A stretch of DNA of 64,000 bases from Pseudomonadota bacterium (lineage in GTDB: Bacteria > Pseudomonadota > Gammaproteobacteria > Magnimaribacterales > D2472): positions 25,848-89,847 of the forward strand of contig JAOOBR010000002.1 of the NCBI GenBank assembly GCA_028404565.1, given 5' to 3'. Shown here piece after piece: positions 1-64,000 of this stretch; the first letter of the stretch is position 1, and each line of letters begins with the position of its first letter. The notes under the pieces are model-generated. The model made no database searches, had not been told where the DNA came from, and worked only from the letters and a program-made list of their open reading frames with translations. The translations under genes were made by a program, and so were the position numbers.

Positions 1-1422
<1,422 letters not shown>

Positions 1423-1423
<1 letters not shown>

Positions 1424-1836
1424 TGAGTGAATTTAAAGTCAGCATCGTTTCATCAAATGAGGAAATATTTTCAGGCACAGCTGATATGCTTTATGCAACT
1501 GGATCCCTTGGCGAGATAGGTATTGCTCCAGGCCACTCACCCCTTTTAACAGGCTTAATGCCTGGGCCAGTTAGGGTTTGTAATGAGGACAAAGAGGAAA
1601 CTTTCTTTTGCAGCGGGGGATTCATAGAAGTCCAGCCAGATGTTGTAACAGTTTTATCAGATGTTGCTGAAAGAGCTGATAGCATGGACGAAGCAAAAGC
1701 TATTGCTGCAAAAGAGCAAGCAGAAAAAGATTTAGCAGACAACAAAGATAACGTTGATTTTGCTAAAGCTGCTTCTCAACTAGCAGAGGCAGCAGCAAGA
1801 CTCAAAACTATTCAAAAACTTCGTAAAAAGATTTAG
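1423..1836 (+). CDS. atpC: ATP synthase F1 epsilon subunit
   Basis: 137 aa. Position after atpD and an AtpC-like N-terminal beta-sandwich plus C-terminal helical sequence. Confidence 0.9.
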
Positions 1837-1859
1837 CATAGGTTAAAAGACCTATTAAA

Positions 1860-3212
1860 TTGAATATTCACACAATTATTTTAGCCGGCGGTAAAGGCAC
1901 CAGAATGCTTTCACAAAAAGCGAAAGTTCTCCAGGCGCTTGGAGGAAAAACAATGCTTAATCATGTTATGACAGCCGCCAATAAAATTTCAAACAAAATT
2001 TCTGTGGTTGTCGGTTTTGATAAAGAGGGAGTTGAAGAAGAAATAAAAAAAATTGGCATTGATGCAAACACCTTTCTTCAAAAAGAACAAATTGGCACAG
2101 CTGATGCGGTAAAGGCAACATTAAAAGACATAGATAAAAATGAAAAAATCCTAATATTGTATGGGGATGTTCCATTAATTAAAGAAGAAACTCTTAAAAA
2201 ACTCTGTAATCAAGAATCTGATCTATCAATATTAACAACAAACTTAGAAAATCCAACAGGTTACGGCAGGACACTAAAAGATAAGGAAAATAATGTTCTT
2301 GGGATTATAGAAGAGAAGGACGCTGACTCAGAACAGAAGAAAATAAAAGAAATTTTCACAGGAATTTTGGTTGCGAAAGGCAGTGTTTTAAAGAAATATA
2401 TTCCAGAGATTAACAACAATAACTCAGCCAAAGAATTTTATTTAACTGACTTAATTGGCATTGCTCACAAAAATGGGTTTAAAATTAATACATTAAGCTC
2501 TTCAAATGAAGAGACAGCTGGAGCAAATAGTCGCTTAGAACAAGAGGAGCTAGAAAAGACTTTAAGAAAAATGAAATCAGAAGATTTATTAAAAAATGGA
2601 GCAACACTTTTAGATAAAAGCAGGGTTGATGTTCGTGGAGAGGTTAAAACGGGATCTGATTGCGTGATAGACATTAATGTAATTTTTGAAGGACATGTGG
2701 AGCTTGGAAACAATGTTGAAATTGGAGCTAATACTATAATTTGCAACACAAAAATTGGTGATGATACAAAAATACTGCCGTTTTCACACATTGATGCATC
2801 CGAGATAGGAGCAAGGTGCTCAATAGGTCCATATGCAAGATTAAGAGAGGGAAGCGTAATAATGGATGGCGCAAGAATAGGTAATTTTGTTGAAACAAAA
2901 AAGACAAGTCTAGGAAGAGATTCAAAAGCAAATCATTTTACTTACCTTGGGGACGCTGAAGTTGGAGACGAGGTTAATATCGGAGCAGGAACCATAACCT
3001 GCAATTACGATGGAAAAGATAAACACAAAACAAACATCGGCGACAATTCTTTTGTTGGCACGAACTCATCCCTAGTTGCCCCAGTAACTATTGGGAAAAA
3101 TGCATATGTGGGAGCAGGATCAACTATTACAAAAGATATACCTGACAATGCTTTAGGTGTTGGAAGAGGTAAACAAAAGAATAAAGAGAACTGGTCAAAA
3201 TCTAAGAAATAA
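1860..3212 (+). CDS. glmU: Bifunctional UDP-N-acetylglucosamine pyrophosphorylase / glucosamine-1-phosphate N-acetyltransferase
   Basis: 450 aa with a TTG start. N-terminal LAGGKGTRM nucleotidyltransferase motif and C-terminal hexapeptide repeats. Conserved atp-glmU-glmS order. Confidence 0.93.
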   Translation: MNIHTIILAGGKGTRMLSQKAKVLQALGGKTMLNHVMTAANKISNKISVVVGFDKEGVEEEIKKIGIDANTFLQKEQIGTADAVKATLKDIDKNEKILILYGDVPLIKEETLKKLCNQESDLSILTTNLENPTGYGRTLKDKENNVLGIIEEKDADSEQKKIKEIFTGILVAKGSVLKKYIPEINNNNSAKEFYLTDLIGIAHKNGFKINTLSSSNEETAGANSRLEQEELEKTLRKMKSEDLLKNGATLLDKSRVDVRGEVKTGSDCVIDINVIFEGHVELGNNVEIGANTIICNTKIGDDTKILPFSHIDASEIGARCSIGPYARLREGSVIMDGARIGNFVETKKTSLGRDSKANHFTYLGDAEVGDEVNIGAGTITCNYDGKDKHKTNIGDNSFVGTNSSLVAPVTIGKNAYVGAGSTITKDIPDNALGVGRGKQKNKENWSKSKK

Positions 3213-3214
3213 AT

Positions 3215-5041
3215 ATGTGTGGGATCATTGGAGCAACCTCATCGAGGAGTGTAGGCAAAATCTTAATAAAAGGTCTTCATGCTATGGAATATAGAGGTTA
3301 TGACTCAGCAGGCGTTGCTCTCAACCAAGACAATGAAGTTTTCAGACTTAGATCACTAGGAAAGGTTTCAGCCCTTGAAGAGCTAATGGTAAACAATAAA
3401 CCAAAAGCAAATTCTGGAATAGCTCATACAAGATGGGCAACTCACGGGGCCCCATCAGAGGAAAATGCTCACCCTCATGGCTCACATGATGAAATCTACA
3501 TTGTTCATAATGGAATAATAGAAAACCATGACGAAATTAGAGATGAACTCAAAAGCAAAGGTTATGACATTGCTTCTGAAACTGATTCCGAGCTTATAGC
3601 TCATTTAATCCACTTAAATAAAACAGACTCACTATCAACTCTTGAGGCTTTAATAAATGCAACCAAAGAACTTAAAGGAGCTTTTTCAATAGCTGCCATA
3701 TCTTCAAAAGAAAAAGGCAAAATATATGCAGCTAAACAAAAGAGCCCACTACTGATTGGAAAAGGCATCGAAGAAAACTTTATTGCATCAGACCCATTAG
3801 CGATTGCCAACATAACCGAAAAGTTTTATCTACTGGAGGATGGAGACTTTGCAGAAATTACAGAAAATGACATTAAAATTTTTAACATTAATGGTGAGCC
3901 TGTTCAGAGAGAAGAGACAAAAATAGACGCAACACCAACATCAACAAGCAAAGGCAACTACTCACACTTTATGGAAAAAGAGATTTATGAGCAACCAGAT
4001 GCACTAGGAAATACCATATACGGCAGGCTTGGTGAAAATGATGTGTTGGATAACATTTTTGGTTTGGGTTCCAGCGATGCATTCAAAGGTGTAAAAAGGA
4101 TTCAGTTTGTAGCATGTGGCACCAGTCTTCATGCAGCAAAAACTGCCAGAAAGTGGTTTGAGGAAATATGTGAGATTCCTTGCTATATAGATTTTGCAAG
4201 TGAGTACAGATATAGGAATCCGATCGTTGAAGACAACACCCTTTTTGTAACAATATCTCAGTCTGGAGAGACAGCTGATACACTGGCTGCTTTAGAATAC
4301 GCACGAGCTGAAAAATATGTTGGTATTGTGACAATATGCAATGTTCCAACAAGCACCATGGCACGAGAAGCTGATTGGAAGATATTCACCAATGCAGGAC
4401 CCGAAATAGGAGTTGCATCAACTAAAGCTTTTACCACTCAATTAGCTGCTTTGCTGATGCTGGCTCTTTCAATTGCGAAAAGCCAAGATAAAAATACTGA
4501 TAAAAGAAAACAAGCAACACAGGAATTAAGAGAAACCCCATCATTAGTTGATCAAGCTTTTAATTTGAAGGAAAACATTTCTCAAATTACACAAAATATT
4601 TCTACTAAGCACAACGCATTGTTTTTAGGTAGAGGAATGTATTTCTCTATCGCACAAGAGGGAGCACTTAAATTAAAAGAAATATCATATATTCACGCTG
4701 AAGCATATCCAGCAGGAGAGCTGAAGCACGGACCCCTTGCTTTGGTTGATGAACAAATTCCAGTTATTGCTCTTGCTCCTGAGGATAGCCTAGTCGAGAA
4801 ACTTTTATCAAACCTCGAGGAGGTAAAAGCTAGGGGGGGTACACTATATGTTTTCGGAAATGCCAACTCAACTATCCAGATAAGCAAGGGAAGATTCATA
4901 AATATGCCTAATTGCGGGGATTACAATGCACCAATTATTTATACCATACCGCTTCAAATACTAGCCTATGAGGTAGCTTGTCTAAGAGGCACAGACGTAG
5001 ACCAGCCAAGAAATTTAGCTAAGTCAGTTACAGTGGAGTAG
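3215..5041 (+). CDS. glmS: Glutamine--fructose-6-phosphate aminotransferase
   Basis: 608 aa. N-terminal MCGI nucleophile, two SIS domains, C-terminal ...KSVTVE. Confidence 0.97.
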   Translation: MCGIIGATSSRSVGKILIKGLHAMEYRGYDSAGVALNQDNEVFRLRSLGKVSALEELMVNNKPKANSGIAHTRWATHGAPSEENAHPHGSHDEIYIVHNGIIENHDEIRDELKSKGYDIASETDSELIAHLIHLNKTDSLSTLEALINATKELKGAFSIAAISSKEKGKIYAAKQKSPLLIGKGIEENFIASDPLAIANITEKFYLLEDGDFAEITENDIKIFNINGEPVQREETKIDATPTSTSKGNYSHFMEKEIYEQPDALGNTIYGRLGENDVLDNIFGLGSSDAFKGVKRIQFVACGTSLHAAKTARKWFEEICEIPCYIDFASEYRYRNPIVEDNTLFVTISQSGETADTLAALEYARAEKYVGIVTICNVPTSTMAREADWKIFTNAGPEIGVASTKAFTTQLAALLMLALSIAKSQDKNTDKRKQATQELRETPSLVDQAFNLKENISQITQNISTKHNALFLGRGMYFSIAQEGALKLKEISYIHAEAYPAGELKHGPLALVDEQIPVIALAPEDSLVEKLLSNLEEVKARGGTLYVFGNANSTIQISKGRFINMPNCGDYNAPIIYTIPLQILAYEVACLRGTDVDQPRNLAKSVTVE

Positions 5042-5239
5042 TCTTAACCCACCCTTTATTTTTACCCACATTCTGCATGGGTTTTAAAAATCATTAAAAA
5101 TTAACCTCGGCAAAAATTACCCTAAAAATTTCACCTATTTTTTCGTGTTAGCAGAAGTTATAAGAGGTTGATATGACTGGTTGCGATCTCTTATGTGTAT
5201 TGATAAGACATTCATAAGGAGTTATGGCAGAATATTTTT

Positions 5240-5773
5240 ATGAAAAAATTAATAATATTTTTGCTATTACCAATTTCTATAAATGTTTCAGCAATTGATG
5301 GACTTTTGCTTGAATGCAAAAAAGACAACACCACAACCCATTTCTTTGAATTCAATATCCCAATAAGACAAAAAATTGCCCAATTTCTTGACCCTGATGG
5401 ATATGAAACACCAGTTCAAGTAAAAGTAACAACTGAGAATTATTTAAATCTTTCATGGGATGGTGATTATTACTACTTCAATAAAAATAAAATTTGGAGA
5501 TATGAAAATACATTCCCCCCAAGAACTGGTGAATGGATGATTGATAGAAAAACCGGAGAAATGAAAAGAGATATAAGGGAGTGTGAGAATTTATCAGATG
5601 CAGAGAGATTTATTGGCAGTGCAAGAGATGACCACCCTTGCCACCCAAACATGAGAAGAAAAAATTTAAAAGATGAACATTTAGGATATTGCGAAAAGAT
5701 TACCAAGAACAAATTTGAATTAGGGAAGAAAAAATTGTACAGACCCACTGCAAAGAAAAAAAATAAGTTTTAA
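5240..5773 (+). CDS. Hypothetical secreted protein with a Lys-rich C-terminus
   Basis: 177 aa. Signal-peptide-like MKKLIIFLLLPISINVSA. No family recognised. Confidence 0.55.
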   Translation: MKKLIIFLLLPISINVSAIDGLLLECKKDNTTTHFFEFNIPIRQKIAQFLDPDGYETPVQVKVTTENYLNLSWDGDYYYFNKNKIWRYENTFPPRTGEWMIDRKTGEMKRDIRECENLSDAERFIGSARDDHPCHPNMRRKNLKDEHLGYCEKITKNKFELGKKKLYRPTAKKKNKF

Positions 5774-5887
5774 TTAATTCATGGGCAATTTATGCAAGCA
5801 AACCCCAATACTTTTTAACTCTGCAGAAATTGCAGAGAATATAGGTTGGGTTAAGAACACTCTGCTAAGGCAGATTAATCTTAAACA

Positions 5888-6331
5888 GTGATTTTTGAAG
5901 ATTTCCTTACTCTAAAAGGCAAAGACTTTAAAGGAAGATCTCTTGAGGATATTTGGTCCTTTTCAGATGAAGAAATAGAAAACTATCACGACTTTATTCA
6001 AGTAGTTTTTCCATTAAACAAAGCCAGTCAAGCAGTTTTTCATGGACACTTTTTAGACAGCACAGAACTAGTGCAACAGATTAGAAACAACAAAGAGGCA
6101 ACTAACAATATTATCAAATCTTCTCATTGGTTTATTTCTTTCCTTAAAAGAAATATGTATTGGAATGCCCACTCTAATCACAATCAATGGAGAATAACTA
6201 GAGTTATAGAGTGCTTAAGACTACTGGTCTCTGATGAAGAGGCAGATAATTTTTACAAAAATGTTTTAGAATTACTCAAAGACAACAATCTAGTAAATAA
6301 GAGAACATTAGATTTTTGGAAAAATGCTTAG
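5888..6331 (+). CDS. Opioid growth factor receptor (OGFr) N-terminal-domain-like protein
   Basis: 147 aa with a GTG start. HDFIQVVFPL and SNHNQWRITRVIECLRLL line up with the human OGFr conserved region (H-YIQWLFPL, SHNNLRITRILKSLGELG). Confidence 0.7.
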   Translation: MIFEDFLTLKGKDFKGRSLEDIWSFSDEEIENYHDFIQVVFPLNKASQAVFHGHFLDSTELVQQIRNNKEATNNIIKSSHWFISFLKRNMYWNAHSNHNQWRITRVIECLRLLVSDEEADNFYKNVLELLKDNNLVNKRTLDFWKNA

Positions 6332-6355
6332 AACTAAAAGGAGTGATTTCAGACT

Positions 6356-6601
6356 ATGAACACCAAAATACACAATCTAATAATAGCCATACTTTTGATA
6401 ATTATTGCAGCGATGACATGGAAAATATATGAACTTAAAAAGTTCTCGAAAGAACTAGAGCAGTTTTCAATAAAAAATGGTGTCAACTGCATTGAGAACT
6501 CAAAAACAATGACACAAGAAGAGATTGAATATTGTTTGCCTGTTATGGAGTTGCTAGGGTTTAAATATAACCCCAAAACTGAGGAAACAGCAGATGAATA
6601 A
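6356..6601 (+). CDS. Small single-pass membrane protein, hypothetical
   Basis: 81 aa with one N-terminal TM helix. Its end overlaps the next ORF start. The antisense ORF 6349-6735 has junk-like composition. Confidence 0.5.
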   Translation: MNTKIHNLIIAILLIIIAAMTWKIYELKKFSKELEQFSIKNGVNCIENSKTMTQEEIEYCLPVMELLGFKYNPKTEETADE

Positions 6602-6764
6602 AAAAGACTACATCTACTTAGGAATAATATTTGTATTAGTTTTGGTTTTGGGTGCAGTGAGCTATAAATACAAAGATCAATCCACCAAACAAATGAATAA
6701 ATGCTATCAAATGTTTGAGCAATTTTCAGATGCAATTAAACAAAAAGCTAAAGATGCAGAATGA
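6594..6764 (+). CDS. Small single-pass membrane protein, hypothetical (not in the supplied ORF track)
   Basis: Hand translation gives MNKKDYIYLGIIFVLVLVLGAVSYKYKDQSTKQMNKCYQMFEQFSDAIKQKAKDAE (56 aa). The start overlaps the upstream stop, and the TGA stop overlaps the ATG of the next gene (ATGA). Confidence 0.4.
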   Translation: MNKKDYIYLGIIFVLVLVLGAVSYKYKDQSTKQMNKCYQMFEQFSDAIKQKAKDAE

Positions 6765-7153
6765 GCGAACTAAATAAACAAAACAAGATAATTACTTATA
6801 TTTTTGAATTGGGACTCATTAAAAGCGTAAACGAGACCAGACAATTTATGAGAGAAAATTCTTCTCCCTATGTATTTAATTGCTCAGAACCTAAAACTAT
6901 AAGATTTGAATGGTTTCTATCCGAAGATGAAAAGTCAGCAACATTAATAGAAATGTTTGAAGATAGCGATGCTGCCAAATTAAGATTAGAAAATCACTCC
7001 GAAAGCCATCTTGTTAAAGAGTTTCCTGAATATTTTGAAATTAATAGCTTTATTGTTTTGGGTGACATTAAATCTGACATGAAGGATAAATTAGCTGATT
7101 GGAATGCAGATTTAAGAGGAAATGTAGGTGGTTTTTTTAAAGGATTAGACTAA
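6761..7153 (+). CDS. Hypothetical protein (possibly a small alpha+beta barrel, ABM-like)
   Basis: 130 aa with coding-like composition, translationally coupled to the upstream mini-genes. The family assignment is only a guess. Confidence 0.5.
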   Translation: MSELNKQNKIITYIFELGLIKSVNETRQFMRENSSPYVFNCSEPKTIRFEWFLSEDEKSATLIEMFEDSDAAKLRLENHSESHLVKEFPEYFEINSFIVLGDIKSDMKDKLADWNADLRGNVGGFFKGLD

Positions 7154-7187
7154 TAATGAGAAACCTTGCTACGGACACTCTATTAAA

Positions 7188-7475
7188 ATGGAAATAAACT
7201 GGGTTGCAGTTGGTTGGATTATAGACATGATTTTAAATGGAACTGCCTGGCTTATCATTGCAGGATTTGCTTTGATATTAATTGATATGACTGACACATG
7301 GACAAGAAAAGCCATTAAATGGATGGATAAAGCTGATAAGTGGATAAGAAAACAGATAGATAGCCTTTTTGAATGGATTCAAAAAAATAATCTCAAAATA
7401 CTATCTTGCATCATATTATTAGTTATTTTTGGTATTCTTGCTCAGCTGGGAGTAATACCTAAGCTGATAACCTAA
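7188..7475 (+). CDS. Hypothetical membrane protein
   Basis: 95 aa with two hydrophobic segments flanking a charged Trp/Lys-rich loop. Confidence 0.5.
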   Translation: MEINWVAVGWIIDMILNGTAWLIIAGFALILIDMTDTWTRKAIKWMDKADKWIRKQIDSLFEWIQKNNLKILSCIILLVIFGILAQLGVIPKLIT

Positions 7476-7507
7476 AAATAAAAGATATAAAACAATAAAA
7501 GCTATAT

Positions 7508-7978
7508 ATGAAAAAATTAACAGTAATAAGCTTAATATTTATCTCTACCATTAATGCTGGCGAGCAAAGAGAAATCAATGAATTGATGGATGGCCTTCAC
7601 GAAGATGCACATAAAGGCAATTTTGAGACTTATTTTGATCGTTATGCTTCAGATGCCGTTTTCTTAGGAACAGACAAAACTGAACGCTGGACTATACAAG
7701 AATTTAAATCTTATGCTAAACCAGCTTTTGCAGATGGACATGGCTGGACATACAAAGTCATCGAGCGAAACTGGGAAGGAGATGGCGATACACGCTGGTT
7801 TGATGAAATTCTTTTTAATAAGAAGTTAGGACATTGCAGGGGTACTGGAGTCGTTCAACTAATTAATAATGAATGGAAGATTTCCCACTATGCTCTAACT
7901 ATGCTTGTCCCGAACTCTATTGCAACTGATATAGGTATACAAACTCAACAGGCAGACTCATCCCAGCTTAATAATTAG
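7508..7978 (+). CDS. NTF2-like (SnoaL/DUF4440-type) protein, secreted
   Basis: 156 aa with a signal peptide, then sequence typical of nuclear transport factor 2 family proteins (...YFDRYASDAVFLGTD...WKISHYALT). Confidence 0.6.
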   Translation: MKKLTVISLIFISTINAGEQREINELMDGLHEDAHKGNFETYFDRYASDAVFLGTDKTERWTIQEFKSYAKPAFADGHGWTYKVIERNWEGDGDTRWFDEILFNKKLGHCRGTGVVQLINNEWKISHYALTMLVPNSIATDIGIQTQQADSSQLNN

Positions 7979-8131
7979 TGAAAGAGTTTAGGAATCTAAT
8001 TATCTTAAGTCCCCTAATTTATGTTATCCATCTTTCATATCTGAATAACTAAATTAGAACTATAAGGTTCATAATTAAGACATTTTCCATCACTTGTGGC
8101 AAAATAATTATTTTTAATAGAGGAGTTTCTT

Positions 8132-8482
8132 ATGGAAGAAAAAGTATATTACGCTGCAATGTTCAGAAGCAGGCCTTTCACTTTTATAATATTGGCAGTA
8201 ACAATGGTGATGCCACTTTATTGGTATTTGTTGTCTAGATCTGAAAAGTTAACTATCGCAAATGGAAGAATAACTTATTCACACGGGCTATTAAGCAAAA
8301 ACGATACAGAGTGTGATCTTTCCAGAGTTTCATCTGTTCAAGTTAAGCAGTCTTTAGGACAAAGAATTATGGGTGCTGGCGACATAATAGTTAATACTGC
8401 TGGAGATGTTCCTGAAATTGAAGCAATTGGGTTTGTTAACCCTAATGAAATTAAGAAGGCAATAGACGCACAAAGATCTTAA
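8132..8482 (+). CDS. Membrane-anchored bacterial PH-domain (bPH_2/YdbS-like) protein
   Basis: 116 aa. N-terminal TM hairpin followed by ...QSLGQRIMGAGDIIVNTAG..., as in DUF304/bPH_2 proteins. Confidence 0.55.
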   Translation: MEEKVYYAAMFRSRPFTFIILAVTMVMPLYWYLLSRSEKLTIANGRITYSHGLLSKNDTECDLSRVSSVQVKQSLGQRIMGAGDIIVNTAGDVPEIEAIGFVNPNEIKKAIDAQRS

Positions 8483-8483
8483 T

Positions 8484-8798
8484 TTGAAAAAATCATTTAA
8501 AGACATTGTCTTTTCTGATTCAGACCAAATAAGCGCCATTAAAGGGTGCTTATTTGTTCTATTAACACAATTCATTTTACTAATTTTCACTATCGCATTT
8601 ATTTTTTTAATTTTTAATAGTTCTGGCTTTATAAGATCTTTTGCAATTGCAGCAACTATTACAAACGCTTGTTACCACGTGGTTGCCCTTTTTAATGGCA
8701 TCGATGACTTTGGGGAGTATGCGGCAATAAGGGGAGTAATAATTTGGTACGCTCTATCAGTATCATTTATTACATTTTTGATTGAAACAATCTTCTAA
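8484..8798 (+). CDS. Hypothetical membrane protein
   Basis: 104 aa with a TTG start one nt after the upstream stop. Three predicted TM segments. Confidence 0.45.
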   Translation: MKKSFKDIVFSDSDQISAIKGCLFVLLTQFILLIFTIAFIFLIFNSSGFIRSFAIAATITNACYHVVALFNGIDDFGEYAAIRGVIIWYALSVSFITFLIETIF

Positions 8799-8825
8799 AC
8801 AAATATAACTTAGTTAGTTTATAAT

Positions 8826-8879
8826 ATGGCCATGTGTGATTGTTGCGATTGCTGCGAGTGCTCCTGCTGCTCAAAGTAG
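8826..8879 (+). CDS. Cysteine-rich micropeptide (17 aa, 8 Cys), candidate metal-binding peptide or peptide precursor (not in the ORF track)
   Basis: Hand translation gives MAMCDCCDCCECSCCSK then TAG. It is a locally GC-rich patch in an otherwise AT-rich spacer and ends 12 nt before the beta-helix gene start. Three imperfect 9-nt repeats encode (D/E)-C-(C/S). No obvious SD. Confidence 0.45.
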   Translation: MAMCDCCDCCECSCCSK

Positions 8880-8891
8880 AAATTTAAAAAA

Positions 8892-10109
8892 ATGAAAAGA
8901 ATTCTCTTCTTTTCTATTCCTTTATTAGCTTCCCTTAACCTTTTTGCTAAAGAGGTTTATATAGAGCCTGGTCCCAATGCTCAAGAAAGACTACAGGAAG
9001 CATTAATTCTGATGGAAGAAGGCGATACTTTAATAATTAAAAGTGGTTATTATAAATTTGAGGATGGATTATCCCTCGATGTAGATGATGTAATTGTCAA
9101 AGGTGAGGGTATCGATAGCACAATCCTAGATTTTAAAAATCAACAATCTGGTGCACAAGGCCTATTAGTAACATCCGACAGAGTTACTATCAGTGATTTC
9201 TCAATACTTGATGCAAAAGGAGATGCTCTCAAAATAATAGGAGCCAAAGGTATCAACATGATAAACCTTAAAACTGAGTGGACAGGCGGACCTAAAAGCA
9301 CAAATGGTGCATATGGGTTTTACCCAGTTGAATCAGAAGATGTTCTAATTGATGGTTGTGTGGCTATTGGAGCCTCAGATGCTGGTATATATGTTGGCCA
9401 ATCAAAAAATATCATTGTTAGAAACAGTATTGCTCAATATAACGTGGCAGGTATTGAAATTGAAAACTCATATTATGCAGATGTATATAACAACTTAGCT
9501 TCTCATAACACCGGGGGCATCTTAGTTTTTGATCTACCAGACTTACCCCAGCAAGGCGGACACCATATAAGAGTCTTTAATAATAAATCTATTGATAACG
9601 ATACAGACAACTTTGCGCCTGAAGGAAACATTGTTGGCGAGGTCCCAAGAGGAACGGGTATTATCGTCATGGCAAATTCAGATGTTGAGATCTTTGATAA
9701 TCTTATGAGTGGAAATGGCACGGTAAACCTTTCAATTGTCTCTTATGGAGATGAGACAGATGACCCTAACTATTATCCTCATCCGAAAAACATTCAGGTT
9801 CATGGGAATACTTATGGGCCCAGTGGTTTTGATCCAGATATTGAAACAGGAGACTTAGCAAAAGCATTGTTTGAAATAAGTGGTGGAAATATGCCAGACA
9901 TATTCTGGGACGGTATCGTTCCTCTGTCACAAATAATATTTGGTCAACCAGATGACGAGAAGCTTGTTATTGCTGAGGAAGATGCAAGTTTTTTAACAAT
10001 TAAGCCAATCAAATACATGCTTGGGTTCTCTGATCCAACAAATACAAACAAAGATGACTTTAAAGGAGAGATATCTCCTCTTAAAGAGATAAATTTAAAA
10101 ACATTTTAA
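8892..10109 (+). CDS. Periplasmic right-handed parallel beta-helix repeat protein (NosD-like fold)
   Basis: 405 aa with a signal peptide. Repeated G-x-x-I/V ... N beta-helix turns (ASDAGIYVGQSKN, NVAGIEIENS, NTGGILVF). Recalled to pair with an SO_2930-type diheme cytochrome. Confidence 0.7.
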   Translation: MKRILFFSIPLLASLNLFAKEVYIEPGPNAQERLQEALILMEEGDTLIIKSGYYKFEDGLSLDVDDVIVKGEGIDSTILDFKNQQSGAQGLLVTSDRVTISDFSILDAKGDALKIIGAKGINMINLKTEWTGGPKSTNGAYGFYPVESEDVLIDGCVAIGASDAGIYVGQSKNIIVRNSIAQYNVAGIEIENSYYADVYNNLASHNTGGILVFDLPDLPQQGGHHIRVFNNKSIDNDTDNFAPEGNIVGEVPRGTGIIVMANSDVEIFDNLMSGNGTVNLSIVSYGDETDDPNYYPHPKNIQVHGNTYGPSGFDPDIETGDLAKALFEISGGNMPDIFWDGIVPLSQIIFGQPDDEKLVIAEEDASFLTIKPIKYMLGFSDPTNTNKDDFKGEISPLKEINLKTF

Positions 10110-10114
10110 TAAAA

Positions 10115-11152
10115 ATGAGAAACGCAGTTTGCTGTCTATTTTTATTAATTTTCAGCGCAAATACCTTCTCCGTAAATAGTAATTTAATTTTAGCTGACGC
10201 TTTTCCAGATAAATTATCAGAATTTGAATTCTTTGTTGATGATTCTGCTCAAGAACCTCATGAAAAAGTTATCCCATATGAGTTAATTTCAACACTATTT
10301 TCTGATTATTCTTATAAGCAACGATGGGTATATGTTCCTAATAATGCCAAAGCATCATATGTGAAAGACTGGGTTTTTGATTTTCCTGAAGGTTCTGCAT
10401 TGATAAAGACTTTTTATTACCCGGTTGATGAAAGAAATCCAGATCTTGGTAAACAGCTTTTAGAGACGCGGCTTCTGTTAAGAAAAAAAGATGGTTGGGA
10501 AGCGGTTTCTTATGCCTGGAATGAACAACAAAATGAAGCCTATAAAAAAATAGCTGGAAAAACTATTAATGCATCTTGGACTGATTTCATGGGAGATAAA
10601 AGACAGGTGCGATATAGAGTCCCAAACGTTAATCAGTGTAAAGAGTGCCATGCTGCTAAAGATGCAATTACTCCAATAGGACCAAAAGCAAAAAACATAA
10701 ATAAAGACTTTAGCTTTGAAGAAGGAGACTTTAATCAGCTAGTCTATTGGATGAAAAAAGAAATAATTGATAGCTTCCCAGAGGATTTAGTTTCACCAGT
10801 CGATTGGAGAGATGAAAGTAAAGATATTAATGATAGAGCAAGGTCTTATCTAGATGTAAATTGTGGACACTGTCACTCACCAATAGGTAATGCAAACTCA
10901 ACTGGGCTCTATCTAAACTTAGTAGAGACAAGAGATATAAATTTAGGCATTTATAAAAAACCTGTAGCAACGGGAAGGGGTAGCGGGGGTAACAAATACT
11001 CTATAGTCCCAGGCAAGCCTGATGAATCTATTTTGCTCTATAGAATGGAATCAATGGATCCTGGAATAATGATGCCAGAGTCAGGTAGGGCTTTAACTCA
11101 TCAGGAGGCAGTTGAGATGGTAAGAGAGTGGATCACTCAATTACCAAACTAA
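10115..11152 (+). CDS. Diheme c-type cytochrome (SO_2930/HNE_0200-like family)
   Basis: 345 aa with a signal peptide and two CxxCH heme motifs (CKECH, CGHCH). Starts 5 nt after the beta-helix gene. Confidence 0.75.
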   Translation: MRNAVCCLFLLIFSANTFSVNSNLILADAFPDKLSEFEFFVDDSAQEPHEKVIPYELISTLFSDYSYKQRWVYVPNNAKASYVKDWVFDFPEGSALIKTFYYPVDERNPDLGKQLLETRLLLRKKDGWEAVSYAWNEQQNEAYKKIAGKTINASWTDFMGDKRQVRYRVPNVNQCKECHAAKDAITPIGPKAKNINKDFSFEEGDFNQLVYWMKKEIIDSFPEDLVSPVDWRDESKDINDRARSYLDVNCGHCHSPIGNANSTGLYLNLVETRDINLGIYKKPVATGRGSGGNKYSIVPGKPDESILLYRMESMDPGIMMPESGRALTHQEAVEMVREWITQLPN

Positions 11153-11173
11153 AGATCACTCTTATCTTTTTTT
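11125..11173 (+). terminator. Possible rho-independent terminator after the cytochrome gene
   Basis: AGAGTG(G)ATC pairs with GATCACTCT (9 bp, one bulge, 19-nt loop), followed by TATC and T7. The large loop makes it weak. Confidence 0.3.
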
Positions 11174-11286
11174 GCTTTACCATCATCATAAGTAAAGGTT
11201 ACACATAAAAAATATTACATACGACACAAAGTGTCATAAACATAGACAACAATATTTCTATATAAACTTAATGAGGAAAACATATT

Positions 11287-11595
11287 ATGAACATAAAAAC
11301 ACTAAAAATGATTTCAGCAGATCAATCAGAAGATATAAAAAAACTTGATGATAGTTTGGGAATATATGCCGAACAGATTCTTGAGTGTGACCGTGTTATA
11401 AAAGATGCAAAAGTGCATAAAGATTTATGCATGGAAAAGCTTAAAGGTGCAATGGGAAATCATATCTCTGCCAGAGTTTCGAACTATTCACTAGAATGGG
11501 GATTTATTTCATATAAAGCGCAGCCAGAAAAAATTACTCCAGCGAAGGAGGCAAGGACTATAAGAAAATCAAGCATAAAGATAAAAAAAATTTAA
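11287..11595 (+). CDS. Hypothetical protein
   Basis: 102 aa, charged, probably helical. No family recognised. Confidence 0.45.
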   Translation: MNIKTLKMISADQSEDIKKLDDSLGIYAEQILECDRVIKDAKVHKDLCMEKLKGAMGNHISARVSNYSLEWGFISYKAQPEKITPAKEARTIRKSSIKIKKI

Positions 11596-11672
11596 ACCCT
11601 TAGAGAGCTCATGAAGCTGATGCTTTTTCTTTAATCAGGGATATTGACAAGTATTGTATAATTACACTTATT

Positions 11673-12071
11673 ATGAAAACTCATCCAATTACTGATAAGT
11701 TTGCTGCTGGATTATCAATAGCATGTGCATTGCATTGTTTGCTGGTACCGTCTTTTTTAATTGTTACCTCAGGTGCGTTGGCGCTCTCGATAGATAATGA
11801 GTTAATTCATTGGGCTATTTTGTTTCTAGCTATCCCAATAAGCGTTTATGCACTAATTACTGGCGTTTCAAACCATAATGATTATGGTGTATTTTTAGTT
11901 GGTCTGGCAGGCTTAGGTGTTCTCACAGCTACAGCATTATCGGAAAGCTTTTTAACAGAAACATCTGTAATTATTTTTACATTGATGGGATCTGCTCTTG
12001 TAGTTTATGCGCACACAAAAAACTTTCAGCTATGTAAAGAGCTTGATTGTGATTGCCACGATGTTGTCTAG
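11673..12071 (+). CDS. MerC-domain membrane protein (putative metal-ion transporter)
   Basis: 132 aa with four TM segments. N-terminal CALHC motif as in MerC, and a C-terminal Cys/His cluster CKELDCDCHD. Confidence 0.65.
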   Translation: MKTHPITDKFAAGLSIACALHCLLVPSFLIVTSGALALSIDNELIHWAILFLAIPISVYALITGVSNHNDYGVFLVGLAGLGVLTATALSESFLTETSVIIFTLMGSALVVYAHTKNFQLCKELDCDCHDVV

Positions 12072-12089
12072 TAAAGACCTATAATTTTA

Positions 12090-12416
12090 ATGAATCCCTA
12101 TATTGTTCTTTTTTTAGCAATAATATTTGAGGTAATAGGTACGATGCTTCTCCCAGCATCACAAAATTTTACAAGACTAATCCCTACTTCAATCTTACTT
12201 TTTTCTTATGGCATATCTTTTTACTTCCTTGCTATAGTTACTCAGAAGCTGCCCCTATCAATTGTTTATGCTAGCTGGTCAGGCATAGGAGTATTTACCA
12301 TAGCTTTACTTAGTTATATTTTTTACAAGCAGACACTTAACTGGCAATCAGTTGTTGGTCTTTTCCTTATTGTGATCGGTGTTACGATTGTAAATATTTA
12401 TAAATCAGTTAATTAA
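12090..12416 (+). CDS. Small multidrug resistance (SMR/EmrE-like) transporter
   Basis: 108 aa with four TM segments and the conserved membrane Glu in ...IIFEVIGTMLL... Confidence 0.8.
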   Translation: MNPYIVLFLAIIFEVIGTMLLPASQNFTRLIPTSILLFSYGISFYFLAIVTQKLPLSIVYASWSGIGVFTIALLSYIFYKQTLNWQSVVGLFLIVIGVTIVNIYKSVN

Positions 12417-12422
12417 AAGAAG

Positions 12423-13058
12423 ATGATCAACCTAGAAGAAGTTAAACCATTTGCAGAGGGCGGCAATAGAGTTTGTTATATCCATCCCAACAATAAAAGC
12501 TTATGTTTGAAGATTAGCAAACCAGAAGTAGTAAAAAAAATGCGCTCAAATGCACCTTGGTACAAGAAGCTCAGATCAGAAAGAAGTTTTGACGATAACT
12601 ATAGGGAGGAGAGTGCGTACCAGCAAAGAGCTATAAAAGAAAACCCTCAAAAAATATGGAGTCATCTTGCAAAATGGTATGAATTTGTAGAAACCAGCAA
12701 GGGTCTGGCATCATGCACAGAGCTAATAACAAATAATGACAAAGTAGCCTTAAATTTAGAAGAATATTTATTTAGCAAAGGAAGAACCTCAGAAATTGAT
12801 AAAGCTTTAAAAGAATTTGAGATATTTCTAAAAGAAACCAAACTACTAACAAAAAACATAATACCTCACAATCTTGCTGTAAAAGAAAATGATTCTGAGC
12901 TGACACTAAAAATAATTGATGGCCTTGGATGCATGTCTTTTATACCCCTTCCAGAAATTAGTAATACTTTTGCAGACAGATATATCAAGAGAAGGATTGA
13001 GTTAATGTATTCAAGGATTGAATGGGACTTATCCGGAAGAAAAGGAAGTTGGAAATAA
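12423..13058 (+). CDS. YrbL-family (PhoP regulatory network) kinase-fold protein
   Basis: 211 aa. N-terminus ...GGNRVCYIHPNNKSLCLKI... and ...IPHNLAV...IIDGLG... parallel E. coli YrbL. Confidence 0.7.
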   Translation: MINLEEVKPFAEGGNRVCYIHPNNKSLCLKISKPEVVKKMRSNAPWYKKLRSERSFDDNYREESAYQQRAIKENPQKIWSHLAKWYEFVETSKGLASCTELITNNDKVALNLEEYLFSKGRTSEIDKALKEFEIFLKETKLLTKNIIPHNLAVKENDSELTLKIIDGLGCMSFIPLPEISNTFADRYIKRRIELMYSRIEWDLSGRKGSWK

Positions 13059-13060
13059 GG

Positions 13061-13594
13061 ATGCTTATTTTAGTTGCAATTGAAGAGGAGCTGAAGAGAT
13101 CTGAACTCCCTGATCACGAGATAGAGTATGTCGGTGTTGGCAAAGTGAATGCAGTTTTTAATACCTTGAATGCAATAGAAAAATACTCACCAACACAAAT
13201 TGTAAATTTTGGAACAGCCGGATCCCTTGATGAAAACATAAAGGGACTTGTTGAGGTTTCAAGTTTTTTCCAAAGAGATATGGATGCATCACCTCTTGGT
13301 TTTAAAGTTGGTCAAACTCCATTTGAAGAAGATATCGAGATAACCTTTGGAAGAGAAGGAGTAACATGTGGCACTGGTGATATGTTTGTCACCAGCTTAC
13401 CAAATCTAAAAACAGATATTGTTGATATGGAGTCCTATGCCATTGCAAAAGTGTGCAAACTAAAAAATATTGACTTTAGGTGTTTTAAATTCATTTCAGA
13501 TAATGCAGATAATGAAGCAAAGGATGACTGGGTTGACAATGTTTCACTTGGCGCAAAGCTATTTATTGAAAAAATTGGTAGCTTAAAGGATTAA
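13061..13594 (+). CDS. MTA/SAH nucleosidase-family (PNP/UDP phosphorylase superfamily) protein
   Basis: Start moved to the ATG at 13061, which has an AAGGA-type RBS; the track start at 13022 overlaps the upstream gene. GVGKVNA, NFGTAGS, VDMESYAIAKVC and ISDNAD match Pfs/MtnN motifs, but the protein is shorter. Confidence 0.65.
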   Translation: MLILVAIEEELKRSELPDHEIEYVGVGKVNAVFNTLNAIEKYSPTQIVNFGTAGSLDENIKGLVEVSSFFQRDMDASPLGFKVGQTPFEEDIEITFGREGVTCGTGDMFVTSLPNLKTDIVDMESYAIAKVCKLKNIDFRCFKFISDNADNEAKDDWVDNVSLGAKLFIEKIGSLKD

Positions 13595-13601
13595 TATAAG
13601 A

Positions 13602-14441
13602 ATGATTTCTTCAGTAGACCATTTAATAATCGCAGTGAAAAATCTCGATCAAGCAATAAATGACTACGAAAAAGTTCTTGGTGTTGGACCATGCTGGAAA
13701 GGAAAACACACCGAACTAGGAACAAAAAATGCTTTATTTAATTTTGAGAACACATACTTAGAGATTCTGTCTCCATGCGATGCAGGCCCTGGAACAGAGT
13801 TTATAAACTCCTTGCTTGCAGAGAAAGGAGATCATTTAGCAGGAATTGTTCTCGGAACACAAAACATAGAACATGCTCAAGAAGATTTAAACAAGAATGG
13901 ACATGCAGTTGAGATAAGCTCAGGTGAGGCAATCAACGAAAAAGATAGAAAAATAAGGCGGTGGAAAAATATTTTTTTACCAAACACCCTTAGTAGAGAG
14001 TTATTTATCTTTATCATTGAACACACTGAGGGCAATCTTCCAAAGCATGAAAGCCAAGATTCATCAAAAGTAAAAAAGCTTGATCATGTGGTAATAAATA
14101 CACAGGACGCAGATGATTTTATAAGCATTTATAGAGATATTTATAAAATAAGATTGGCCTTAGATAAAACTATAGAGCACTGGAAGAGAAGAATGCTGTT
14201 TTTCAGAACAAATGCAACCACAATTGAAGTTATTGAAGAAAAAGATAAAAAAGAATCAGCTGATGAGCTTTGGGGACTTGCCTGGGAAGTGGATTCGATT
14301 GAGGATGCGCACAAAAGATTAGTTAACAACAATGTTGAGGTAACGCCGATAAAAGAAGGGCTTAAGAAAGGAACCTTAGTAGCTACCATTAAATCTCATA
14401 CTTGTAATGTTCCAACACTTTTAATTGAGCACCTCAAATAA
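13602..14441 (+). CDS. Two-domain VOC (glyoxalase/bleomycin-resistance/dioxygenase) family protein
   Basis: 279 aa. Each half starts with a (V/L)DH(L/V)(I/V)I... beta-alpha-beta-beta-beta module. Confidence 0.5.
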   Translation: MISSVDHLIIAVKNLDQAINDYEKVLGVGPCWKGKHTELGTKNALFNFENTYLEILSPCDAGPGTEFINSLLAEKGDHLAGIVLGTQNIEHAQEDLNKNGHAVEISSGEAINEKDRKIRRWKNIFLPNTLSRELFIFIIEHTEGNLPKHESQDSSKVKKLDHVVINTQDADDFISIYRDIYKIRLALDKTIEHWKRRMLFFRTNATTIEVIEEKDKKESADELWGLAWEVDSIEDAHKRLVNNNVEVTPIKEGLKKGTLVATIKSHTCNVPTLLIEHLK

Positions 14442-14729
14442 ATGCTTGAAGGAACAAAATTTCAGATTATGGTTTGGAATGAACTAAAAAAAATTCCAGA
14501 GGGTGAAGTAAGAACTTATAAGGAGATCGCTTTAGCTATTGGAAAACCAAATTCTGCTCGCGCAGTTGCAAATGCATGTGGGAAAAACCCAAGACCAATT
14601 AAAATACCCTGTCATAGAGTGATTAGATCCGATGGACATTTGGGAGGATATAGCGGCAAAGGCGGGCCTTCGACAAAGCGTAAACTCCTAAAAAAAGAGG
14701 GAATATCTTTAAATAGCATTATAATGTGA
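14442..14729 (+). CDS. MGMT-family protein (methylated-DNA--protein-cysteine methyltransferase DNA-binding/active-site domain only)
   Basis: 95 aa. Intact PCHRV active-site motif and helix-turn-wing sequence. No N-terminal Ogt domain. Confidence 0.75.
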   Translation: MLEGTKFQIMVWNELKKIPEGEVRTYKEIALAIGKPNSARAVANACGKNPRPIKIPCHRVIRSDGHLGGYSGKGGPSTKRKLLKKEGISLNSIIM

Positions 14730-14732
14730 CCC

Positions 14733-15323
14733 ATGAATTTTAAGTTTCCAGATAGTTATAAGGCGAACAGACCTAAGCCATTTCAATGGCTTGGTAAAAT
14801 ATTAATAAAGCTTTCTGGATGGAAAATAAAAGGTCAAATATCAGATCTTTATGAAAATAAGAAGTTTGTTGCTATCGTTGCGCCACATACATCAAACTGG
14901 GATGCAGTGGTAGGCTTGGCGGCTATTGCAGCAGTTGACTTAAAAGTATATTTCATAGGTAAACACACGGTCTTCAAAGGGATATTGGGAAAATTCATGA
15001 AATACATGGGAGGTATTCCTGTTGATAGATCAAAGCCGGGTGGACTTATAAAAGACCTACTCAGGCAAGTTGAAGATAAAAAAAATGGACTTATTGGTCT
15101 TGCACCAGAGGGGACAAGGTCAAAAGTGGGTGAGTGGAAAACAGGATTCTTAAGAATTGCTAGAGAGCTTAATTCAGGAGTTGTGTTAGTTTCACTGGAT
15201 TTTTTTAAGAAAGAGTTAGTTTTTGGTAAAGAGTTTATGCCAACTGGAGATGATAAGCAGGATATTTTAAATATCAAAGAATACTACAATGCTTTTACAC
15301 CAAAAAACCCCGCCAACTTCTAA
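14733..15323 (+). CDS. 1-acyl-sn-glycerol-3-phosphate acyltransferase-family (PlsC-like) protein
   Basis: 196 aa with HTSNWD (HxxxxD) and APEGTRS acyltransferase motifs. Confidence 0.7.
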   Translation: MNFKFPDSYKANRPKPFQWLGKILIKLSGWKIKGQISDLYENKKFVAIVAPHTSNWDAVVGLAAIAAVDLKVYFIGKHTVFKGILGKFMKYMGGIPVDRSKPGGLIKDLLRQVEDKKNGLIGLAPEGTRSKVGEWKTGFLRIARELNSGVVLVSLDFFKKELVFGKEFMPTGDDKQDILNIKEYYNAFTPKNPANF

Positions 15324-16846
15324 AATAAATCCATTACTTTACAAATCTCAGAACTCTCATGACTTCTTTGATATATCTCATCATCTAAAACAAGAGTTGA
15401 ATCATTGTATGAATCATATTCTGGCCATGTTACAGCATCACTATTATTGGGATTTCCAGTCTTAGCAAAAGATAACCAGTAAGATTGAATCTCTCTAGTT
15501 AGTTCTTTGTCAGTCTCATTTGTTGGTAGCCACTCATCATGAGTATCAAAAACGTAAGGAAGTTCTGCACCATGGAAAGCTCCATATTTTTTTGCCAATT
15601 CATTATCTCTAACCCTATTAAATTGATATACCCAGGTTTTACCTCCTTTTTTCCCTAATTCATCGGCCATAAACAAGGAAGGACAGACAAAGTTTTTAGC
15701 TGTAATCAATAAATCCATTTTTCTGATGGGATCTTTTATATCATCAAGAAGCTGTAAAAGTTTTATTTTTTTCTCAGGAGTTGTTTCCTGATCAAGCCAT
15801 AGATCAACATTTACATTACCATCAAAATATAAAGACCATTCATCATTGTTTGACCCAATCAGAAGATCTACTTTTTCAACATTCTGGCTTTTAAAAGTAT
15901 CAGATAAGTTTCCAATCATAGAGAAACTATCATCAACATAGTTAAAGTAGTGCTCAGCATAAACTTCTTCTGAAACCTCAAGTATTTCTTCTGCGCTAAC
16001 ATTTTTTAAATTTTTAAGTGATGGATCTTTAAAAGAATTTGCAAAACTATTTGCCAGCTTTCTAACATCTAAACCTGAAGTTGGATAGGTAAAGGAAGAT
16101 CCGCCACTTTGATGGATTGCTTTATGAAATAAATTTTTGCTTAAGGGAGAAGCTATTAAATGACTAATCCCCCCAGCACCTGCTGATTCACCAACTAAAG
16201 TAACATTAGATGGATCACCCCCAAAGAAAGAAACATATTTTTGTATCCATTCAAGGGCCAAAATCTGATCATATAAAGCAAGATTAGGGCTTTCAATATC
16301 AGGATGAGAAAAAAAACCAAATACTCCAAGGCGATATGGAATACTTATAAGAATAAAACCTTTGTTAGCAATATTATGACCATGATAATTAGGTTCATAT
16401 GCCCAACCAGCTTTGTTGCTTCCACCATGAATATAAACAATTACAGGTAAATTATTTTTTAATTCCTTTGGTCTCCATAAATTTAAATACAAACAATCCT
16501 CACTAAACTCTGGAATATCGAAAGTTCTAGGATCGCTACCAAAGTCAAGAATTAACCTTTTATACCAATTAACAATTCTTTGGTTCTGAATACATGCAGC
16601 TCTAAACTTGTTAGCAGTTATTTCTTTTTTATTTTCAGGAGTCCAAGCAATAGGTTTTTCCCATCTGAGATCATTAATTGGCGGGACAGCAAAAGGTATG
16701 CCAAGAAACATCTCTACTTCATTATTTTGATGCAAACTGCCTATAAGTTTCGTATCTTTGATAAAAGTTGTTGGATGATAATTTGTTGACCCATAAACAC
16801 CAATGGTCAAAAGGATAATAACAATCCCGATAAAGGTTTTAAGCAT
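15320..16846 (-). CDS. Type-B carboxylesterase/lipase, secreted
   Basis: Start trimmed to MLKTFIG... at 16846, directly after the upstream stop. GESAG nucleophile elbow and a signal/anchor sequence. Confidence 0.85.
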   Translation of the reverse strand: MLKTFIGIVIILLTIGVYGSTNYHPTTFIKDTKLIGSLHQNNEVEMFLGIPFAVPPINDLRWEKPIAWTPENKKEITANKFRAACIQNQRIVNWYKRLILDFGSDPRTFDIPEFSEDCLYLNLWRPKELKNNLPVIVYIHGGSNKAGWAYEPNYHGHNIANKGFILISIPYRLGVFGFFSHPDIESPNLALYDQILALEWIQKYVSFFGGDPSNVTLVGESAGAGGISHLIASPLSKNLFHKAIHQSGGSSFTYPTSGLDVRKLANSFANSFKDPSLKNLKNVSAEEILEVSEEVYAEHYFNYVDDSFSMIGNLSDTFKSQNVEKVDLLIGSNNDEWSLYFDGNVNVDLWLDQETTPEKKIKLLQLLDDIKDPIRKMDLLITAKNFVCPSLFMADELGKKGGKTWVYQFNRVRDNELAKKYGAFHGAELPYVFDTHDEWLPTNETDKELTREIQSYWLSFAKTGNPNNSDAVTWPEYDSYNDSTLVLDDEIYQRSHESSEICKVMDLF

Positions 16847-16848
16847 TT

Positions 16849-18138
16849 TTATAAAAAAAGAAACTTGGAAACAAAAACAGCAGTTAAGAACCAAGCGCCA
16901 GATGAAATGTTTTTAATTTCACCATTAGAAATCTTGAGGACAACGTATGCCAAGAATCCAAGAGCAATTCCATTTGCAATGGAAAATGTAAGCGGAATCA
17001 TTACTATGATAATCAGAGCTGGTAAAAGCTCTGTTGAATCTGACCAATTAAGCTTTTCCATACCACTCATCATAAGAATAGAAACATAAATTAATGCACC
17101 TGCAGTAGCATAGGCTGGCACAATTGCAGCAAGCGGCGAAAAGAAAATTGCAACCAAAAAGAGAAGACCTACCACTACAGTTGTTAAACCAGTTCTTCCC
17201 CCAGCTTCTACTCCCGCAGAACTCTCAACATAACTTGTAACAGGGGAACAACCAAAGAAAGTCCCAAATATACTTGAACTACTGTCAGCTTTCAGAGCTT
17301 TATCAAAGTTTTTTGCATTGCCTAACTCATCAGTTATTTTTGCTCTAGTAGCAACGCCTAACAAAGTTCCAGCAGTATCAAAAAGATTAACAAAAAGAAA
17401 TGACATCACGACACTTAGCATCGCAACATCAAGAGCCCCAAGTATATTCATTTTCATAAAAGTAGGAGCAATACTTGGAGGCATAGAAACCAATCCTCGA
17501 AATTCAATTAGTCCAAACAGGACAGAAAGAATTGTTACTAGCATTACCCCGATCAGGATAGCTCCTGGAGTATTTCTCACAGAGAGAGAACAAATAATAA
17601 GAAAGCCAAATGCTGCCAACAAAGTTTCAGGATTTGTGAAATCACCAAGACTAAGAAATGTAGCATTGTTCGCAACTATCAACCCTCCATTTTTTAGACC
17701 TATAAATCCAATAAATAAACCAACACCAGCTCCCATAGCAATTCGAAGATTTAGCGGGATACTATCAAGCATCCACCTTCTCAATCTTGTTACGCTCATT
17801 ATGAAAAATAAAACACCTGCTAAGAACACTGCACCAAGCGCAACCTCCCATGAGTAACCCATTTCGCCTACAACCGTATAAGTAAAAAATGCATTTAGTC
17901 CCATTCCTGGAGCTAAACTTACTGGCCAATTTGAATAAATCCCCATAATTATGCAAGCCAACGAAGCTGCAAGACATGTACCTACAAAACTCGCACCAAG
18001 ATCCATGCCACTTACTGACATCATCTGAGGATTAACAAATATGATATAGGCCATTGTGACAAAGGTAGTGATACCAGCCAAAACCTCTTTGCCTAGGGAG
18101 GTATTATTCGATTGAAGTTTGAAGACTTTTTCTAACAT
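16849..18138 (-). CDS. NCS2/AzgA-family purine (adenine/guanine/hypoxanthine) permease
   Basis: 429 aa polytopic protein. N-terminus ...EVLAGITTFVTMAYIIFVNPQ... is typical of AzgA/PurP/GhxP permeases. Confidence 0.85.
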   Translation of the reverse strand: MLEKVFKLQSNNTSLGKEVLAGITTFVTMAYIIFVNPQMMSVSGMDLGASFVGTCLAASLACIIMGIYSNWPVSLAPGMGLNAFFTYTVVGEMGYSWEVALGAVFLAGVLFFIMSVTRLRRWMLDSIPLNLRIAMGAGVGLFIGFIGLKNGGLIVANNATFLSLGDFTNPETLLAAFGFLIICSLSVRNTPGAILIGVMLVTILSVLFGLIEFRGLVSMPPSIAPTFMKMNILGALDVAMLSVVMSFLFVNLFDTAGTLLGVATRAKITDELGNAKNFDKALKADSSSSIFGTFFGCSPVTSYVESSAGVEAGGRTGLTTVVVGLLFLVAIFFSPLAAIVPAYATAGALIYVSILMMSGMEKLNWSDSTELLPALIIIVMIPLTFSIANGIALGFLAYVVLKISNGEIKNISSGAWFLTAVFVSKFLFL

Positions 18139-18330
18139 TTAGATAAATTTTACAGGTTTAAACATACAAATTTAGGTTTTAAAGCAAAAAAAACAAAAAA
18201 AGTCGTCCAATCTTGATTTGAAGCTTGTTAAGTCAAAATTTAGAAAGTATTATTTTATATTGTGATTTGATTTGCACCATCTCCATGGTTAAAAAGGAGC
18301 TCAAATTTTTTGAGTAATATGTGAGTTAAA

Positions 18331-18378
18331 ATCGTTCAACTCTTCGGAGTCGGAAGTAAGCGAAAGCTGAAGGAACGC
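18331..18378 (+). promoter_or_regulatory. Glutamine riboswitch-like aptamer (glnA RNA type), copy 1 of a tandem pair
   Basis: AUCGUUCA-ACUC-UUCG-GAGU-CGGAAGUA-AGC-GAAA-GCU-GAAGGAACGC. P1 is CGUUC/GAACG, enclosing two tetraloop hairpins. The conserved cores match my recollection of the glnA RNA consensus. Confidence 0.65.
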
Positions 18379-18382
18379 AAAA

Positions 18383-18430
18383 ATCGTTCATCTCTTAGGA
18401 GACGGAAGTAGGTGAAAACCGAAGGAACGC
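18383..18430 (+). promoter_or_regulatory. Glutamine riboswitch-like aptamer (glnA RNA type), copy 2 of a tandem pair
   Basis: AUCGUUCA-UCUC-UUAG-GAGA-CGGAAGUA-GGU-GAAA-ACC-GAAGGAACGC. Same architecture as copy 1, with compensatory base-pair changes in both hairpins. Confidence 0.65.
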
Positions 18431-18435
18431 CGCTT

Positions 18436-18476
18436 GTTAAACGGACCGAGTTTAACTTCAATTGTCCTGCAGACAA
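18436..18476 (+). promoter_or_regulatory. Two hairpins between the aptamers and the receptor RBS (possible expression platform)
   Basis: GTTAAAC-GGACCGA-GTTTAAC (18436-18456) and TTGTC-CTGCA-GACAA (18462-18476). No U-tract follows, so they are not classic terminators. The GGGGA SD lies at about 18500. Confidence 0.3.
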
Positions 18477-18509
18477 AATACAAAATAAAAAACTTTACGG
18501 GGAAATTTT

Positions 18510-20828
18510 ATGAAAAATTATGTAAATCTTTTATTTAAAAAAGTTATTTTAGCTTCTTTTGTGTGTGCTTTTGGATTGAGTTCGATAGCGCAGGAGGTTG
18601 AAGAGGTGGTTGTAACAGCTGAAAAACGTTCTGAAAGCCTTCAGGATATATCACAAGCAGTTACTGCATTAACAGCAACCGATATTGAAGAAAAAAATAT
18701 AACCAGTTTTGTAGACCTAAGCGCTATTGTGCCTGGTGTAACCGTAGCTAAAAACGAAGGTTATAAAACAATAATCTCAATAAGAGGAGTAGGTAACGAG
18801 ACAAACCAGAATGCTATTGCAGCTCCATCAGTTGCATACCACATGGATGGTGTATTTATAGCTTCTCCATTTGCGCTGGGAACAGATTTTTTAGATGTTG
18901 AGAGAATTGAAGTATTGAGAGGGCCACAAGGAACACTTTTTGGTCAGAACTCTACAGGTGGAGCTGTTAATGTTATTAGCAGAGCCCCAACAACAGAGGG
19001 AGCAGAAGGAAAACTAAGCGTAACCTTTGGTGATTACAATCTAAAAAAAGTAAGCACTTCTAATAATTTTGTAATATCTGACAAAATTGCATCAAGATTC
19101 TCAATATCCTCAACAACAAGAGATGGGTTTAGTAAGAATGTTGTTACAGGTCAAGATCTTGATGATGACAATAACAAAAGCTTCAGAACAGATTGGATGT
19201 TTGATTTAAACGATACTTCAAGCCTAAGAGTCTTCGGTCAATATTTCAAAGTCGATAGAAATGGTGCTGCTATGCGTGGAATCGATGATCAAACTTCTGG
19301 AATGAGAAAACTTTCTCAAGACACTGTTTCTCAGCATGAGTTATCATCAATGGTTGTTGCAGCAATCTATGAATCTGATCTTGGGTACGCTAACTTAAAA
19401 ATAATAGCGAGTGTTCAGGAAGATGATGTCCTAGTTGTTAGAGACAATGATAGACATAATTACCTTGATCCAGTTTTATCAATTGAAGGACTTCCAGCAG
19501 GATCAACTTATCAAAGAGCTGAATTTACCCCTGAGACTTCCTTAGTTGATACCTCAACATTTGAAATTAATTTAGTTTCAAATGAGCCCGCTCTTAACGG
19601 GAAACTTGATTGGACTGTTGGTGCATTTTACATGGATCATGAGATAGAAAATGTGATTAGAGGTTATAGAGATGATGACTTAGACGGAAGAATTAAGTAT
19701 CTATGCGATGAATCCTTTGCTGATCCAAGTTATTGCTATGACCATGATTATGGAATCCCTGGAAGGTTTGATATATTTGGACCAAATGCAGAAGTTGATT
19801 TCTTTACTGATGCAAACCCAAGCAGAGAGTCTTACTCAGTTTATGCACAAACAACCTATAGTCTAGCGGATGCTTTCAGAATTGTATCTGGACTCCGTTA
19901 TTCAGAAGACACATTCACAACAGATGTAACAAACTTCTTAAATGTTGAATCTTTCCAAGAAGAGGGAACTACTGATGAAATAACATCAAGAGTAGTAGCT
20001 GAGGTTGATTTTTCTGAAGATCTTATGGGTTACTTCGCATTAGCAAGAGGATTTAAGCCTGGCGGAAGTAATTTAACATTTGGATTTGATGATGATAACG
20101 CCCCTCCGATGGTGTTTCCAACCTTCGAAGCTGAAACCGTTGACTCTGTTGAATTTGGTCTTAAATCAACCTTCGCTGATGGTGCTGCAAGAGCAAACAT
20201 AGCTGTTTTCTCTTATACATATGAAAATCTCCAATTCCAAGCTACTGATCCAGATATTTACAGAGGTGGTGTGGCAAATATACCCGAATCTGAAATGTCA
20301 GGTCTTGAGATTGAATTCACAGGATTCCTGACAGATTCACTCAGTCTTGATATGAATCTTGCATTCTTGGACTCAGAAGTAACATCAGATTATGAGGTTT
20401 TAGATAATGTTGATGCCTATCCTTATTTCTTTGGTGAAGAAGATATTAGATATGGTCTTAGAGAAAACGTAAAAGGCAACCAGCTTGCAAAAACACCAGA
20501 ATTTACAGCTGATATAACACTTAAACATGAAACTAATCTGGCTTCGGGCAACTCTTTAACTACTTTAGTTCAGTATGTAAAAAGGGGCGATTTCCAGCAA
20601 AGAGTTTCAAACAATCCTACTGTAGATTATGTTAGAAGTTATCAGATTGGAAATATTACAACCAGTATTGGTTTTAGTGATAACTTAGAAGTTGATTTTA
20701 TGCTTCTAAATATTTCCGATGAAGCTGGCGTCAACTCAAGCATGACAGATGTTTTTGGTGTTGCTGCTACAGGTCTAGAATTGATACCACCAAGACAATT
20801 TATGACAAGGATAAGATATAGCTTCTAG
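18510..20828 (+). CDS. TonB-dependent outer-membrane receptor
   Basis: 772 aa. Signal peptide, TonB-box/plug region (EEVVVTAEKR...RIEVLRGPQGTLFGQNSTGGAVNV), a long beta-barrel, and a C-terminal aromatic residue (...IRYSF). Confidence 0.92.
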   Translation: MKNYVNLLFKKVILASFVCAFGLSSIAQEVEEVVVTAEKRSESLQDISQAVTALTATDIEEKNITSFVDLSAIVPGVTVAKNEGYKTIISIRGVGNETNQNAIAAPSVAYHMDGVFIASPFALGTDFLDVERIEVLRGPQGTLFGQNSTGGAVNVISRAPTTEGAEGKLSVTFGDYNLKKVSTSNNFVISDKIASRFSISSTTRDGFSKNVVTGQDLDDDNNKSFRTDWMFDLNDTSSLRVFGQYFKVDRNGAAMRGIDDQTSGMRKLSQDTVSQHELSSMVVAAIYESDLGYANLKIIASVQEDDVLVVRDNDRHNYLDPVLSIEGLPAGSTYQRAEFTPETSLVDTSTFEINLVSNEPALNGKLDWTVGAFYMDHEIENVIRGYRDDDLDGRIKYLCDESFADPSYCYDHDYGIPGRFDIFGPNAEVDFFTDANPSRESYSVYAQTTYSLADAFRIVSGLRYSEDTFTTDVTNFLNVESFQEEGTTDEITSRVVAEVDFSEDLMGYFALARGFKPGGSNLTFGFDDDNAPPMVFPTFEAETVDSVEFGLKSTFADGAARANIAVFSYTYENLQFQATDPDIYRGGVANIPESEMSGLEIEFTGFLTDSLSLDMNLAFLDSEVTSDYEVLDNVDAYPYFFGEEDIRYGLRENVKGNQLAKTPEFTADITLKHETNLASGNSLTTLVQYVKRGDFQQRVSNNPTVDYVRSYQIGNITTSIGFSDNLEVDFMLLNISDEAGVNSSMTDVFGVAATGLELIPPRQFMTRIRYSF

Positions 20829-20887
20829 TAAAGCATTTAGCAACTGCTAGTTTATATATCAGGTCTGTTTGGAGTAATATACGCTTT

Positions 20888-21457
20888 ATGAAAAAGCATT
20901 TTATCCAGGCAGACCAGCTTCTAAAGGATTCTTTTAACTTAGCTTGGAAAATCTTTGAGAGTGGTTTTAAACCAGATTATATTATCGGTGTTTGGAGAGG
21001 CGGAGCTCCAGTTGGTATAGCAGTTCAGGAGTTCCTAGATTTTCTTGATGTTCCCTCAGATCATATAGCTATTAGAACCTCATATTATTCAGGGATTGAC
21101 TCTAGGAAAGATGAAGTTCAAGTTTATGGACTTAATTATGTTATTAGAAAAATTAAGTCGGATGACTCTCTATTAATTGTTGACGATGTTTATGACACAG
21201 GTATGTCAGTTAATAAGGTTGTAACGGATTTAGAATCTGCATGTAAAAAGAATACACCTGAAATACGAATAGCAACCCCATACTTCAAACCTAGTAAAAA
21301 TAAGACAGATAGAATACCTGATTACTATATACATGAAACAGATGAGTGGCTTGTTTTTCCTCATGAACTTCAGGGCTTATCCATGGACGAAATAAAAGGA
21401 AATAAACCCGAGCTAGACTCACTTATCAAAAATATTGAGGCATTGAAGTCTAAATGA
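20888..21457 (+). CDS. Purine phosphoribosyltransferase-family protein (Gpt/Hpt-like)
   Basis: 189 aa. PRPP-binding motif LLIVDDVYDTGMS and Gpt-like overall layout (RGG...VG, ...EWLVFPHE). Confidence 0.7.
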   Translation: MKKHFIQADQLLKDSFNLAWKIFESGFKPDYIIGVWRGGAPVGIAVQEFLDFLDVPSDHIAIRTSYYSGIDSRKDEVQVYGLNYVIRKIKSDDSLLIVDDVYDTGMSVNKVVTDLESACKKNTPEIRIATPYFKPSKNKTDRIPDYYIHETDEWLVFPHELQGLSMDEIKGNKPELDSLIKNIEALKSK

Positions 21458-22302
21458 CTAACTTAACGGTTGCAGAAGTTTATGCAATAGGATTACCTAT
21501 CATCTATGGAATGATTGCCCTTGAGGCCATTTTTTCATCTCTTACCAACAAATCTTTTTATAGATTAGATGATACCTTGTGCACTGCAGGATTGCTTATC
21601 GGAAATATTCTAATTGGATCTGCTGCAAAGGGGCTATCTTTTGCAGTTCATATCTTTCTTTATCAGTTCAGAGTAATCGATTTAGCAAGCATCATACCCC
21701 TTTGGCTTATGTGGGTATTAGCTTTTGTCTTAATAGATTTAGTTTTTTATATTTACCATAGGCTTTCACACAGGGTAAGATTTCTTTGGGCTATTCATAT
21801 GAGTCATCACTCAAGCGAGGAAATGAACTTTGCAGTATCCCTTCGACAAGCATGGTTTGCACCATTGTCAAAACTTCCCTTTTTTGCAGTGTTACCTTTG
21901 GTAGGAATGGATCCTACCATTGTTGTTATTGCTGGAGTTATAAGCACGCTTTGGGGAGTAGTTGGGCATACACAAATTGTTGATAAGTTGGGACCACTAG
22001 AAATTATTTTTAATACTCCTTCTCACCACAGAGTCCATCATGGGGCCAATAAAGAGTACATCGATAAGAATTATGGCAACCTTTTTATTATTTGGGACAA
22101 GATGTTCGGAACATTTGAGCCCGAGAAAGCACCAGTAAAATATGGGTTAGTTAACAATGTTAATACATTTAATCCTGTAAGGATTACCTTTATGGGATGG
22201 AGCGCAATACTTAAAGATATAAGAAAAGCGAAAACAGTTAAAGAAGCTTTGTCGCTGACATTTGGGCCGCCAAATACTAAATTAAGAGGCGGCTCATTTT
22301 AA
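21454..22302 (+). CDS. Sterol desaturase / fatty acid hydroxylase superfamily membrane protein
   Basis: 282 aa. Histidine boxes HRLSH, HMSHH and HHRVHH. Confidence 0.75.
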   Translation: MTNLTVAEVYAIGLPIIYGMIALEAIFSSLTNKSFYRLDDTLCTAGLLIGNILIGSAAKGLSFAVHIFLYQFRVIDLASIIPLWLMWVLAFVLIDLVFYIYHRLSHRVRFLWAIHMSHHSSEEMNFAVSLRQAWFAPLSKLPFFAVLPLVGMDPTIVVIAGVISTLWGVVGHTQIVDKLGPLEIIFNTPSHHRVHHGANKEYIDKNYGNLFIIWDKMFGTFEPEKAPVKYGLVNNVNTFNPVRITFMGWSAILKDIRKAKTVKEALSLTFGPPNTKLRGGSF

Positions 22303-24735
22303 TCAATCAAGGGCGTCGTTTATCTTCCAATTTAAATAATCAAAGTGTCCCTTCACCATGTCATTGCCATATGCAGAATTTGTAAAGTTCTTGATCTTAT
22401 TCAGTGAGCTAAAGATAGCTGCTCTAGATATTTCATCGTAACTTCCATCATCCATTGCTGCGATTAAGCCATCAACATAAGCAGATTGGAGATTCATCTT
22501 GAATGTACCAGGAATTTCTCTTGGTACAAAGATACCATTAAAAATATCTTCTAGAACTTCATTTGGTAAATATTCATTACCATATTGAGAGCTATCCGTA
22601 AGTCTTTTCATTACTCTTGGATGAAGAATAAAACTAAGAGAACTCATCTGCATTCTCAGAACAAGATCATGGATCTTTGGATCATTGTCGGAGTTTCCAT
22701 AACTTGCAGCTCTTTTTTCTGATTGAAGAAGTTTCAATATTTCTGGATCAAATGTAAAAGCATCATTTGCAAATAGTTCGGTATTAAGAACTTTCATTGC
22801 TCTTTTTTGCTCGCTATATGGAACTACTTCAAAAGGGGTCATGTTTTCATCTTGCCCTACAACAAGCCTATTGGAATAAACTCCTCCAATTTGAATTGCA
22901 ACTGATTCAAGAAATCTTCCTTTATCCCTGACTAGGCTATCAAATGTACCTTTCAGTTCAGAGTAAGTTGAACCAGGCTCATCAAAAATTTCTGGCAATT
23001 CAGCAATTTTCTTATCAATTGTTTGGATCCTTTGAATTGTATAAGTTATTGGATCTTTTGACATGTCATACCGTTTATTTCTTGGATCTGTATTTCTTCC
23101 TGGTGAACCCATTGCATCATCATCAGTACCAAAAATAAGTTCAGGTTTTGTTGACTGAGCTAACAAATTATTTCTTTCTTCCTCAGTCATGTCTGGAGTA
23201 TAACCAAAGGTAATAGCCCAGATATCATAAAAACCAGGTACTGTTGGGAAGTAATTTCCTTGCTCAATACCTTCAGGAGCTATATTAATTGGATCATAAT
23301 CCATAACAGAGCCAATATGATTTTTACCAGTCACATTTTTGTCATGAATTTCAGTAGGCCCATATAACCAACTTGCCTTAAAATTATGACGTAGACCAAG
23401 AGTATGACCAATTTCATGAAGCGTTAAAGATACAATCCACTGTCTTAAAGGATCATTTTCTTCATCGTAGCCCCAAATCTTTCTGAGCCTGTAGCCATAA
23501 CTAATGGAATTAAATTCTTGGACTATATCAGCAGCTATCATTTCTCCAGTTCTAGGGTTAGCAACACTTGGGCCATATCCAGAGTATCTTGGAGAGGGAG
23601 TTGAAGCCCAACGAATTACATTGTACTGAACATCACCTGCATCCCACTCAGCATCATCTGGCTGTATTTTTGCTACAACAGCATTTTTAAATCCTGCTTT
23701 TTCAAAGGCAATATTCCAAAGTTCAATTGCTTCAACAACAAATGGTTTAATTTCTTCAGGTGTTGAGTTTTCTACCCAGAAAACAATAGGATTTACTGGT
23801 TCAGAAATCTCAGCTGTCGGATCCTTCTTTATCAAACGCCATCTATTAATTAAATCCTTGCCTTTAAAATAATCATAAGTGCTTAAATCAGTTATCTTTG
23901 TTGAGAAATATCCTACTCGTTGATCAGCAACTCTTGGCTCATAATTATCATCTGGCATTTCGACAAACATATGCCTAGCTACGATGCTTGAATACCTTGC
24001 ATCTGGCACTGCATCCACTGAACCCTTTGGGCTAGGATTAAAAAATCCATAAGTCACCTCTATTGAAGTATTTTTTGGATAGTTCTTTACCCTGCTGATA
24101 TAAGTCTTTTTATCATCAATTCTTCCAAGAATGAGACTGTAATACTCTGCATATTCTTTTGGTGGAGTAAGCCCAACAAGCATTTCACCTAGAAATAACT
24201 TATCGATATTTATTAGGTATCTTCCTTCCTCTTCTATCTTTACTTCAAACCTGCCGACGAATGACTCCAGTATGTTTGTTAAAGTAGATTTTGAAATATT
24301 GTTAGAGTCATCATAGTTAAAGACTGTATTTTTCTTATAGAGGGCTATGTCATCCTTAAATTTTCTAAATTCTAATACAGAACTGTCCCCCATATCTCCA
24401 CCACTTGCTCCACCTGCTTGAGCACCACTTATAATGTAGTAAAAATAAATAAACTCCTTTGAGAGATTTCCTTCTTCAATAATTGTGTAGTAAGTATCTT
24501 CTTCTGTTTCATAATAAATATCGAGCATTCCCTCAATAATTTCAAAGTCTCCTTCCTCAATGAATTCACTAATAGTTGGCTCTTTATCTTCTTCATCTTC
24601 CTCACCAGAAGACTCTTCAGTAACTTCTTCTGCAACTTCTTCTGATTCTTTAGGAACTTCTTTAACTTCTTCGTTCGCAAAGGAAACAAAGGAAAAAGCT
24701 AATAATAAACTTAATAAATAACTGATATTTTTCAT
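22303..24735 (-). CDS. Secreted zinc metalloprotease (DUF4953/DUF5117-type) with an acidic N-terminal low-complexity region
   Basis: 810 aa with a signal peptide and an E/D-rich stretch. Zn-binding HEIGHTLGLRHNF. Confidence 0.75.
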   Translation of the reverse strand: MKNISYLLSLLLAFSFVSFANEEVKEVPKESEEVAEEVTEESSGEEDEEDKEPTISEFIEEGDFEIIEGMLDIYYETEEDTYYTIIEEGNLSKEFIYFYYIISGAQAGGASGGDMGDSSVLEFRKFKDDIALYKKNTVFNYDDSNNISKSTLTNILESFVGRFEVKIEEEGRYLINIDKLFLGEMLVGLTPPKEYAEYYSLILGRIDDKKTYISRVKNYPKNTSIEVTYGFFNPSPKGSVDAVPDARYSSIVARHMFVEMPDDNYEPRVADQRVGYFSTKITDLSTYDYFKGKDLINRWRLIKKDPTAEISEPVNPIVFWVENSTPEEIKPFVVEAIELWNIAFEKAGFKNAVVAKIQPDDAEWDAGDVQYNVIRWASTPSPRYSGYGPSVANPRTGEMIAADIVQEFNSISYGYRLRKIWGYDEENDPLRQWIVSLTLHEIGHTLGLRHNFKASWLYGPTEIHDKNVTGKNHIGSVMDYDPINIAPEGIEQGNYFPTVPGFYDIWAITFGYTPDMTEEERNNLLAQSTKPELIFGTDDDAMGSPGRNTDPRNKRYDMSKDPITYTIQRIQTIDKKIAELPEIFDEPGSTYSELKGTFDSLVRDKGRFLESVAIQIGGVYSNRLVVGQDENMTPFEVVPYSEQKRAMKVLNTELFANDAFTFDPEILKLLQSEKRAASYGNSDNDPKIHDLVLRMQMSSLSFILHPRVMKRLTDSSQYGNEYLPNEVLEDIFNGIFVPREIPGTFKMNLQSAYVDGLIAAMDDGSYDEISRAAIFSSLNKIKNFTNSAYGNDMVKGHFDYLNWKINDALD

Positions 24736-24813
24736 TTTCTACCTCGTAAACTAGGTGGTTATTCTAATGGTCAAGCTATCAACATGCAATCTGATAGATG
24801 TTAATATGTTCAT

Positions 24814-26502
24814 ATGGATAAATCATATGATTTTGTAATTATAGGAGCAGGTTCTGCAGGGTGCGTTTTAGCTAATAGACTTAGTGCTCATCCAAATACT
24901 AAAGTTTGCATTATGGAAGCTGGAAAAAAAGATACAGATCCAAGAATACATATACCAATAGGTTTTGCATTCTTTGGTCCAGATAATCCTGTTAGTTGGA
25001 ATTATGAAACGGTTCCTCAAAAAGAATTTGAAGAGGTGACAGTAGCTGAACCAGCAACTGAGGTTGTTGATACAGCTGGAGGTGTTCACTCAATCAAACA
25101 GGAAGTTAAAGAGCATAGGCGTGGCGCTCAACCAAGAGGAAAAACACTTGGCGGCTCAAGTTCAATAAATGCAATGCTATATGTTCGAGGCCACAGATGG
25201 GACTATGATCACTGGGCTAGTCTAGGAAATGAGGGTTGGTCATATGATGAGATCCTAAAATATTTTAAGAAGGCAGAACATAATGAAACGTTTGATGATG
25301 AGTTTCATGGGCAAGGAGGCCCACTTAATGTTTCAAGGATTAGACATGAAAATAAACCAACAAAAGACTTTGTTGAAGCTGGATCAAAACTTTACAAACA
25401 AAATGAAGACTTCAATGGCGGCGAGCAAGAGGGCATAGGCTTCTACCAAACCACACAAAAAGACGGCAAAAGATGTAGTGCTGCAAAAGCATATTTAGTT
25501 CCTGCTTTAGATAGACCAAATTTGACCGTGATTACTGAAGCAAATGTAAACAAAATCCTTATTGATAATAACAAGGCTTCTGGAGTTGAATATATAGATG
25601 CAGAAGGAGAATCTCACACCATATCAGCCTCAAAAGAAGTACTTCTTTGCTCAGGCGCTTTTGGTTCTCCTCAAATATTGCTTAGATCAGGGGTTGGACC
25701 AAGAGAAGAAATTGAAAAACATGGTATAGAACATAAGGTAGACCTTCCTGGAGTAGGAAAAAATCTACAAGACCACATTGACTATCTTACTGTGCACAAA
25801 TATAACTCTATGCAGTTTATTGGAACCTCCATAAAAGCATTCTTAATAAAATATCCAATTGAGGTATTAAAGTACATATTAAAGAAAACTGGGTTATTCA
25901 CCTCAACCATTGCGGAAGCAGGTGGTTTTATTAAATCTAACGAGGCAAAAGAAATTCCTGACATTCAGCTTCATTTTGCACCTGCTATGGTTGTTGATCA
26001 TGGCAGAACACAAGTGTGGGGACATGGATTTAGCTGTCATAGTTGTTTATTGAGACCGAAGTCTAGGGGAAAGGTTACACTAAAGTCTGCAGATCCAATG
26101 GAAGATCCTTTGATAGATCCAAAGTTTTTATCTCATCCTGATGATATGAAAGATATGATCGAAGGATACAAAAAGATGATGGAGATCTTAAACATGGAAC
26201 CAGTAAATAAGTATATAAAACAGCACTGTCAAAGACCGATTGATATAAACGATGATGCTGACATTGAAAAGGCTATCCGTGAAGGAGCAGACACCGTCTA
26301 TCATCCCGTAGGAACATGCAAGATGGGCAATGACGATGAGGCTGTCGTCAATCAAAGATTGAAAGTTCATAAGGTTGAAGGTTTAAGGGTTGTCGATGCA
26401 TCAATTATGCCAACTCTAATCGGAGGCAACACAAATGCACCAACCATAATGATTGGTGAAAAAGCCTCTGATATGATCTTACAAGACTGGGCAAGTGCTT
26501 AA
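24814..26502 (+). CDS. GMC-family FAD oxidoreductase (choline/alcohol dehydrogenase-like)
   Basis: 562 aa. N-terminal GAGSAGCVLANRLS FAD fold, GMC signatures, and C-terminal HPVGTCKMG. Confidence 0.88.
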   Translation: MDKSYDFVIIGAGSAGCVLANRLSAHPNTKVCIMEAGKKDTDPRIHIPIGFAFFGPDNPVSWNYETVPQKEFEEVTVAEPATEVVDTAGGVHSIKQEVKEHRRGAQPRGKTLGGSSSINAMLYVRGHRWDYDHWASLGNEGWSYDEILKYFKKAEHNETFDDEFHGQGGPLNVSRIRHENKPTKDFVEAGSKLYKQNEDFNGGEQEGIGFYQTTQKDGKRCSAAKAYLVPALDRPNLTVITEANVNKILIDNNKASGVEYIDAEGESHTISASKEVLLCSGAFGSPQILLRSGVGPREEIEKHGIEHKVDLPGVGKNLQDHIDYLTVHKYNSMQFIGTSIKAFLIKYPIEVLKYILKKTGLFTSTIAEAGGFIKSNEAKEIPDIQLHFAPAMVVDHGRTQVWGHGFSCHSCLLRPKSRGKVTLKSADPMEDPLIDPKFLSHPDDMKDMIEGYKKMMEILNMEPVNKYIKQHCQRPIDINDDADIEKAIREGADTVYHPVGTCKMGNDDEAVVNQRLKVHKVEGLRVVDASIMPTLIGGNTNAPTIMIGEKASDMILQDWASA

Positions 26503-26948
26503 TGACAGAGAGCGGACGCTGTCAGTGCGGAGAGATTAAGTATTCGTTTGAGAGAGACAAAATTATTTCTGGACATCATTGTCACTGCAAAGATTGCCAG
26601 AGAGCCACAGGGTCTGGAAAAGCTACTATTTTAGTCATTTCAAAGAAAAATCTCTCAATAAGCGGCGAACCAAAATACTTTGAAAGTGTAGGCAATCAAG
26701 GTATGCATATAAATAGAGGATTTTGTGAAAAATGCGGGTCAGGAATTCTAAGCTTTGCTAAAGAGCTTGATAGAGTAATATTTATAAAGGCAGGCACATT
26801 AGATGATTCCAGCTGGGTTACTATAGATTCAAATTACTTTACTGAATCAGCTGATGACTGGAATAAGCCTGATGACCATATTAAGAGCTTTAATCAGAAT
26901 CCAAATCTATTTGAAAATATTAAAACAGTCCTTAAATCGTTTATGTAA
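26502..26948 (+). CDS. GFA (glutathione-dependent formaldehyde-activating / CENP-V) family protein
   Basis: 148 aa. Cys clusters CQCG...CHCKDCQ...CEKCGS. ATGA overlap with the upstream gene. Confidence 0.75.
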   Translation: MTESGRCQCGEIKYSFERDKIISGHHCHCKDCQRATGSGKATILVISKKNLSISGEPKYFESVGNQGMHINRGFCEKCGSGILSFAKELDRVIFIKAGTLDDSSWVTIDSNYFTESADDWNKPDDHIKSFNQNPNLFENIKTVLKSFM

Positions 26949-26951
26949 TTC

Positions 26952-27512
26952 ATGAATGAAGCACTTAAAAACATTTTAGAAAGAAACTCACATCGTAACT
27001 TGGTCGAGCCTATTCCATCAAAAGATGAAATGGAGAAAGTTTTTCAGGCTGCTTTGAGAGCTCCAGATCATGCATGGCTTAGACCTTCAAGCTTCATTCA
27101 GATAAGCGGAGATGGCCTCCAAAGGCTTTCAGATATATTTGTTGATTTTGCTGAAGAAAACTTTGATGATCTAACAGAAGAAAGAATAGAAAAATATAGA
27201 AATGCTCCTTTTAGGGCTCCATTAATTGTGGTGCTCGTGTCCACAAAAAAAGATCATCCAAAAGTACCAGAAATGGAGCAAATAATATCAACAGGAACAG
27301 CAGGACAAAACATTATGCTTGCATTAAGCGCATTAGGATATGGAGCAATTTGGAGAACTGGCAGTTTTGCATTTAATAATAAGATTTCAGAGAAATTTGG
27401 CTTAAATGAAAACCAAACGATTATCGGATATATCTATATAGGTACTCCTGCGGGTAAGAAGAAATCATTACCTGAAATGAATACTGATGACTATATTTCC
27501 ATTTGGGACTGA
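26952..27512 (+). CDS. Nitroreductase-family protein (YdjA-like)
   Basis: 186 aa. ...RAPDHAWLRP... and a nitroreductase-like C-terminal half. Confidence 0.7.
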   Translation: MNEALKNILERNSHRNLVEPIPSKDEMEKVFQAALRAPDHAWLRPSSFIQISGDGLQRLSDIFVDFAEENFDDLTEERIEKYRNAPFRAPLIVVLVSTKKDHPKVPEMEQIISTGTAGQNIMLALSALGYGAIWRTGSFAFNNKISEKFGLNENQTIIGYIYIGTPAGKKKSLPEMNTDDYISIWD

Positions 27513-27520
27513 GTTCTTTA

Positions 27521-28459
27521 ATGAATAAAAAAGTTTTTTTCATACCCCTATCTGCTTCCATCCTTTTTTTTGTTGCCTATCTTTTATTGGCTCAAACAGG
27601 GAGTTTCCTTTCTGTAGAGCCAGGCTATAGCATTAATGATGTTTCACGATGGTGTGAAAGGATCAGCGGTGGCTACTTTCGGGAGCCAAGTAATGCTCTT
27701 TCAAATATAGGATTTATCACTACCGGTTTAATAATGTTCTGGATTCTATCAAGAGAGTCGAGAGGCAAATCAAGATTTCATGGTGCCTCACCAACGGCCA
27801 TAATATTTGCAACCGCCGCGTTATTTTTGGGGCCAGGATCACTGCTTATGCATGGAACTCATACTGCATGGGGGCAGTGGGCTGATTGGTTAAGCATGAT
27901 CATGTTTATTTCAATTCCCTGGCTTGTAAACATTTTTGTAATTAAGGATTATTCAGAAAATATTTTTGCAAAAACTTATGTCTCTTACATCACAATTTAT
28001 GCATTGATAAGTTGGAATTTTGGAAATGACCTTGGCATTGGTTTAAATTTATGGTTTTTATCTATAGCTTTATGGGTAATTACGGAAGCATTGCAGCACT
28101 TTTATTCACCGCTACTTAGATTGCTATCAGGTTTTATAGGCTTTCTTGTTGCAGCAGTCTTTGGAGTCTTCCCCAATGAGATTTTTGCAAATCTTAGCGA
28201 GTACTGGTGGACAATCTTATTTTGGATACCAGCAATATTTATTAACAAGAAATCACTCATGAGAAAGACTAGATTTAGATGGTTTTGGTTCGGAATGTTT
28301 ACGTATCTGACAGCCTTTGTAATTTGGCTTCAGGGCTATCCTGAAACAGACTTCTGTAATCCAGACTCCATAGTTCAGGCACATGCTTTGTGGCATATTC
28401 TTTCCTCAATAGCTACATTATTTTTCTTCTTTTATTTTAGGAGCCTAAGACTTACATGA
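27521..28459 (+). CDS. Ceramidase-domain integral membrane protein (putative)
   Basis: Start is ambiguous (27503 or 27521). WCERISGGYFREPSNALSNIGF resembles the alkaline ceramidase N-terminal motif. Seven TM segments with conserved His residues (LMHGTH, HALWH). Confidence 0.55.
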   Translation: MNKKVFFIPLSASILFFVAYLLLAQTGSFLSVEPGYSINDVSRWCERISGGYFREPSNALSNIGFITTGLIMFWILSRESRGKSRFHGASPTAIIFATAALFLGPGSLLMHGTHTAWGQWADWLSMIMFISIPWLVNIFVIKDYSENIFAKTYVSYITIYALISWNFGNDLGIGLNLWFLSIALWVITEALQHFYSPLLRLLSGFIGFLVAAVFGVFPNEIFANLSEYWWTILFWIPAIFINKKSLMRKTRFRWFWFGMFTYLTAFVIWLQGYPETDFCNPDSIVQAHALWHILSSIATLFFFFYFRSLRLT

Positions 28460-29532
28460 AATCACTCAGTGACAAGCTAACTTTTACTTCTGGTCACCAA
28501 ATGAAAAATAGATTTATGCTTGCTCCCCTCACTAATACACAAAGTCATGAAGATGGAGTGCTTTCAGATGATGAATATCATTGGCTGACAAAGAGGGCAG
28601 AAGGTGGCTTTGGTATAACGATGTCTTGTGCATCTCATGTTCAAGAAATAGGCAAAGGATTTCCTGGACAGCTAGGAATTTTTGATGACAAGCATATTGA
28701 TGGTTTAACAAAGCTTACTACTGAAATTAAAAAACATGAAAGCCTAGCAATTGCTCAACTTCATCATGCCGGAATGCGTTCACCAGAGGAACTTATAAAT
28801 ACCCAACCTGTATGTCCATCAGATGATAGCAATACAGGTGCAAGAAGTTTATCTTTTGAAGAAGTCATACAACTTCGAGATGACTTTATAGCTGCAGCGG
28901 TTAGGGCTAAAAAATCTGGCTATCAAGGTGTTGAAATACACGGAGCCCATGGTTATATACTTTCTCAATTTTTATCATCCGAAATTAATAGACGTCAGGA
29001 TGAATACGGTGGCTCTAATGAAAACAGATCAAGGATTATTTTTGAGATAGTTGAGGGCATAAGAAAAGACTGTGGCAAAGATTTTGTTTTAGGGGTTCGA
29101 CTTTCACCAGAAGGATTTGGATTAAAGCTTGGAGAAATAAAAGAGGTATGTGAGGAACTTATAGCCTTAAATAATATTGATTTTTTAGATATGTCACTTT
29201 GGGATTCGTTTAAAGATCCTAATGAAGAAGAACATAAAGGAAAAAATTTATTACAACATTTTACAGACATGGATTTTGGCAACACAATGCTTACAGTAGC
29301 CGGCAACATAAGATCAGGCGAAAGTGTAATGAAAATATTAGAAAAGGATGTTGATTTCGTAACAGTGGGAAGAGCTGGCATACTTCATCATGACTTTCCT
29401 AAGAGAGTGATAGCAGATGAAAGTTTTGAACCAATAGAGCTTCCCGTTTCTAAAGAGCATCTAACCCAAGAAGGCTTAAGTGAAACTTTCATAAAATATA
29501 TGCAGAGATGGCAAGGTTTTGTTGAAGAATAA
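28456..29532 (+). CDS. NADH:flavin oxidoreductase (Old Yellow Enzyme family)
   Basis: 358 aa. ...APLTN..., HHAG, and GVEIHGAHGYILSQFLS motifs. Confidence 0.82.
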   Translation: MKSLSDKLTFTSGHQMKNRFMLAPLTNTQSHEDGVLSDDEYHWLTKRAEGGFGITMSCASHVQEIGKGFPGQLGIFDDKHIDGLTKLTTEIKKHESLAIAQLHHAGMRSPEELINTQPVCPSDDSNTGARSLSFEEVIQLRDDFIAAAVRAKKSGYQGVEIHGAHGYILSQFLSSEINRRQDEYGGSNENRSRIIFEIVEGIRKDCGKDFVLGVRLSPEGFGLKLGEIKEVCEELIALNNIDFLDMSLWDSFKDPNEEEHKGKNLLQHFTDMDFGNTMLTVAGNIRSGESVMKILEKDVDFVTVGRAGILHHDFPKRVIADESFEPIELPVSKEHLTQEGLSETFIKYMQRWQGFVEE

Positions 29533-29538
29533 AAGATT

Positions 29539-30228
29539 ATGAAGCTTTATCTTTTATTTGCCCTTTTAATAATTCCATTAGAATTACTTTCTCTAAATCT
29601 TTATGAGCTAGACCCTAATAAGGAATATCTTAAATCTGGCCAGAAGCTTATGGATCTCGATTTTGGTCTTCATGATCTTGAAGCTAACTCAATAGGCAAA
29701 GAAATTCTGATTAGCATCCATGGGCGGGACAGCAGAGGATTTGAATGGATCTACCCACTTCAGACTATAGATAATGAAGTTACGAAGACTTATTTTTTTC
29801 GATGGGATACAACAAAATGTCCACAAAAGACTATTCCAATCCTTATGAAAGAAATATCAGCAATGAAAGATATAAAAAAAATTACAATTTTGGGACATAG
29901 TTATGGAGGCATACTTTCTTCATTATTACTAAATGAGATAGAGGCTATAGAAACAGAGATTCATGTTATAGCTGCACCTTTAGGCAGTAGTGACTTAAAA
30001 AAATACTGCGGTTATAAACATCCAACATCAAAAAATAATAATGTTTCCTACTACCAATGGAGAACGGTTAAAAAACTTGATTATGCTTTTAATAGCTTTG
30101 ATTATGACCCTCAGTTAATAGATTTCAAAGAATCCAGTGTTGTTAGGCTTCCAAGTCAATATAGAGGAAAAAGATTAGGACATCTTTGGTCAATTAGTTG
30201 GGTAGCAGATAATATTAATCTAGATTAG
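29539..30228 (+). CDS. Alpha/beta-hydrolase (lipase/esterase-like), secreted
   Basis: 229 aa with a signal peptide and a GHSYGG nucleophile elbow. Confidence 0.55.
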   Translation: MKLYLLFALLIIPLELLSLNLYELDPNKEYLKSGQKLMDLDFGLHDLEANSIGKEILISIHGRDSRGFEWIYPLQTIDNEVTKTYFFRWDTTKCPQKTIPILMKEISAMKDIKKITILGHSYGGILSSLLLNEIEAIETEIHVIAAPLGSSDLKKYCGYKHPTSKNNNVSYYQWRTVKKLDYAFNSFDYDPQLIDFKESSVVRLPSQYRGKRLGHLWSISWVADNINLD

Positions 30229-30291
30229 TGACTTCAATACCAAGTCATCATAAAAATGACAATCCAAAACCTTTTTTGTAAACTTTTAAGC

Positions 30292-31584
30292 ATGCAAATA
30301 AAGAAATTTTTATTTATACCAATAATTCTCATCTCGGGGTTTTTGGCTGCTCAAGACCTAAAAGAGAAACTTCAGGCTGATCTAGATCCTTTAATGGAAA
30401 AAGTTATTGAATGGCGTCATGATATCCATGAGTTTCCTGAGCTAGGCAATAGAGAGTTTAGAACTTCAAAAAAAGTTGCTGAGCACTTAGTATCCCTTGG
30501 CATAGAGGTTGAAACCGGAATTGCTTATACCGGAGTTGTTGGATTAATAAGAGGCGGCAAACCTGGACCAACAATAGCCCTAAGAGCAGATATGGATGCA
30601 CTTCCGGTTACTGAACAAACAGGATTGCCTTTCGCTTCGAAGCAAAGAACAACATATTTAGGTCAAGATGTCGGAGTTATGCATGCATGTGGTCATGATG
30701 CTCATGTTGCTATCTTGATGGGAGCTGCTGAATTTCTTGCTAAAAATAAAAAGAATCTAAAAGGAAATATAATGCTTATATTTCAGCCAGCTGAAGAGGG
30801 TGCCCCTGAGGGTGAGGGCGGTGGTGCTGAACTTATGCTTGCTGAAGGAATATTTGATAGATATAAGCCTGAAGTAATATTCGGACTTCATGTCACTAAT
30901 TCACGACATGGCCATCTTGGTGTTCTGCCTGGACCGGCAATGGCCGCTGCATCTTCTTATAGAATCACCGTTAATGGCGTTCAAGCACACGGATCAAGAC
31001 CATGGGATAGCATCGATCCAATTATGGCTACAGCACAATTAATTGAGTCATTAAATACAGTTGTAAGCAGAAGAATAAATATTATTAACAACCCTGCAGT
31101 AATTTCAGTAGGAATGGTTCAAGCTGGAACTAGGAACAATATTATTCCTGATAAATCACAGATTACAGGAACGATCAGAACATTCGATTCAGACTTGCGT
31201 GCTGAGATTTATGATGAGATTAGACAGATAGCTCGAGGAGTTGCAGAGGGAACTGGAACAAAGGTTGATGTAGAGTTTGATGTCGGAGGTTTTTATCCAG
31301 TTACTTTTAACAACGTAGAATTAACAAATAAATATGCGCAGACACTGTCAGAAGCTGCTGATGGGAAATTTTTTATTCTTGATAAACCTACGACGGGTGC
31401 TGAGGATTTTTCTTTTTTTTCCCAACAAATACCAGGTATGTATTTTTGGTTAGGTGTAAATGAGCCAGGTGTTGATGTAGCTCCTGGAAATCACACTCCA
31501 TTCTTTAAAATAGATGATCGAGCTTTAGATGAAGGAGTTAAAGCAATGGTTTATTTAGCTCTAGATTACGCAAGCAACAACTAA
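30292..31584 (+). CDS. M20D-family amidohydrolase (N-acyl-amino acid amidohydrolase/hippuricase-like), secreted
   Basis: Start placed at MQIKKFLF... (the track start 30256 is also possible). HEFPELG, MHACGHDAH and FQPAEEG motifs. Confidence 0.8.
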   Translation: MQIKKFLFIPIILISGFLAAQDLKEKLQADLDPLMEKVIEWRHDIHEFPELGNREFRTSKKVAEHLVSLGIEVETGIAYTGVVGLIRGGKPGPTIALRADMDALPVTEQTGLPFASKQRTTYLGQDVGVMHACGHDAHVAILMGAAEFLAKNKKNLKGNIMLIFQPAEEGAPEGEGGGAELMLAEGIFDRYKPEVIFGLHVTNSRHGHLGVLPGPAMAAASSYRITVNGVQAHGSRPWDSIDPIMATAQLIESLNTVVSRRINIINNPAVISVGMVQAGTRNNIIPDKSQITGTIRTFDSDLRAEIYDEIRQIARGVAEGTGTKVDVEFDVGGFYPVTFNNVELTNKYAQTLSEAADGKFFILDKPTTGAEDFSFFSQQIPGMYFWLGVNEPGVDVAPGNHTPFFKIDDRALDEGVKAMVYLALDYASNN

Positions 31585-32213
31585 AATCCATAAGCAGCTG
31601 GATTAACAACAAAGTCGAAAGACTTAGAAGGCTCACAGCTATCAAAATCACCTGAATAATATCCTATTTCCAGATGGAGATGTCTTCCATCACTTCTTCC
31701 AGAGTTGCCCATAAGTCCAACGACTTCATCTTTATTAACTTTATCCCCAACTCTTTTATAAACTCCGTCAAACCTCATGTGACCATATCTTGAATAAATA
31801 TTATTTCCATGATCAATTACTAAATGATTGCCCCAGCCTGCACCACACTCCCGCAAAATTGTATTATCTGAAAACTGTGTGCTTGATGGACATCCAGTCC
31901 TGGCATAAACAACAACTCCCTCAGCTATTGTGTGTATCGGTATATCAGATAAATCTTTATCAATATTGAATAAATCCAAGCCCTCGTGTTCAGCAAGATC
32001 TTCTAAAGAACCACTAAACTCTCCTCTAGTTTGATAGGTAGCTATGAACGAAGAAAAATCTAGATTAATATCTTTTTCTCCAACAATTTGAACATTAGCA
32101 AATTCCTCCTCTTGGCTTTCATATTCCAAACAAGCCTGATTTTCTTTTTCCTGCGAGCAAGAAAATATGAGAATAGAAAAAAAAATTAAAAATAGATTAA
32201 AACGGTTATTCAT
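31581..32213 (-). CDS. M23-family metallopeptidase lipoprotein
   Basis: 210 aa. Lipobox ...IFSCS, then HxxxD-type and GNSGRSDGRHLHLE motifs. Confidence 0.72.
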   Translation of the reverse strand: MNNRFNLFLIFFSILIFSCSQEKENQACLEYESQEEEFANVQIVGEKDINLDFSSFIATYQTRGEFSGSLEDLAEHEGLDLFNIDKDLSDIPIHTIAEGVVVYARTGCPSSTQFSDNTILRECGAGWGNHLVIDHGNNIYSRYGHMRFDGVYKRVGDKVNKDEVVGLMGNSGRSDGRHLHLEIGYYSGDFDSCEPSKSFDFVVNPAAYGF

Positions 32214-32257
32214 TTACTGGTATATTAAGTTTTTAATTCTATTACCTAGGAGCTTAT

Positions 32258-33235
32258 ATGCCTATACCAGATTCAATAAAAGATAATATTTCTATACCCG
32301 TCATTGGAGCACCTTTATTTCTTATCTCTGTTCCGGACTTGGTAATAGCACAATGTAAAGCTGGGATAATTGGATCTTTTCCAGCACTTAATGCACGACC
32401 ACAACATGTGCTAGAAGAATGGATTATAAGAATTAAAACAGAATTAAAAGAGTATCAAGAACAAAACCCGGATAAAAAAGTAGCGCCTTATGCAGTAAAC
32501 CAAATCTGTCATGGATCAAACGATAGATTGCAAGGCGATATGGAAATTTGTGTAAAGCATGAGGTACCAATAATCATTACTTCATTGAGACCACCTGCAG
32601 AAGTCGTTGAGGCGGCCCATAGCTATGGAGGCTTAGTTTTCCACGACGTTATTAATGTAAGGCATGCAAAAAAAGCTGCTGATATGGGCGTCGATGGCTT
32701 AATTTTAGTTTGCGCTGGAGCAGGAGGTCATGCAGGAGCATTATCTCCTTTTGCTCTTCTAAGAGAAGTAAAATCTTGGTTCGATGGAACTATTATTTTG
32801 TCTGGCTCTATAGGAGATGGTTATTCTGTTGCATCCGCGCTCGCACTCGGTGCTGATTTCGCTTATTTAGGCACAAGATTCATTGCAACACATGAAGCAA
32901 ATGCTGAGCCAGAATATAAACAGATGTTAATTGAAAGCTCTGCTAACGATATTGTGTATTCAAATTTATTTACTGGTGTCCTAGGTAACTACCTCAAGCC
33001 TTCCATTCAAAATGCTGGCCTTGACCCAGACAATCTTCCAACTGCAGATAAATCTGCAATGAACTTCGGCTCTGGTGGGAATACAGATTCGAAGGCATGG
33101 AAAGACATCTGGGGATCAGGTCAAGGAATTGGTCTTATAGAAGACGCCCCAACTGTTGAATCTTTAGTCGAAAGAATAAGAGCTGAGTTCGGTGAGGCTA
33201 CTTCAGAGTTTAACAATAAAGCAAAAATTTCATGA
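32258..33235 (+). CDS. Nitronate monooxygenase / NAD(P)H-dependent flavin oxidoreductase (NMO family)
   Basis: 325 aa. ...IGAPLFLIS..., GVDGLILVCAGAGGH, and a TIM-barrel FMN-binding pattern. Confidence 0.75.
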   Translation: MPIPDSIKDNISIPVIGAPLFLISVPDLVIAQCKAGIIGSFPALNARPQHVLEEWIIRIKTELKEYQEQNPDKKVAPYAVNQICHGSNDRLQGDMEICVKHEVPIIITSLRPPAEVVEAAHSYGGLVFHDVINVRHAKKAADMGVDGLILVCAGAGGHAGALSPFALLREVKSWFDGTIILSGSIGDGYSVASALALGADFAYLGTRFIATHEANAEPEYKQMLIESSANDIVYSNLFTGVLGNYLKPSIQNAGLDPDNLPTADKSAMNFGSGGNTDSKAWKDIWGSGQGIGLIEDAPTVESLVERIRAEFGEATSEFNNKAKIS

Positions 33236-33879
33236 AAATAGATCTGTATTTTTCATATAGAAGCCCTTATTCATATTTGATACTTCCTAGAATGCTTAAG
33301 CTTAAAGAGAAGTATGATATTGAAATAAACTTTAAGGTTGTTTATCCAATAGCTATTAGAATGCCTGAGTGGTTTGAAGGTAAGAATTTTTTTACATTTT
33401 TCTTTTTTAAAATGATAGATATGAGACTACAAGCTAAAAAGCTTGGGATCCCTTTTACATCGAAACTTAAACCAGATCCTATTAGGCAAAATATTATGAC
33501 TGGGAAGATATCAAGTCATCAGCCTTACATATTTGATATTTGTCATTTAGGACAAATGGCACAAATGAAAGGTGTTGGCATGGAGTTTGCTTTTGAAGTT
33601 TCAAGTTTAATCTTTGGAGGAGTTGAGAACTGGAATACTGACAAAAATTTATCAGAAGCTGCCAAAAAAGTCGGATTAGATCTTAATCAATTAAGGGAAA
33701 GTGTTAACGTTCATGAAGAAGAAATCATTGGACAAATCAAACAAAACCAAGTCGATCAATTGAATGCAGGCCATCATGGAGTCCCATTAACAGTTATTGG
33801 AGACAAGCATTTTTTTGGTCAGGATCAATTTGATAAAATAATGAAAACACTCAAAGAAAACGGACTCAAAGAAAGATAA
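33232..33879 (+). CDS. 2-hydroxychromene-2-carboxylate isomerase / DsbA-like thioredoxin-fold protein
   Basis: 215 aa. N-terminus ...DLYFSYRSPYSY... and C-terminus ...GVPLTVIGDKHFFGQDQ... are typical of HCCA isomerase-family proteins. Confidence 0.6.
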   Translation: MKIDLYFSYRSPYSYLILPRMLKLKEKYDIEINFKVVYPIAIRMPEWFEGKNFFTFFFFKMIDMRLQAKKLGIPFTSKLKPDPIRQNIMTGKISSHQPYIFDICHLGQMAQMKGVGMEFAFEVSSLIFGGVENWNTDKNLSEAAKKVGLDLNQLRESVNVHEEEIIGQIKQNQVDQLNAGHHGVPLTVIGDKHFFGQDQFDKIMKTLKENGLKER

Positions 33880-33883
33880 CCAG

Positions 33884-34759
33884 ATGCTAAAAGTTGGGTT
33901 TATAGGTCTTGGAACTATGGGGTTCCCGATCGCAGGCCACATATCAAAGTCTTACAAAACTCTTGTATTTAATAGAACAATAAACAAATCACACAAATGG
34001 ACTTTAGAATTTGAGGGGGAGATATGTGAATCTGTAAAAGAGATTGCTTTAAAATCTGAGGTAATCTTTCTATGTCTCAGTGAAGATAGAGATATTGAAG
34101 AAGTTGTTTTAGGTAGTGATGGAATCCTGGAACACTTAAATGGGGGAACTATAGTAGTTGATCATTCAACAACCTCTGTTGATACGGCGACCTTAATAAG
34201 TAGAGAGCTTCTAAAAAAAGATTCTATTTTTTTAGATGCTCCTGTCTCAGGAGGTGAGGCTGGAGCACAAAACGGTACACTTTCGGTAATGATAGGTGGA
34301 GACGACTTAGCTTATAAAAAAATATCTCCAGTTCTTGATTGCTATTCAGCTTTCCATAAATATATGGGCATATCAGGGAATGGACAATTAACAAAAATGA
34401 TTAATCAGATCTGTATTGCCGGTCTCCTTCAAGCGCTTGCGGAAGCAGCTAGCTTTTCAAAAAAGTCTGGCATCTCATCAAAAGATGTATTAGATGTCAT
34501 TTCAAAAGGAGCAGCGCAGTCTTGGCAAATGGAAAATAGGTGGGATTCAATGATTGATGATCAATATAATTTTGGTTTTGCAGTCGATTTAATGGTTAAG
34601 GACTTAGAAATAGTATCAAAGTTTTCAAAAAAAATTGGCGCAAACATATCTGTTACTGAAATGATAAAATCATATTATAAAGAACTTCAAGATATGGGAG
34701 CAGGCAAGCTTGATACCTCGAGTTTACTGAAGCGACTGGATGAGAAAGACCACAACTAG
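33884..34759 (+). CDS. NAD(P)-dependent 3-hydroxyisobutyrate/6-phosphogluconate dehydrogenase-family oxidoreductase
   Basis: 291 aa. VGFIGLGTMG Rossmann motif and DAPVSGG. Confidence 0.8.
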   Translation: MLKVGFIGLGTMGFPIAGHISKSYKTLVFNRTINKSHKWTLEFEGEICESVKEIALKSEVIFLCLSEDRDIEEVVLGSDGILEHLNGGTIVVDHSTTSVDTATLISRELLKKDSIFLDAPVSGGEAGAQNGTLSVMIGGDDLAYKKISPVLDCYSAFHKYMGISGNGQLTKMINQICIAGLLQALAEAASFSKKSGISSKDVLDVISKGAAQSWQMENRWDSMIDDQYNFGFAVDLMVKDLEIVSKFSKKIGANISVTEMIKSYYKELQDMGAGKLDTSSLLKRLDEKDHN

Positions 34760-36092
34760 ACTCAATTTTTTTATTCTTTTCCTATTATTTGTTTATTCAT
34801 GTAGTGGAGGATCAAACTCTTCTAGTTCGGAAATTGTTGAGCCCGCTGTTTTTCCTGAGCACCCACTTGTTTGGGAAGTTACTTCCCCTAGTTCTGTAAA
34901 TATGAACGAAGAAAAATTAAACTCTGCTTTTAATTACGCTTTTGCCGATGGGACTTTTACTCAATCAGTTATCGTAATCAAGGATGGTAAACTGGTTCAT
35001 GAAAGATATAGAGGTATTTTAGAAGGAGAGACCAATTCAATAGCAAGCTCTACAACTCTCGATGCTGCAACTTTACAATTTATTTTTGGTGAGAGAGATC
35101 AACAAAGCCTTTCTTCCTCCTGGTCGAGCGCTAAGTCGTTTACAAGCTTTCTTATTGGTATTGCTGAGTCACAAGGACTAATTTCATCTATAAATGATTC
35201 CGCATCTATGTATATTTCAGAGTGGGCGAATGATGAAAGATCTGAAATCACAATTAAAAACATTCTTGATATGAGGTCTGGACTCGAGCCTATGTGTTTT
35301 GACTTTGCTAACCAAAATCTTAGGGTATGCCAAAATCAATCAGACTCTGGATCTGGGGGTGATATCGTTTATTCAGATGATCAGCTTTCAGGCTGCATTA
35401 ATAGAAATCTTGCTGAGAGCGGAGTCATTCAGCCTTGGTACTCAACAACAGAGATTTATATTAGGGGAGACTTTAAATATTCAAATTGTGACACCATGAT
35501 TTTGGGAGAAATTATATTTCGTGCCACCGGTCAAGATGTTCAAACATTTGCTGACTATCAGCTTTTTTCAAAAATAAATATAGATGCCCTTTGGTGGAAA
35601 GACTTTGTTACTTCTGGTCAATCTAATGGAAATCTACTCGCATATTGCTGTTTAGACTCTAACGCGAGGGATTATGCAAAATTTGGTTATATGCTTTTAT
35701 TAGGAGGTATTTGGGAAGACGGAACTTTAAGTTATAACTCCTATGTAGATAAGATTAGAGAGCTAGAATACTATGGATTACAATTTTGGAAAGTTTGCGC
35801 AAAATCTCCTGATGTAAACGGAAATTGCCCCAATAATATCTTTATTCACTCTACAATTGGCTTTGACGGACAGTATATTATGATTGATTTTAATAGGAAC
35901 ATAGTTGTAGTCAGAAATAGTCTTTACGCGCCTATCTTAAATCTTTCAAACGAAAGAAAAATGAAATTAATACCATCAAGCCTTGATTCTTCTAACTGGA
36001 TCTTAACCTTGCCAAGAGCATCAGGAGCTGCAGTAAATAGCACCTTTAATGCCTCAGTCTTTTATGATTTGATTACGCAAGCTATTGAATAA
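34740..36092 (+). CDS. Serine hydrolase (beta-lactamase/transpeptidase-like) lipoprotein
   Basis: 450 aa. Lipobox VYSCS and an S-x-x-K motif (SSAK) in a beta-lactamase-family context. Confidence 0.6.
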   Translation: MRKTTTRLNFFILFLLFVYSCSGGSNSSSSEIVEPAVFPEHPLVWEVTSPSSVNMNEEKLNSAFNYAFADGTFTQSVIVIKDGKLVHERYRGILEGETNSIASSTTLDAATLQFIFGERDQQSLSSSWSSAKSFTSFLIGIAESQGLISSINDSASMYISEWANDERSEITIKNILDMRSGLEPMCFDFANQNLRVCQNQSDSGSGGDIVYSDDQLSGCINRNLAESGVIQPWYSTTEIYIRGDFKYSNCDTMILGEIIFRATGQDVQTFADYQLFSKINIDALWWKDFVTSGQSNGNLLAYCCLDSNARDYAKFGYMLLLGGIWEDGTLSYNSYVDKIRELEYYGLQFWKVCAKSPDVNGNCPNNIFIHSTIGFDGQYIMIDFNRNIVVVRNSLYAPILNLSNERKMKLIPSSLDSSNWILTLPRASGAAVNSTFNASVFYDLITQAIE

Positions 36093-36440
36093 TTAAGCAA
36101 AAAATACTAGTAAGAATCCAACAACTATGTAATAAGAAACTGTTGTTATCTCCATAATTTGCGAATCAAAAATTTCTGAAGAGTCTGAGATCTGATCTTT
36201 TAGGAAAATAATTGTAAAGATATTAGCTGCATGGATTACGAACAACAAAATAAAGAAAGCTGAGCTACTTAGGTAATAAGAAATCATAATAATGATTAAG
36301 AAAAAGAGCTCTAAGTACAATGTCTTAGTAAAATTTTTCTCTTTTAGAAAGTATTTTGTAAGGCTGTAATTCATTTGCCACGCAATAAAAAATATTAAGC
36401 CAGTAATTGAATAAATATAAGCAACTATATTTTCAACCAT
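36093..36440 (-). CDS. Hypothetical membrane protein
   Basis: 115 aa with four hydrophobic segments. ATGA-type coupling to the upstream MazG-like gene. Confidence 0.45.
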   Translation of the reverse strand: MVENIVAYIYSITGLIFFIAWQMNYSLTKYFLKEKNFTKTLYLELFFLIIIMISYYLSSSAFFILLFVIHAANIFTIIFLKDQISDSSEIFDSQIMEITTVSYYIVVGFLLVFFA

Positions 36441-36856
36441 TAAAGATCGCCTTCTTTTCTTACCTCACTTCTTTGTACTTCGAATTGTTCGCCATATCTT
36501 GCTTCTAACTTCTTTTGATTTTCAGCAATTACCTCATGTGGATCTAAATCAAGAGCTGCACATGCCGTAGCCCAATACCACATTATGTCGCCTAACTCTC
36601 TTTTCATATGAAAGATGTTTTCCTCTGAGGCAGGCTTACCTTGCAGATACATTTTCTTTACAATCTCAACAAATTCTCCAGTCTCACTGCCAAGGCCCAT
36701 TGCAGCAGTTAATAATCTTGCAGATTTAATATCAGAGGAAGCATCAATCTCTTTTAATCTTTCCATTAATGCATCAAGATCAAGACTAGGATCACTAGTT
36801 ACTTTAGTGACAAAGTCTGAATACGTTTTAAAAAAATCTTTTATTTCATTACTCAT
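36440..36856 (-). CDS. MazG-like nucleoside triphosphate pyrophosphohydrolase
   Basis: Start placed at MSNEIKD... ExxE-type motif region ...GSETGEFVEIVKK...ELGDIMWY... is typical of MazG. Confidence 0.65.
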   Translation of the reverse strand: MSNEIKDFFKTYSDFVTKVTSDPSLDLDALMERLKEIDASSDIKSARLLTAAMGLGSETGEFVEIVKKMYLQGKPASEENIFHMKRELGDIMWYWATACAALDLDPHEVIAENQKKLEARYGEQFEVQRSEVRKEGDL

Positions 36857-37778
36857 TAAATTTACTCTCATTTAGTCTAGAAACTGTTTGATTGAACTCA
36901 ACAACAGTTTCATTAATTATTTCTTCAACTGACTTTACTTTATCAATTAAACCCACTGATTGTCCTGCAAGTGCTGGAGCTGCTTCCATATCTCCATCAA
37001 AATATAAATTCTTAATGCCCATCATTTCGGACATTTCCATAACACCTTTTTCATAAATTGCATTTGTTAGGTTTGTTTTAAGTGCTCGAATGCAAGGCTT
37101 TGATTTCTTATTAAGAATTAAAGTTCCATTTGTTTCTGATCCAACAATTGTATTTTTGAAGTTATCATGAACAGGGCTCTCTTTGCTTGAAACAAATCTT
37201 GTTCCCATTTGGATGCCTTCAGCCCCAGCAGCAAATGCAGCTGCCATCCCAACTCCATCCACAATTCCACCAGCAGCTACAATTGGTAAGTCAATTTCAT
37301 TCTTAATTGCTTGAATTAAAACAAACAAACCAACCTCTTCAGGACTTTTAAAACCACCACCTTCAGTTCCTTCTACAACCAACCCATCAACACCAGCTTC
37401 AAAGGCTTTCTTTGCCCCAGCTAAACTTGGAACTGCATGGTAAACGGTAATATCTGCTGATTTTAGGACATCTATGTATTTTCCTGGATCTCCAGCAGAC
37501 GTTGTAACAAAATTAACACCATGCTCAACAATAAAATCTACCATTGTCGAATCACTTAAAAATAATAAAGGCAAATTTACTCCAAAAGGTTTATCAGTTA
37601 ACTCTGCCATTTTTTTGATTTCTTCTTTGCAAGCATCAACTTCTCCAGATGAGGTTTCTATTATTCCAAATCCACCTGCATTTGAGACAGCAGAAGCAAG
37701 TTTACTTCTTGCAATCCATCCCATTGGCGCTTGAATAATTGGGTACTTACTGCCTAAATGTTCAATAACTTTGTTCAT
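36849..37778 (-). CDS. Nitronate monooxygenase / FabK-like FMN oxidoreductase (second NMO paralog)
   Basis: 309 aa. ...YPIIQAPMGWI..., VDGLVVEGTEGGG, AAGGI. Confidence 0.75.
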   Translation of the reverse strand: MNKVIEHLGSKYPIIQAPMGWIARSKLASAVSNAGGFGIIETSSGEVDACKEEIKKMAELTDKPFGVNLPLLFLSDSTMVDFIVEHGVNFVTTSAGDPGKYIDVLKSADITVYHAVPSLAGAKKAFEAGVDGLVVEGTEGGGFKSPEEVGLFVLIQAIKNEIDLPIVAAGGIVDGVGMAAAFAAGAEGIQMGTRFVSSKESPVHDNFKNTIVGSETNGTLILNKKSKPCIRALKTNLTNAIYEKGVMEMSEMMGIKNLYFDGDMEAAPALAGQSVGLIDKVKSVEEIINETVVEFNQTVSRLNESKFNE

Positions 37779-37831
37779 AAAATTATATTAACACCCACAT
37801 GATTAGTTTCAATATATACTAAAACAAACAT

Positions 37832-40009
37832 ATGGACGTATCCCACATACTTGAAAATCTAAACGATCAACAGCGGCATGCCGTTACCTCAGAAGACCAA
37901 AATATTATGGTTTTAGCAGGAGCTGGATCAGGAAAAACTAGGGTGCTTGTTCATAAAGTAGCCTGGCAAGTGGAGGCGCTTAGCTTTTCACCTGGCTCAA
38001 TAATGGCAGTGACTTTCACGAACAAAGCTGCCAATGAAATGAGATCAAGAATTGAAGATCTTCTTCAGCACCCATCTCCTGAGATTTGGTGTGGGACCTT
38101 TCATAGCCTCTCTCATAGAATCTTAAGAAGGTTTAACAAAGAAGCTGAGCTATCTTCAGGCTTTACAATCCTTGATGCTGATGATCAGTTAAGGATTATA
38201 AAAAGGCTATCCAAAGAACAAGGCATTGATGAAGCAAAGTTTCCATATCGACAAACTCAATGGCAAATAAATAGCTGGAAGGACTCTGGAAAAAGAGCTA
38301 AATCAATAAGAGACAGAGGAGACTTTTATAGAAAAACAATTAAAGCAGTCTATACAGAATACGAAGAGCTTTGTAGAAATGACAGTTTAGTAGATTTTGC
38401 TGAGTTGATACTAAAATCTTATGAGCTCATTAGGAAAAATGCCTCTGTTAAAAGTTATTTTCACAAAAGGTTTAGATCCATTTTGATTGATGAGTTTCAA
38501 GATACCAATACTATTCAATATAAGTGGCTAAAGGAAATAACCTCAAAGGATGCGCTTACAACAGCTGTTGGAGATGACGATCAATCCATATATGGATGGA
38601 GAGGAGCAAAAGTTGAGAATGTAGACGCTTATATAAAAGAGTTTAAAAAGGTAAGTGTTGTTAAATTAGAGCAGAACTATAGGTCAACAAGCAAAATCCT
38701 CTCTGCAGCTAATGCTTTGATAGATAACAACGCTGATAGACTTGGGAAGAATCTTTGGACAGAGGAGCTTGAGGGAGAAAATCTAATTTTGTATCAAGCA
38801 TTCAATGAACAAGAGGAGGCAAGATTTGTAGCAGGTGTTGTAAAGGATTGGATGGAAAAGGGTGAACTTTATCAAGATTCAGCTGTCCTTTATAGGTCCA
38901 ATGCCCAATCCCGAGCCTTAGAGGAGGCTTTGCTTAGAGTGGGTATTCCTTACAGAATCTATGGCGGACTTCGATTTTATGACAGGCTTGAGATCAAGAA
39001 TGCAGTTAGTTATTTAAAGGTAATATTTAATAATTCGGATAATCCGGCTTTTGAAAGATCAATTTCGAATCCTACCAGAGGGGTTGGCCAAAAGACTTTA
39101 GCCAAGGTAAGAGATCAAGCAAAAAAATCTGGAATTTCTTACATTAAAGCTGCTGCTAGATTAATTGATGAAGGTGCAATAAAAGGTAAGGGAGCCTCGG
39201 GGCTTGGGACATATTTAGAATTTATTGCAAATGCTTTTGAAATGTTACAAACGCATAACCTTTCAGAATTAGTTGAACACATAAATGTAAAGTCAGGTCT
39301 ATATGATTTTCATAAAAAGGAGCCTGGAGAAAAAGGTAAAACAAGGACAGAGAACCTCGATGAGCTTGTGTCGGCAGCAAAAAACTTTGAACAATCTTTT
39401 AATGAAGATAAAGATAATAAAGAGATTGTTGAAAACTTTTTAGATGTTATTTCTTTAGATGCAGGAGACAGACAAGCAGATGAACATGATGATGCTGTCC
39501 AGCTTATGACACTACACTCAGCAAAAGGATTAGAGTTTAAGTTAGTTTTCTTAACTGGAATGGAGGAAAGCTTATTTCCGCATGGAAGATCAATGGAAAG
39601 CGCATCTCAGCTTGAGGAGGAAAGACGCCTTTGTTATGTAGGAATAACTAGAGCAATGAGAAAACTTTACCTAACCCATGCTGAATCGAGAAGATTGCAT
39701 GGGACTGACATTTTCAATCCTCCCTCAAGATTTTTAAAAGAAATACCGTCAGAACTCATTGATGAAATAAGGCCAAGAGCACAAACAACGATACCTTACA
39801 AAAGAAAAGGCCAAATGAGCCCATCTTTAAAGGATTCTTCAGATTCTATTGGGATTTCTCTGGGTGAAAAAGTTTCACATCCAACGTTTGGAGAGGGTAT
39901 AGTACTAAATTATGAAGGAGCTGGTGAGTCAGCACGAGTTCAAATAAATTTTGAACAAGAGGGAACAAAATGGTTAGTTTTAGCGTTCGCAAAATTAGAA
40001 AAAATATAA
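37832..40009 (+). CDS. uvrD: DNA helicase II
   Basis: 725 aa. SF1 helicase motifs (AGAGSGKT, DEFQDTN, ...LEQNYRS..., VGITRA). Confidence 0.92.
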   Translation: MDVSHILENLNDQQRHAVTSEDQNIMVLAGAGSGKTRVLVHKVAWQVEALSFSPGSIMAVTFTNKAANEMRSRIEDLLQHPSPEIWCGTFHSLSHRILRRFNKEAELSSGFTILDADDQLRIIKRLSKEQGIDEAKFPYRQTQWQINSWKDSGKRAKSIRDRGDFYRKTIKAVYTEYEELCRNDSLVDFAELILKSYELIRKNASVKSYFHKRFRSILIDEFQDTNTIQYKWLKEITSKDALTTAVGDDDQSIYGWRGAKVENVDAYIKEFKKVSVVKLEQNYRSTSKILSAANALIDNNADRLGKNLWTEELEGENLILYQAFNEQEEARFVAGVVKDWMEKGELYQDSAVLYRSNAQSRALEEALLRVGIPYRIYGGLRFYDRLEIKNAVSYLKVIFNNSDNPAFERSISNPTRGVGQKTLAKVRDQAKKSGISYIKAAARLIDEGAIKGKGASGLGTYLEFIANAFEMLQTHNLSELVEHINVKSGLYDFHKKEPGEKGKTRTENLDELVSAAKNFEQSFNEDKDNKEIVENFLDVISLDAGDRQADEHDDAVQLMTLHSAKGLEFKLVFLTGMEESLFPHGRSMESASQLEEERRLCYVGITRAMRKLYLTHAESRRLHGTDIFNPPSRFLKEIPSELIDEIRPRAQTTIPYKRKGQMSPSLKDSSDSIGISLGEKVSHPTFGEGIVLNYEGAGESARVQINFEQEGTKWLVLAFAKLEKI

Positions 40010-41091
40010 TTAAGAGTAATTTCGTACTCTTTGCTTTATTGTTTGCAATAAGCTGCTCAGATTCTTCTAACCCTGAACAAAAAATAGATAAGCAAAAAAC
40101 CTTCAATTGGTCTCTTGTAACAACATGGCCCAAAAATTATCCTGGTTTAGGTATGGCACCAGAAAGGCTAGCAAAGCTTGTTAAAGAAATGAGTGATGGG
40201 CGAATGAATATAACAGTCTATGGAGCTGGCGAAATTGTTCCAGCAATGGGAGTTTTTGATGCTGTATCCTCAGGATCAGTTCAAATGGGGCATAGTGGTG
40301 CTTATTACTGGAAAGGCAAGATTCCTGCAGCACAATTCTTTGCTGGAGTTCCGTTTGGGCTAAATGCAAAAGAAATGAATGCTTGGGTTAATAGAGGCGG
40401 TGGATTAGAAATATGGAGGGAGCTATATGAACCATTTAATATTTATCCGATACCCTGTGGCAATACCGGAACACAGATGTTTGGTTGGTTTAATAGGGAA
40501 ATTAACTCGTTAAATGATTTAAAAGGACTAAAAATGAGGATACCCGGGGTTGGAGGGGAAGTTTTTAAAAGAGCTGGTGGCAATCCAGTTAATATCCCAG
40601 GTGGCGAGCTGTATACTGCTATGCAGACTGGAACCATAGATGCTGTTGAATGGGTTGGCCCATACAATGATTTAGCTTTTGGGTTTCAACAAGTTGCAAA
40701 ATACTATTATTATCCTGGGTGGCATGAACCTGGTTCTATGCTGGAATTACTAGTGAACGACGATGCTTGGGATTCACTTCCATCTGATTTACAGGCAATT
40801 ATTGAAACCGCAGCTAAAGCCGTTAATCAAGATTTATTAGATGAATACACAGCCTCAAATAATAAAGCGCTCAAAGAACTCATTGAAACTCATGGAGTTG
40901 AGTTAAGGAAGCTGCCTGATGATGTCATTGCTGAGTTTAAAAAGATTTCTGATGAAATCATTGCAGAAAGCTTAAATGATGAAACTGTAAAAAAAGTTCA
41001 CACATCCTTTCAAGATTTTCTTGGCGAAGTTTCAGAATACCATTCAATCGCCGAAGATGCTTTTATTGAAGCTAGATCAAGTAGTGATTAG
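39970..41091 (+). CDS. TRAP transporter substrate-binding protein (DctP family), lipoprotein-like
   Basis: 373 aa. Signal/lipobox ...AISCS, with family-7 extracellular solute-binding protein resemblance throughout. The start overlaps the uvrD end by 40 nt. Confidence 0.75.
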   Translation: MVSFSVRKIRKNIIKSNFVLFALLFAISCSDSSNPEQKIDKQKTFNWSLVTTWPKNYPGLGMAPERLAKLVKEMSDGRMNITVYGAGEIVPAMGVFDAVSSGSVQMGHSGAYYWKGKIPAAQFFAGVPFGLNAKEMNAWVNRGGGLEIWRELYEPFNIYPIPCGNTGTQMFGWFNREINSLNDLKGLKMRIPGVGGEVFKRAGGNPVNIPGGELYTAMQTGTIDAVEWVGPYNDLAFGFQQVAKYYYYPGWHEPGSMLELLVNDDAWDSLPSDLQAIIETAAKAVNQDLLDEYTASNNKALKELIETHGVELRKLPDDVIAEFKKISDEIIAESLNDETVKKVHTSFQDFLGEVSEYHSIAEDAFIEARSSSD

Positions 41092-41671
41092 AGATTTAGG
41101 GATAACAAAATATCAAGATACTTTTTTAGCAATGAAAGATTTTGTTGAAATAGGGAATGAAGAAGCCATTTGGCTAGTTGAGCATGAACCAGTATTTACC
41201 CTCGGTACGGCAGCAGATCAAAAGCATATTTTAAGGAAAACCAATATTGAAATAATTCAAGCAGATAGAGGAGGAGAGGTCACTTATCATGGGCCAGGAC
41301 AGCTGATCGTCTATTTTTTATTAAATATCAGAGAAAGAGATTTAGGACCTAAAAAATTTGTTAAACAGTTAGAGGATTTAGTGCAATCAATTCTTGAGGA
41401 ATTTGAAATAAATAGCACTACTATCGAAGGATCACCAGGAGTATATGTTGAGTCAAAAAAAATTGCCTCAATTGGGTTGCGTTTTTCAAAGGGTTTTTCA
41501 TATCACGGAATAAGTATAAATGTTGATATGGACTTACAGCCTTTTCAAAGTATTAATCCTTGCGGCTATCAAGGCCTTGAAGTTACCCAAATTAAAGATT
41601 TTTATAGCAACATATCTTTAGAGAAAGTAAAATTAGCGGTACAAGATCAGATAAACAAGAGCTTTAGTTAA
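41057..41671 (+). CDS. lipB: Octanoyltransferase
   Basis: Start placed at [15 protein letters not shown]... (the track start is 41021). [12 protein letters not shown] motif. Followed by lipA with a one-nt overlap. Confidence 0.85.
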
Positions 41672-42648
41672 TGGAAATCATACCAACAGTAAAAATAGTC
41701 AACAGAGATGGCATAAAAGCTGTTAAAAATGGACAAAAAGCAAATAAATTTGCCCACGTTCCAGCAGAAAAAAAACCAAGTTGGATTAGGGTTAAAGCTA
41801 GTTTTGATCCAAAATACAAACTTGTGAAAGAGCAGGTGGCTTCCAAAAAACTCAATACAGTTTGTGAAGAAGCAATGTGTCCAAATATTTCAGAGTGCTG
41901 GTCCAGTGGTACTGCGACCTTCATGCTGATGGGCTCAGTCTGCACTAGAGCATGTAAATTTTGTTCAGTTGATACAGGCAACCCAAAAGGGTGGTTAGAT
42001 CAAGAAGAGCCAATGAAAACAGCTGAAGCAGTTAAAACTATGGGCTTAAAATATGTTGTACTGACCTCTGTTAATAGAGACGATTTGGAAGATGGAGGAG
42101 CTGAGCACTATGCAGAAACTGTTCAAGCAATTAAATCTATTAATCCAGATACTGCAGTCGAAGCACTTACTCCAGATTTCAAGGGCATAAGCTCATCAAT
42201 TAATACTATTGTTAACTCAGGAATCGAAGTATTCGCTCAAAATTTAGAGACAGTGGAAAGACTAACATATCCAGTAAGAGATCCACGTGCAGGATATCAA
42301 CAGACCTTGGATGTTTTATTGGAATCAAAACAAATAAATGCAGATGTCCTCACTAAAACTAGTTTAATACTTGGGTTAGGTGAAACGGATCAAGAAATAG
42401 AGAAAGCTATGGATGACTTAATCGCGCACAAAGTTGATATTCTTACTTTAGGACAGTATTTAAGACCAACCTTGAACCATTTGCCTGTTGAAAGATGGGT
42501 AACGCCTAAAGAATTTAATAAATACAGGGAGATAGGCTTGAAGAAAGGATTTTTAGAGGTAGTTTCTGGGCCAATGGTTAGATCAAGCTATAGAGCCGAA
42601 CAAGCCCTTCAGAAAAATAATGCTGGTTTAGAGATGTCAGGAATCTAA
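41671..42648 (+). CDS. lipA: Lipoyl synthase
   Basis: 325 aa. [12 protein letters not shown] and radical-SAM CTRACKFC clusters. Confidence 0.95.
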
Positions 42649-42651
42649 CTT

Positions 42652-42894
42652 ATGGATGTTATAAAAAATCTCGAAGATTTTATAGATGGACAAACGCTTA
42701 AAGTTCGTCAAAAAGTTCGCAGCAAAGCCATAAAAAAAGCAGAAACTAATCTGATTTATAGTGGCACCAAGCAAGAAGATTTGACACCTGAAGACTGGGA
42801 GCATGTTGTTGCAGAGGAAGAGAAAGCCCTATGGGAGTCATATAAAAAGTATCCTCTTTGGGCCTTGATAGCATTTGGATTCTGGTTGCCCTAA
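42652..42894 (+). CDS. Hypothetical protein with a C-terminal TM segment
   Basis: 80 aa with a charged N-terminal part and a hydrophobic tail. Confidence 0.45.
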   Translation: MDVIKNLEDFIDGQTLKVRQKVRSKAIKKAETNLIYSGTKQEDLTPEDWEHVVAEEEKALWESYKKYPLWALIAFGFWLP

Positions 42895-43262
42895 TGAATT
42901 GGTTAAAAACTGCAGCCATTGGAATCTGGATTCGAGCTCACTCAGATTTATTGTTTAGAGCACTTGTCTCTCTTGGTATTTTTTGGATTTTGAATAGTGT
43001 CTACAGTAAATATGAAGCAGTTTTATTGGTAACTAATCCTGAAAAACTCTTTATCCCTTTATATATTTATACTTTTATAATCCTAATCCTTGTAATTTGG
43101 ACGCTATTGTCACTGCGCTGGGTATCAGGAATTTCAGTAGCTAAAAAGAAAGTCGCAGCTAGGGAATCTTTTACCAATAAGTCTGATGAGTATAAAAAAA
43201 TAGCAGATGTTAAAAATTATCCAAAGCTAAAGACGAAGAAAGATTCAATAATAGAAAGCTAA
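42894..43262 (+). CDS. Hypothetical membrane protein
   Basis: Start placed at MNWLKTAAIG (TAATG overlap with the upstream stop). Three TM segments. Confidence 0.45.
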   Translation: MNWLKTAAIGIWIRAHSDLLFRALVSLGIFWILNSVYSKYEAVLLVTNPEKLFIPLYIYTFIILILVIWTLLSLRWVSGISVAKKKVAARESFTNKSDEYKKIADVKNYPKLKTKKDSIIES

Positions 43263-44179
43263 GCTTTATGTGAGGCTGGGATTTTAAGTCCCATCTTTTT
43301 TAAGTGGTATCTCACTCTTTTAGTGTTGAGTCTGTCTGGAGCATAATTTAGGCACGATTCATAAAACGAATCATCGAACTCATTATTAACAAGCCAAACA
43401 GTAAAGCGATCTTGCTCTTTTTTAGCACCACTAATTGCGTAACGCTTACTCTGTATGATAGTTCGGTTATATTCGCGTATGCACCTTTCCTTAAATCTGT
43501 TTTGAAAGATTTCTGATAAGAGCTTCATATATTCTAAGAAAAGATCTTCACTGCATTTTTTAAAAAATAAATTTTGTAAAAATAAAAAAATATTTGTGTC
43601 AACGTTCCCACAATTAACACAATTAAAGTCCTCTTCAAAAACTAGCAGTATGAGCAAAATAAAATATAACTCACATTGATTAAAATTTTTTACCTCATCA
43701 GTAAAAAATCCTTCAAATGAGAATTCCTGATCTGGTATTGGAAAAACTGGCTCTTCACTAAGAAATATATGTAATGCACCTGCGAGAAAAATTTGTACTT
43801 TTTCTGGAGCAGCAAGTAGAAGATTTTTAATATAAATTTGACGCATAGATCCTTTAAGCAAAATGTCAGCTCTTTGTGGGGGAACTATTAGGTAGGTCTT
43901 AGTTGTTAAGTAGTCAGGCAAGATCCAATCCCATTCGTATTTATCAACATATTCTTGTAAAGTTTTAGTAGCAACTTCTCCTGAAGATGGCAGCAGATCT
44001 ACGTAAAGATCAAGACCTAGGTGAGGATAAGCATCAGTAGAAAAAAATGGATTGATGCCAAGAAAAGTCTTTGCTTTATAGTCTTTAGATAAAGATAAAC
44101 GTTGTCTTTCCCTATCAAAAAAATTTTTTAGATCTCGCTTCGTTGAATCTAAAAGCAAGTCTTTCAAACAAATCCCCAT
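43259..44179 (-). CDS. Hypothetical protein, paralog B of a tandem pair
   Basis: 306 aa. Shares KAKTFLGINPFF and PEKVQIFLAGALHIFLSEEPVFP blocks with the upstream gene product. No family recognised. Confidence 0.55.
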   Translation of the reverse strand: MGICLKDLLLDSTKRDLKNFFDRERQRLSLSKDYKAKTFLGINPFFSTDAYPHLGLDLYVDLLPSSGEVATKTLQEYVDKYEWDWILPDYLTTKTYLIVPPQRADILLKGSMRQIYIKNLLLAAPEKVQIFLAGALHIFLSEEPVFPIPDQEFSFEGFFTDEVKNFNQCELYFILLILLVFEEDFNCVNCGNVDTNIFLFLQNLFFKKCSEDLFLEYMKLLSEIFQNRFKERCIREYNRTIIQSKRYAISGAKKEQDRFTVWLVNNEFDDSFYESCLNYAPDRLNTKRVRYHLKKMGLKIPASHKA

Positions 44180-44192
44180 TTTTATTAATTAA

Positions 44193-45077
44193 TTAGGTTG
44201 CTCGTATCAATCTAAGTTCAACTTTAGTTTTTTTAAACAAATATTGCTTTGCATCTGGATGCGAATTAACAGCAGCTAATGCAACTTCTAGGTCATTTCT
44301 CATATTAGTTTTAATAAATCCAATAATCCGACCGTCAACCTCAGCTGCTTCTAAAACTTTGTCTTTTGATTCTTTTATATGCCTTGGAGCTGACTTAAAA
44401 AGCTCAAAATTAACAGCTACAATTTCTTTCACAAAATCTTTTTGATCCCAAATACGGAGAGGTAAGGATCTTCCCGCTCTATTTGTTATTAGCTCAGGAT
44501 AGAGGTGAAGAGCCTCGAACAGCAATTCTCTTGACTCAAACCAATAGAGTGGCCATGGACCATCGTCATGCCCATAAATACCAGAAGTTTTCTGAAGCAT
44601 ATCCAGGATTAAAAAGAGATCCCATTCGTGTTGTGTATAAAAGAATCTACTCACAATTCCTTCCCAAGGCATAGGCGCATCAGATTCAATTGCATTATGA
44701 AGTCCTGCAATATATATCTGAACATTTTCAGGGAGTTTAAATATCTCTTCATGAAGTTTTGATTGTTGAATTAATCCTTCACGAAACTTTCCCCATAAAC
44801 CACCATAGTTATTGGCAGATTCTAAAGTAAACTTTTCATGTGCTCTAAAGTACATTTTTACATCTTCTTTCGATTGAGGCATATTTATTATCTGAGCGCT
44901 ATCTTCCCAACCGCATTTTGGGCTTTGATCATCAAAAAAAGAGCCTGATTGTAAAAACATTTTTGCTTTCCATTTTTCTCTGTGAATAACTGCTTCTGCT
45001 TCAAGCTCCTTTTTCTTCATGGGAGAAATGAATCTATATTTTTTCATTAAGTCCAATATATATTTATTAAACGACAC
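44193..45077 (-). CDS. Hypothetical protein, paralog A of a tandem pair (the C-terminus may contain DUF4116-like repeats)
   Basis: 294 aa. KAKMFLQSGSFF and PENVQIYIAGLHNAIESDAPMPW blocks. The C-terminal ...KDKVLEAAEVDGRIIGFI...DLEVALAAVNSHPDA... looks repeat-like. Confidence 0.55.
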   Translation of the reverse strand: MSFNKYILDLMKKYRFISPMKKKELEAEAVIHREKWKAKMFLQSGSFFDDQSPKCGWEDSAQIINMPQSKEDVKMYFRAHEKFTLESANNYGGLWGKFREGLIQQSKLHEEIFKLPENVQIYIAGLHNAIESDAPMPWEGIVSRFFYTQHEWDLFLILDMLQKTSGIYGHDDGPWPLYWFESRELLFEALHLYPELITNRAGRSLPLRIWDQKDFVKEIVAVNFELFKSAPRHIKESKDKVLEAAEVDGRIIGFIKTNMRNDLEVALAAVNSHPDAKQYLFKKTKVELRLIRAT

Positions 45078-45124
45078 TATGAGTCGTAACCAAGATTTAA
45101 ATTAAATGGAGCCAGGTAGAATTT

Positions 45125-46210
45125 TCAATAAATTATGTAAGCAGAAACATTCCAAAAATTGAAAAATTCTTGTGTTGTTATCTGAGCTTCGGGAATAGAT
45201 ATCGAAATAGAATGCTCTCCCTTTTCTAACTTACCTAATTCAATTATTTCAGGAGTGACCTTGCTACCAGGGCACCAGCCAGACCTTGAGTAGTCTGATG
45301 AAGCAATTCTTTCTTGAATTATCTCACCTTTCCACTCAGCTTCTGTCATCCAAACACCTGAGCTAGGATTAAATCTTCTAAATGAAGCACAGTCGTCCCG
45401 CCAAGGGATAAACTCTTTTATAACTTTGTCATTAAGACTTATCACATTAAGCCTTTTTACAAACTCATCACCACCACTATGACCGCCATGCCCTGTTGTT
45501 AAATAATATAATCTTACGTTCTCATGATCTTTAGCTAACTTGAATGTTTTTGTTATGGGCTCGCTAGCAAATTTATCGTAACCACTTTGCCCCGGAAATA
45601 TTGGAGTTGTATTTAGCAAAGGAAATATAGTCTTAAATGGTTTATTTGTCTTTGTATAATATTCATCAAAAGAAATACCTACATCAACACTCCAGCCTTC
45701 ATTTGACCAAGTATCAATGTAAAGACCAACCCAAACCTCATCTCTTAAAACCGGTAATAGATGAGATATATCCTCTTCCCAAGTGATGTCATCTTCCCAC
45801 CTTGGTATATAAGAAGGTTTTAGCTTTTGTATATTTTCTTTATTATTAAAGTGACCAACACCAAAAGGAGTTATAAACCTTAATAACTCCAATGAGGTTA
45901 CTTCTTTAAGATTATCAAAATCAGCTTCAGGTATTAAAAAGAACGATCCAGATTTATCCCATGGATCTCCTGTAGATTTTAATGTGATAATGGCTTTAGC
46001 TCGATGAAAACTATCAGTCTCAGGCAATTCAATCTTCTTAAGGACTACTCTTCCTGATCCAAGCGTTCTAATGATTTCCGAATCATTATTTATAAGTCCT
46101 GCATCGAAAAAGATTTTTTGATCTTCAAATATCGTTAAGGTTTTATCAGTGACTATTTCATCTTGAGAGCATGAAACAATAAAAAAAATGGTAAAAAATA
46201 GGATTCTCAT
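45125..46210 (-). CDS. Peptide-N-glycosidase F (PNGase F)-like lipoprotein
   Basis: 361 aa with lipobox IVSCS. Blocks align with Elizabethkingia PNGase F as recalled: GDPWDKS (DEWDRY), ITPFGVGH (ITPYWVG), LYIDTWSNEGWSVDV (IYTETWLAKGREYSVDF), GGDEF (GCAEW), SRSGWCPG (DRAGWCPG). Confidence 0.7.
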   Translation of the reverse strand: MRILFFTIFFIVSCSQDEIVTDKTLTIFEDQKIFFDAGLINNDSEIIRTLGSGRVVLKKIELPETDSFHRAKAIITLKSTGDPWDKSGSFFLIPEADFDNLKEVTSLELLRFITPFGVGHFNNKENIQKLKPSYIPRWEDDITWEEDISHLLPVLRDEVWVGLYIDTWSNEGWSVDVGISFDEYYTKTNKPFKTIFPLLNTTPIFPGQSGYDKFASEPITKTFKLAKDHENVRLYYLTTGHGGHSGGDEFVKRLNVISLNDKVIKEFIPWRDDCASFRRFNPSSGVWMTEAEWKGEIIQERIASSDYSRSGWCPGSKVTPEIIELGKLEKGEHSISISIPEAQITTQEFFNFWNVSAYIIY

Positions 46211-47538
46211 AAGACTAAGCTTGGGAAAGTTATAACCATTAACAAGACTAATAACTGAATCGCTATAAAAGGTATTACTCCTTTATATATTTCTATTGTT
46301 TTAATTGATTTATCTGCAACTCCCCTCAGGTAAAAGAGAGAAAATCCAAAGGGAGGCGTTAAAAAAGAAGTTTGAAGATTAATTGCTAGCATTATCCCAA
46401 GCCAAACAGGATCAAAACCCATCATAAGTAATGGTGGTGCAATTAGCGGAACAAATACATAACAAATCTCAATAAAATCTAATATAAAACCCAGCAAAAA
46501 TATCATCAACATTACGAAAAATAATGCTGAATATTTTCCACCCGGTAACATCTCAAACACTAAACTAATTAATTCATCACCACCGACCCCTCTAAAGATT
46601 AAAGAAAATATGGATGCACCAATTAAGATAGTAAAGACCATGGTGGTAACCAAAGCCGTTCTTTTGCTCGCCTCTTTTAAAAGCCCTATATTGAACTTTT
46701 TAAAGTACAAACATATAAGTATTGAACCAATTGCTCCAACTCCAGCTGCCTCTGTTGGAGTAGCAATCCCAAAAATAATAGACCCCAAGACCATAAAGAT
46801 AAGTAAGATAGGCGGCAGAAGTGTATTTAATAAAGATAGAAGACTGACTTTGCTTTCCCTTTCACTACTAATGGTTAAATTTTTGTTCCAAAAGATTGTA
46901 TAGACCAAAAAAAGTATACAAATAATTAGTCCTGGCAGAAGCGCTCCTATAAATAAGTCGCCTACAGAAACTGTTTTTACTGAAAAGATACCCATATCAT
47001 TTTGAGCTCGCTGATATGCATTAGACATAACATCACCAAGAAGAACTAATGCAATTGATGGAGGAATAATCTGGCCTAAAGTACCAGTTGCTGCAACTAG
47101 ACCAGAAGAGAATTTTTTATCATATCCCTCCTTGAGTAGAGCTGGAAGTGACATTAACCCCATTGTGACAACTGTTGCCCCGACGATACCTGTACTTGCA
47201 GCCAATAATGCACCCACGACAACAATGGAAATACCAAGACCGCCCTTTATACCAGCAAAGGCTTTAGCCATATCCTGCAACATCTTTGCTGCAATTCCCG
47301 ATCTTTCTAACACAACCCCCATAAAAACAAATAAAGGCACAGCAAGAAGGGTTTGATTATTCATAATCCCAAATATTCTTATCGGTAAGTTTTTAAAAAG
47401 ATTTAAATCAAAGATGCCAAATAATGAACATATCAGAGCAAATATTATTGATACACCAGCTAACGTAAAAGCAACTGGATAACCGGCCAACAATGAACTA
47501 CAAACAAAGATTATTAATAAAAGCGGTATTATTTCCAT
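46207..47538 (-). CDS. dctM: TRAP transporter large permease subunit
   Basis: 443 aa polytopic protein with DctM-like sequence throughout. Overlaps dctQ upstream and the PNGase-like gene downstream. Confidence 0.88.
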   Translation of the reverse strand: MEIIPLLLIIFVCSSLLAGYPVAFTLAGVSIIFALICSLFGIFDLNLFKNLPIRIFGIMNNQTLLAVPLFVFMGVVLERSGIAAKMLQDMAKAFAGIKGGLGISIVVVGALLAASTGIVGATVVTMGLMSLPALLKEGYDKKFSSGLVAATGTLGQIIPPSIALVLLGDVMSNAYQRAQNDMGIFSVKTVSVGDLFIGALLPGLIICILFLVYTIFWNKNLTISSERESKVSLLSLLNTLLPPILLIFMVLGSIIFGIATPTEAAGVGAIGSILICLYFKKFNIGLLKEASKRTALVTTMVFTILIGASIFSLIFRGVGGDELISLVFEMLPGGKYSALFFVMLMIFLLGFILDFIEICYVFVPLIAPPLLMMGFDPVWLGIMLAINLQTSFLTPPFGFSLFYLRGVADKSIKTIEIYKGVIPFIAIQLLVLLMVITFPSLVL

Positions 47539-47981
47539 AGCTCTTTTAATTGTTTAATAGCTGCTAAAAAAAGCACGAGCGGAAAAAGTAAGATAATTGT
47601 TTTATGTAGATAAACAGTTTTTAAACCACCTGGCTCAGTTGATGATTCCCTTAATAGCCAGGATAATTTTATAAAATCAATGGAGTAAAAACTTATTATA
47701 AAAACTACTGGCAAGACAAAAAAAACTAAACCTAAGGTATTTATAAGTTTTTTGTAAGATTCTGATTTGTCTTTATAGACAATATCTACTCTAACATGCT
47801 CTTCCTCAGTAAGAGCCCAGCCAGCACAACCCAAGAAAACTAGCGCATGCAAATACAGGGCTAACTCTTGTAAATCTGCTCTTCCAACCCCAAATACATA
47901 TCTACTAATAACAATATATATAACCAGAATCACAATTATTGGTAAAAAGTACGAAAAAAATTTGCCTATAGATTGATTCAT
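47529..47981 (-). CDS. dctQ: TRAP transporter small permease subunit
   Basis: 150 aa with four TM segments. 10-nt overlap with dctM. Confidence 0.72.
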   Translation of the reverse strand: MNQSIGKFFSYFLPIIVILVIYIVISRYVFGVGRADLQELALYLHALVFLGCAGWALTEEEHVRVDIVYKDKSESYKKLINTLGLVFFVLPVVFIISFYSIDFIKLSWLLRESSTEPGGLKTVYLHKTIILLFPLVLFLAAIKQLKELWK

Positions 47982-48007
47982 AAAATATTAATTTTTAAAA
48001 TAAGCTA

Positions 48008-48763
48008 ATGATTACAGTTTTATCTCCAGCAAAAACACTAGATTATAGTGCTAATTATAATGATACACATTCTGTGCCGAGCTTTCTAAAAAAGTCTGGT
48101 GAGCTCGTTAAAGAACTAAAACAAAAGGAACCAAGTGAAATTGCCTCGCTAATGGGTCTTAGTGACAAGTTAGCATCATTAAATTTTGATAGATATCAGT
48201 CTTGGAAAGCTGAAAAAAAGATTTCAGATAATTCAAAGCCTGCTTTGCTGGTTTTTAAAGGTGACGTTTACCAAGGGCTACAAGCAGAAGACTTCAAAAA
48301 GGGCGATCTTAATTTTGCACAAAAGCACTTGAGAATATTGTCAGGATTATATGGCGCACTTAAGCCTCTTGATGTTATGAACCCGTATCGACTAGAGATG
48401 GGAACAAAATTACAAATTAATGGTTGGAAAAACCTATATGAGTTTTGGGGCGAATCCGTTAAAAAAGATCTACTCAAAGATTCAGATACAATCGTGAACT
48501 TAGCTTCTAATGAATACTATAAGGTTCTAGGTAACATAAGTGACGAAGCTAATGTGGTCTCTCCAGTTTTTAAAGACTATAAAAATGGAAACTACAAAAT
48601 AATTAGCTTTTATGCCAAAAAAGCTAGAGGTCTGATGGCTAGGTTTATTATTCAAAACAGGATCAAGAAAACTGATGAGTTAGTTAATTTTGATCTTGAT
48701 GGGTATAAATACTCTAAAGCTGATTCAACAGCTGATAGCCCTGTATTTTTAAGAAAGTCTTAA
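48008..48763 (+). CDS. yaaA: Peroxide stress protein YaaA (UPF0246/DUF328)
   Basis: 251 aa. N-terminus MITVLSPAKTLD and a ...YQGL... region typical of YaaA. Confidence 0.82.
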   Translation: MITVLSPAKTLDYSANYNDTHSVPSFLKKSGELVKELKQKEPSEIASLMGLSDKLASLNFDRYQSWKAEKKISDNSKPALLVFKGDVYQGLQAEDFKKGDLNFAQKHLRILSGLYGALKPLDVMNPYRLEMGTKLQINGWKNLYEFWGESVKKDLLKDSDTIVNLASNEYYKVLGNISDEANVVSPVFKDYKNGNYKIISFYAKKARGLMARFIIQNRIKKTDELVNFDLDGYKYSKADSTADSPVFLRKS

Positions 48764-49620
48764 CTTTTTGATTCGTTGAACTTTTTAACATCAACCATTT
48801 TATCGAAGCTAGCATCTCTTTTTTCCATTTGGGCAGTCATAGCTTCAGTCATATCTGCTTGACTTAGCATTGCACCACTCCAAAGAGCATTGAAATCTAA
48901 GCTATCACTTACATTGTGATCTCTCGAGTAATTCATTACAGCCTTAAGACCATAAATTGCTACTGGCGATTTAGAGGCTATTTCAGCTGCTAGTTTGTTT
49001 ACTGCATCAAGCATTTCATCTTGTGTTTCATAAATTTCACCTACCAGACCAGAATCTTTTGCTTCATCGGCAAGCATTCTTCTTCCAGTATAAGCCATCT
49101 CCCTCATCTTTGAATCAGGAATAATCTTTGGCAGCCTTTGAAGAGTGCCAACATCAGCAGCCATACCAATGTTAATTTCTTGAATACAAAAGAAAGCATC
49201 ATTTGAAGCAAAACGCATATCACATGCAGTAATGAGATCTAACGCTCCGCCAATAACACCTCCATGAACTGCAGCAATTACTGGAACTCTTATTTCTTCG
49301 AGTTTACTTATGTAACCTTGTAACTCTTTTGCAGTTCTATAAACAGCTTCACCAACTCTGGCATGGTCGGGTTTTTTGTCATCAGGAATATCATCAACTC
49401 CATTAGAAAAAGCACTAAGATCCATACCTGCACAAAAGTGTTTTCCAGTTGAAGAAAGAATTACAACTCTTACATCAGAATCTCTGTTTATTTCCTCTAA
49501 TGCATCTCCTAGTTCGACCCAAAAGTCTCGAGTCATTGTGTTTAGTTCATTTGGGCGATTTAAAACAAGACTGCATATATGGTCTTTTGTTTTTACATCA
49601 AAGCAGGAATATTTACTCAT
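48760..49620 (-). CDS. Enoyl-CoA hydratase/isomerase (crotonase) family protein, dienoyl-CoA isomerase-like
   Basis: 286 aa. ...FCAGMDL... oxyanion-hole region and the crotonase fold pattern. Confidence 0.8.
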   Translation of the reverse strand: MSKYSCFDVKTKDHICSLVLNRPNELNTMTRDFWVELGDALEEINRDSDVRVVILSSTGKHFCAGMDLSAFSNGVDDIPDDKKPDHARVGEAVYRTAKELQGYISKLEEIRVPVIAAVHGGVIGGALDLITACDMRFASNDAFFCIQEINIGMAADVGTLQRLPKIIPDSKMREMAYTGRRMLADEAKDSGLVGEIYETQDEMLDAVNKLAAEIASKSPVAIYGLKAVMNYSRDHNVSDSLDFNALWSGAMLSQADMTEAMTAQMEKRDASFDKMVDVKKFNESKS

Positions 49621-49775
49621 TTCTTTGCAATATCTATTGATTCTGAGACTTTATCCATTAGCTCATCTACAAGATCAAATGTTTTATGGTGAGGCAGTAC
49701 AATTTTTCTATCTTTGCTGAGCCACTTGAGCCTACTATGTACAAATTCTAAATTATCTATAAGTTTTTGGTTCAT
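49617..49775 (-). CDS. Small hypothetical protein (52 aa, not in the ORF track)
   Basis: Hand translation gives MNQKLIDNLEFVHSRLKWLSKDRKIVLPHHKTFDLVDELMDKVSESIDIAKK. Its TGA stop overlaps the ATG of the crotonase gene (ATGA). Confidence 0.35.
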   Translation of the reverse strand: MNQKLIDNLEFVHSRLKWLSKDRKIVLPHHKTFDLVDELMDKVSESIDIAKK

Positions 49776-49841
49776 TATTTCTATTAGTTGAAAACTGTAA
49801 TTATAAGTAAATGATCCTTATAATCAAAAAAAAAATAAAAA

Positions 49842-50630
49842 ATGCTTGATTTCAACAAACTGCTACCAGACTTAATAGATATATCTTCGAAAGCCAGCAA
49901 TACAATAATGGATATCTATAATTCTGATTTTTCACATAAAAATAAAGATGATGGATCTCCTCTGACACTAGCAGATGAATCATCAAATAAAATAATTATC
50001 GATGGACTAAAAGAAATAACACCTCAAATCCAAGTTATTTCAGAAGAGACCTTCAAGAGTGATATTTCTTATACAGACAGCTATTGGTTAATAGATCCAC
50101 TTGATGGTACAAAGGAATTTATTAATAGAAATGGAGATTTTTCAGTAAACATCTCTTTTATTCATGAGAGGCGAAGTATTTTTGGGATTGTTCAAAGACC
50201 AACTGATCTGAGGATCTGGACAAGTCTAGATAAAGTTTCTCAGGAGAAGGCTGAAGAAACGTCGTCACTTAGGATTGTTATGAGTAGAAGCCATAAGAGA
50301 GAGGAAGATACAATGTTTTTACAATTTCTTAAGGATTCTGAAATAGATTATGAGCTTGTCGAAAAGGGTAGCTCACTAAAAATTTGTGCTTTATGCGATG
50401 GTGAAGCAGACATATACCCTAGATTTGGGCCAACTTCTGAGTGGGATATTGCTGCTGCAGATGCAGTTCTTAAATCTTATAGAGGTTCAATATTCAGCCT
50501 TGAAGACTTTGAAAAGCTTAAATATTCCAAGAAAAACATACTCAATCCGCCTTTTATAGCTTATAGAAATGAACTTATCAGAGAAGCTTATGGTCAAAAA
50601 GTGGAAGATTATGTAAAAAAGTTGCTATAA
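49842..50630 (+). CDS. cysQ: 3'(2'),5'-bisphosphate nucleotidase (inositol monophosphatase family)
   Basis: 262 aa. WLIDPLDGTKEF and SEWD..AA motifs. Confidence 0.72.
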   Translation: MLDFNKLLPDLIDISSKASNTIMDIYNSDFSHKNKDDGSPLTLADESSNKIIIDGLKEITPQIQVISEETFKSDISYTDSYWLIDPLDGTKEFINRNGDFSVNISFIHERRSIFGIVQRPTDLRIWTSLDKVSQEKAEETSSLRIVMSRSHKREEDTMFLQFLKDSEIDYELVEKGSSLKICALCDGEADIYPRFGPTSEWDIAAADAVLKSYRGSIFSLEDFEKLKYSKKNILNPPFIAYRNELIREAYGQKVEDYVKKLL

Positions 50631-50681
50631 TTTAAGGTCTACATAATTTTTATGTATAATATATTATAAACAGAAATTATA

Positions 50682-51545
50682 ATGGGTACTGATTTACAGA
50701 AAATTGAGCTAACAACTCCAGGTAAAGATATAGAATCTTACCTTGCTTGCGTGCACTCAATACCAATATTGACGCCTGAGCAAGAGAAAGAACTTGCTCA
50801 TAAGCTTTATGACAACGATGATCTTGACGCTGCAAGGCAATTAGTTATTTCGCACCTACGTTTTGTCGTCCATATTGCAAGATCCTATCAAGGCTATGGT
50901 TTACCAATAGGCGATATTATCCAAGAAGGTAATGTTGGTCTTATGAAAGCTGTTGATAGATTTGATCCTAACAGAGGCGTGAAGCTTGTTTCTTTTGCAG
51001 TCCATTGGATAAAGGCTGAAATTCATGAGTACATTCTTAAAAACTGGAGACTTGTAAAAATAGCTACTACAAAAGCTCAAAGGAAACTATTCTTCAATCT
51101 AAGAAGCAAGAAAAAGTCATTGGAATGGCTTACTAAAGAAGAAGCAGAAAAAATAGCTGAAGATTTAAATGTCGAAGTCAAAGATGTTTTGCATATGGAA
51201 AACAGACTATCTTCTAATGATTCATCATTTGATGCTCCTGTAAATACTGGAGATGGTGAAAATGAAATAATGGCGCCATCACAATATCTAGAAGATAAAA
51301 GATTTAATCCTGAAGACTTGGTTGAGGCAGAGCAAACAATGGCATTTAATAATGCCGAACTTTTAGATGCTCTCAAAGGCCTTGATGACAGAAGTAAAGA
51401 TATTATAAGAAGAAGATATCTATCCGACTCTAAAGTTACTCTTCATGAGTTAGCAGAAGAGTATAAAATTTCAGCTGAAAGAATTAGACAGATCGAAAAT
51501 GGCGCTCTTAAAAAATTAAGAAGTTCTATGACTGATGCTCTGTGA
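50682..51545 (+). CDS. rpoH: RNA polymerase sigma-32 (heat-shock sigma factor)
   Basis: 287 aa. RpoH box QRKLFFNLR, with sigma regions 2 and 4. Confidence 0.93.
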   Translation: MGTDLQKIELTTPGKDIESYLACVHSIPILTPEQEKELAHKLYDNDDLDAARQLVISHLRFVVHIARSYQGYGLPIGDIIQEGNVGLMKAVDRFDPNRGVKLVSFAVHWIKAEIHEYILKNWRLVKIATTKAQRKLFFNLRSKKKSLEWLTKEEAEKIAEDLNVEVKDVLHMENRLSSNDSSFDAPVNTGDGENEIMAPSQYLEDKRFNPEDLVEAEQTMAFNNAELLDALKGLDDRSKDIIRRRYLSDSKVTLHELAEEYKISAERIRQIENGALKKLRSSMTDAL

Positions 51546-51754
51546 ATGCTAAAACAATAGGCATTATCCTTAACGGCTCAGAAATCCACCTAAAGTCTAA
51601 CTCCCTCAAAGAACTTATAGATAGCTTAAATCTCTCTGAAGCCAGATTTGCAATAGAAATAAATCGAGAGATTGTTCCAAAATCACAGATAGATAACTAT
51701 ACTCTCAATGACAAAGATGAAGTTGAAATAGTTATTGCCGTTGGCGGAGGATAA
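51542..51754 (+). CDS. thiS: Sulfur carrier protein ThiS
   Basis: 70 aa with a GTG start overlapping the rpoH stop (GTGA). C-terminal ...AVGGG. Confidence 0.8.
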
Positions 51755-51755
51755 A

Positions 51756-52532
51756 TTGGAAAAGTTGGTTGTCGGCTCTAGAGAATTCTCATCTAGGCTC
51801 CTAGTCGGTACAGGGAAATACAAAGATTTCCAAGAAACACAAGACGCAATAGTGGCCTCAGGAGCAGAAGTAGTTACCGTGGCAATAAGAAGGACTAACA
51901 TTGGTCAAAACAAAGGAGAACCAAACCTTCTTGATTTCCTAAATCCTGAAGAATTTATAATTCTTCCCAATACGGCAGGCTGTTACAGTGTTGATGATGC
52001 GGTTCGAACTTGTAATCTAGCAAGGGAGCTTCTAGATGGCCATAATCTCGTTAAACTTGAAGTTCTTGGAGATGAAAAAACGCTATTTCCAAATATGACT
52101 CAAACACTTGAGGCTGCAAAAATATTAGTTGAAGATAATTTTGAAGTAATGGTCTATTGCACTGATGATCCAATATTATGTAAAGAGCTTGATGATATTG
52201 GTTGTGTTTCGATTATGCCTCTTGCAGCTCCTATTGGTTCAGGGCTAGGGATAACAAACCCATATAACATAGAGATAATCTTGGAGAATTCAAATAAACC
52301 AGTCATAGTTGATGCGGGAGTAGGGACTGCTTCAGACGCCACCATAGCAATGGAGCTAGGATGTGATGGTGTGCTAATGAATACAGCGATAGCCGAAGCC
52401 AAAAATCCTATTCTCATGGCTTCAGCTATGAAAAAAGCAATTGAATCAGGCAGAGAAGCATTCCTGGCCGGGAGAATGAAAAAAAGACTATATGCCTCGA
52501 AGTCATCTCCAGAAGACGGAGTAATAAGGTAG
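51756..52532 (+). CDS. thiG: Thiazole synthase
   Basis: Start placed at the in-frame TTG at 51756, which has GGAGG 5 nt upstream and lies just after the thiS stop (the track start is 51735). LLVGTGKY and PIGSGLG motifs. Confidence 0.9.
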
Positions 52533-53177
52533 TTGAGATATAACTTTTTACCTAGCTTTGCCAGAAGAAAAGGAAGGATTACAAAGCTTCAGGAAACAAA
52601 CCTAAGTTTCTTAGCAGATTATTCGTTGGATGATCCTAATACTTTAAATAATGATCCATCGTTCGATAAGATTGCCCTTGAAATAGGCTTTGGTAACGGG
52701 GAAGACTTTTTTTCCTTTGCGAAAGAAAATACCAATACATTATTTTTGGCTTCTGAGGTTTATAAATCTGGTATAGGGAATTTAATAGGAAAAATTAGAG
52801 AGCATTCACTGGAAAATATATATATTCATGAAGGGGATATAAGAGATCTTATTTTTGAAGAAAAAGGTTTTAAATTTGATGAAGTTTATATCATTTGCCC
52901 TGATCCATGGCCAAAAGATAGACATCACAAAAGAAGACTTTTAAATAAAGATTTCTTTGAACGCATTCAGCCATGCTTGAAACAAAATTCATTTATTTTT
53001 CTTTCTACAGACTGGAAAAACTATGCTGAACAAATTGAAGATGTGCTAAGAGCTTTTGAAGGTAAGTTTTTTATTGAGACTTTAAAACAAATACCCGGGA
53101 GAGAGCTTTCTAAGTTTCAAAGAAAGGGTATCAAGGAAGGGCGAGAGATATATAACTATAAATTAAGTCTGATTTAA
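52533..53177 (+). CDS. trmB: tRNA (guanine-N7)-methyltransferase
   Basis: 214 aa with a TTG start directly after the thiG stop. ...EIGFGNG... SAM motif and DPWPK. Confidence 0.82.
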   Translation: MRYNFLPSFARRKGRITKLQETNLSFLADYSLDDPNTLNNDPSFDKIALEIGFGNGEDFFSFAKENTNTLFLASEVYKSGIGNLIGKIREHSLENIYIHEGDIRDLIFEEKGFKFDEVYIICPDPWPKDRHHKRRLLNKDFFERIQPCLKQNSFIFLSTDWKNYAEQIEDVLRAFEGKFFIETLKQIPGRELSKFQRKGIKEGREIYNYKLSLI

Positions 53178-53756
53178 TTTATCCAAAAGCTTTTTCAAAG
53201 CTTGGCCTCTATGGCTTATTTTATTTTTTTCTAATGAGTTAAGTTCTGCGAAGGACTCAGAATATCCTTTTGGATAAAACATTGGATCATAACCAAAACC
53301 CTTTTCACCTCTTTCAATAGTTCTGACCTCACCTTCAACTTTTCCAGCACAAACTATAATTTCATTTTGACCCTTTATGCCAACAGCAACGATGCAACAA
53401 AAAAAGTATGCATAAGTTGATTCAAGCTTATTATCCTTAAGTTTTGATATAAGTTTATTTCTATTATCACTATCAGTTGCATATAATCCTGCATATCTAG
53501 CCGAGTAAAGTCCTGGCTCATTATTGATCGCAGGGACTATTAAGCCTGAGTCATCACCAACAGATGAGATATTTGTTTTTGTAAATGCATTTTTAGCTTT
53601 TAGGATTGCATTCTCTTCAAAATCTTTTCCTGTTTCTTCAACATCAGTGATATTGAAAACAGATTGAGGAATGCATTCAAAATCTGGAAGAATTTTTTGG
53701 AATTCGCTTATTTTCCCTTTATTTGAGGAAGCTATGATTAATTTATTTTCTTTCAA
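53163..53756 (-). CDS. rdgB: dITP/XTP pyrophosphatase (Ham1/RdgB)
   Basis: 197 aa. ...ASSNKGKISE..., GFGYDPMF, SHRG. Confidence 0.88.
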   Translation of the reverse strand: MKENKLIIASSNKGKISEFQKILPDFECIPQSVFNITDVEETGKDFEENAILKAKNAFTKTNISSVGDDSGLIVPAINNEPGLYSARYAGLYATDSDNRNKLISKLKDNKLESTYAYFFCCIVAVGIKGQNEIIVCAGKVEGEVRTIERGEKGFGYDPMFYPKGYSESFAELNSLEKNKISHRGQALKKLLDKLNQT

Positions 53757-54336
53757 TTAAGTACACACCCTCAGCAGCTAAAAGATTCGGCAATAGTTTT
53801 GTTAAAGTACTCTCTTTGAAGTTATTGTTTAAATACAATTTTTCAATTACATGTAAATCTAAGTTGTTACAGAGTTCCTCGAAATCTTTAATGGTGCACA
53901 AATGAATATTCTTAGTCTCATACCAGGGCACTGGAAGATTCTTTGTAACTGGCATCTTTCCAAAAAATAGATCTAATCTACAGGACCAATGGGCAAAATT
54001 TGGAAGAGTAACAATACATTTATTAGAGATATTGAGGATATTTTGAAGGGCTAAATTAGGATTTTTAAGGCACTGGATTGAGTTTGCCATTATTGCTATA
54101 TCAAAGTCCAAATCATCGAAATCTTTAATACCCTCGTCAATATCACATTGCATAACTGGGATATTTCTTCTAAGACATTCATTAGCTTTAGATATATCTA
54201 TTTCAATACCAAAACCATTAACATTTTTTGAATCTTTAAGGTGCTCTAAAAGGTCTCCATCACCACAGCCTAAGTCTAGAACTTTAGTGTTTTGGGGAAT
54301 CCATTTTTCTATTATTCTCTTAAAATCTGATTTCAT
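53743..54336 (-). CDS. metW: Methionine biosynthesis protein MetW
   Basis: 197 aa. LDLGCGDG SAM-methyltransferase-like motif, coupled downstream of metX. Confidence 0.85.
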   Translation of the reverse strand: MKSDFKRIIEKWIPQNTKVLDLGCGDGDLLEHLKDSKNVNGFGIEIDISKANECLRRNIPVMQCDIDEGIKDFDDLDFDIAIMANSIQCLKNPNLALQNILNISNKCIVTLPNFAHWSCRLDLFFGKMPVTKNLPVPWYETKNIHLCTIKDFEELCNNLDLHVIEKLYLNNNFKESTLTKLLPNLLAAEGVYLIERK

Positions 54337-55421
54337 CTTGATTCGATAAAGTTTTTTATAGCATTTTGGTAATCTTCATTTGGATAAAGGAAGCTGTCAT
54401 GACCATGCTCTCCTTCTAATTCAATATATGAACATTTTTTATTAGCCTTGATGGATGCCAAACATATTTCTTTTCCATTGCTTGTAGGGAACATCCAGTC
54501 TGAGGTAAATGATACAACCAGAACTTCGGCTCTAATGTTTTCAAGAGCAGACTCAAGACTGTCGTCATACCCATGAGCAATGTCAAATTTATCCATAACT
54601 TTTGTTAAAAGAATATATGAATTAGCATCAAAAGATTCTGCAAACTTTCCTCCCTTATATTGAAGGTAATTCTCAATTTCAAAATCAATATCTTCAGCTA
54701 TTTTAGAATCAGTATTTTGTAACTTTCTCCCAAAGCGCTGATCCATATTTTTTGCAGATAAATAAGTTATATGACCAAGCATCCTTGCAGCTTTAAGGCC
54801 TTTAACTGGAGATTTATTAAATTCGAGATACTTTCCGTCATGAAAATCACTATCTTTCCTTATAACTTCTCTCTCAACCTCATTCAAAGCAATATTTTGA
54901 GAGCTTGTTTTAGCTGCAGCAGCAAGAATGCCAACTTTTTTTACCATTTTAGGATAACTTACAGCCCATTGAAGTGACTGCATGCCTCCCAAACTTCCTC
55001 CAATGACTAAGTGCCACTTTTTTATTCCTAATTTATCTGCAAGCATTTTTTGAGATTCAACCCAATCAATAACCTCTAACTGAGGAAAATTATTATTAAA
55101 TCTTTCCCCATTTTTATCTTTACTTAGAGGACCACTAGAACCAAAACAACTTCCTAGATTATTTACGGAGACCACATAGAAACGATTTGTATCTATTGTT
55201 TTATCTGGACCAATAAACTCATCCCACCAACCAATGTTACCATCTCTTTTTCCTGCAGCATGATGACTTCCAGAGAATGCATGACATACAAGGACTGCAT
55301 TATCTTTTTTCTTATTTAGCTCCCCATAAAAATCAGTCATTAGCTCAAAGTTTTCAAGAGCCTCACCCGAAGCACACTCTAATTCAGAATTAATAAGTAT
55401 TTTTTTTGTCTTAACAATCAT
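54333..55421 (-). CDS. metX: Homoserine O-acyltransferase MetX (acetyl versus succinyl specificity not resolvable here)
   Basis: 362 aa. GGSLGGMQ nucleophile elbow and a metX-metW pair. Confidence 0.88.
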   Translation of the reverse strand: MIVKTKKILINSELECASGEALENFELMTDFYGELNKKKDNAVLVCHAFSGSHHAAGKRDGNIGWWDEFIGPDKTIDTNRFYVVSVNNLGSCFGSSGPLSKDKNGERFNNNFPQLEVIDWVESQKMLADKLGIKKWHLVIGGSLGGMQSLQWAVSYPKMVKKVGILAAAAKTSSQNIALNEVEREVIRKDSDFHDGKYLEFNKSPVKGLKAARMLGHITYLSAKNMDQRFGRKLQNTDSKIAEDIDFEIENYLQYKGGKFAESFDANSYILLTKVMDKFDIAHGYDDSLESALENIRAEVLVVSFTSDWMFPTSNGKEICLASIKANKKCSYIELEGEHGHDSFLYPNEDYQNAIKNFIESR

Positions 55422-55943
55422 TTAGAGAATAGAAACAGCAAGCTGTGCCAGGAAAACATTTATGGAATTAAGTAAAATGAATGCAAAGATAGGAGAAAAA
55501 TCTAAGCCACCAACAGCCGGAATAAATTTTCTTATTGGATCAAGAATTTTATTAGAAACTTCCTCAACAATCTGCCACATATCATTTTCAGAGAATGGAG
55601 CAACCCAACTCTTAACAACACCAGCAATAACAAAGTAAAAAAGTATCTTAAAGAATACGATAAGAACCTCAAAAAAACTTATAGAAATAAGCAAAATATA
55701 GTTATAACTAGATACATAACTTAAGAGTCCTAAAAACTTAAAAAAAACCGCGACAATCAATCCTGATAAAGATTTATTAATTCCTAAGAAGACTTTTGTA
55801 AATGGATCTACAATCTTTACGAATATTTGAACTACGGGATTGAAATAATTAACTTTAAATATAGAAAAAATAGAATAAATTACGGCAATAAACATCAGGC
55901 CTGTACATACAAGCTCTAGGAAAGAAAATAAACTACTATTCAT
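55422..55943 (-). CDS. yggT: YggT-family membrane protein
   Basis: 173 aa. ...PIRKFIPAVGGLDFSPI... motif. Position between yggS and metX, as in Pseudomonas. Confidence 0.7.
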   Translation of the reverse strand: MNSSLFSFLELVCTGLMFIAVIYSIFSIFKVNYFNPVVQIFVKIVDPFTKVFLGINKSLSGLIVAVFFKFLGLLSYVSSYNYILLISISFFEVLIVFFKILFYFVIAGVVKSWVAPFSENDMWQIVEEVSNKILDPIRKFIPAVGGLDFSPIFAFILLNSINVFLAQLAVSIL

Positions 55944-55959
55944 AAGATTGAATTATAAA

Positions 55960-56646
55960 TCAAACCCTTGAGCCAAAGAGAATTTCCCCAACTCTTATTA
56001 AGTTTGAGCCTGCCTTAATGCATTCTTTATAGTCAGACGAAGTTCCTAAAGACAGAACTTGTATATTTTTTCTTTTTGCTTTCATATCGTTAAATAAATT
56101 AACAGAATCTTTTATTTCTTTAATATGTGAAACTTTATCTTGGTTTATGTTTGGCATAAACATCAATCCATTGAGTTCTAAGTTATCGAAGCTATCAGCA
56201 AGGTTTATAAACTCTTCAGCATCGCCAGGCAAAATTCCAGATTTAGAGTCTTCACCACTTATATTTACTTGAACCAATACTTTTTGTATTTTGTTAATCT
56301 TTTTCGATTCAAAATCCATTTTTCTTAATACCTTTTCTCTATCAACTGAATGAACAAGATAAGAATTTTTGACAATTAAACCAATCTTATTGGTTTGGAT
56401 TGGGCCCATAAAATGCCATCTTATTTTTTTTGAATCAAGAGCCAAAGATTTCTCATTAAGTTCTTGCGCATAATTCTCGCCAAAATCTCTAAGACCAAGC
56501 CTATACAGACCTAAAATATCTTCTAAACTCTTTTTCTTGGAAACACCAACTATAGATATTTTGTCATTGTCGACTTTATTTTCACTACAAAATAATCCTA
56601 GATCTTCTTTGAAGTCTGCGAAAGGCTTCGTCATATTTGAGTACAC
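55960..56646 (-). CDS. yggS: PLP-binding homeostasis protein YggS (alanine racemase N-terminal-domain fold)
   Basis: 228 aa. ...IVGVSKKK... (PLP Lys), HFMGPIQTNK, LSLGTSSDY. An alternative start at 56634 is possible. Confidence 0.82.
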   Translation of the reverse strand: MYSNMTKPFADFKEDLGLFCSENKVDNDKISIVGVSKKKSLEDILGLYRLGLRDFGENYAQELNEKSLALDSKKIRWHFMGPIQTNKIGLIVKNSYLVHSVDREKVLRKMDFESKKINKIQKVLVQVNISGEDSKSGILPGDAEEFINLADSFDNLELNGLMFMPNINQDKVSHIKEIKDSVNLFNDMKAKRKNIQVLSLGTSSDYKECIKAGSNLIRVGEILFGSRV

Positions 56647-57149
56647 CTTGTTCTTAGAAGCGGAAGGAAATCAGCTCTTATAAGAGTTTCTCTGGCATTA
56701 TTTGTATCAGATATGCTCTGCATGGGTCCGATCATTACTCTGAAAAGTATTCCATCATAGTTTTTTGATGTTACCTCTTCTAAATAGGGCTCAAAACCCA
56801 ATTCTCTCATCTTATCTAAGGTTTCTTCGGCAAATATTTTTTTACCATAGGTTTCAATTTGAAGATAGGACTCGCAGGTTGCCTCTTCATAAATCTTCTC
56901 TAATTCAAGGTATATATTTTCATTTCTGAGATCTTGCTCAAATGTGAAAGTAATATCATTTTCTGTTTTTTCTACTGTGTAAATTTCAGACTCTATATTG
57001 AAGAATAGTCCAGAACCCATTAGGAATACGATTGGAAAAACCATTAATGCTAAAATCAACTTTATAGGAACTGGCGACTTACCAGTGGCTATATTAGAAA
57101 CACTTTTATTTTTTTTTATATCTTTTTTTTGTTGAGCGAAATCTTTCAT
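56631..57149 (-). CDS. SPOR-domain membrane protein
   Basis: 172 aa. N-terminal TM segment and a C-terminal SPOR-like sequence ...ILFRVMIGPMQSISDTNNARETL... Confidence 0.5.
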   Translation of the reverse strand: MKDFAQQKKDIKKNKSVSNIATGKSPVPIKLILALMVFPIVFLMGSGLFFNIESEIYTVEKTENDITFTFEQDLRNENIYLELEKIYEEATCESYLQIETYGKKIFAEETLDKMRELGFEPYLEEVTSKNYDGILFRVMIGPMQSISDTNNARETLIRADFLPLLRTRCTQI

Positions 57150-58847
57150 TTACATTTCTTCTAATGCCTTTACACCCAAAAGATTGAGGCTATCCGCTAT
57201 TACTTCCTTTATGGTATGGGTAACTGCAAGGATAGTTAATTTTTCAGATTCTGACTTGTCTAATATTTTGTTGTCGTTATAAAAATTATGAAAAATTGAA
57301 GCTAAATCCTTTAAATAAAAGATTAATAAGTGTGGTGAGAGGTTGTTACAGGTTTTCTCAAGTACATTTGGATATTTTGAGATCTCATGAATAAGATTTG
57401 AGCAAATATCTACATGGTCTTCAGAAATATCTTCTGCTAGAAAGTCTTTTAAACCAGCTTTTTTTTCAAGAGAGCATATTCTAGCGTGTGCGTATTGAAT
57501 GTAGTAATACATATTTTCTTTCTTGCTTGAGACTGCTAAGTCTAGATCGAAATCTAAATGCTGATCAGTTTGTTTTGAAAGATAATAAAATCTAGCAACA
57601 TCAGAGCCAACATCACTTAATAAGTCCTCGAGAGAGTAAAATTCTCCACTTCTTGTAGACATCTTAACTGGCGAACCACCTTTAATTAGATTTGCAAACT
57701 GAACAAGCTTCACAGAAAGTTTATTTTTGTCATAGCCCAAGCCTTCTAGAGATGCTTCAACCCTCTTTATGTATCCATGATGATCGGAGCCCCAAATATT
57801 TATAATTTCATCAAAACCTCTATCTAATTTATCTTTATGATAAGCAACATCAGAAGCGAAGTAAGTTTGTCTTCCATCAGTTCTTATCAAAACTCTATCC
57901 TTATCATCGCCGAAATCAGAAGATTTAAACCAGATATTTCCATCTCGATTATCAATTAGATTATTTGTATTTAATTGTTGGACAGCTGCATCAATTTTTG
58001 AATCTGCACCTAGTAAAGAGGATTCTAAGAACCAGTTATCAAAAGTTACACCAAAATCTTCAAGGTCTTTTTCTATTGTTGAAAGAACGCTCTCTAGTGA
58101 CACTTTTTTAATTGATTTCCAGTCTTTCTCACTAGCAGATTTGAGATTCGAGATAATTTTATCTATTTTCTCTTCATCTTCCTCAGGAAGACTTTTAAAA
58201 AGATCATCAATATTAACAGCTTCCTGTAAATCAGCATTTTTTGCAATTTCCTTTATATATTCTCCTCTGTAAGCACTTTCAGGAAAAATATTATCTTCTA
58301 TGTTAATGGCTCGTAAATATACACTAGCCGTAAGAATATCTATTTGTCTTCCTGCATCATTGACATAGTACTCTTTTTGAACTTCGTGGCCTTTCTTTTC
58401 AAGCAGTTTTGAGATTACATCGCCATAAATAGCTCCTCTTCCATGACCAACATGAAGAGGACCAGTTGGATTTGCTGAAACAAATTCGACTTGAATTTTT
58501 TTTGAATCCGCTTCCTCTCTAATAGTATTTTTATTAAGGATATCTTTAATTATTTTTAGAGTTCCAGAATGGTTGAGAAAGATGTTAATAAATCCAGGAC
58601 CAGCAACCTCAATAGAGCTTACTAAATTGAGCTCCTTCAAAATATTTCCAATCTCAAGACCGATTTCTTTGGGATTGCTTTTAGTAATATTTCCTAATAT
58701 CAAAGCAATATTGCATGTAAGATCACCTTTCTCAGGACTATCGGGTATTTCTATTTGGAACTTTGAAGAAGCAATTGAAACCTCTTCTTCAGAGAAGTGC
58801 TCTTCTATATGACTGAGAATCTTATTCTTTATTTCATCAGCTATCAT
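57150..58847 (-). CDS. argS: Arginine--tRNA ligase
   Basis: 565 aa. Class I HIGH-type motif (PTGPLHVGHGR) and an ArgRS-like anticodon-binding C-terminus ending ...M. Confidence 0.93.
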   Translation of the reverse strand: MIADEIKNKILSHIEEHFSEEEVSIASSKFQIEIPDSPEKGDLTCNIALILGNITKSNPKEIGLEIGNILKELNLVSSIEVAGPGFINIFLNHSGTLKIIKDILNKNTIREEADSKKIQVEFVSANPTGPLHVGHGRGAIYGDVISKLLEKKGHEVQKEYYVNDAGRQIDILTASVYLRAINIEDNIFPESAYRGEYIKEIAKNADLQEAVNIDDLFKSLPEEDEEKIDKIISNLKSASEKDWKSIKKVSLESVLSTIEKDLEDFGVTFDNWFLESSLLGADSKIDAAVQQLNTNNLIDNRDGNIWFKSSDFGDDKDRVLIRTDGRQTYFASDVAYHKDKLDRGFDEIINIWGSDHHGYIKRVEASLEGLGYDKNKLSVKLVQFANLIKGGSPVKMSTRSGEFYSLEDLLSDVGSDVARFYYLSKQTDQHLDFDLDLAVSSKKENMYYYIQYAHARICSLEKKAGLKDFLAEDISEDHVDICSNLIHEISKYPNVLEKTCNNLSPHLLIFYLKDLASIFHNFYNDNKILDKSESEKLTILAVTHTIKEVIADSLNLLGVKALEEM

Positions 58848-59406
58848 TAGCTCTTCCTAAATATTCTGATGAACGAGTATCTACTTTAACAATTTCGCCT
58901 TCCTCAACAAAAAGAGGTACTTGAATTGAAACTCCTGTTTCAAGAACTGCAGGCTTTTGAGCGCCAGACACCGTATCTCCTTTTACGCCAGGCTCAGATG
59001 TTTCAATTTTTAAACTAACAATTTTTGGAACATTAATTGCTATAGCTGAGTCATTCCAAAGCACTATTTCACAAAGTTCCTCACCAATAAGCCATTTTTT
59101 TGCATCAACCATAATCTTTTCATCTAGCTCTATTTGTTCATAGGAACTGTTATCCATAAAGTACCATTTTGTCTCATCCTTATACAAAAATGCCATTTCT
59201 TTCACTGTAACATCAGCAAGCTCAACACTTTCATTAGATTTAAAAGTTTTTTCAATCACATTTCCTGATAACAAGTTCCTATATTTAATTCTTACAACTG
59301 CTTGACCTTTTCCAGGCTTATGAAACTCATGACTTAGTATTGAGCATGGCGCTCCATCGAGAAGTATTTTAGTTCCTGTTCTAAATTGATTTGTTGGTAT
59401 CTTCAT
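58837..59406 (-). CDS. efp: Elongation factor P
   Basis: 189 aa. KPGKGQA loop with the conserved Lys (beta-lysylation type). Confidence 0.93.
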   Translation of the reverse strand: MKIPTNQFRTGTKILLDGAPCSILSHEFHKPGKGQAVVRIKYRNLLSGNVIEKTFKSNESVELADVTVKEMAFLYKDETKWYFMDNSSYEQIELDEKIMVDAKKWLIGEELCEIVLWNDSAIAINVPKIVSLKIETSEPGVKGDTVSGAQKPAVLETGVSIQVPLFVEEGEIVKVDTRSSEYLGRANDS

Positions 59407-59447
59407 GGTTTACAATATATTTACTCATTTTAATTGGGAGTTATTAA

Positions 59448-60314
59448 ATGAACAAATTCTTTGTAGAAGAGCCAAAAAATATGATTATTAATTTAATTAT
59501 TTCATTTGTCGTAATTTTAGCAACAGTTGCCTTTGCGGGACTTTCAGGTTCAGACCTAGTTATTCAAACTGCTTGGTATATTTTAATAATTCATTGGGTT
59601 GCCTTTTTACCAGCGTTAATTTTTAAAACTGAAAAGTTTTATGATTTAACTGGATCTATTTGCTACGCATTTGGATCTGTTTTTGTTTACTATCAGACAT
59701 ATGGAGCAACATTCTCGTTAAGCTTATTTATCTCTATTGCAGTCATAATTTGGACTATTAGGCTTGGAAGTTTCCTTCTTAAAAGAGTCTTAGATGCAGG
59801 GGAAGACAAAAGATTTAGAACAATAAAGAAAAGCCCAACACAATTTTTTATGACATTTAATTTATCTGCGTTGTGGGTAGTGATTTGCTCATTATGTGCC
59901 CTAACTTCAGTATCAAATGGAGTGCTTTCGGTTGAGCCAATATTTTATTTGGGGCTATTTATTTTTATTGCTGGCTTCTCTATTGAAGTTATTGCAGATA
60001 ATCAAAAAACACAATTTAGAGCAATTCCAGAGAATGCAAATAAGTTTATTACAACAGGGCTTTGGTCCTCTTCTAGGCATCCAAACTACTTCGGCGAAGT
60101 TGTTCTATGGGCAGGGATAGCAATCATGTCTTTACCGTACCTTCAGGGAGTTCAATTTTGGACATTGATATCGCCAATTTTCTCTTTTGTTCTTATTTAT
60201 TTTGTTAGCGGTGTCAGAATGCTTGAGGCAAGAGCCAATGTAAAATGGGGAGATAATCCTGAGTATCAAAAATATGTTAAAAAAACACCTGTATTTTTCC
60301 CTAAAATATTTTAG
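59448..60314 (+). CDS. DUF1295 / steroid 5-alpha-reductase-like membrane protein
   Basis: 288 aa polytopic protein with a GLWSSSRHPNYFGE motif. Confidence 0.65.
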   Translation: MNKFFVEEPKNMIINLIISFVVILATVAFAGLSGSDLVIQTAWYILIIHWVAFLPALIFKTEKFYDLTGSICYAFGSVFVYYQTYGATFSLSLFISIAVIIWTIRLGSFLLKRVLDAGEDKRFRTIKKSPTQFFMTFNLSALWVVICSLCALTSVSNGVLSVEPIFYLGLFIFIAGFSIEVIADNQKTQFRAIPENANKFITTGLWSSSRHPNYFGEVVLWAGIAIMSLPYLQGVQFWTLISPIFSFVLIYFVSGVRMLEARANVKWGDNPEYQKYVKKTPVFFPKIF

Positions 60315-60413
60315 ATTTATATTCAACAACTGCATTAAGACAATGAAATTTTTTTTTGAGGTTTCTGTATCAATTGTTAGAATATCAGGACACCACATAT
60401 GAGGGAGTGTGTT

Positions 60414-61169
60414 ATGTTGACTAAAAAACTTACCTTGTCATTTATCTTTTTGGTAAGTACATCTTTTTTATCTGCCAGTGAGATGGAATCAGTATTAGAA
60501 GTTGGTAGAGAAAACTCTAGCCAAAGTGCTGCTTCACAAGAAAAAATTGATAGTACCGAAAAACAAACCGACAAGATTGTAAATGAATATAAAGTAGTAG
60601 CTAAGCAAGTAGAAGGGCTTAAGTTATATAACGAACAAAAAAGAATCCAAATTCAGGCCCAGCTTGATTTAATGGATAAGCTTGATGAGCAGTTGGTGCA
60701 GGTTGTTGTAATGCAAAGACAAATCCCACCATTGGCTCAGAGAATGCTTGAGGGGCTTGAGCAATTTGTTGCGCTGGATACTCCATTCTATATTGATGAA
60801 AGATTGGAAAGAATAGACATTGTAAGAAGTTCATTATCGAATCCAAAAATAACTGCATCAGAACAAGTAAGGCAGATACTTGAAGCATATAACATCGAGG
60901 CAGAGTACGGTAGAAAGATTTCCTCATATGAAGATACTATCGTTATCGATGGTAAAGAGATGGTAGTTAATGTTCTTGTTGTTGGAAGAATAGGAATGTT
61001 CTATCAAACTAAGGATGAGCAGCAAAGTGGTTTCTGGAATAACGAAACAAATGACTGGGAAGAGGTTTCAGGCTATAGAACAGCTATTAGAGATGGCATA
61101 AGAATGGCCAAGAAACTTGCACCTACAGATATGCTTCTATTACCTGTTGTTAAAGGGGGTGCAAGATGA
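60414..61169 (+). CDS. DUF3450-family periplasmic coiled-coil protein of TonB2-type systems
   Basis: Start placed at MLTKK..., which has GAGGGAG upstream (the track start is 60399). Signal peptide, coiled-coil region, and position ahead of MotA/ExbB-family genes. Confidence 0.6.
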   Translation: MLTKKLTLSFIFLVSTSFLSASEMESVLEVGRENSSQSAASQEKIDSTEKQTDKIVNEYKVVAKQVEGLKLYNEQKRIQIQAQLDLMDKLDEQLVQVVVMQRQIPPLAQRMLEGLEQFVALDTPFYIDERLERIDIVRSSLSNPKITASEQVRQILEAYNIEAEYGRKISSYEDTIVIDGKEMVVNVLVVGRIGMFYQTKDEQQSGFWNNETNDWEEVSGYRTAIRDGIRMAKKLAPTDMLLLPVVKGGAR

Positions 61170-62554
61170 GACTTTTAAAAATTTATCTATTCGCACTTTT
61201 AATTAGCAGTAACCAGATTTTAGTTGCCCAAGAAGACGTTACTGAAGGCGAGGCTCCTTCTACCGTCCAACAACTCCTTGAACTGGTTAAAGAAGGCCAA
61301 GTCAGAGAACAATCTGAAAATGCAGTTCGTGAAGCTGAGTTTATGGCAAACAAGAATAAACAAGCATCTATCCTTGCTGCTGAAAAAAGAGAGCTTGCAA
61401 GACAGGAAAGGATTGCTGACCAGCTAGAAGCTGAGTATAAAAAGAACGAAGAAATTCTAAGAGTTAAAGAAGAAGCTTATAAAAAAGAGCTTGGCTCACT
61501 TGTAGAATTATTTGGACATCTTCAAAGTGCATCTGGAGAAGCAGCTGTGCAGTTTACTGGTTCATTATCATCTGCTCAATTTGGTACTGAAAGAGTTGAT
61601 TTCTTAAACAACCTGACAGCTAAAATGTCGGAGACAACAGAACTCCCAACAATCAGAGAAATTGAAGGTCTTTGGTATGAGCTTCAAAGAGAAATGGTTG
61701 CAGGTGGAGAAATTGCTTCTTTTGAGGCAAGTGTTATTGATGTAGATGGCGAAACTTCAAATTGTAATGTAGTTCGCGTCGGGCTCTTTAATGCTGTTTG
61801 TGACGGTAAGTATCTAGAATTTGCGGCATCCAAAGGACAATATGCATTTTTACCAAGACAACCTGAGGGAAGATATACAAGAACTGCAAACAACATTGCA
61901 TCAGCAGGAGTTGGTGAGCAAGTAACTTTCGGTATTGACCCTACAGGGCCTACTGGAGGAAGCCTTCTTGCTAACCTAATTCAAACACCAAGCTTAACTG
62001 AAAGATTAGCTCAAGGTAGAGAGATTGGTTATGCGATTGTTATAGTTGGTCTTCTCGGTACTCTTTTAGCTTTATATAAACTCTATGTTTTATATGTAAC
62101 TGGAAGAGCAGTAAGAAAGCAATCGAAATCAAAAGCTCTTAACTCTAATAATCCACTTGGAAGAGTTTTAAAAGTTGGAGAAGAACACTTCTCAAAAGAT
62201 ATAGATACATTAGAACTAAAACTTGCAGAAGCTATCATGGCAGAAAGGCCTGATATAGAAAGATACATTGGCATTGTTAAGATTATTTCAGTTGTTGCTC
62301 CGTTGGCAGGATTGCTTGGAACAGTAACAGGAATGATTGTTACATTCCAACAAATTACTCTTTATGGAACAGGTGATCCAAAACTAATGGCCGGCGGTAT
62401 TTCGCAGGCTCTTGTAACTACGGTTCTTGGACTGCTTGTGGCGATTCCTACAACTTTACTCCATTCATTTGCAAACTCATCTGCGCGTGAAATTGTTGGT
62501 GTTCTTGAGGAGCAAAGTACTGGAATATTAGCCGAAAGAGCTGAAAGTAAATAA
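61166..62554 (+). CDS. Large MotA/TolQ/ExbB-family proton-channel protein (TtpC-like)
   Basis: 462 aa. Long periplasmic coiled-coil N-terminus, with an ExbB-like C-terminus (...APLAGLLGTVTGMI...). Confidence 0.75.
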   Translation: MRLLKIYLFALLISSNQILVAQEDVTEGEAPSTVQQLLELVKEGQVREQSENAVREAEFMANKNKQASILAAEKRELARQERIADQLEAEYKKNEEILRVKEEAYKKELGSLVELFGHLQSASGEAAVQFTGSLSSAQFGTERVDFLNNLTAKMSETTELPTIREIEGLWYELQREMVAGGEIASFEASVIDVDGETSNCNVVRVGLFNAVCDGKYLEFAASKGQYAFLPRQPEGRYTRTANNIASAGVGEQVTFGIDPTGPTGGSLLANLIQTPSLTERLAQGREIGYAIVIVGLLGTLLALYKLYVLYVTGRAVRKQSKSKALNSNNPLGRVLKVGEEHFSKDIDTLELKLAEAIMAERPDIERYIGIVKIISVVAPLAGLLGTVTGMIVTFQQITLYGTGDPKLMAGGISQALVTTVLGLLVAIPTTLLHSFANSSAREIVGVLEEQSTGILAERAESK

Positions 62555-63081
62555 TGATTTACGCTATAACTGAATCTTTTATTTCTATCAGAGACTTCAT
62601 GGAAGCTGGTGGAAGTGTGCTTTGGTTAATAGCTCTTTTGGTTCTTTTAATGTGGGGATTGATATTTGAAAGAATATATTATCTTTCACATGGCCATGAT
62701 GTTTTTCTTAATTCTCTTGTTTCCAAATGGGATTCAAGAGCCGACAAAACTTCATGGCATGCTCTACAAATTAGAGAAAAATTTTTAGCAGAAGCAAAAT
62801 CTTCTATTAATAAGAATACGACATTAATAAAAACATGCATTGCATTAGCTCCATTATTTGGTTTGCTTGGAACAGTGACTGGAATGATCGAGGTCTTCCA
62901 AGTTATGGCTTTCAGTGGTGGCGGCGATGCGAGAGCAATGGCTGGAGGTGTTTCTAAAGCAACGCTTCCAACCATGGCAGGCATGGTTGTATCTCTATCA
63001 GGAATTTTTGCAATGATTTATATTTCTAGTGTAAGCGAGAGGCACACTGGAATTCTTGAAGAAAAAATTAAAAGAGTTTAG
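62554..63081 (+). CDS. exbB: MotA/TolQ/ExbB proton channel protein
   Basis: 175 aa. ...LAPLFGLLGTVTGMIEVF... motif. Confidence 0.8.
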   Translation: MIYAITESFISIRDFMEAGGSVLWLIALLVLLMWGLIFERIYYLSHGHDVFLNSLVSKWDSRADKTSWHALQIREKFLAEAKSSINKNTTLIKTCIALAPLFGLLGTVTGMIEVFQVMAFSGGGDARAMAGGVSKATLPTMAGMVVSLSGIFAMIYISSVSERHTGILEEKIKRV

Positions 63082-63092
63082 GAGAAGTTAAA

Positions 63093-63503
63093 GTGAGAAG
63101 AAACGCAATATCTACAGCAGTTCAAGAGGAAGAGAGCGAGATTAATATCACCCCAATGTTGGATGTGGTATTTATTATGCTCATTTTCTTTATTGTTACT
63201 GCAAACTTTATTAAAGAGCCAGGTTTAGAAATAAATAGACCTGATTCAGACACAGCTGAAACTCAAGAAAATGCAGCTATTCTTATCGCAGTTGGCCCAA
63301 CTGGAGAAGTTTGGATGGATGGAAGAAGAATTGATGTAAGGCAAGTTAAAGCTAATGTTGTAAAACTTTTAGCTGATAATCCTCAAGGGTCAGTAGTGAT
63401 CCAAGCAGATGAGAAGGCAGTTGCGGATACCATAATTAAAGTTATGGATGGAGCAAGAGAAGCAGGCGTATCTGCTATATCTTTAGCCTCAGAGCCAAAG
63501 TAG
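63093..63503 (+). CDS. exbD: Biopolymer transport protein ExbD/TolR
   Basis: 136 aa with a GTG start. ...INITPMLDVVFIMLIFF... is a typical ExbD N-terminus. Confidence 0.85.
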   Translation: MRRNAISTAVQEEESEINITPMLDVVFIMLIFFIVTANFIKEPGLEINRPDSDTAETQENAAILIAVGPTGEVWMDGRRIDVRQVKANVVKLLADNPQGSVVIQADEKAVADTIIKVMDGAREAGVSAISLASEPK

Positions 63504-63510
63504 GTTTTTT

Positions 63511-64000
63511 ATGGGCGGATTAGTATCAAATCTTATTCTTCCAATTAAGGCAGCCTATATTAGGCTATTTGAAATAAATAAATACTTTGCCGTTTTTGTC
63601 CTATCAGTTTCTACAACCATCTTCCTATTCGTATTAATGGTTACCCTTATCTCATTAGGAGATAGTGGCCTCAAAGAGGATAAATCAGTGAAGTTGGCAG
63701 ACATTGTTATGCCTGAAAGAGAGATAGATACATTTATGGATGAGGTTGATAAGCCAGATGAACCCGAAGAGCAGCCTGAAGATATTGCACAACCTGAGGT
63801 AGATCTTCAGCCAACTACTGGAATTGATGTAAACATCCCAAAACCAAAAGCTAAATTTACAGCTGGTGGTAGTTTCTTTAGAGATGGTGAATATATCCCT
63901 CTCTTTAAGATTCAACCGCAATATCCAAGAAGGGCACAAGAAAGAGGCACCATGGGTTTTGCGATCGTTGCTTTTACAATAACCGAATCTGGCACTATTG
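63511..64000 (+). CDS. tonB: Energy transducer TonB, N-terminal approximately 163 aa (3' end outside the window; not in the ORF track)
   Basis: ATG at 63511. TM anchor, a Pro/Glu-rich spacer (KPDEPEEQPEDIAQPE), and the beginning of the TonB C-terminal domain (QPQYPRRAQERGTMGFAIVAF). Confidence 0.7.
   Translation, partial: MGGLVSNLILPIKAAYIRLFEINKYFAVFVLSVSTTIFLFVLMVTLISLGDSGLKEDKSVKLADIVMPEREIDTFMDEVDKPDEPEEQPEDIAQPEVDLQPTTGIDVNIPKPKAKFTAGGSFFRDGEYIPLFKIQPQYPRRAQERGTMGFAIVAFTITESGTI

Follow-up and report, generated by a model that had tools for sequence, protein, structure and literature searches.

Any TonB-dependent receptor needs the ExbB/ExbD/TonB machinery, and the non-iron transporters of this kind include BtuB (cobalamin) and PqqU (PQQ), with receptors also reported for thiamine, sucrose, maltodextrin, and chitin oligomers. 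On the regulatory side, the rut pyrimidine-utilization operon of E. coli is a sigma-54-dependent nitrogen-scavenging operon. SAR86 bacteria are among the most abundant surface-ocean heterotrophs and are known for an excess of TonB-dependent receptors, the substrates of which have mostly been guessed to be siderophores, lipids, or carbohydrates. Purine nucleobases are not among the described TonB-receptor substrates in the literature that we searched, which held nothing relevant on TonB receptors and purines together, in agreement with the remark in a preliminary description of the present locus that TonB-dependent uptake of purines is not a standard described function.

A few described systems come close to parts of this locus. 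First, a Bacteroidales DNA-utilization locus encodes DdbCD, a SusCD-type TonB transporter proposed to import DNA fragments (PMC12478041). Second, SAR11 bacteria carry a purine assimilation module comprising a purine permease and a purine phosphoribosyltransferase (PRTase), and the study describing it reported that 57 SAR86 genomes lack purine-use genes (Braakman et al. 2025, PMC11698098). Third, according to one study (PMC6212724), the known glutamine riboswitches are limited to cyanobacteria and to marine metagenomes whose taxonomic origin is unknown. Our literature search found nothing relevant linking glutamine riboswitches to TonB receptors and no published description of the gene arrangement reported below.

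Here, we analyze a 64,000-nucleotide stretch of SAR86 DNA (hereafter the window, to which all positions refer) and compare it with 80 related loci, which are the best 80 of 172 hits from one search and not a random sample. Exact look-ups of two proteins from the window found no record.

A permease-receptor-phosphoribosyltransferase cassette

The preliminary description had read three neighboring open reading frames as a purine permease, a TonB-dependent receptor, and a salvage PRTase, and all three are present. The central gene (18510-20828, plus strand) encodes a 772-amino-acid outer-membrane receptor, of what we call a purine-associated family, with Plug (PF07715, E = 1e-17) and barrel (TonB_dep_Rec_b-barrel, PF00593, E = 4e-28) domains. 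Its translation (MKNYVNLLFKKVILASFVCAFGLSSIAQ / EVEEVVVTAEKR ... RIRYSF) has a signal peptide, the TonB box EEVVVTA, and a C-terminal F, all three being read by eye without a dedicated predictor. Structural modeling, as had been proposed, confirmed the TonB-dependent receptor fold: the AlphaFold2 model (pTM 0.71) comprises a plug and a 22-strand barrel with confident strands, and its extracellular loops have pLDDT below 50. Foldseek returned only generic TonB-dependent transporters at 12-18% identity, siderophore receptors being the best and FyuA the top match (E = 4e-33, TM-score 0.83 normalized to target). None of the substrate-defined NCBIfam equivalogs came near its cut-off (best TIGR01783, 107 bits vs 223.5), with matches falling mainly on the plug, and no close relative with a known substrate was found. 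Family members share 50-77% identity with one another across purine, urease, and phage contexts. Genes for the energizing system (DUF3450, a long ExbB, ExbB, and ExbD; Pfam DUF3450, MotA_ExbB twice, and ExbD) lie at 60399-63503 on the plus strand, and no TonB gene was seen before the window ends.

Divergently transcribed from the receptor, as first claimed, is the gene for a 429-amino-acid AzgA-type purine nucleobase permease of the NCS2 superfamily (16849-18138, minus strand; PF00860 Xan_ur_permease, E = 3.6e-47). Among solved proteins it is closest to AZG1 (E = 7e-66) and AZG2 (E = 1e-48), which are adenine/guanine permeases of Arabidopsis, and it matched no NCBIfam model; we take it to be an AzgA-like inner-membrane step, for which transport of a defined purine base is inferred. 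On the other side, the PRTase gene (20888-21457, plus strand) encodes 189 amino acids of archaeal (Hpt1/Gpt-like) type (PF00156), closest among solved proteins to the P. horikoshii purine PRTase 1VDM (E = 5e-16, residues 11-160) and then to Sulfolobus GpT-2 and GpT-1. Its PRPP motif, LLIVDDVYDTG, and its full-length homology to solved purine PRTases meet the hallmarks tested for type I purine (6-oxopurine) PRTases, and the Lys of its YFKP aligns with the MKP/LKP of solved purine PRTases. Base specificity stays inferred, because the scores for XPRT (NF006613, 34.9 bits vs 138) and HGPRT (TIGR01203, 32.3 vs 150) are below the NCBIfam cut-offs. The 59-nt spacer between receptor and PRTase (20829-20887, plus strand) folds weakly (-6.4 kcal/mol) and has neither a T-run nor a terminator-like site, which upholds the earlier statement that no convincing terminator separates the two genes; judged by sequence, they are likely co-transcribed in the window. 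The spacer has a median of 58 nt in 74 loci. Co-transcription is not universal, since 11 loci have a terminator-like hairpin at this place and the alphaproteobacterial PRTase apparently has its own promoter.

Conservation of this neighborhood, on which the preliminary description had made its reading depend, was then checked across related genomes. Among the best 80 of 172 hits, 67 of the 70 loci with upstream sequence have the permease next to the receptor in divergent orientation, the PRTase follows on the same strand in 73 of the 75 with downstream sequence, and 63 of the 66 genome loci for which both flanks are available retain the whole triad, with receptor identities spanning 55-96%. Genes outside the triad differ among these loci; its retention goes far beyond what chance would give. 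It is also found in PS1/OCS116/Rhodobiaceae alphaproteobacteria, among unrelated housekeeping genes, and the identities of its permease (67-68%) and PRTase (67-70%) there imply transfer as a whole unit. In 35 SAR86 loci, again from the best 80 of 172 hits, the triad stands beside or inside guaB-guaA, in the order PRT>guaB>guaA (20 loci) or guaB> <permease receptor> PRT> guaA (15 loci).

Receptor-family members in other contexts keep similar company. For example, one set adjoins xdhA, xdhB, and an 8-oxoguanine deaminase gene (all above NCBIfam equivalog cut-offs) together with xdhC and a RutR-like regulator, another adjoins a urease operon with a PbuX-like permease, an AzgA-like permease, and 8-oxoguanine deaminase, and in a further one ureDABCEFG lies directly downstream of the receptor. 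On phage contigs, copies adjoin ribonucleotide reductase and other nucleotide-metabolism genes. The purine-acquisition reading that the preliminary description had put forward is supported by the contexts with guaB/guaA, with xdhABC plus 8-oxoguanine deaminase, and with urease plus two nucleobase permeases, though its transport step and its substrate are both inferred.

The receptor leader and its probable nitrogen control

The leader had been called glutamine-sensing, and this proved real. Two type I glutamine riboswitch aptamers (glnA RNA motif) stand in tandem on the plus strand at 18331-18381 and 18383-18433, scoring 66.3 and 65.1 bits against RF01739 (gathering score 35), each over model positions 1-53 of 53, and 63.5 and 69.2 bits, respectively, against our own covariance model. 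Upstream lies a sigma-70-like promoter candidate (18225-18253, plus strand; TTGTTA, 17 nt, TATTAT; 9 of 12 consensus matches), conserved in all eight leaders of the window's clade; that it drives the receptor operon is inferred only. A second element, at 18261-18277 on the plus strand, reads TGTGAT-TTGAT-TTGCAC, compared with TGGCAT-N5-TTGCAT in other clades, and fails the canonical sigma-54 test (TGGCAC-N5-TTGCW) in that the essential -24 GG is replaced by GT. We infer that it is the remnant of a sigma-54 promoter.

The expression platform region (18434-18509, plus strand) contains the small hairpins GTTAAAC/GTTTAAC and TTGTC/GACAA and an A-rich stretch, with the receptor's Shine-Dalgarno sequence, GGGGA, at 18499-18503, and its logic is not readable. 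Within the clade (the window and the loci numbered L001-L007), the first hairpin carries one G-U wobble change in L003. Folding of the leader predicted no clear terminator or Shine-Dalgarno sequestration (z-scores 0.5-0.7), the minimum-free-energy fold pairs aptamer 1 with aptamer 2 and is regarded as uninformative, and the riboswitch-bearing leaders are too similar for covariation testing. A candidate leader peptide at about 18285 (MVKKELKFFE) was rejected, its open reading frame not being conserved in L003. Iron regulation of the receptor was likewise rejected, as Fur-box scores equal background: no match in the window leader exceeds 11 of 19, and the mean over 65 leaders is 11.3, against 11.1 for background and 11.6 for shuffles.

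Among receptor leaders, the glutamine riboswitch is confined to the window's clade. A search for weaker aptamers with our own covariance model in 86 sources found none beyond this clade and four loci with a small open reading frame, and an Rfam gathering scan of the receptor leaders at 12 loci of other clades found no known riboswitch, purine or other. What those clades have instead is a different element. Searched on both strands of 1.51 Mb, the sigma-54 motif GGCA[CT]-N5-TTGC occurs 78 times; 56 of these matches lie just upstream of the receptor, with two more in truncated loci. Outside the window's clade, the receptor leader (56-58 loci) bears a predicted canonical sigma-54 promoter; within it, by the same sequence criteria, the tandem riboswitch takes the place of the degenerate one, in leaders of about 371 nt with a mutated -24 element, as against 120-230 nt elsewhere.

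Evidence on the activator is thinner. Only L067-L069 have NtrC-like sites (TGCAC-N7-GTGCA; 8-9 of 10 positions) upstream of the sigma-54 promoter; inspection by eye added one perfect NtrC-type palindrome, in L073. The AT-rich SAR86 leaders have no enterobacterial-type NtrC sites, and the sigma-54 promoter may therefore answer to a signal other than nitrogen. A search for the GAFTGA motif in all loci and the window found no enhancer-binding activator gene. Cassette expression is probably under nitrogen control, with both the sigma-54 activator and the sign of the riboswitch inferred, and the proposal of nitrogen-status control made in the preliminary description gains support, because the riboswitch occupies the place of the sigma-54 promoter of 56-58 other loci. 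It needs one correction, in that the riboswitch is not general to the cassette. We expect the riboswitch to lower expression at high glutamine, a sign that is likewise inferred. We acknowledge that cyanobacterial glutamine riboswitches, the only ones experimentally characterized, are required for expression of the downstream gene (PMC6212724), and that, read as ON at high glutamine, they are the opposite of what nitrogen scavenging predicts.

A proposed purine route and its alternatives

The analysis establishes what the genes encode, that their linkage is conserved, that receptor-family members occur in other purine and urease contexts, and that a riboswitch has replaced the promoter in the window's clade. 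With these in hand, we think it probable that the trio works as a single cassette that scavenges purine nucleobases where seawater is very dilute in them, the substrate and its transport being inferred without experimental or expression evidence. The receptor would bind a purine base, most likely a 6-oxopurine (hypoxanthine, xanthine, or guanine), and bring it across the outer membrane with power from ExbB/ExbD/TonB. The AzgA-type permease would move the base across the inner membrane, and the PRTase would trap it as IMP, XMP, or GMP, with the adjacent guaB and guaA of many SAR86 genomes completing the path to GMP. Nitrogen status would be tied to expression through the sigma-54 promoter in most lineages and, in the window's clade, where that promoter has presumably decayed, through the tandem glutamine riboswitch in the leader. 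Because the enzyme conserved alongside the receptor in SAR86 is a salvage PRTase, with guaBA a frequent companion, the SAR86 route is one of purine assimilation, which spares nitrogen, and not of catabolism for nitrogen. A caveat to the purine-base reading is size: purine bases (about 135-170 Da) are far below the classical TonB substrate, and porins could pass them.

One alternative is that a larger compound derived from nucleic acids (nucleosides, nucleotides, or short oligonucleotides) enters through the receptor and that periplasmic enzymes release free bases from it for the AzgA permease and the PRTase. Most substrates of TonB-dependent transporters exceed about 300-600 Da, and Dupont et al. 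describe the SAR86 receptors in these terms; the Bacteroidales transporter proposed to import DNA fragments offers a precedent, and the phage copies of the receptor adjoin nucleotide-metabolism genes. Nevertheless, none of the contexts examined shows a nuclease, nucleotidase, or nucleoside hydrolase conserved alongside the cassette, the sole conserved partners act on free bases, and the one PNP_UDP_1-like protein nearby (13022-13594) has no signal peptide and is restricted to the window's clade. We consider import of such larger compounds unlikely.

A different nitrogen-rich compound linked to purine breakdown, such as urate, 8-oxoguanine, allantoin, a pterin, or a urea-related compound, is less likely still. 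Its attraction is that family members adjoin urease operons and 8-oxoguanine deaminase with xdhABC, and that a pterin-4a-carbinolamine dehydratase gene adjoins the receptor in many SAR86 loci. However, this pterin-related flank is lost in many loci, whereas the most widely conserved partners are the AzgA-type permease and the purine PRTase, whose known relatives have adenine, guanine, hypoxanthine, and xanthine as substrates; moreover, salvage by a PRTase is impossible for urate and allantoin. Finally, we strongly doubt that the linkage lacks functional meaning, with a receptor for an unrelated substrate (e.g., an iron chelate) traveling with two housekeeping salvage genes: relatives are annotated by JGI as "iron complex outermembrane receptor protein" and siderophore receptors are the best structural matches, but such labels and matches are generic (12-18% identity, no equivalog cut-off approached), the leaders lack a Fur-box signal, the three genes have stayed linked through transfer from one proteobacterial class to another and through rearrangement of every other neighbor, and the receptor family is independently associated with four other purine or nitrogen gene sets. 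Equivalog scores, identity to solved transporters, and Fur boxes likewise gave no sign of the outcome that would have refuted the preliminary description, namely a receptor grouping with receptors of known, unrelated substrates.

Returning to the purine-base reading, we tentatively extend it to a combined picture that we regard as possible rather than probable. It would comprise a hitherto unrecognized TonB receptor family dedicated to purine nucleobases, within a portable salvage cassette that spans both membranes, occurs in nearly all SAR86, and is widespread among PS1-type alphaproteobacteria. A sigma-54 promoter and a tandem glutamine riboswitch that works as an OFF switch would be interchangeable means of nitrogen control; such logic would be new for this riboswitch class, which would also be assigned to a gammaproteobacterium for the first time. 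The receptor gene would further have been acquired by marine phages, as an auxiliary gene feeding nucleotide synthesis during infection.

If true, purines would be a new substrate class for TonB-dependent transport, and dissolved purines would be linked to the nitrogen economy of oligotrophic waters. The glutamine riboswitches of marine metagenomes could be assigned to a host, SAR86, and would be seen to control a new kind of gene, and the replacement of a sigma-54 promoter by a riboswitch would amount to a natural experiment. The phage-borne copies suggest that, in that case, viruses also exploit the purine uptake route. The picture of SAR86 as lacking purine-use genes and taking only thymidine in ocean purine and pyrimidine cross-feeding (PMC11698098) would likewise be revised.

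Comparison with described systems

The receptor resembles the non-iron TonB transporters, such as BtuB and PqqU, in its plug and 22-strand barrel, its TonB box, and its dependence on ExbB/ExbD/TonB, and the cassette would share their logic of high-affinity capture of a scarce nutrient and hand-over to an inner-membrane carrier. Unlike the solved transporters, to which its identity is no more than 12-18%, it has no NCBIfam equivalog, and its implied substrate is unusually small. With DdbCD, it would have in common a TonB-dependent outer-membrane step that feeds nucleic-acid-derived material into nucleobase metabolism. DdbCD, however, is a SusC/SusD-like pair among nucleases, whereas the present receptor has neither a lipoprotein lid nor nucleases and is paired with a nucleobase permease and a PRTase.

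As in the SAR11 module, a transporter and a purine PRTase would carry out the assimilatory first step in a streamlined oligotrophic marine bacterium, although that module, as described, has no outer-membrane receptor. In contrast to the reported absence of purine-use genes from SAR86 (PMC11698098), the cassette is near-universal in the SAR86 loci examined here.

With regard to regulation, the canonical -24/-12 promoter before a nucleobase-acquisition operon in most relatives, along with the NtrC-like sites in L067-L069, recalls rut-type operons, from which the SAR86 system differs in the mutated -24 GG of the window and in the lack of an identified activator. The aptamers belong to the same RF01739 class, well above the gathering threshold, as the cyanobacterial riboswitch of the gifB leader (Klaehn et al. 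2018, PMC6212724). The SAR86 riboswitch is nonetheless tandem and gammaproteobacterial, precedes the gene for an outer-membrane receptor instead of a glutamine-synthetase inactivating factor, and, unlike its gifB counterpart, stands where relatives have a sigma-54 promoter.

Conservation of the permease-receptor-phosphoribosyltransferase triad

The three open reading frames named in the preliminary description are all present: a permease (16849-18138, minus strand; 429 aa; PF00860, E 3.6e-47), a receptor with plug domain and TonB-dependent barrel (18510-20828, plus strand; 772 aa), and a phosphoribosyltransferase (PRTase; 20888-21457, plus strand; 189 aa; PF00156). Of solved proteins, the permease most resembles the plant adenine/guanine permeases AZG1 and AZG2 (E 7e-66). 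The translated receptor has a signal peptide, includes the TonB box EEVVVTA, and ends in phenylalanine. The PRTase scored under the NCBIfam cut-offs of the XPRT and HGPRT models; among solved structures it is closest to the Pyrococcus horikoshii purine PRTase 1VDM (E 5e-16) and to Sulfolobus GpT-2 and GpT-1, its FKP-motif lysine aligns with that of solved purine PRTases, and it falls in the Hpt1/Gpt-like group.

A profile search for receptor homologues yielded 80 genome loci (the best 80 of 172 matches, hence not a random sample). Because the closest of these are SAR86-cluster single-cell genomes at 96% receptor identity, the window is assigned, by sequence, to SAR86, a gammaproteobacterial group that is very abundant in the surface ocean (PMC3358033, PMC11582366). 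When ten local window proteins were compared with the 80 loci by tblastn, only the permease and PRTase still adjoined the receptor below about 80% receptor identity. Of the 70 loci with upstream sequence, 67 had the permease adjacent and divergent; of the 75 with downstream sequence, 73 had the PRTase as the immediate same-strand neighbour. The neighbourhood, whose conservation in related genomes had been proposed as a check, is thus strikingly conserved, the complete triad occurring in 63 of the 66 loci with both flanks. Clustering of 1382 ORFs from the 80 loci placed receptor, PRTase, and permease clusters in 78, 74, and 70 loci, respectively, with the next cluster in at most 41. At about 4700-5900 of one locus (L036), the ORF at the permease position failed to cluster with permeases; a frameshift or other disruption of the permease, or a mistake in assembly, might account for this.

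Alphaproteobacteria of the PS1 clade, OCS116, and Rhodobiaceae have the triad as well, located between a glutathione S-transferase gene and rnd-lptC-lptA-lptB. One more metagenomic lineage shares the triad. Identities of the alphaproteobacterial proteins to those of the window (receptor about 59%, permease 67-68%, PRTase 67-70%) suggest that the three genes were laterally transferred as one unit.

The 59 nt that separate receptor and PRTase, described as lacking a convincing terminator, indeed hold no terminator-like site and fold weakly, so that the two genes are likely co-transcribed in the window. Such co-transcription is not universal across loci: the spacer carries a strong hairpin plus T-run in 11 loci (including L043, L022, and L054), and alphaproteobacterial spacers (L071-L077) carry a sigma-70-like promoter site, TTGACT-N17-TATTAA. 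The hairpin of some lineages could be an attenuator or a terminator.

Other window genes lie near the cassette. A fatty-acid hydroxylase family gene (21454-22302, plus strand), weakly similar to OlsE, has a 4-nt overlap with the PRTase stop codon and may be co-transcribed with receptor and PRTase in the window's clade (the window and its closest relatives, L001-L007); no linkage of this gene to the cassette was found in loci outside that clade. A PNP_UDP_1 phosphorylase/nucleosidase superfamily protein (13022-13594, plus strand; 190 aa, without signal peptide), 3.3 kb from the permease and confined to the same clade, may be a nucleosidase that frees purine bases. Energising machinery for the receptor is present, since the window encodes DUF3450, a long ExbB (462 aa), ExbB, and ExbD (60399-63503, plus strand); no TonB gene was seen downstream of these before the window ends.

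Genomic contexts of the receptor family and its implied substrate

Grouping of the receptor with receptors of known, unrelated substrates would have refuted a purine role, and we found no evidence of it in NCBIfam models, structures, or Fur boxes. All NCBIfam equivalogs scored far under their cut-offs, matching mainly on the plug, and sequence comparison with solved structures gave only weak matches. An AlphaFold2 model (pTM 0.71; barrel confident, loops not) was similarly close in Foldseek to many siderophore, haem, PQQ, and cobalamin receptors, at 12-18% identity, and Fur-box scores in 65 receptor leaders were at background.

After the triad genes themselves, the commonest neighbours are guaB (IMP dehydrogenase) and guaA (GMP synthase), either in the order receptor > PRTase > guaB > guaA (20 loci) or with the cassette inserted between them (guaB > < permease, receptor > PRTase > guaA; 15 loci). 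The survey was widened by searching with a more distant receptor, that of L069, and inspecting the neighbourhoods of its relatives, which share 50-77% mutual identity and 55-60% identity with the window receptor. In L085/L086 (8001-18265), the genes after the receptor homologue P0146 are those for a RutR-like TetR regulator and 8-oxoguanine deaminase (675 bits, cut-off 532), xdhA (634/467), xdhB (1228/850), xdhC, and a gene for another amidohydrolase; here purine catabolic genes are clustered with an outer-membrane receptor of their own. In L068 and L069, a urease operon (ureG >) lies directly 5' of the receptor, and genes for a PbuX-like xanthine permease, an AzgA-like permease, and 8-oxoguanine deaminase (653 against 532) come after it, while in L094 the receptor is followed immediately by ureDABCEFG. 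As judged from these gene neighbourhoods, a single tight receptor family is partnered with genes of purine salvage, GMP synthesis, purine oxidation/deamination, nucleobase permeation, and urease, and no compound class other than free purine bases is shared by all of these partners.

Comparative genomics thus supports the proposed acquisition of purines across both membranes, with the substrate and transport itself remaining unproven. The receptor would bind a purine base and carry it over the outer membrane, powered by TonB; the AzgA-type permease would take it over the inner membrane; the PRTase would trap it as IMP, XMP, or GMP; and adjacent guaB and guaA, where present, would finish conversion to GMP. 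We favour 6-oxopurines because the PRTase is Hpt1/Gpt-like with the aligned FKP lysine, and because partners in other lineages include xanthine dehydrogenase, 8-oxoguanine deaminase, and a xanthine-type permease. Subject to that unproven transport, the SAR86 pathway is assimilatory, salvaged purine sparing the nitrogen cost of de novo synthesis, while lineages in which the receptor adjoins urease or xdh genes probably catabolise what it imports to obtain nitrogen.

Separately, phage contigs (L081/L082, 8001-10271; L087-L092, from IMG/VR) encode P0130 (756 aa), a full-length member of this receptor family with 57% identity to the window receptor. Its gene lies where tail-fibre, baseplate, and virion genes give way to peptide deformylase, ribonucleotide reductase, exonuclease, SbcCD, and helicase genes, and may be a phage auxiliary gene for purine supply.

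Sigma-54 promoters, glutamine riboswitches, and probable nitrogen control

The reported glutamine-sensing leader was confirmed as two tandem type I glutamine riboswitch aptamers (RF01739; gathering score 35) at 18331-18381 (66.3 bits) and 18383-18433 (65.1 bits), both on the plus strand, the second ending 76 nt before the receptor ATG. In receptor leaders surveyed by regex scan, Rfam, and a purpose-built covariance model, they were present only in the window and L001-L007 (receptor identity at least 81%), where the permease-receptor intergenic region spans about 371 nt, against 120-230 nt elsewhere; the riboswitch is not a general cassette feature. Upstream of the aptamers, a conserved segment (18285-18325; TTGCACCATCTCCATGGTTAAAAAGGAGCTCAA...TTGAG) contains a hairpin that keeps its CTCAA/TTGAG stem but has a variable loop (TTTTTT or GTGA).

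In the shorter leaders, a textbook sigma-54 promoter, TTGGCAT-N5-TTGCAT, is found instead, some 60-90 nt 5' of the ATG. The motif GGCA[CT]-N5-TTGC[ATC] has 78 matches on both strands of 1.51 Mb, about 6 being expected from base composition by our own estimate; 56 lie just upstream of the receptor, with two more in truncated loci, and the others are mostly intragenic. Alphaproteobacterial (AGGCATACTTCTTGCT) and urease-linked (TGGCACGATCCNTGC) loci also carry it, the latter with NtrC-like sites 124-153 nt upstream (seen in L067-L069). In the window, the corresponding sequence reads TGTGAT-TTGAT-TTGCAC (18261-18277), with the same spacing and the essential GG changed to GT, and just 5' of it lies a candidate sigma-70-like promoter (TTGTTA-17-TATTAT; 18225-18253, plus strand). 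We infer from these sequences that in the window's clade the sigma-54 promoter has degenerated, leaving expression under a constitutive promoter together with the tandem riboswitch.

Sigma-54 promoters typically serve nitrogen-limitation regulons. This, together with the several family members beside urease, supports the suggested control by nitrogen status, though the sign of the riboswitch and the activator remain unproven. The same two observations suggest, weakly, that the riboswitch lowers receptor expression at high glutamine. This inferred sign is weak because the leader folds into no clear expression platform, SAR86 leaders hold no E. coli-type NtrC sites, neither the loci nor the window contain a sigma-54 activator gene, and the characterised cyanobacterial glutamine riboswitch is required for expression of its downstream gene (Klaehn et al., PMC6212724). 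Those authors consider marine-metagenome riboswitches upstream of glnA plausibly negative, their sign and source organism being unknown.

In another SAR86 clade (L035, 8168-8464, minus strand; also L036, L037, and L043), a tandem glutamine riboswitch lies just 3' of the permease gene, followed by a conserved 53-aa ORF (MTKMEMMRFKNAVKK...) without homologue in the window, and a terminator. The Shine-Dalgarno region of this ORF, GGAGATG, is complementary to CATCTC of aptamer 2, and an ON switch would therefore fit. An inverted repeat, AACTTATAA...TTATAAGTT, is conserved near the permease start, in the permease-proximal intergenic sequence, in L023-L033, L040-L042, L049-L056, L063, and L078; it could act as an operator or belong to the promoter of the permease.

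Comparison with known systems

In the literature searched, no paper tied purine bases to TonB-dependent receptors, and none tied glutamine riboswitches to this receptor class. Purines go unmentioned in the two main SAR86 genome papers, which treat the receptors as siderophore, lipid, or carbohydrate carriers (PMC3358033, PMC11582366). Braakman et al. 2025 (PMC11698098) report purine-use genes as absent from 57 SAR86 genomes and describe SAR86 as a thymidine specialist; the cassette is at odds with this or, at minimum, qualifies it. In function, its closest analogue is DdbCD of Bacteroidales, a predicted transporter of DNA fragments and a SusCD-type system set among nucleases (PMC12478041). Relative to these systems, the cassette receptor represents a family of TonB-dependent transporters whose implied class of substrate is new, and its regulation, by inference, involves an unusual exchange of regulatory devices, a sigma-54 promoter for a glutamine riboswitch.

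Follow-up and report, generated by a model that had tools for sequence, protein, structure and literature searches.

A tandem type-1 glutamine riboswitch lies in the 371-nt gap (18139-18509) upstream of a gene for a TonB-dependent receptor in the window, which is the whole 64 kb stretch of DNA analyzed here. As judged from sequence and covariance models, its two aptamers are canonical; they are found on the coding strand, 80 nt upstream of the ATG of the receptor gene (18510), which is presumably the gene under their control. The source organism is a SAR86 gammaproteobacterium: a near-identical locus (L029) belongs to a SAR86 single-cell genome, in agreement with the gammaproteobacterial context proposed in an earlier note on this DNA. 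SAR86 bacteria are among the most abundant heterotrophs of the surface ocean, are essentially uncultured, and possess many TonB-dependent receptors of unknown cargo. Both the class of aptamer and its occurrence in tandem are already known; the receptor/purine-salvage target and the SAR86-specific architecture of the leader appear to be undescribed. The suspicion that control of a TonB receptor by this class had not been reported is consistent with the searchable literature, where we found no link between the two. A riboswitch located before such a receptor offers a testable handle on when the receptor is made (nitrogen status) and, through its conserved partners, on what the receptor carries (a purine-related cargo).

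The explanation that we favor as a whole, and that we consider fairly probable, is that the tandem riboswitch is turned off by glutamine, that the operon is expressed under nitrogen limitation, and that its products serve uptake and salvage of a purine-related compound.

To identify the element, the whole window was scanned against all 4227 Rfam families at gathering thresholds. The only matches were two full-length hits to RF01739 (model positions 1-53 of 53 in both), one at 18331-18381 on the + strand (aptamer 1; 66.3 bits, E 1.7e-12) and another at 18383-18433, also on the + strand (aptamer 2; 65.1 bits, E 3.8e-12). Both scores are far above the RF01739 gathering score of 35 bits and bear out the assignment to glnA RNA that the earlier note had made. 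RF01704 (Glutamine-II / Downstream-peptide) stayed well below its threshold of 33 bits, scoring 14.9 and 11 at sites that overlap the RF01739 matches, and the scan detected no purine riboswitch in the window. Pattern matches in a Clostridia MAG (L034) and in a 'Deltaproteobacteria' MAG (L093) fell below the Rfam threshold and were discarded as chance matches. The gap that harbors the aptamers is indeed the largest intergenic gap of the window; the second largest (7154-7507) contains a 95-aa ORF.

The fold previously proposed for 18331-18430 can be read in the sequence exactly as described. P1 is CGUUC/GAACG in each aptamer; the first hairpin reads ACUC-UUCG-GAGU in copy 1 and UCUC-UUAG-GAGA in copy 2, and the second AGC-GAAA-GCU and GGU-GAAA-ACC, respectively; and the strands that follow hairpin 1 (CGGAAGUA) and hairpin 2 (GAAGGAACGC) are invariant. 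Alignment to the family consensus, together with the sequence itself, yields helices P1, P2 and P3, with CGGAAGUA and GAAGGAACG(C) as the invariant strands that connect them. The two copies had been said to differ mostly by compensatory changes, and they do: three double changes that preserve stem pairing, a single loop base and the 3' tail account for the differences. Stem covariation was also detected outside the window, as 6 of the 12 predicted pairs show double changes among 48 aligned gammaproteobacterial aptamers, with P1 and the cores invariant. An example is found in the orthologous locus L174, where the P3 stem GGU/ACC is replaced by GGC/GCC and pairing is kept. The Rfam matches are 1 nt apart, and 7 nt (CAAAAAU) separate the 3' P1 strand of aptamer 1 from the 5' P1 strand of aptamer 2. 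A separate platform after aptamer 1 is absent, and the arrangement consists of two aptamers with one common downstream region. Because 7 nt leave no space for a platform, both aptamers must share one output.

Tandem glutamine riboswitches of marine metagenomes were reportedly treated by Ames and Breaker in 2011. Like the marine metagenome tandems, the SAR86 pair is a head-to-tail arrangement of one class before one gene; the target gene, however, is new. The class is known from cyanobacteria and marine metagenomes, often in tandem and associated with nitrogen genes (Weinberg 2010, PMC2864571; Sherlock 2022, PMC9481103), as the earlier note had stated. Sherlock (2022) counted 157 glutamine doublets and 4 triplets, and classed glutamine doublets as pseudo-cooperative systems in which each aptamer has a platform of its own, whereas no platform is found between the aptamers of the window (PMC9481103). 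Comparison with Synechocystis gifB, another member of RF01739, reveals the same aptamer (P1/P2/P3, CGGAAGUA and GAAGGAACGC) and the same location in a 5' UTR, in a class that reports nitrogen status via glutamine. The host of gifB is, however, a cyanobacterium instead of a SAR86 gammaproteobacterium, and its target is the GS-inactivating factor IF17 instead of an outer-membrane receptor and a purine phosphoribosyltransferase (PRTase). Furthermore, the aptamers described here are flanked by SAR86-specific RNA modules. In the window, the associated genes are those of a TonB receptor and, after it, a purine PRTase; nitrogen genes are typical of the class but do not define it.

Examination of orthologous loci showed, at the sequence level, that the tandem is conserved throughout one receptor clade, with fixed spacing and on the coding strand. 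Both aptamers are found 78-83 nt from the start codon in 15 independent metagenome contigs and in several single-cell genomes, and they are kept in receptor orthologues of 81-98% identity that have enough upstream sequence. Conservation of the leader exceeds that of the receptor protein. Two checks proposed in the earlier note, a search with covariance models and a comparison of the regions upstream of orthologous receptors, were thereby both positive. The aptamers are absent from 34 orthologues with 75% identity or less, each of them with at least 300 nt of upstream sequence, and a riboswitch-less orthologue (L001) was confirmed as negative by an Rfam scan. Orthologues that lack the riboswitch retain the permease-receptor-PRTase synteny, followed in their case by guaB-guaA.

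We considered whether the aptamer pair might be a passively copied repeat of around 100 nt, or an assembly artefact, with no regulatory function at this locus. Two loci give some basis for such a view: L055 has the same two aptamers, spacer aside, as the first two of three that precede a TorF-porin gene, and in L192 the aptamers are the precise junction between L055-type upstream sequence (91% identity, 2.9 kb) and the receptor gene. This explanation seems, however, very improbable. The arrangement made of permease, leader and receptor recurs, besides the window, in several independent single-cell genomes and in more than 15 metagenome contigs from different projects, and promoter, flanking modules and spacing are all conserved among these loci. 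In turn, retention of every invariant core nucleotide and the presence of compensatory or wobble changes only in the stems indicate purifying selection rather than decay.

The 5' leader of the receptor operon is around 250 nt long, and its architecture was examined by comparing 23 distinct leaders of the SAR86 type. A sigma-70-like promoter (TTGTTA, 17 nt spacer, TATTAT) is predicted at 18225-18253 on the + strand by a consensus scan in which shuffled sequences gave as many sites or more; the two hexamers are the same in almost every receptor leader with the riboswitch, and the transcript is predicted to start near 18260. A sigma-54 promoter at TTGCACC was rejected by eye as the -24 GG is missing at the right spacing. 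The segment 18260-18276 (UUGUGAUUUG...UUUGCA, + strand) may be the 5' strand of a closing stem that pairs with 18468-18483. In folding models, the stem is present in the MFE structure with the aptamer constraints on or off, and analogous pairings (GCAUUU/AAAUGC and UUGCA/UGCAA) occur in GlnII and porin leaders of other SAR86 genomes.

Next to the proposed closing stem, positions 18276-18299 (+ strand) contain a 5' pseudoknot module made of a hairpin (ACCAU-CUCC-AUGGU), a UAAAAA linker and a GGAG that pairs with the hairpin loop. In the loci examined, the module is found in 31 copies, and all of them (31/31) are within 220 nt upstream of a glutamine aptamer. Among copies, 99% of cells are paired, and compensatory AU/CG and UA/CG changes are seen at the only two pairs that the search pattern left free. 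The possibility that the module belonged to a known RNA family was discarded: at E <= 10, Rfam returned RF01739 and RF01704 only, both on the aptamers. The pseudoknot is abutted by a variable hairpin (CUCAA-N-UUGAG; 18300-18314, + strand) whose stem varies with pairing kept, other versions being CCCU/AGGG, UCCU/AGGA, CCC/GGG and CUCAA/UUGGG. An open reading frame that starts at an ATG within the module (18286, MVKKELKFFE) was rejected as a leader peptide because it is not preceded by a Shine-Dalgarno (SD) sequence and its frame is not conserved: other receptor leaders encode MVKKELK* and porin leaders MG*.

Three short segments of the + strand may be relevant to switching. Segment X (GAGUUAAAAUCG, 18323-18334), whose last two bases are the first two of P1 of aptamer 1, is complementary to segment Z and is kept in every SAR86 leader that also carries Z. 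Segments Y (GUUAAAC, 18436-18442) and Z (CGAGUUUAACUU, 18447-18458) lie together at 18436-18458, downstream of aptamer 2. Z can either form a local hairpin with Y or a long-range helix with X that encloses both aptamers. Y, a CGA triplet and Z are conserved across leaders, and the 4-5 nt between Y and CGA are free to vary. A small helix closing the Y loop was also contemplated (CCG/CGG, CCA/UGG, CGUG/CACG); it was dropped, as it agrees with some leaders but not with L133, L138, L017 and L055. Further downstream, hairpin B (UUGUC-CUGCA-GACAA; 18462-18476, + strand) overlaps the 3' strand of the proposed closing stem. Its CUGCAG sequence is conserved over SAR86 leaders; L138 shows the compensatory version AUGUC/GACAU, and the stem is extended in L174. 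A Shine-Dalgarno-like ACGGGGA (18497-18503) and the ATG (18510-18512), together spanning 18497-18512 on the + strand, are found in all orthologous leaders.

The flanking modules are shared with other SAR86 genes. The same aptamer, accompanied by the 5' pseudoknot and the 3' Y/Z/CUGCAG modules, precedes the GlnII glutamine synthetase gene in L063, L081, L015, L066 and L073, and also the operon that encodes a TorF-porin, Amt and an amidase (L122 and others); Y/Z lies 3' of the aptamers in both cases. The aptamer with these modules likewise precedes the CP_ATPgrasp and Alpha-E genes of SAR86. The presence of RF01739 in SAR86 genomes receives a passing mention in a previous report (PMC12379486).

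Conservation of the flanking modules across leaders of different genes, together with the fact that they accompany glutamine aptamers in 31/31 copies, raises the question of whether they might set the output by themselves. In such a case, the 5' pseudoknot (18276-18299) and CUGCAG would bind a protein or a second ligand, output would depend mainly on a factor other than glutamine, and the leader would be a two-input device or would work via access of RNase or Rho instead of the ribosome-binding site. Two additional observations are in line with this idea: neither a terminator nor a change in SD accessibility is predicted (see below), and the partner with which the pseudoknot loop covaries is the adjacent GGAG/GGGG, not the real Shine-Dalgarno. 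This is seen in L015, where a CCCC loop has covaried with an adjacent GGGG and the real SD is still GGAG; a role for the CUCC loop as anti-SD for the real ribosome-binding site is therefore unlikely. However, the pseudoknot, with 5 bp in its stem and 4 bp formed by its loop, was judged too small for an obvious ligand pocket; it is missing in L055 and L192 and deleted in L201, and is thus dispensable in some natural leaders. Moreover, no partner is known. We view output control by the flanking modules as improbable.

The mechanism that we propose for the favored glutamine-OFF switch is as follows. Binding of glutamine would lock P1 and the core of each aptamer. Without glutamine, a competing fold would form: aptamer 1 would pair through its 3' P1 strand with the 5' P1 strand of aptamer 2, and helix X-Z would enclose both aptamers; the bound leader would shift to the form with the local hairpin Y-Z. 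Such rearrangement would lower expression after transcription initiation, via translation or mRNA stability and not by intrinsic termination.

Folding models are compatible with two competing forms. When folding was unconstrained, the native P1 helices had probabilities of 0.04 and 0.00, the inter-aptamer hairpin had a probability of 0.87, and X-Z was formed. Enforcing both aptamers had an ensemble-energy cost of 8.5 kcal/mol, and Y-Z took over from X-Z. We also examined whether sequestration of the SD could be read from secondary structure, and the answer was negative: in nearest-neighbor models limited to nested secondary structure, the SD had an unpaired probability of 0.56 and the AUG of 0.92-0.96, alike in the free and the aptamer-enforced ensembles. 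Accessibility of SD and AUG was likewise identical between ensembles in four GlnII leaders and in the leader of one orthologue. Because accessibility is equal in the bound and free models, polarity cannot be derived from them. An intrinsic terminator was also discarded as expression platform: the + strand of 18000-18700 is devoid of terminator-like sites, and Y-Z and B are followed by A-rich sequence without a U tract. Covariation was of no help as arbiter between X-Z and Y-Z because X, Y and Z are almost invariant, and the only substitutions in Z give G-U pairs in both helices.

Polarity was addressed from gene context. The same platform precedes GlnII, and activation of glutamine synthetase by glutamine would create a positive feedback loop; hence, we infer that glutamine represses the receptor operon. 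If so, the operon would be on at the low glutamine levels of nitrogen limitation, in parallel with the SAR86 GlnII, porin-Amt-amidase and ATP-grasp operons. The opposite polarity would involve a genuine tandem riboswitch too, with glutamine as activator and with receptor and PRTase made when nitrogen is plentiful, for instance to feed salvaged xanthine/XMP into the glutamine-requiring GMP synthase step during growth. We regard activation as rather unlikely, although it has a precedent: the only type-1 glutamine riboswitch characterized in vivo, that of Synechocystis gifB, is an activator of expression, with a mode of action that was stated to be unclear (PMC6212724). The receptor-PRTase pair of the sister clade, which is followed by guaB and by the glutamine-dependent guaA, would also suit activation, and the folding models give no hint of polarity in either direction. 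On the other hand, an ON switch would place both glutamine synthesis (GlnII) and ammonium uptake (porin-Amt) of SAR86 under positive feedback, and Klahn et al. deem negative regulation reasonable for glnA-associated copies (PMC6212724). The OFF polarity that we favor for the receptor operon is thus the opposite of that of gifB. SAR11 proteomics (Smith 2013) was discarded as evidence on polarity because the regions that precede SAR11_1310 and SAR11_0818, described as 'riboswitch-like' and only 125-146 nt long, were never identified as glnA RNA.

The gene downstream of the leader (18510-20828, + strand) encodes a protein of 772 aa with Plug (PF07715, 1.1e-17) and TonB_dep_Rec_b-barrel (PF00593, 4.2e-28) domains, and is thus a TonB-dependent receptor, as anticipated. 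It is followed by a gene for a purine-type PRTase of 189 aa (20888-21457, + strand) with a Pribosyltran domain, whose best solved relatives are purine/6-oxopurine phosphoribosyltransferases (1vdm at 5e-16, and GpT-2). The PRTase gene is probably co-transcribed with the receptor gene, since the gap between them is 59 nt long and no terminator-like site was found in it. The operon probably includes also a gene for a fatty-acid-hydroxylase-family protein of 282 aa (21454-22302, + strand), whose start overlaps the PRTase stop; this gene is present only in the riboswitch-bearing clade, and its place is occupied by guaB-guaA in the other clade. On the - strand, in divergent orientation and outside riboswitch control, lies a gene for an AzgA/AZG-family purine permease of 429 aa (16849-18138), with matches to Xan_ur_permease (3.6e-47), to the adenine/guanine permease AZG1 (7.1e-66) and to AZG2 (1e-48). 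The divergent position of the permease and the location of the PRTase after the receptor are kept in orthologues from 98% down to 57% receptor identity, and the triad runs into guaB-guaA in the riboswitch-less clade.

Embedding of the receptor in a conserved neighborhood of purine permease and PRTase (and guaBA) permits that its substrate, left open in the earlier note, can be narrowed. In the explanation that we favor, the receptor would import a purine-related compound across the outer membrane, and the divergent AzgA permease and the PRTase would complete salvage; this would spare de novo purine synthesis, which is costly in glutamine, or supply nitrogen. On this reading, uptake of a purine-type nutrient would be governed by nitrogen status.

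It is possible, albeit less probable than not in our estimation, that the riboswitch is real and the cargo is something else (an iron chelate, a vitamin or another source of organic nitrogen), in which case the purine genes nearby would be conserved synteny with no link in function. Porins are wide enough for free purine bases to pass, and a TonB-dependent receptor for them would be unusual. No substrate-specific NCBIfam model reached its cutoff for this receptor (the best, TonB-siderophor, gave 107 bits against 223.5, and all others fell far short of theirs), and its best partial matches are siderophore, heme and B12 receptors. Such matches run through the plug domain, which is also the main part aligned with the closest solved structures; in the case of siderophore receptors, little more than this generic domain is covered. 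Furthermore, from 98% to 57% identity the receptor keeps its association with the divergent AzgA permease and the PRTase despite changes in the genes located further downstream, and the receptor-PRTase pair adjoins guaB-guaA in the other clade. A survey that reported SAR86 to be without purine usage genes also speaks for a different cargo, but the survey was queried with SAR11-type genes (PMC11698098). The label 'iron complex outermembrane receptor', given to relatives of the receptor in one source, likewise speaks against a purine.

If the purine link were true, the published picture of SAR86 as a group that does not use purines would have to be revised. The locus would also be an additional example of a transporter whose riboswitch responds to a global status signal and not to the transported molecule. 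The AdoCbl riboswitch located upstream of btuB is an instance of a metabolite-sensing leader that controls a TonB-dependent transporter without a protein regulator, and the receptor leader resembles it in preceding a gene for a TonB-dependent outer-membrane transporter. In btuB, however, the ligand is the transported substrate or a derivative (product feedback), whereas glutamine is a global nitrogen signal and not the presumed cargo. In Firmicutes, guanine and adenine riboswitches precede xpt-pbuX and other genes for purine transport and salvage; the SAR86 locus likewise combines a riboswitch with purine PRTase and uptake genes, but aptamer class and ligand are different, and the signal is nitrogen status and not purine sufficiency. 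A joint mention of btuB and the cobalamin riboswitch can be found in PMC9004378.

A more specific view, which we put forward only tentatively, is that the glutamine aptamers of SAR86 sit in a larger, lineage-specific RNA (with the closing stem, a small H-type pseudoknot and the competing helices X-Z and Y-Z) that behaves as a modular nitrogen-control cassette, and that recombination copied the cassette from porin/amt to the receptor, where it would gate uptake and salvage of purines. Under this assumption, one SAR86 clade would have put high-affinity purine uptake and salvage under direct sensing of glutamine by RNA, and a nitrogen-gated route of purine acquisition would exist in a group reported to be without purine usage genes.

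The inferred output of the SAR86 riboswitch (glnA, amt and scavenging transporters induced at low glutamine) resembles that of the NtrBC/PII regulons of Proteobacteria; the signal, however, would be read directly by RNA and not through GlnD/PII/NtrBC. SAR11 is known to lack GlnD/PII/NtrBC (PMC3870248), and the overall picture suggests direct readout of nitrogen status by RNA in streamlined oligotrophs. In RefSeq 80, Klahn et al. obtained only cyanobacterial matches (PMC6212724), and our survey of the regulon answers the 2018 question about the hosts of the 'marine metagenome' copies. Marine Alpha- and Gammaproteobacteria have a nitrogen regulon centered on the glutamine riboswitch, which comprises amt, glnA/GlnII, gltB/D, porin and ATP-grasp genes. 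In proteobacteria other than SAR86, the class precedes amt at 21 loci, glnA at 16, gltB at 2 and gltD-like genes at 2. Tandem aptamers are also present in SAR11-like and SAR116 genomes, where they lie before amt, glnA and ATP-grasp genes.

Re-reading of the sequence at 18331-18430 returned two adjacent units of about 50 nt, base for base as an earlier note had read them. In both units, P1 is CGUUC/GAACG and the strands CGGAAGUA and GAAGGAACGC are invariant; hairpin 1 is ACUC-UUCG-GAGU in copy 1 and UCUC-UUAG-GAGA in copy 2, while hairpin 2 is AGC-GAAA-GCU and GGU-GAAA-ACC, respectively. The two copies are distinguished by one loop base, by the tail and by three double substitutions in stems that preserve pairing. 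The proposal that the units are glutamine riboswitches was borne out far beyond chance by two full-length RF01739 matches on the + strand, at 18331-18381 (66.3 bits) and 18383-18433 (65.1 bits), each with E ~1e-12 and the gathering score being 35. A search of the whole 64-kb window with the full set of 4227 Rfam families, at curated thresholds, gave these two matches and no others, and a permissive rescan of 18140-18560 gave nothing credible beyond RF01739. The Glutamine-II model, which the note had also named, fell away with 14.9 and 11 bits on the same bases. The intergenic gap that harbors the aptamers (18139-18509, 371 nt) is the largest in the window, as had been claimed; a second gap candidate, 7154-7507, contains a 95-aa membrane ORF. 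In an alignment of 48 distinct gammaproteobacterial aptamers, P1 and the cores were invariant, and both-sided changes were seen in 6 of the 12 predicted P2/P3 pairs.

The gene downstream encodes a TonB-dependent receptor of 772 aa with Plug and barrel domains (18510-20828, + strand). It is followed on the same strand by a phosphoribosyltransferase (PRTase) gene (20888-21457, 189 aa) and by a fatty-acid-hydroxylase-family gene (21454-22302) whose start overlaps the PRTase stop; a Xan_ur_permease-family gene (16849-18138, - strand, 429 aa) is divergent. All four were assigned by domain matches. The 59-nt gap between receptor and PRTase has no terminator-like site. The G+C content is 33-38%, and counterpart loci with the same neighbors and a receptor 96-100% identical were found in marine metagenome contigs and single-cell genomes, one of which (L029) bears the label uncultured SAR86 cluster bacterium AG-461-E16; the SAR86 clade belongs to the Gammaproteobacteria. 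Many database models of the receptor (P0002, P0003, P0005-P0009 and others; 805-817 aa) exceed the 772-aa ORF by at least 33 residues. In such models, the riboswitch has probably been taken for protein-coding DNA by automatic gene callers, since one of 805 aa, if extended N-terminally, would start near 18411, inside aptamer 2.

Earlier work had established the aptamer class, along with its occurrence in marine environments and the frequency of tandems (PMC2864571; PMC9481103); RF01739 has received a passing mention in SAR86 MAGs (PMC12379486), and glutamine riboswitches have been described in SAR11 and OM43 phages (PMC9004378). The aptamers are canonical, and it is the target gene that is new: in agreement with the earlier note, a literature search covering few subscription journals retrieved nothing that connects glutamine riboswitches with TonB-dependent receptors. 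The leader architecture specific to SAR86 is possibly new as well.

Conservation was examined in 76 metagenome loci encoding receptor relatives, together with contigs from exact protein look-up. Both aptamers are present in 15 orthologues with 81-98% identity and sufficient upstream sequence, and the proximal aptamer is present in four truncated contigs of the same range. One member of this group, L174, is a natural single-aptamer variant (2872-2922) in which aptamer 1 has been lost and P3 carries a compensatory change. In every aptamer-bearing orthologue, aptamer 2 lies 78-83 nt from the start codon. In contrast, aptamers were found in none of the 34 orthologues with 56-75% identity and at least 300 nt of upstream sequence; in L001, a locus of this kind (73% identity, 158-nt intergenic region), an Rfam scan detected no riboswitch. 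The triad made of divergent AzgA permease, receptor and PRTase is kept in both clades, down to 57% receptor identity. It is followed by guaB-guaA in the riboswitch-less clade (e.g., L001, 4544-12052), and by the hydroxylase and a metallopeptidase gene in the riboswitch clade. Because the triad is found in both clades and the aptamers in one alone, gene order indicates that the purine neighborhood is old and the riboswitch a later, clade-specific addition. Riboswitch gain coincides with the downstream gene rearrangement.

The nature of these partners tips the balance slightly towards a purine-related cargo for the receptor. Against solved structures, the permease matched the AZG1 adenine/guanine permease (E 7e-66) and the PRTase matched purine and 6-oxopurine PRTs (1vdm, 5e-16; GpT-2), and guaB-guaA accompany the triad in the sister clade. 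A possible route would involve outer-membrane uptake by the receptor, inner-membrane transport by the permease and salvage by the PRTase. De novo purine synthesis consumes glutamine; hence, under nitrogen limitation, purine uptake might spare it, or else a nitrogen-rich compound might be imported. Three considerations count against a purine cargo. Two concern the receptor and its presumed substrate: free purine bases can cross porins, and the receptor shows no substrate signature, as no substrate-specific NCBIfam model came near its cutoff and the solved structures matched were other receptors, mainly via the generic plug domain. The third is a recent survey, using SAR11-derived queries and a BLASTp cutoff of 1e-25, that reported purine usage genes to be absent from SAR86 (PMC11698098). 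SAR86 genomes do carry the conserved AzgA permease-TonB receptor-purine PRTase (-guaB-guaA) cluster. We found no literature linking SAR86, purines and TonB receptors in a search covering few subscription journals.

The leader is nearly invariant across receptor proteins 81-98% identical, and SAR86 leaders of different genes have common modules around the aptamers. A conserved, predicted sigma-70-like promoter (TTGTTA-17-TATTAT, 18225-18253) would place the transcript start at ~18260. An H-type pseudoknot module comes next, made of a hairpin (ACCAU-CUCC-AUGGU, 18276-18289), an A-rich linker and GGAG (18296-18299). The motif, ACCAU-(A)CUCC-AUGGU followed by an A-rich linker and GGAG, recurs in L007, L011, L015, L063, L066, L073, L081, L098, L111 and L122, and each of the 31 copies detected in ~1.3 Mb of locus sequence is followed by a glutamine aptamer at a distance of no more than 220 nt. 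Among the 13 distinct variants, 99% of cells are paired, compared with 26-43% in slid controls; compensatory changes occur at both pattern-free pairs (AU/CG in four variants, UA/CG in L015), the remaining seven pairs having been fixed by the search pattern. No Rfam family matched the module, which is present twice in porin leaders and missing from L055 and L192. A receptor leader that lacks it and has a mismatch in segment X was also detected (L201, upstream of 653).

Further downstream are a variable hairpin with a covarying stem (18300-18314) and segment X (GAGUUAAAAUCG, 18323-18334), which abuts aptamer 1. After aptamer 2 come segment Y (GUUAAAC, 18436-18442), 4-5 freely variable bases, a conserved CGA and segment Z (GUUUAAC, 18450-18456). 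Hairpin B (18462-18476) contains a CUGCAG that is conserved across leaders, and its stem has changed in a compensatory manner in L138 and L174. Minimum free energy folding recovered a possible closing stem, 18260-18276 with 18468-18483, which overlaps hairpin B and would therefore be mutually exclusive with it; analogous complementary blocks are found in GlnII and porin leaders.

A triple glutamine aptamer followed by a TorF-porin gene is found in L055 (SAR86 AG-894-D08, 7358-7532), and its first two aptamers are identical to the pair in the window except for the spacer. In L192 (2821-2923), an upstream region of the L055 type (91% identity, 2.9 kb) is joined to the receptor gene at the aptamers, which may reflect either natural recombination across them or chimeric assembly over a shared repeat. 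On either account, the sequence comparisons suggest that the receptor riboswitch was copied from a nitrogen-regulon leader that already existed.

A 22-base core pattern, run over 185,579 species-representative genomes, gave at least 119 loci, which sample the class without enumerating it. Among the matches listed, ~25 are cyanobacterial by label, 22 are SAR86 and ~50 are Alphaproteobacteria (SAR11-like single-cell genomes, Pelagibacteraceae, SAR116, Rhodobacterales); the remainder consists of further Gammaproteobacteria and a few loci from elsewhere. Rfam scores of 54-68 bits confirmed representative loci, among them those from Thiothrix, Kiritimatiellaceae and a betaproteobacterial MAG. Pattern matches in L034 and L093 were rejected as riboswitches by Rfam; L093, from a MAG labelled Deltaproteobacteria, carries a group II intron (RF02001, RF01998, RF00029) and a tRNA, at 5945-6017 and 7457-7748, unrelated to the riboswitch. 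Klahn et al. (2018) found the class to be exclusive to cyanobacterial genomes in RefSeq 80 and left open the hosts of metagenomic glnA-associated copies (PMC6212724); in our genome sample, those hosts are largely SAR11-like, SAR116, SAR86 and other marine proteobacteria. Confirmed loci outside cyanobacteria, SAR11 and SAR86 include L109 (2560-2610; Thiothrix MAG, 1.1-Mb contig) and L123 (Kiritimatiellaceae MAG), both preceding gltB, and L116 (Betaproteobacteria UBA3031), a tandem. Unless MAG binning is at fault, the host range may be wider than published.

Taking the first substantial downstream gene as target, the matches listed comprise ammonium transporter (21 loci), circularly permuted ATP-grasp protein (18), glutamine synthetase (16), TorF/Gcw_chp putative porin (6), gltB (2), gltD-like (2), uncounted short ORFs in cyanobacteria, and a single TonB receptor (L029, the window's counterpart). 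The ATP-grasp protein (PF14403/PF04174; L010, L014, L068, L103, L115, L120 and 12 further loci), among the three commonest targets in the matches listed, is absent from the associated genes of Weinberg 2010 (PMC2864571); an Alpha-E domain gene lies 3' of it in the one locus checked (L120). Upstream of amt, glnA and the ATP-grasp gene, tandems occur frequently in SAR11-like, SAR116 and Rhodobacterales genomes (L008-L110, ~50 loci), and two adjacent amt genes can each bear their own (L039, 411-528 and 2453-2569). In these alphaproteobacterial leaders, the spacer between the aptamers, GCAUGCAA-GUUA, has its complement, UAAC-UAAGCAUG, 3' of aptamer 2, and the two may pair as a helix around that aptamer.

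Besides the receptor operon, SAR86 targets are of three types: a porin-Amt-amidase operon (L122), a GlnII-type glutamine synthetase (L063; NF041605 381 bits, below the cutoff of 500) and ATP-grasp followed by Alpha-E (L120). The receptor leader shares the aptamer and its 5' and 3' modules with the GlnII and porin-Amt-amidase leaders, and activation of those genes by glutamine would be physiologically senseless. By analogy, the receptor platform is moderately likely to be an OFF switch, with expression of the operon at low glutamine. The opposite possibility, activation by glutamine, has a precedent in Synechocystis gifB, the only type-1 glutamine riboswitch tested in vivo, which activates by a mechanism described as unclear (PMC6212724); occurrence of the same platform before GlnII and porin-Amt-amidase makes it improbable in SAR86. 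The receptor platform, read as OFF, would thus differ from the ON switch of gifB.

Nearest-neighbor folding of 18260-18545 was performed unconstrained and with both aptamers enforced. The unconstrained fold disfavors the native aptamers (P1 probability 0.04 and 0.00): the 3' P1 strand of aptamer 1 forms a hairpin with the 5' P1 strand of aptamer 2 (probability 0.87), and a long-range X-Z helix encloses both aptamers, using the first two bases of aptamer 1 P1. With both aptamers enforced, the ensemble energy rises by 8.5 kcal/mol and a local Y-Z hairpin replaces X-Z. A ligand-dependent rearrangement from inter-aptamer hairpin plus X-Z to native aptamers plus Y-Z is therefore plausible in the model. 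Segments X, Y and Z vary too little for covariation to favor either X-Z or Y-Z. The misfold would be resolved only when both aptamers fold, which may be the reason for having two aptamers with just 7 nt between their P1 helices; the tandem would act on a single shared downstream region, not on two platforms. The + strand of the leader has no terminator-like site, and the predicted accessibility of the SD (18497-18503) and AUG is equal in both states in the window, one orthologue and four GlnII leaders. What remains, as far as the models go, is an output via translation or mRNA stability, through tertiary contacts or factors outside them. In SAR86 porin-amt leaders (L011, L122, L098, L111, L007), a conserved UGAAGGUUUGACCCUUUUU is found 3' of the aptamer in place of the Y/Z module; it consists of a short hairpin and a U run, its 5' arm repeats the UGAAGG of the aptamer, and it could be a weak terminator-type platform.
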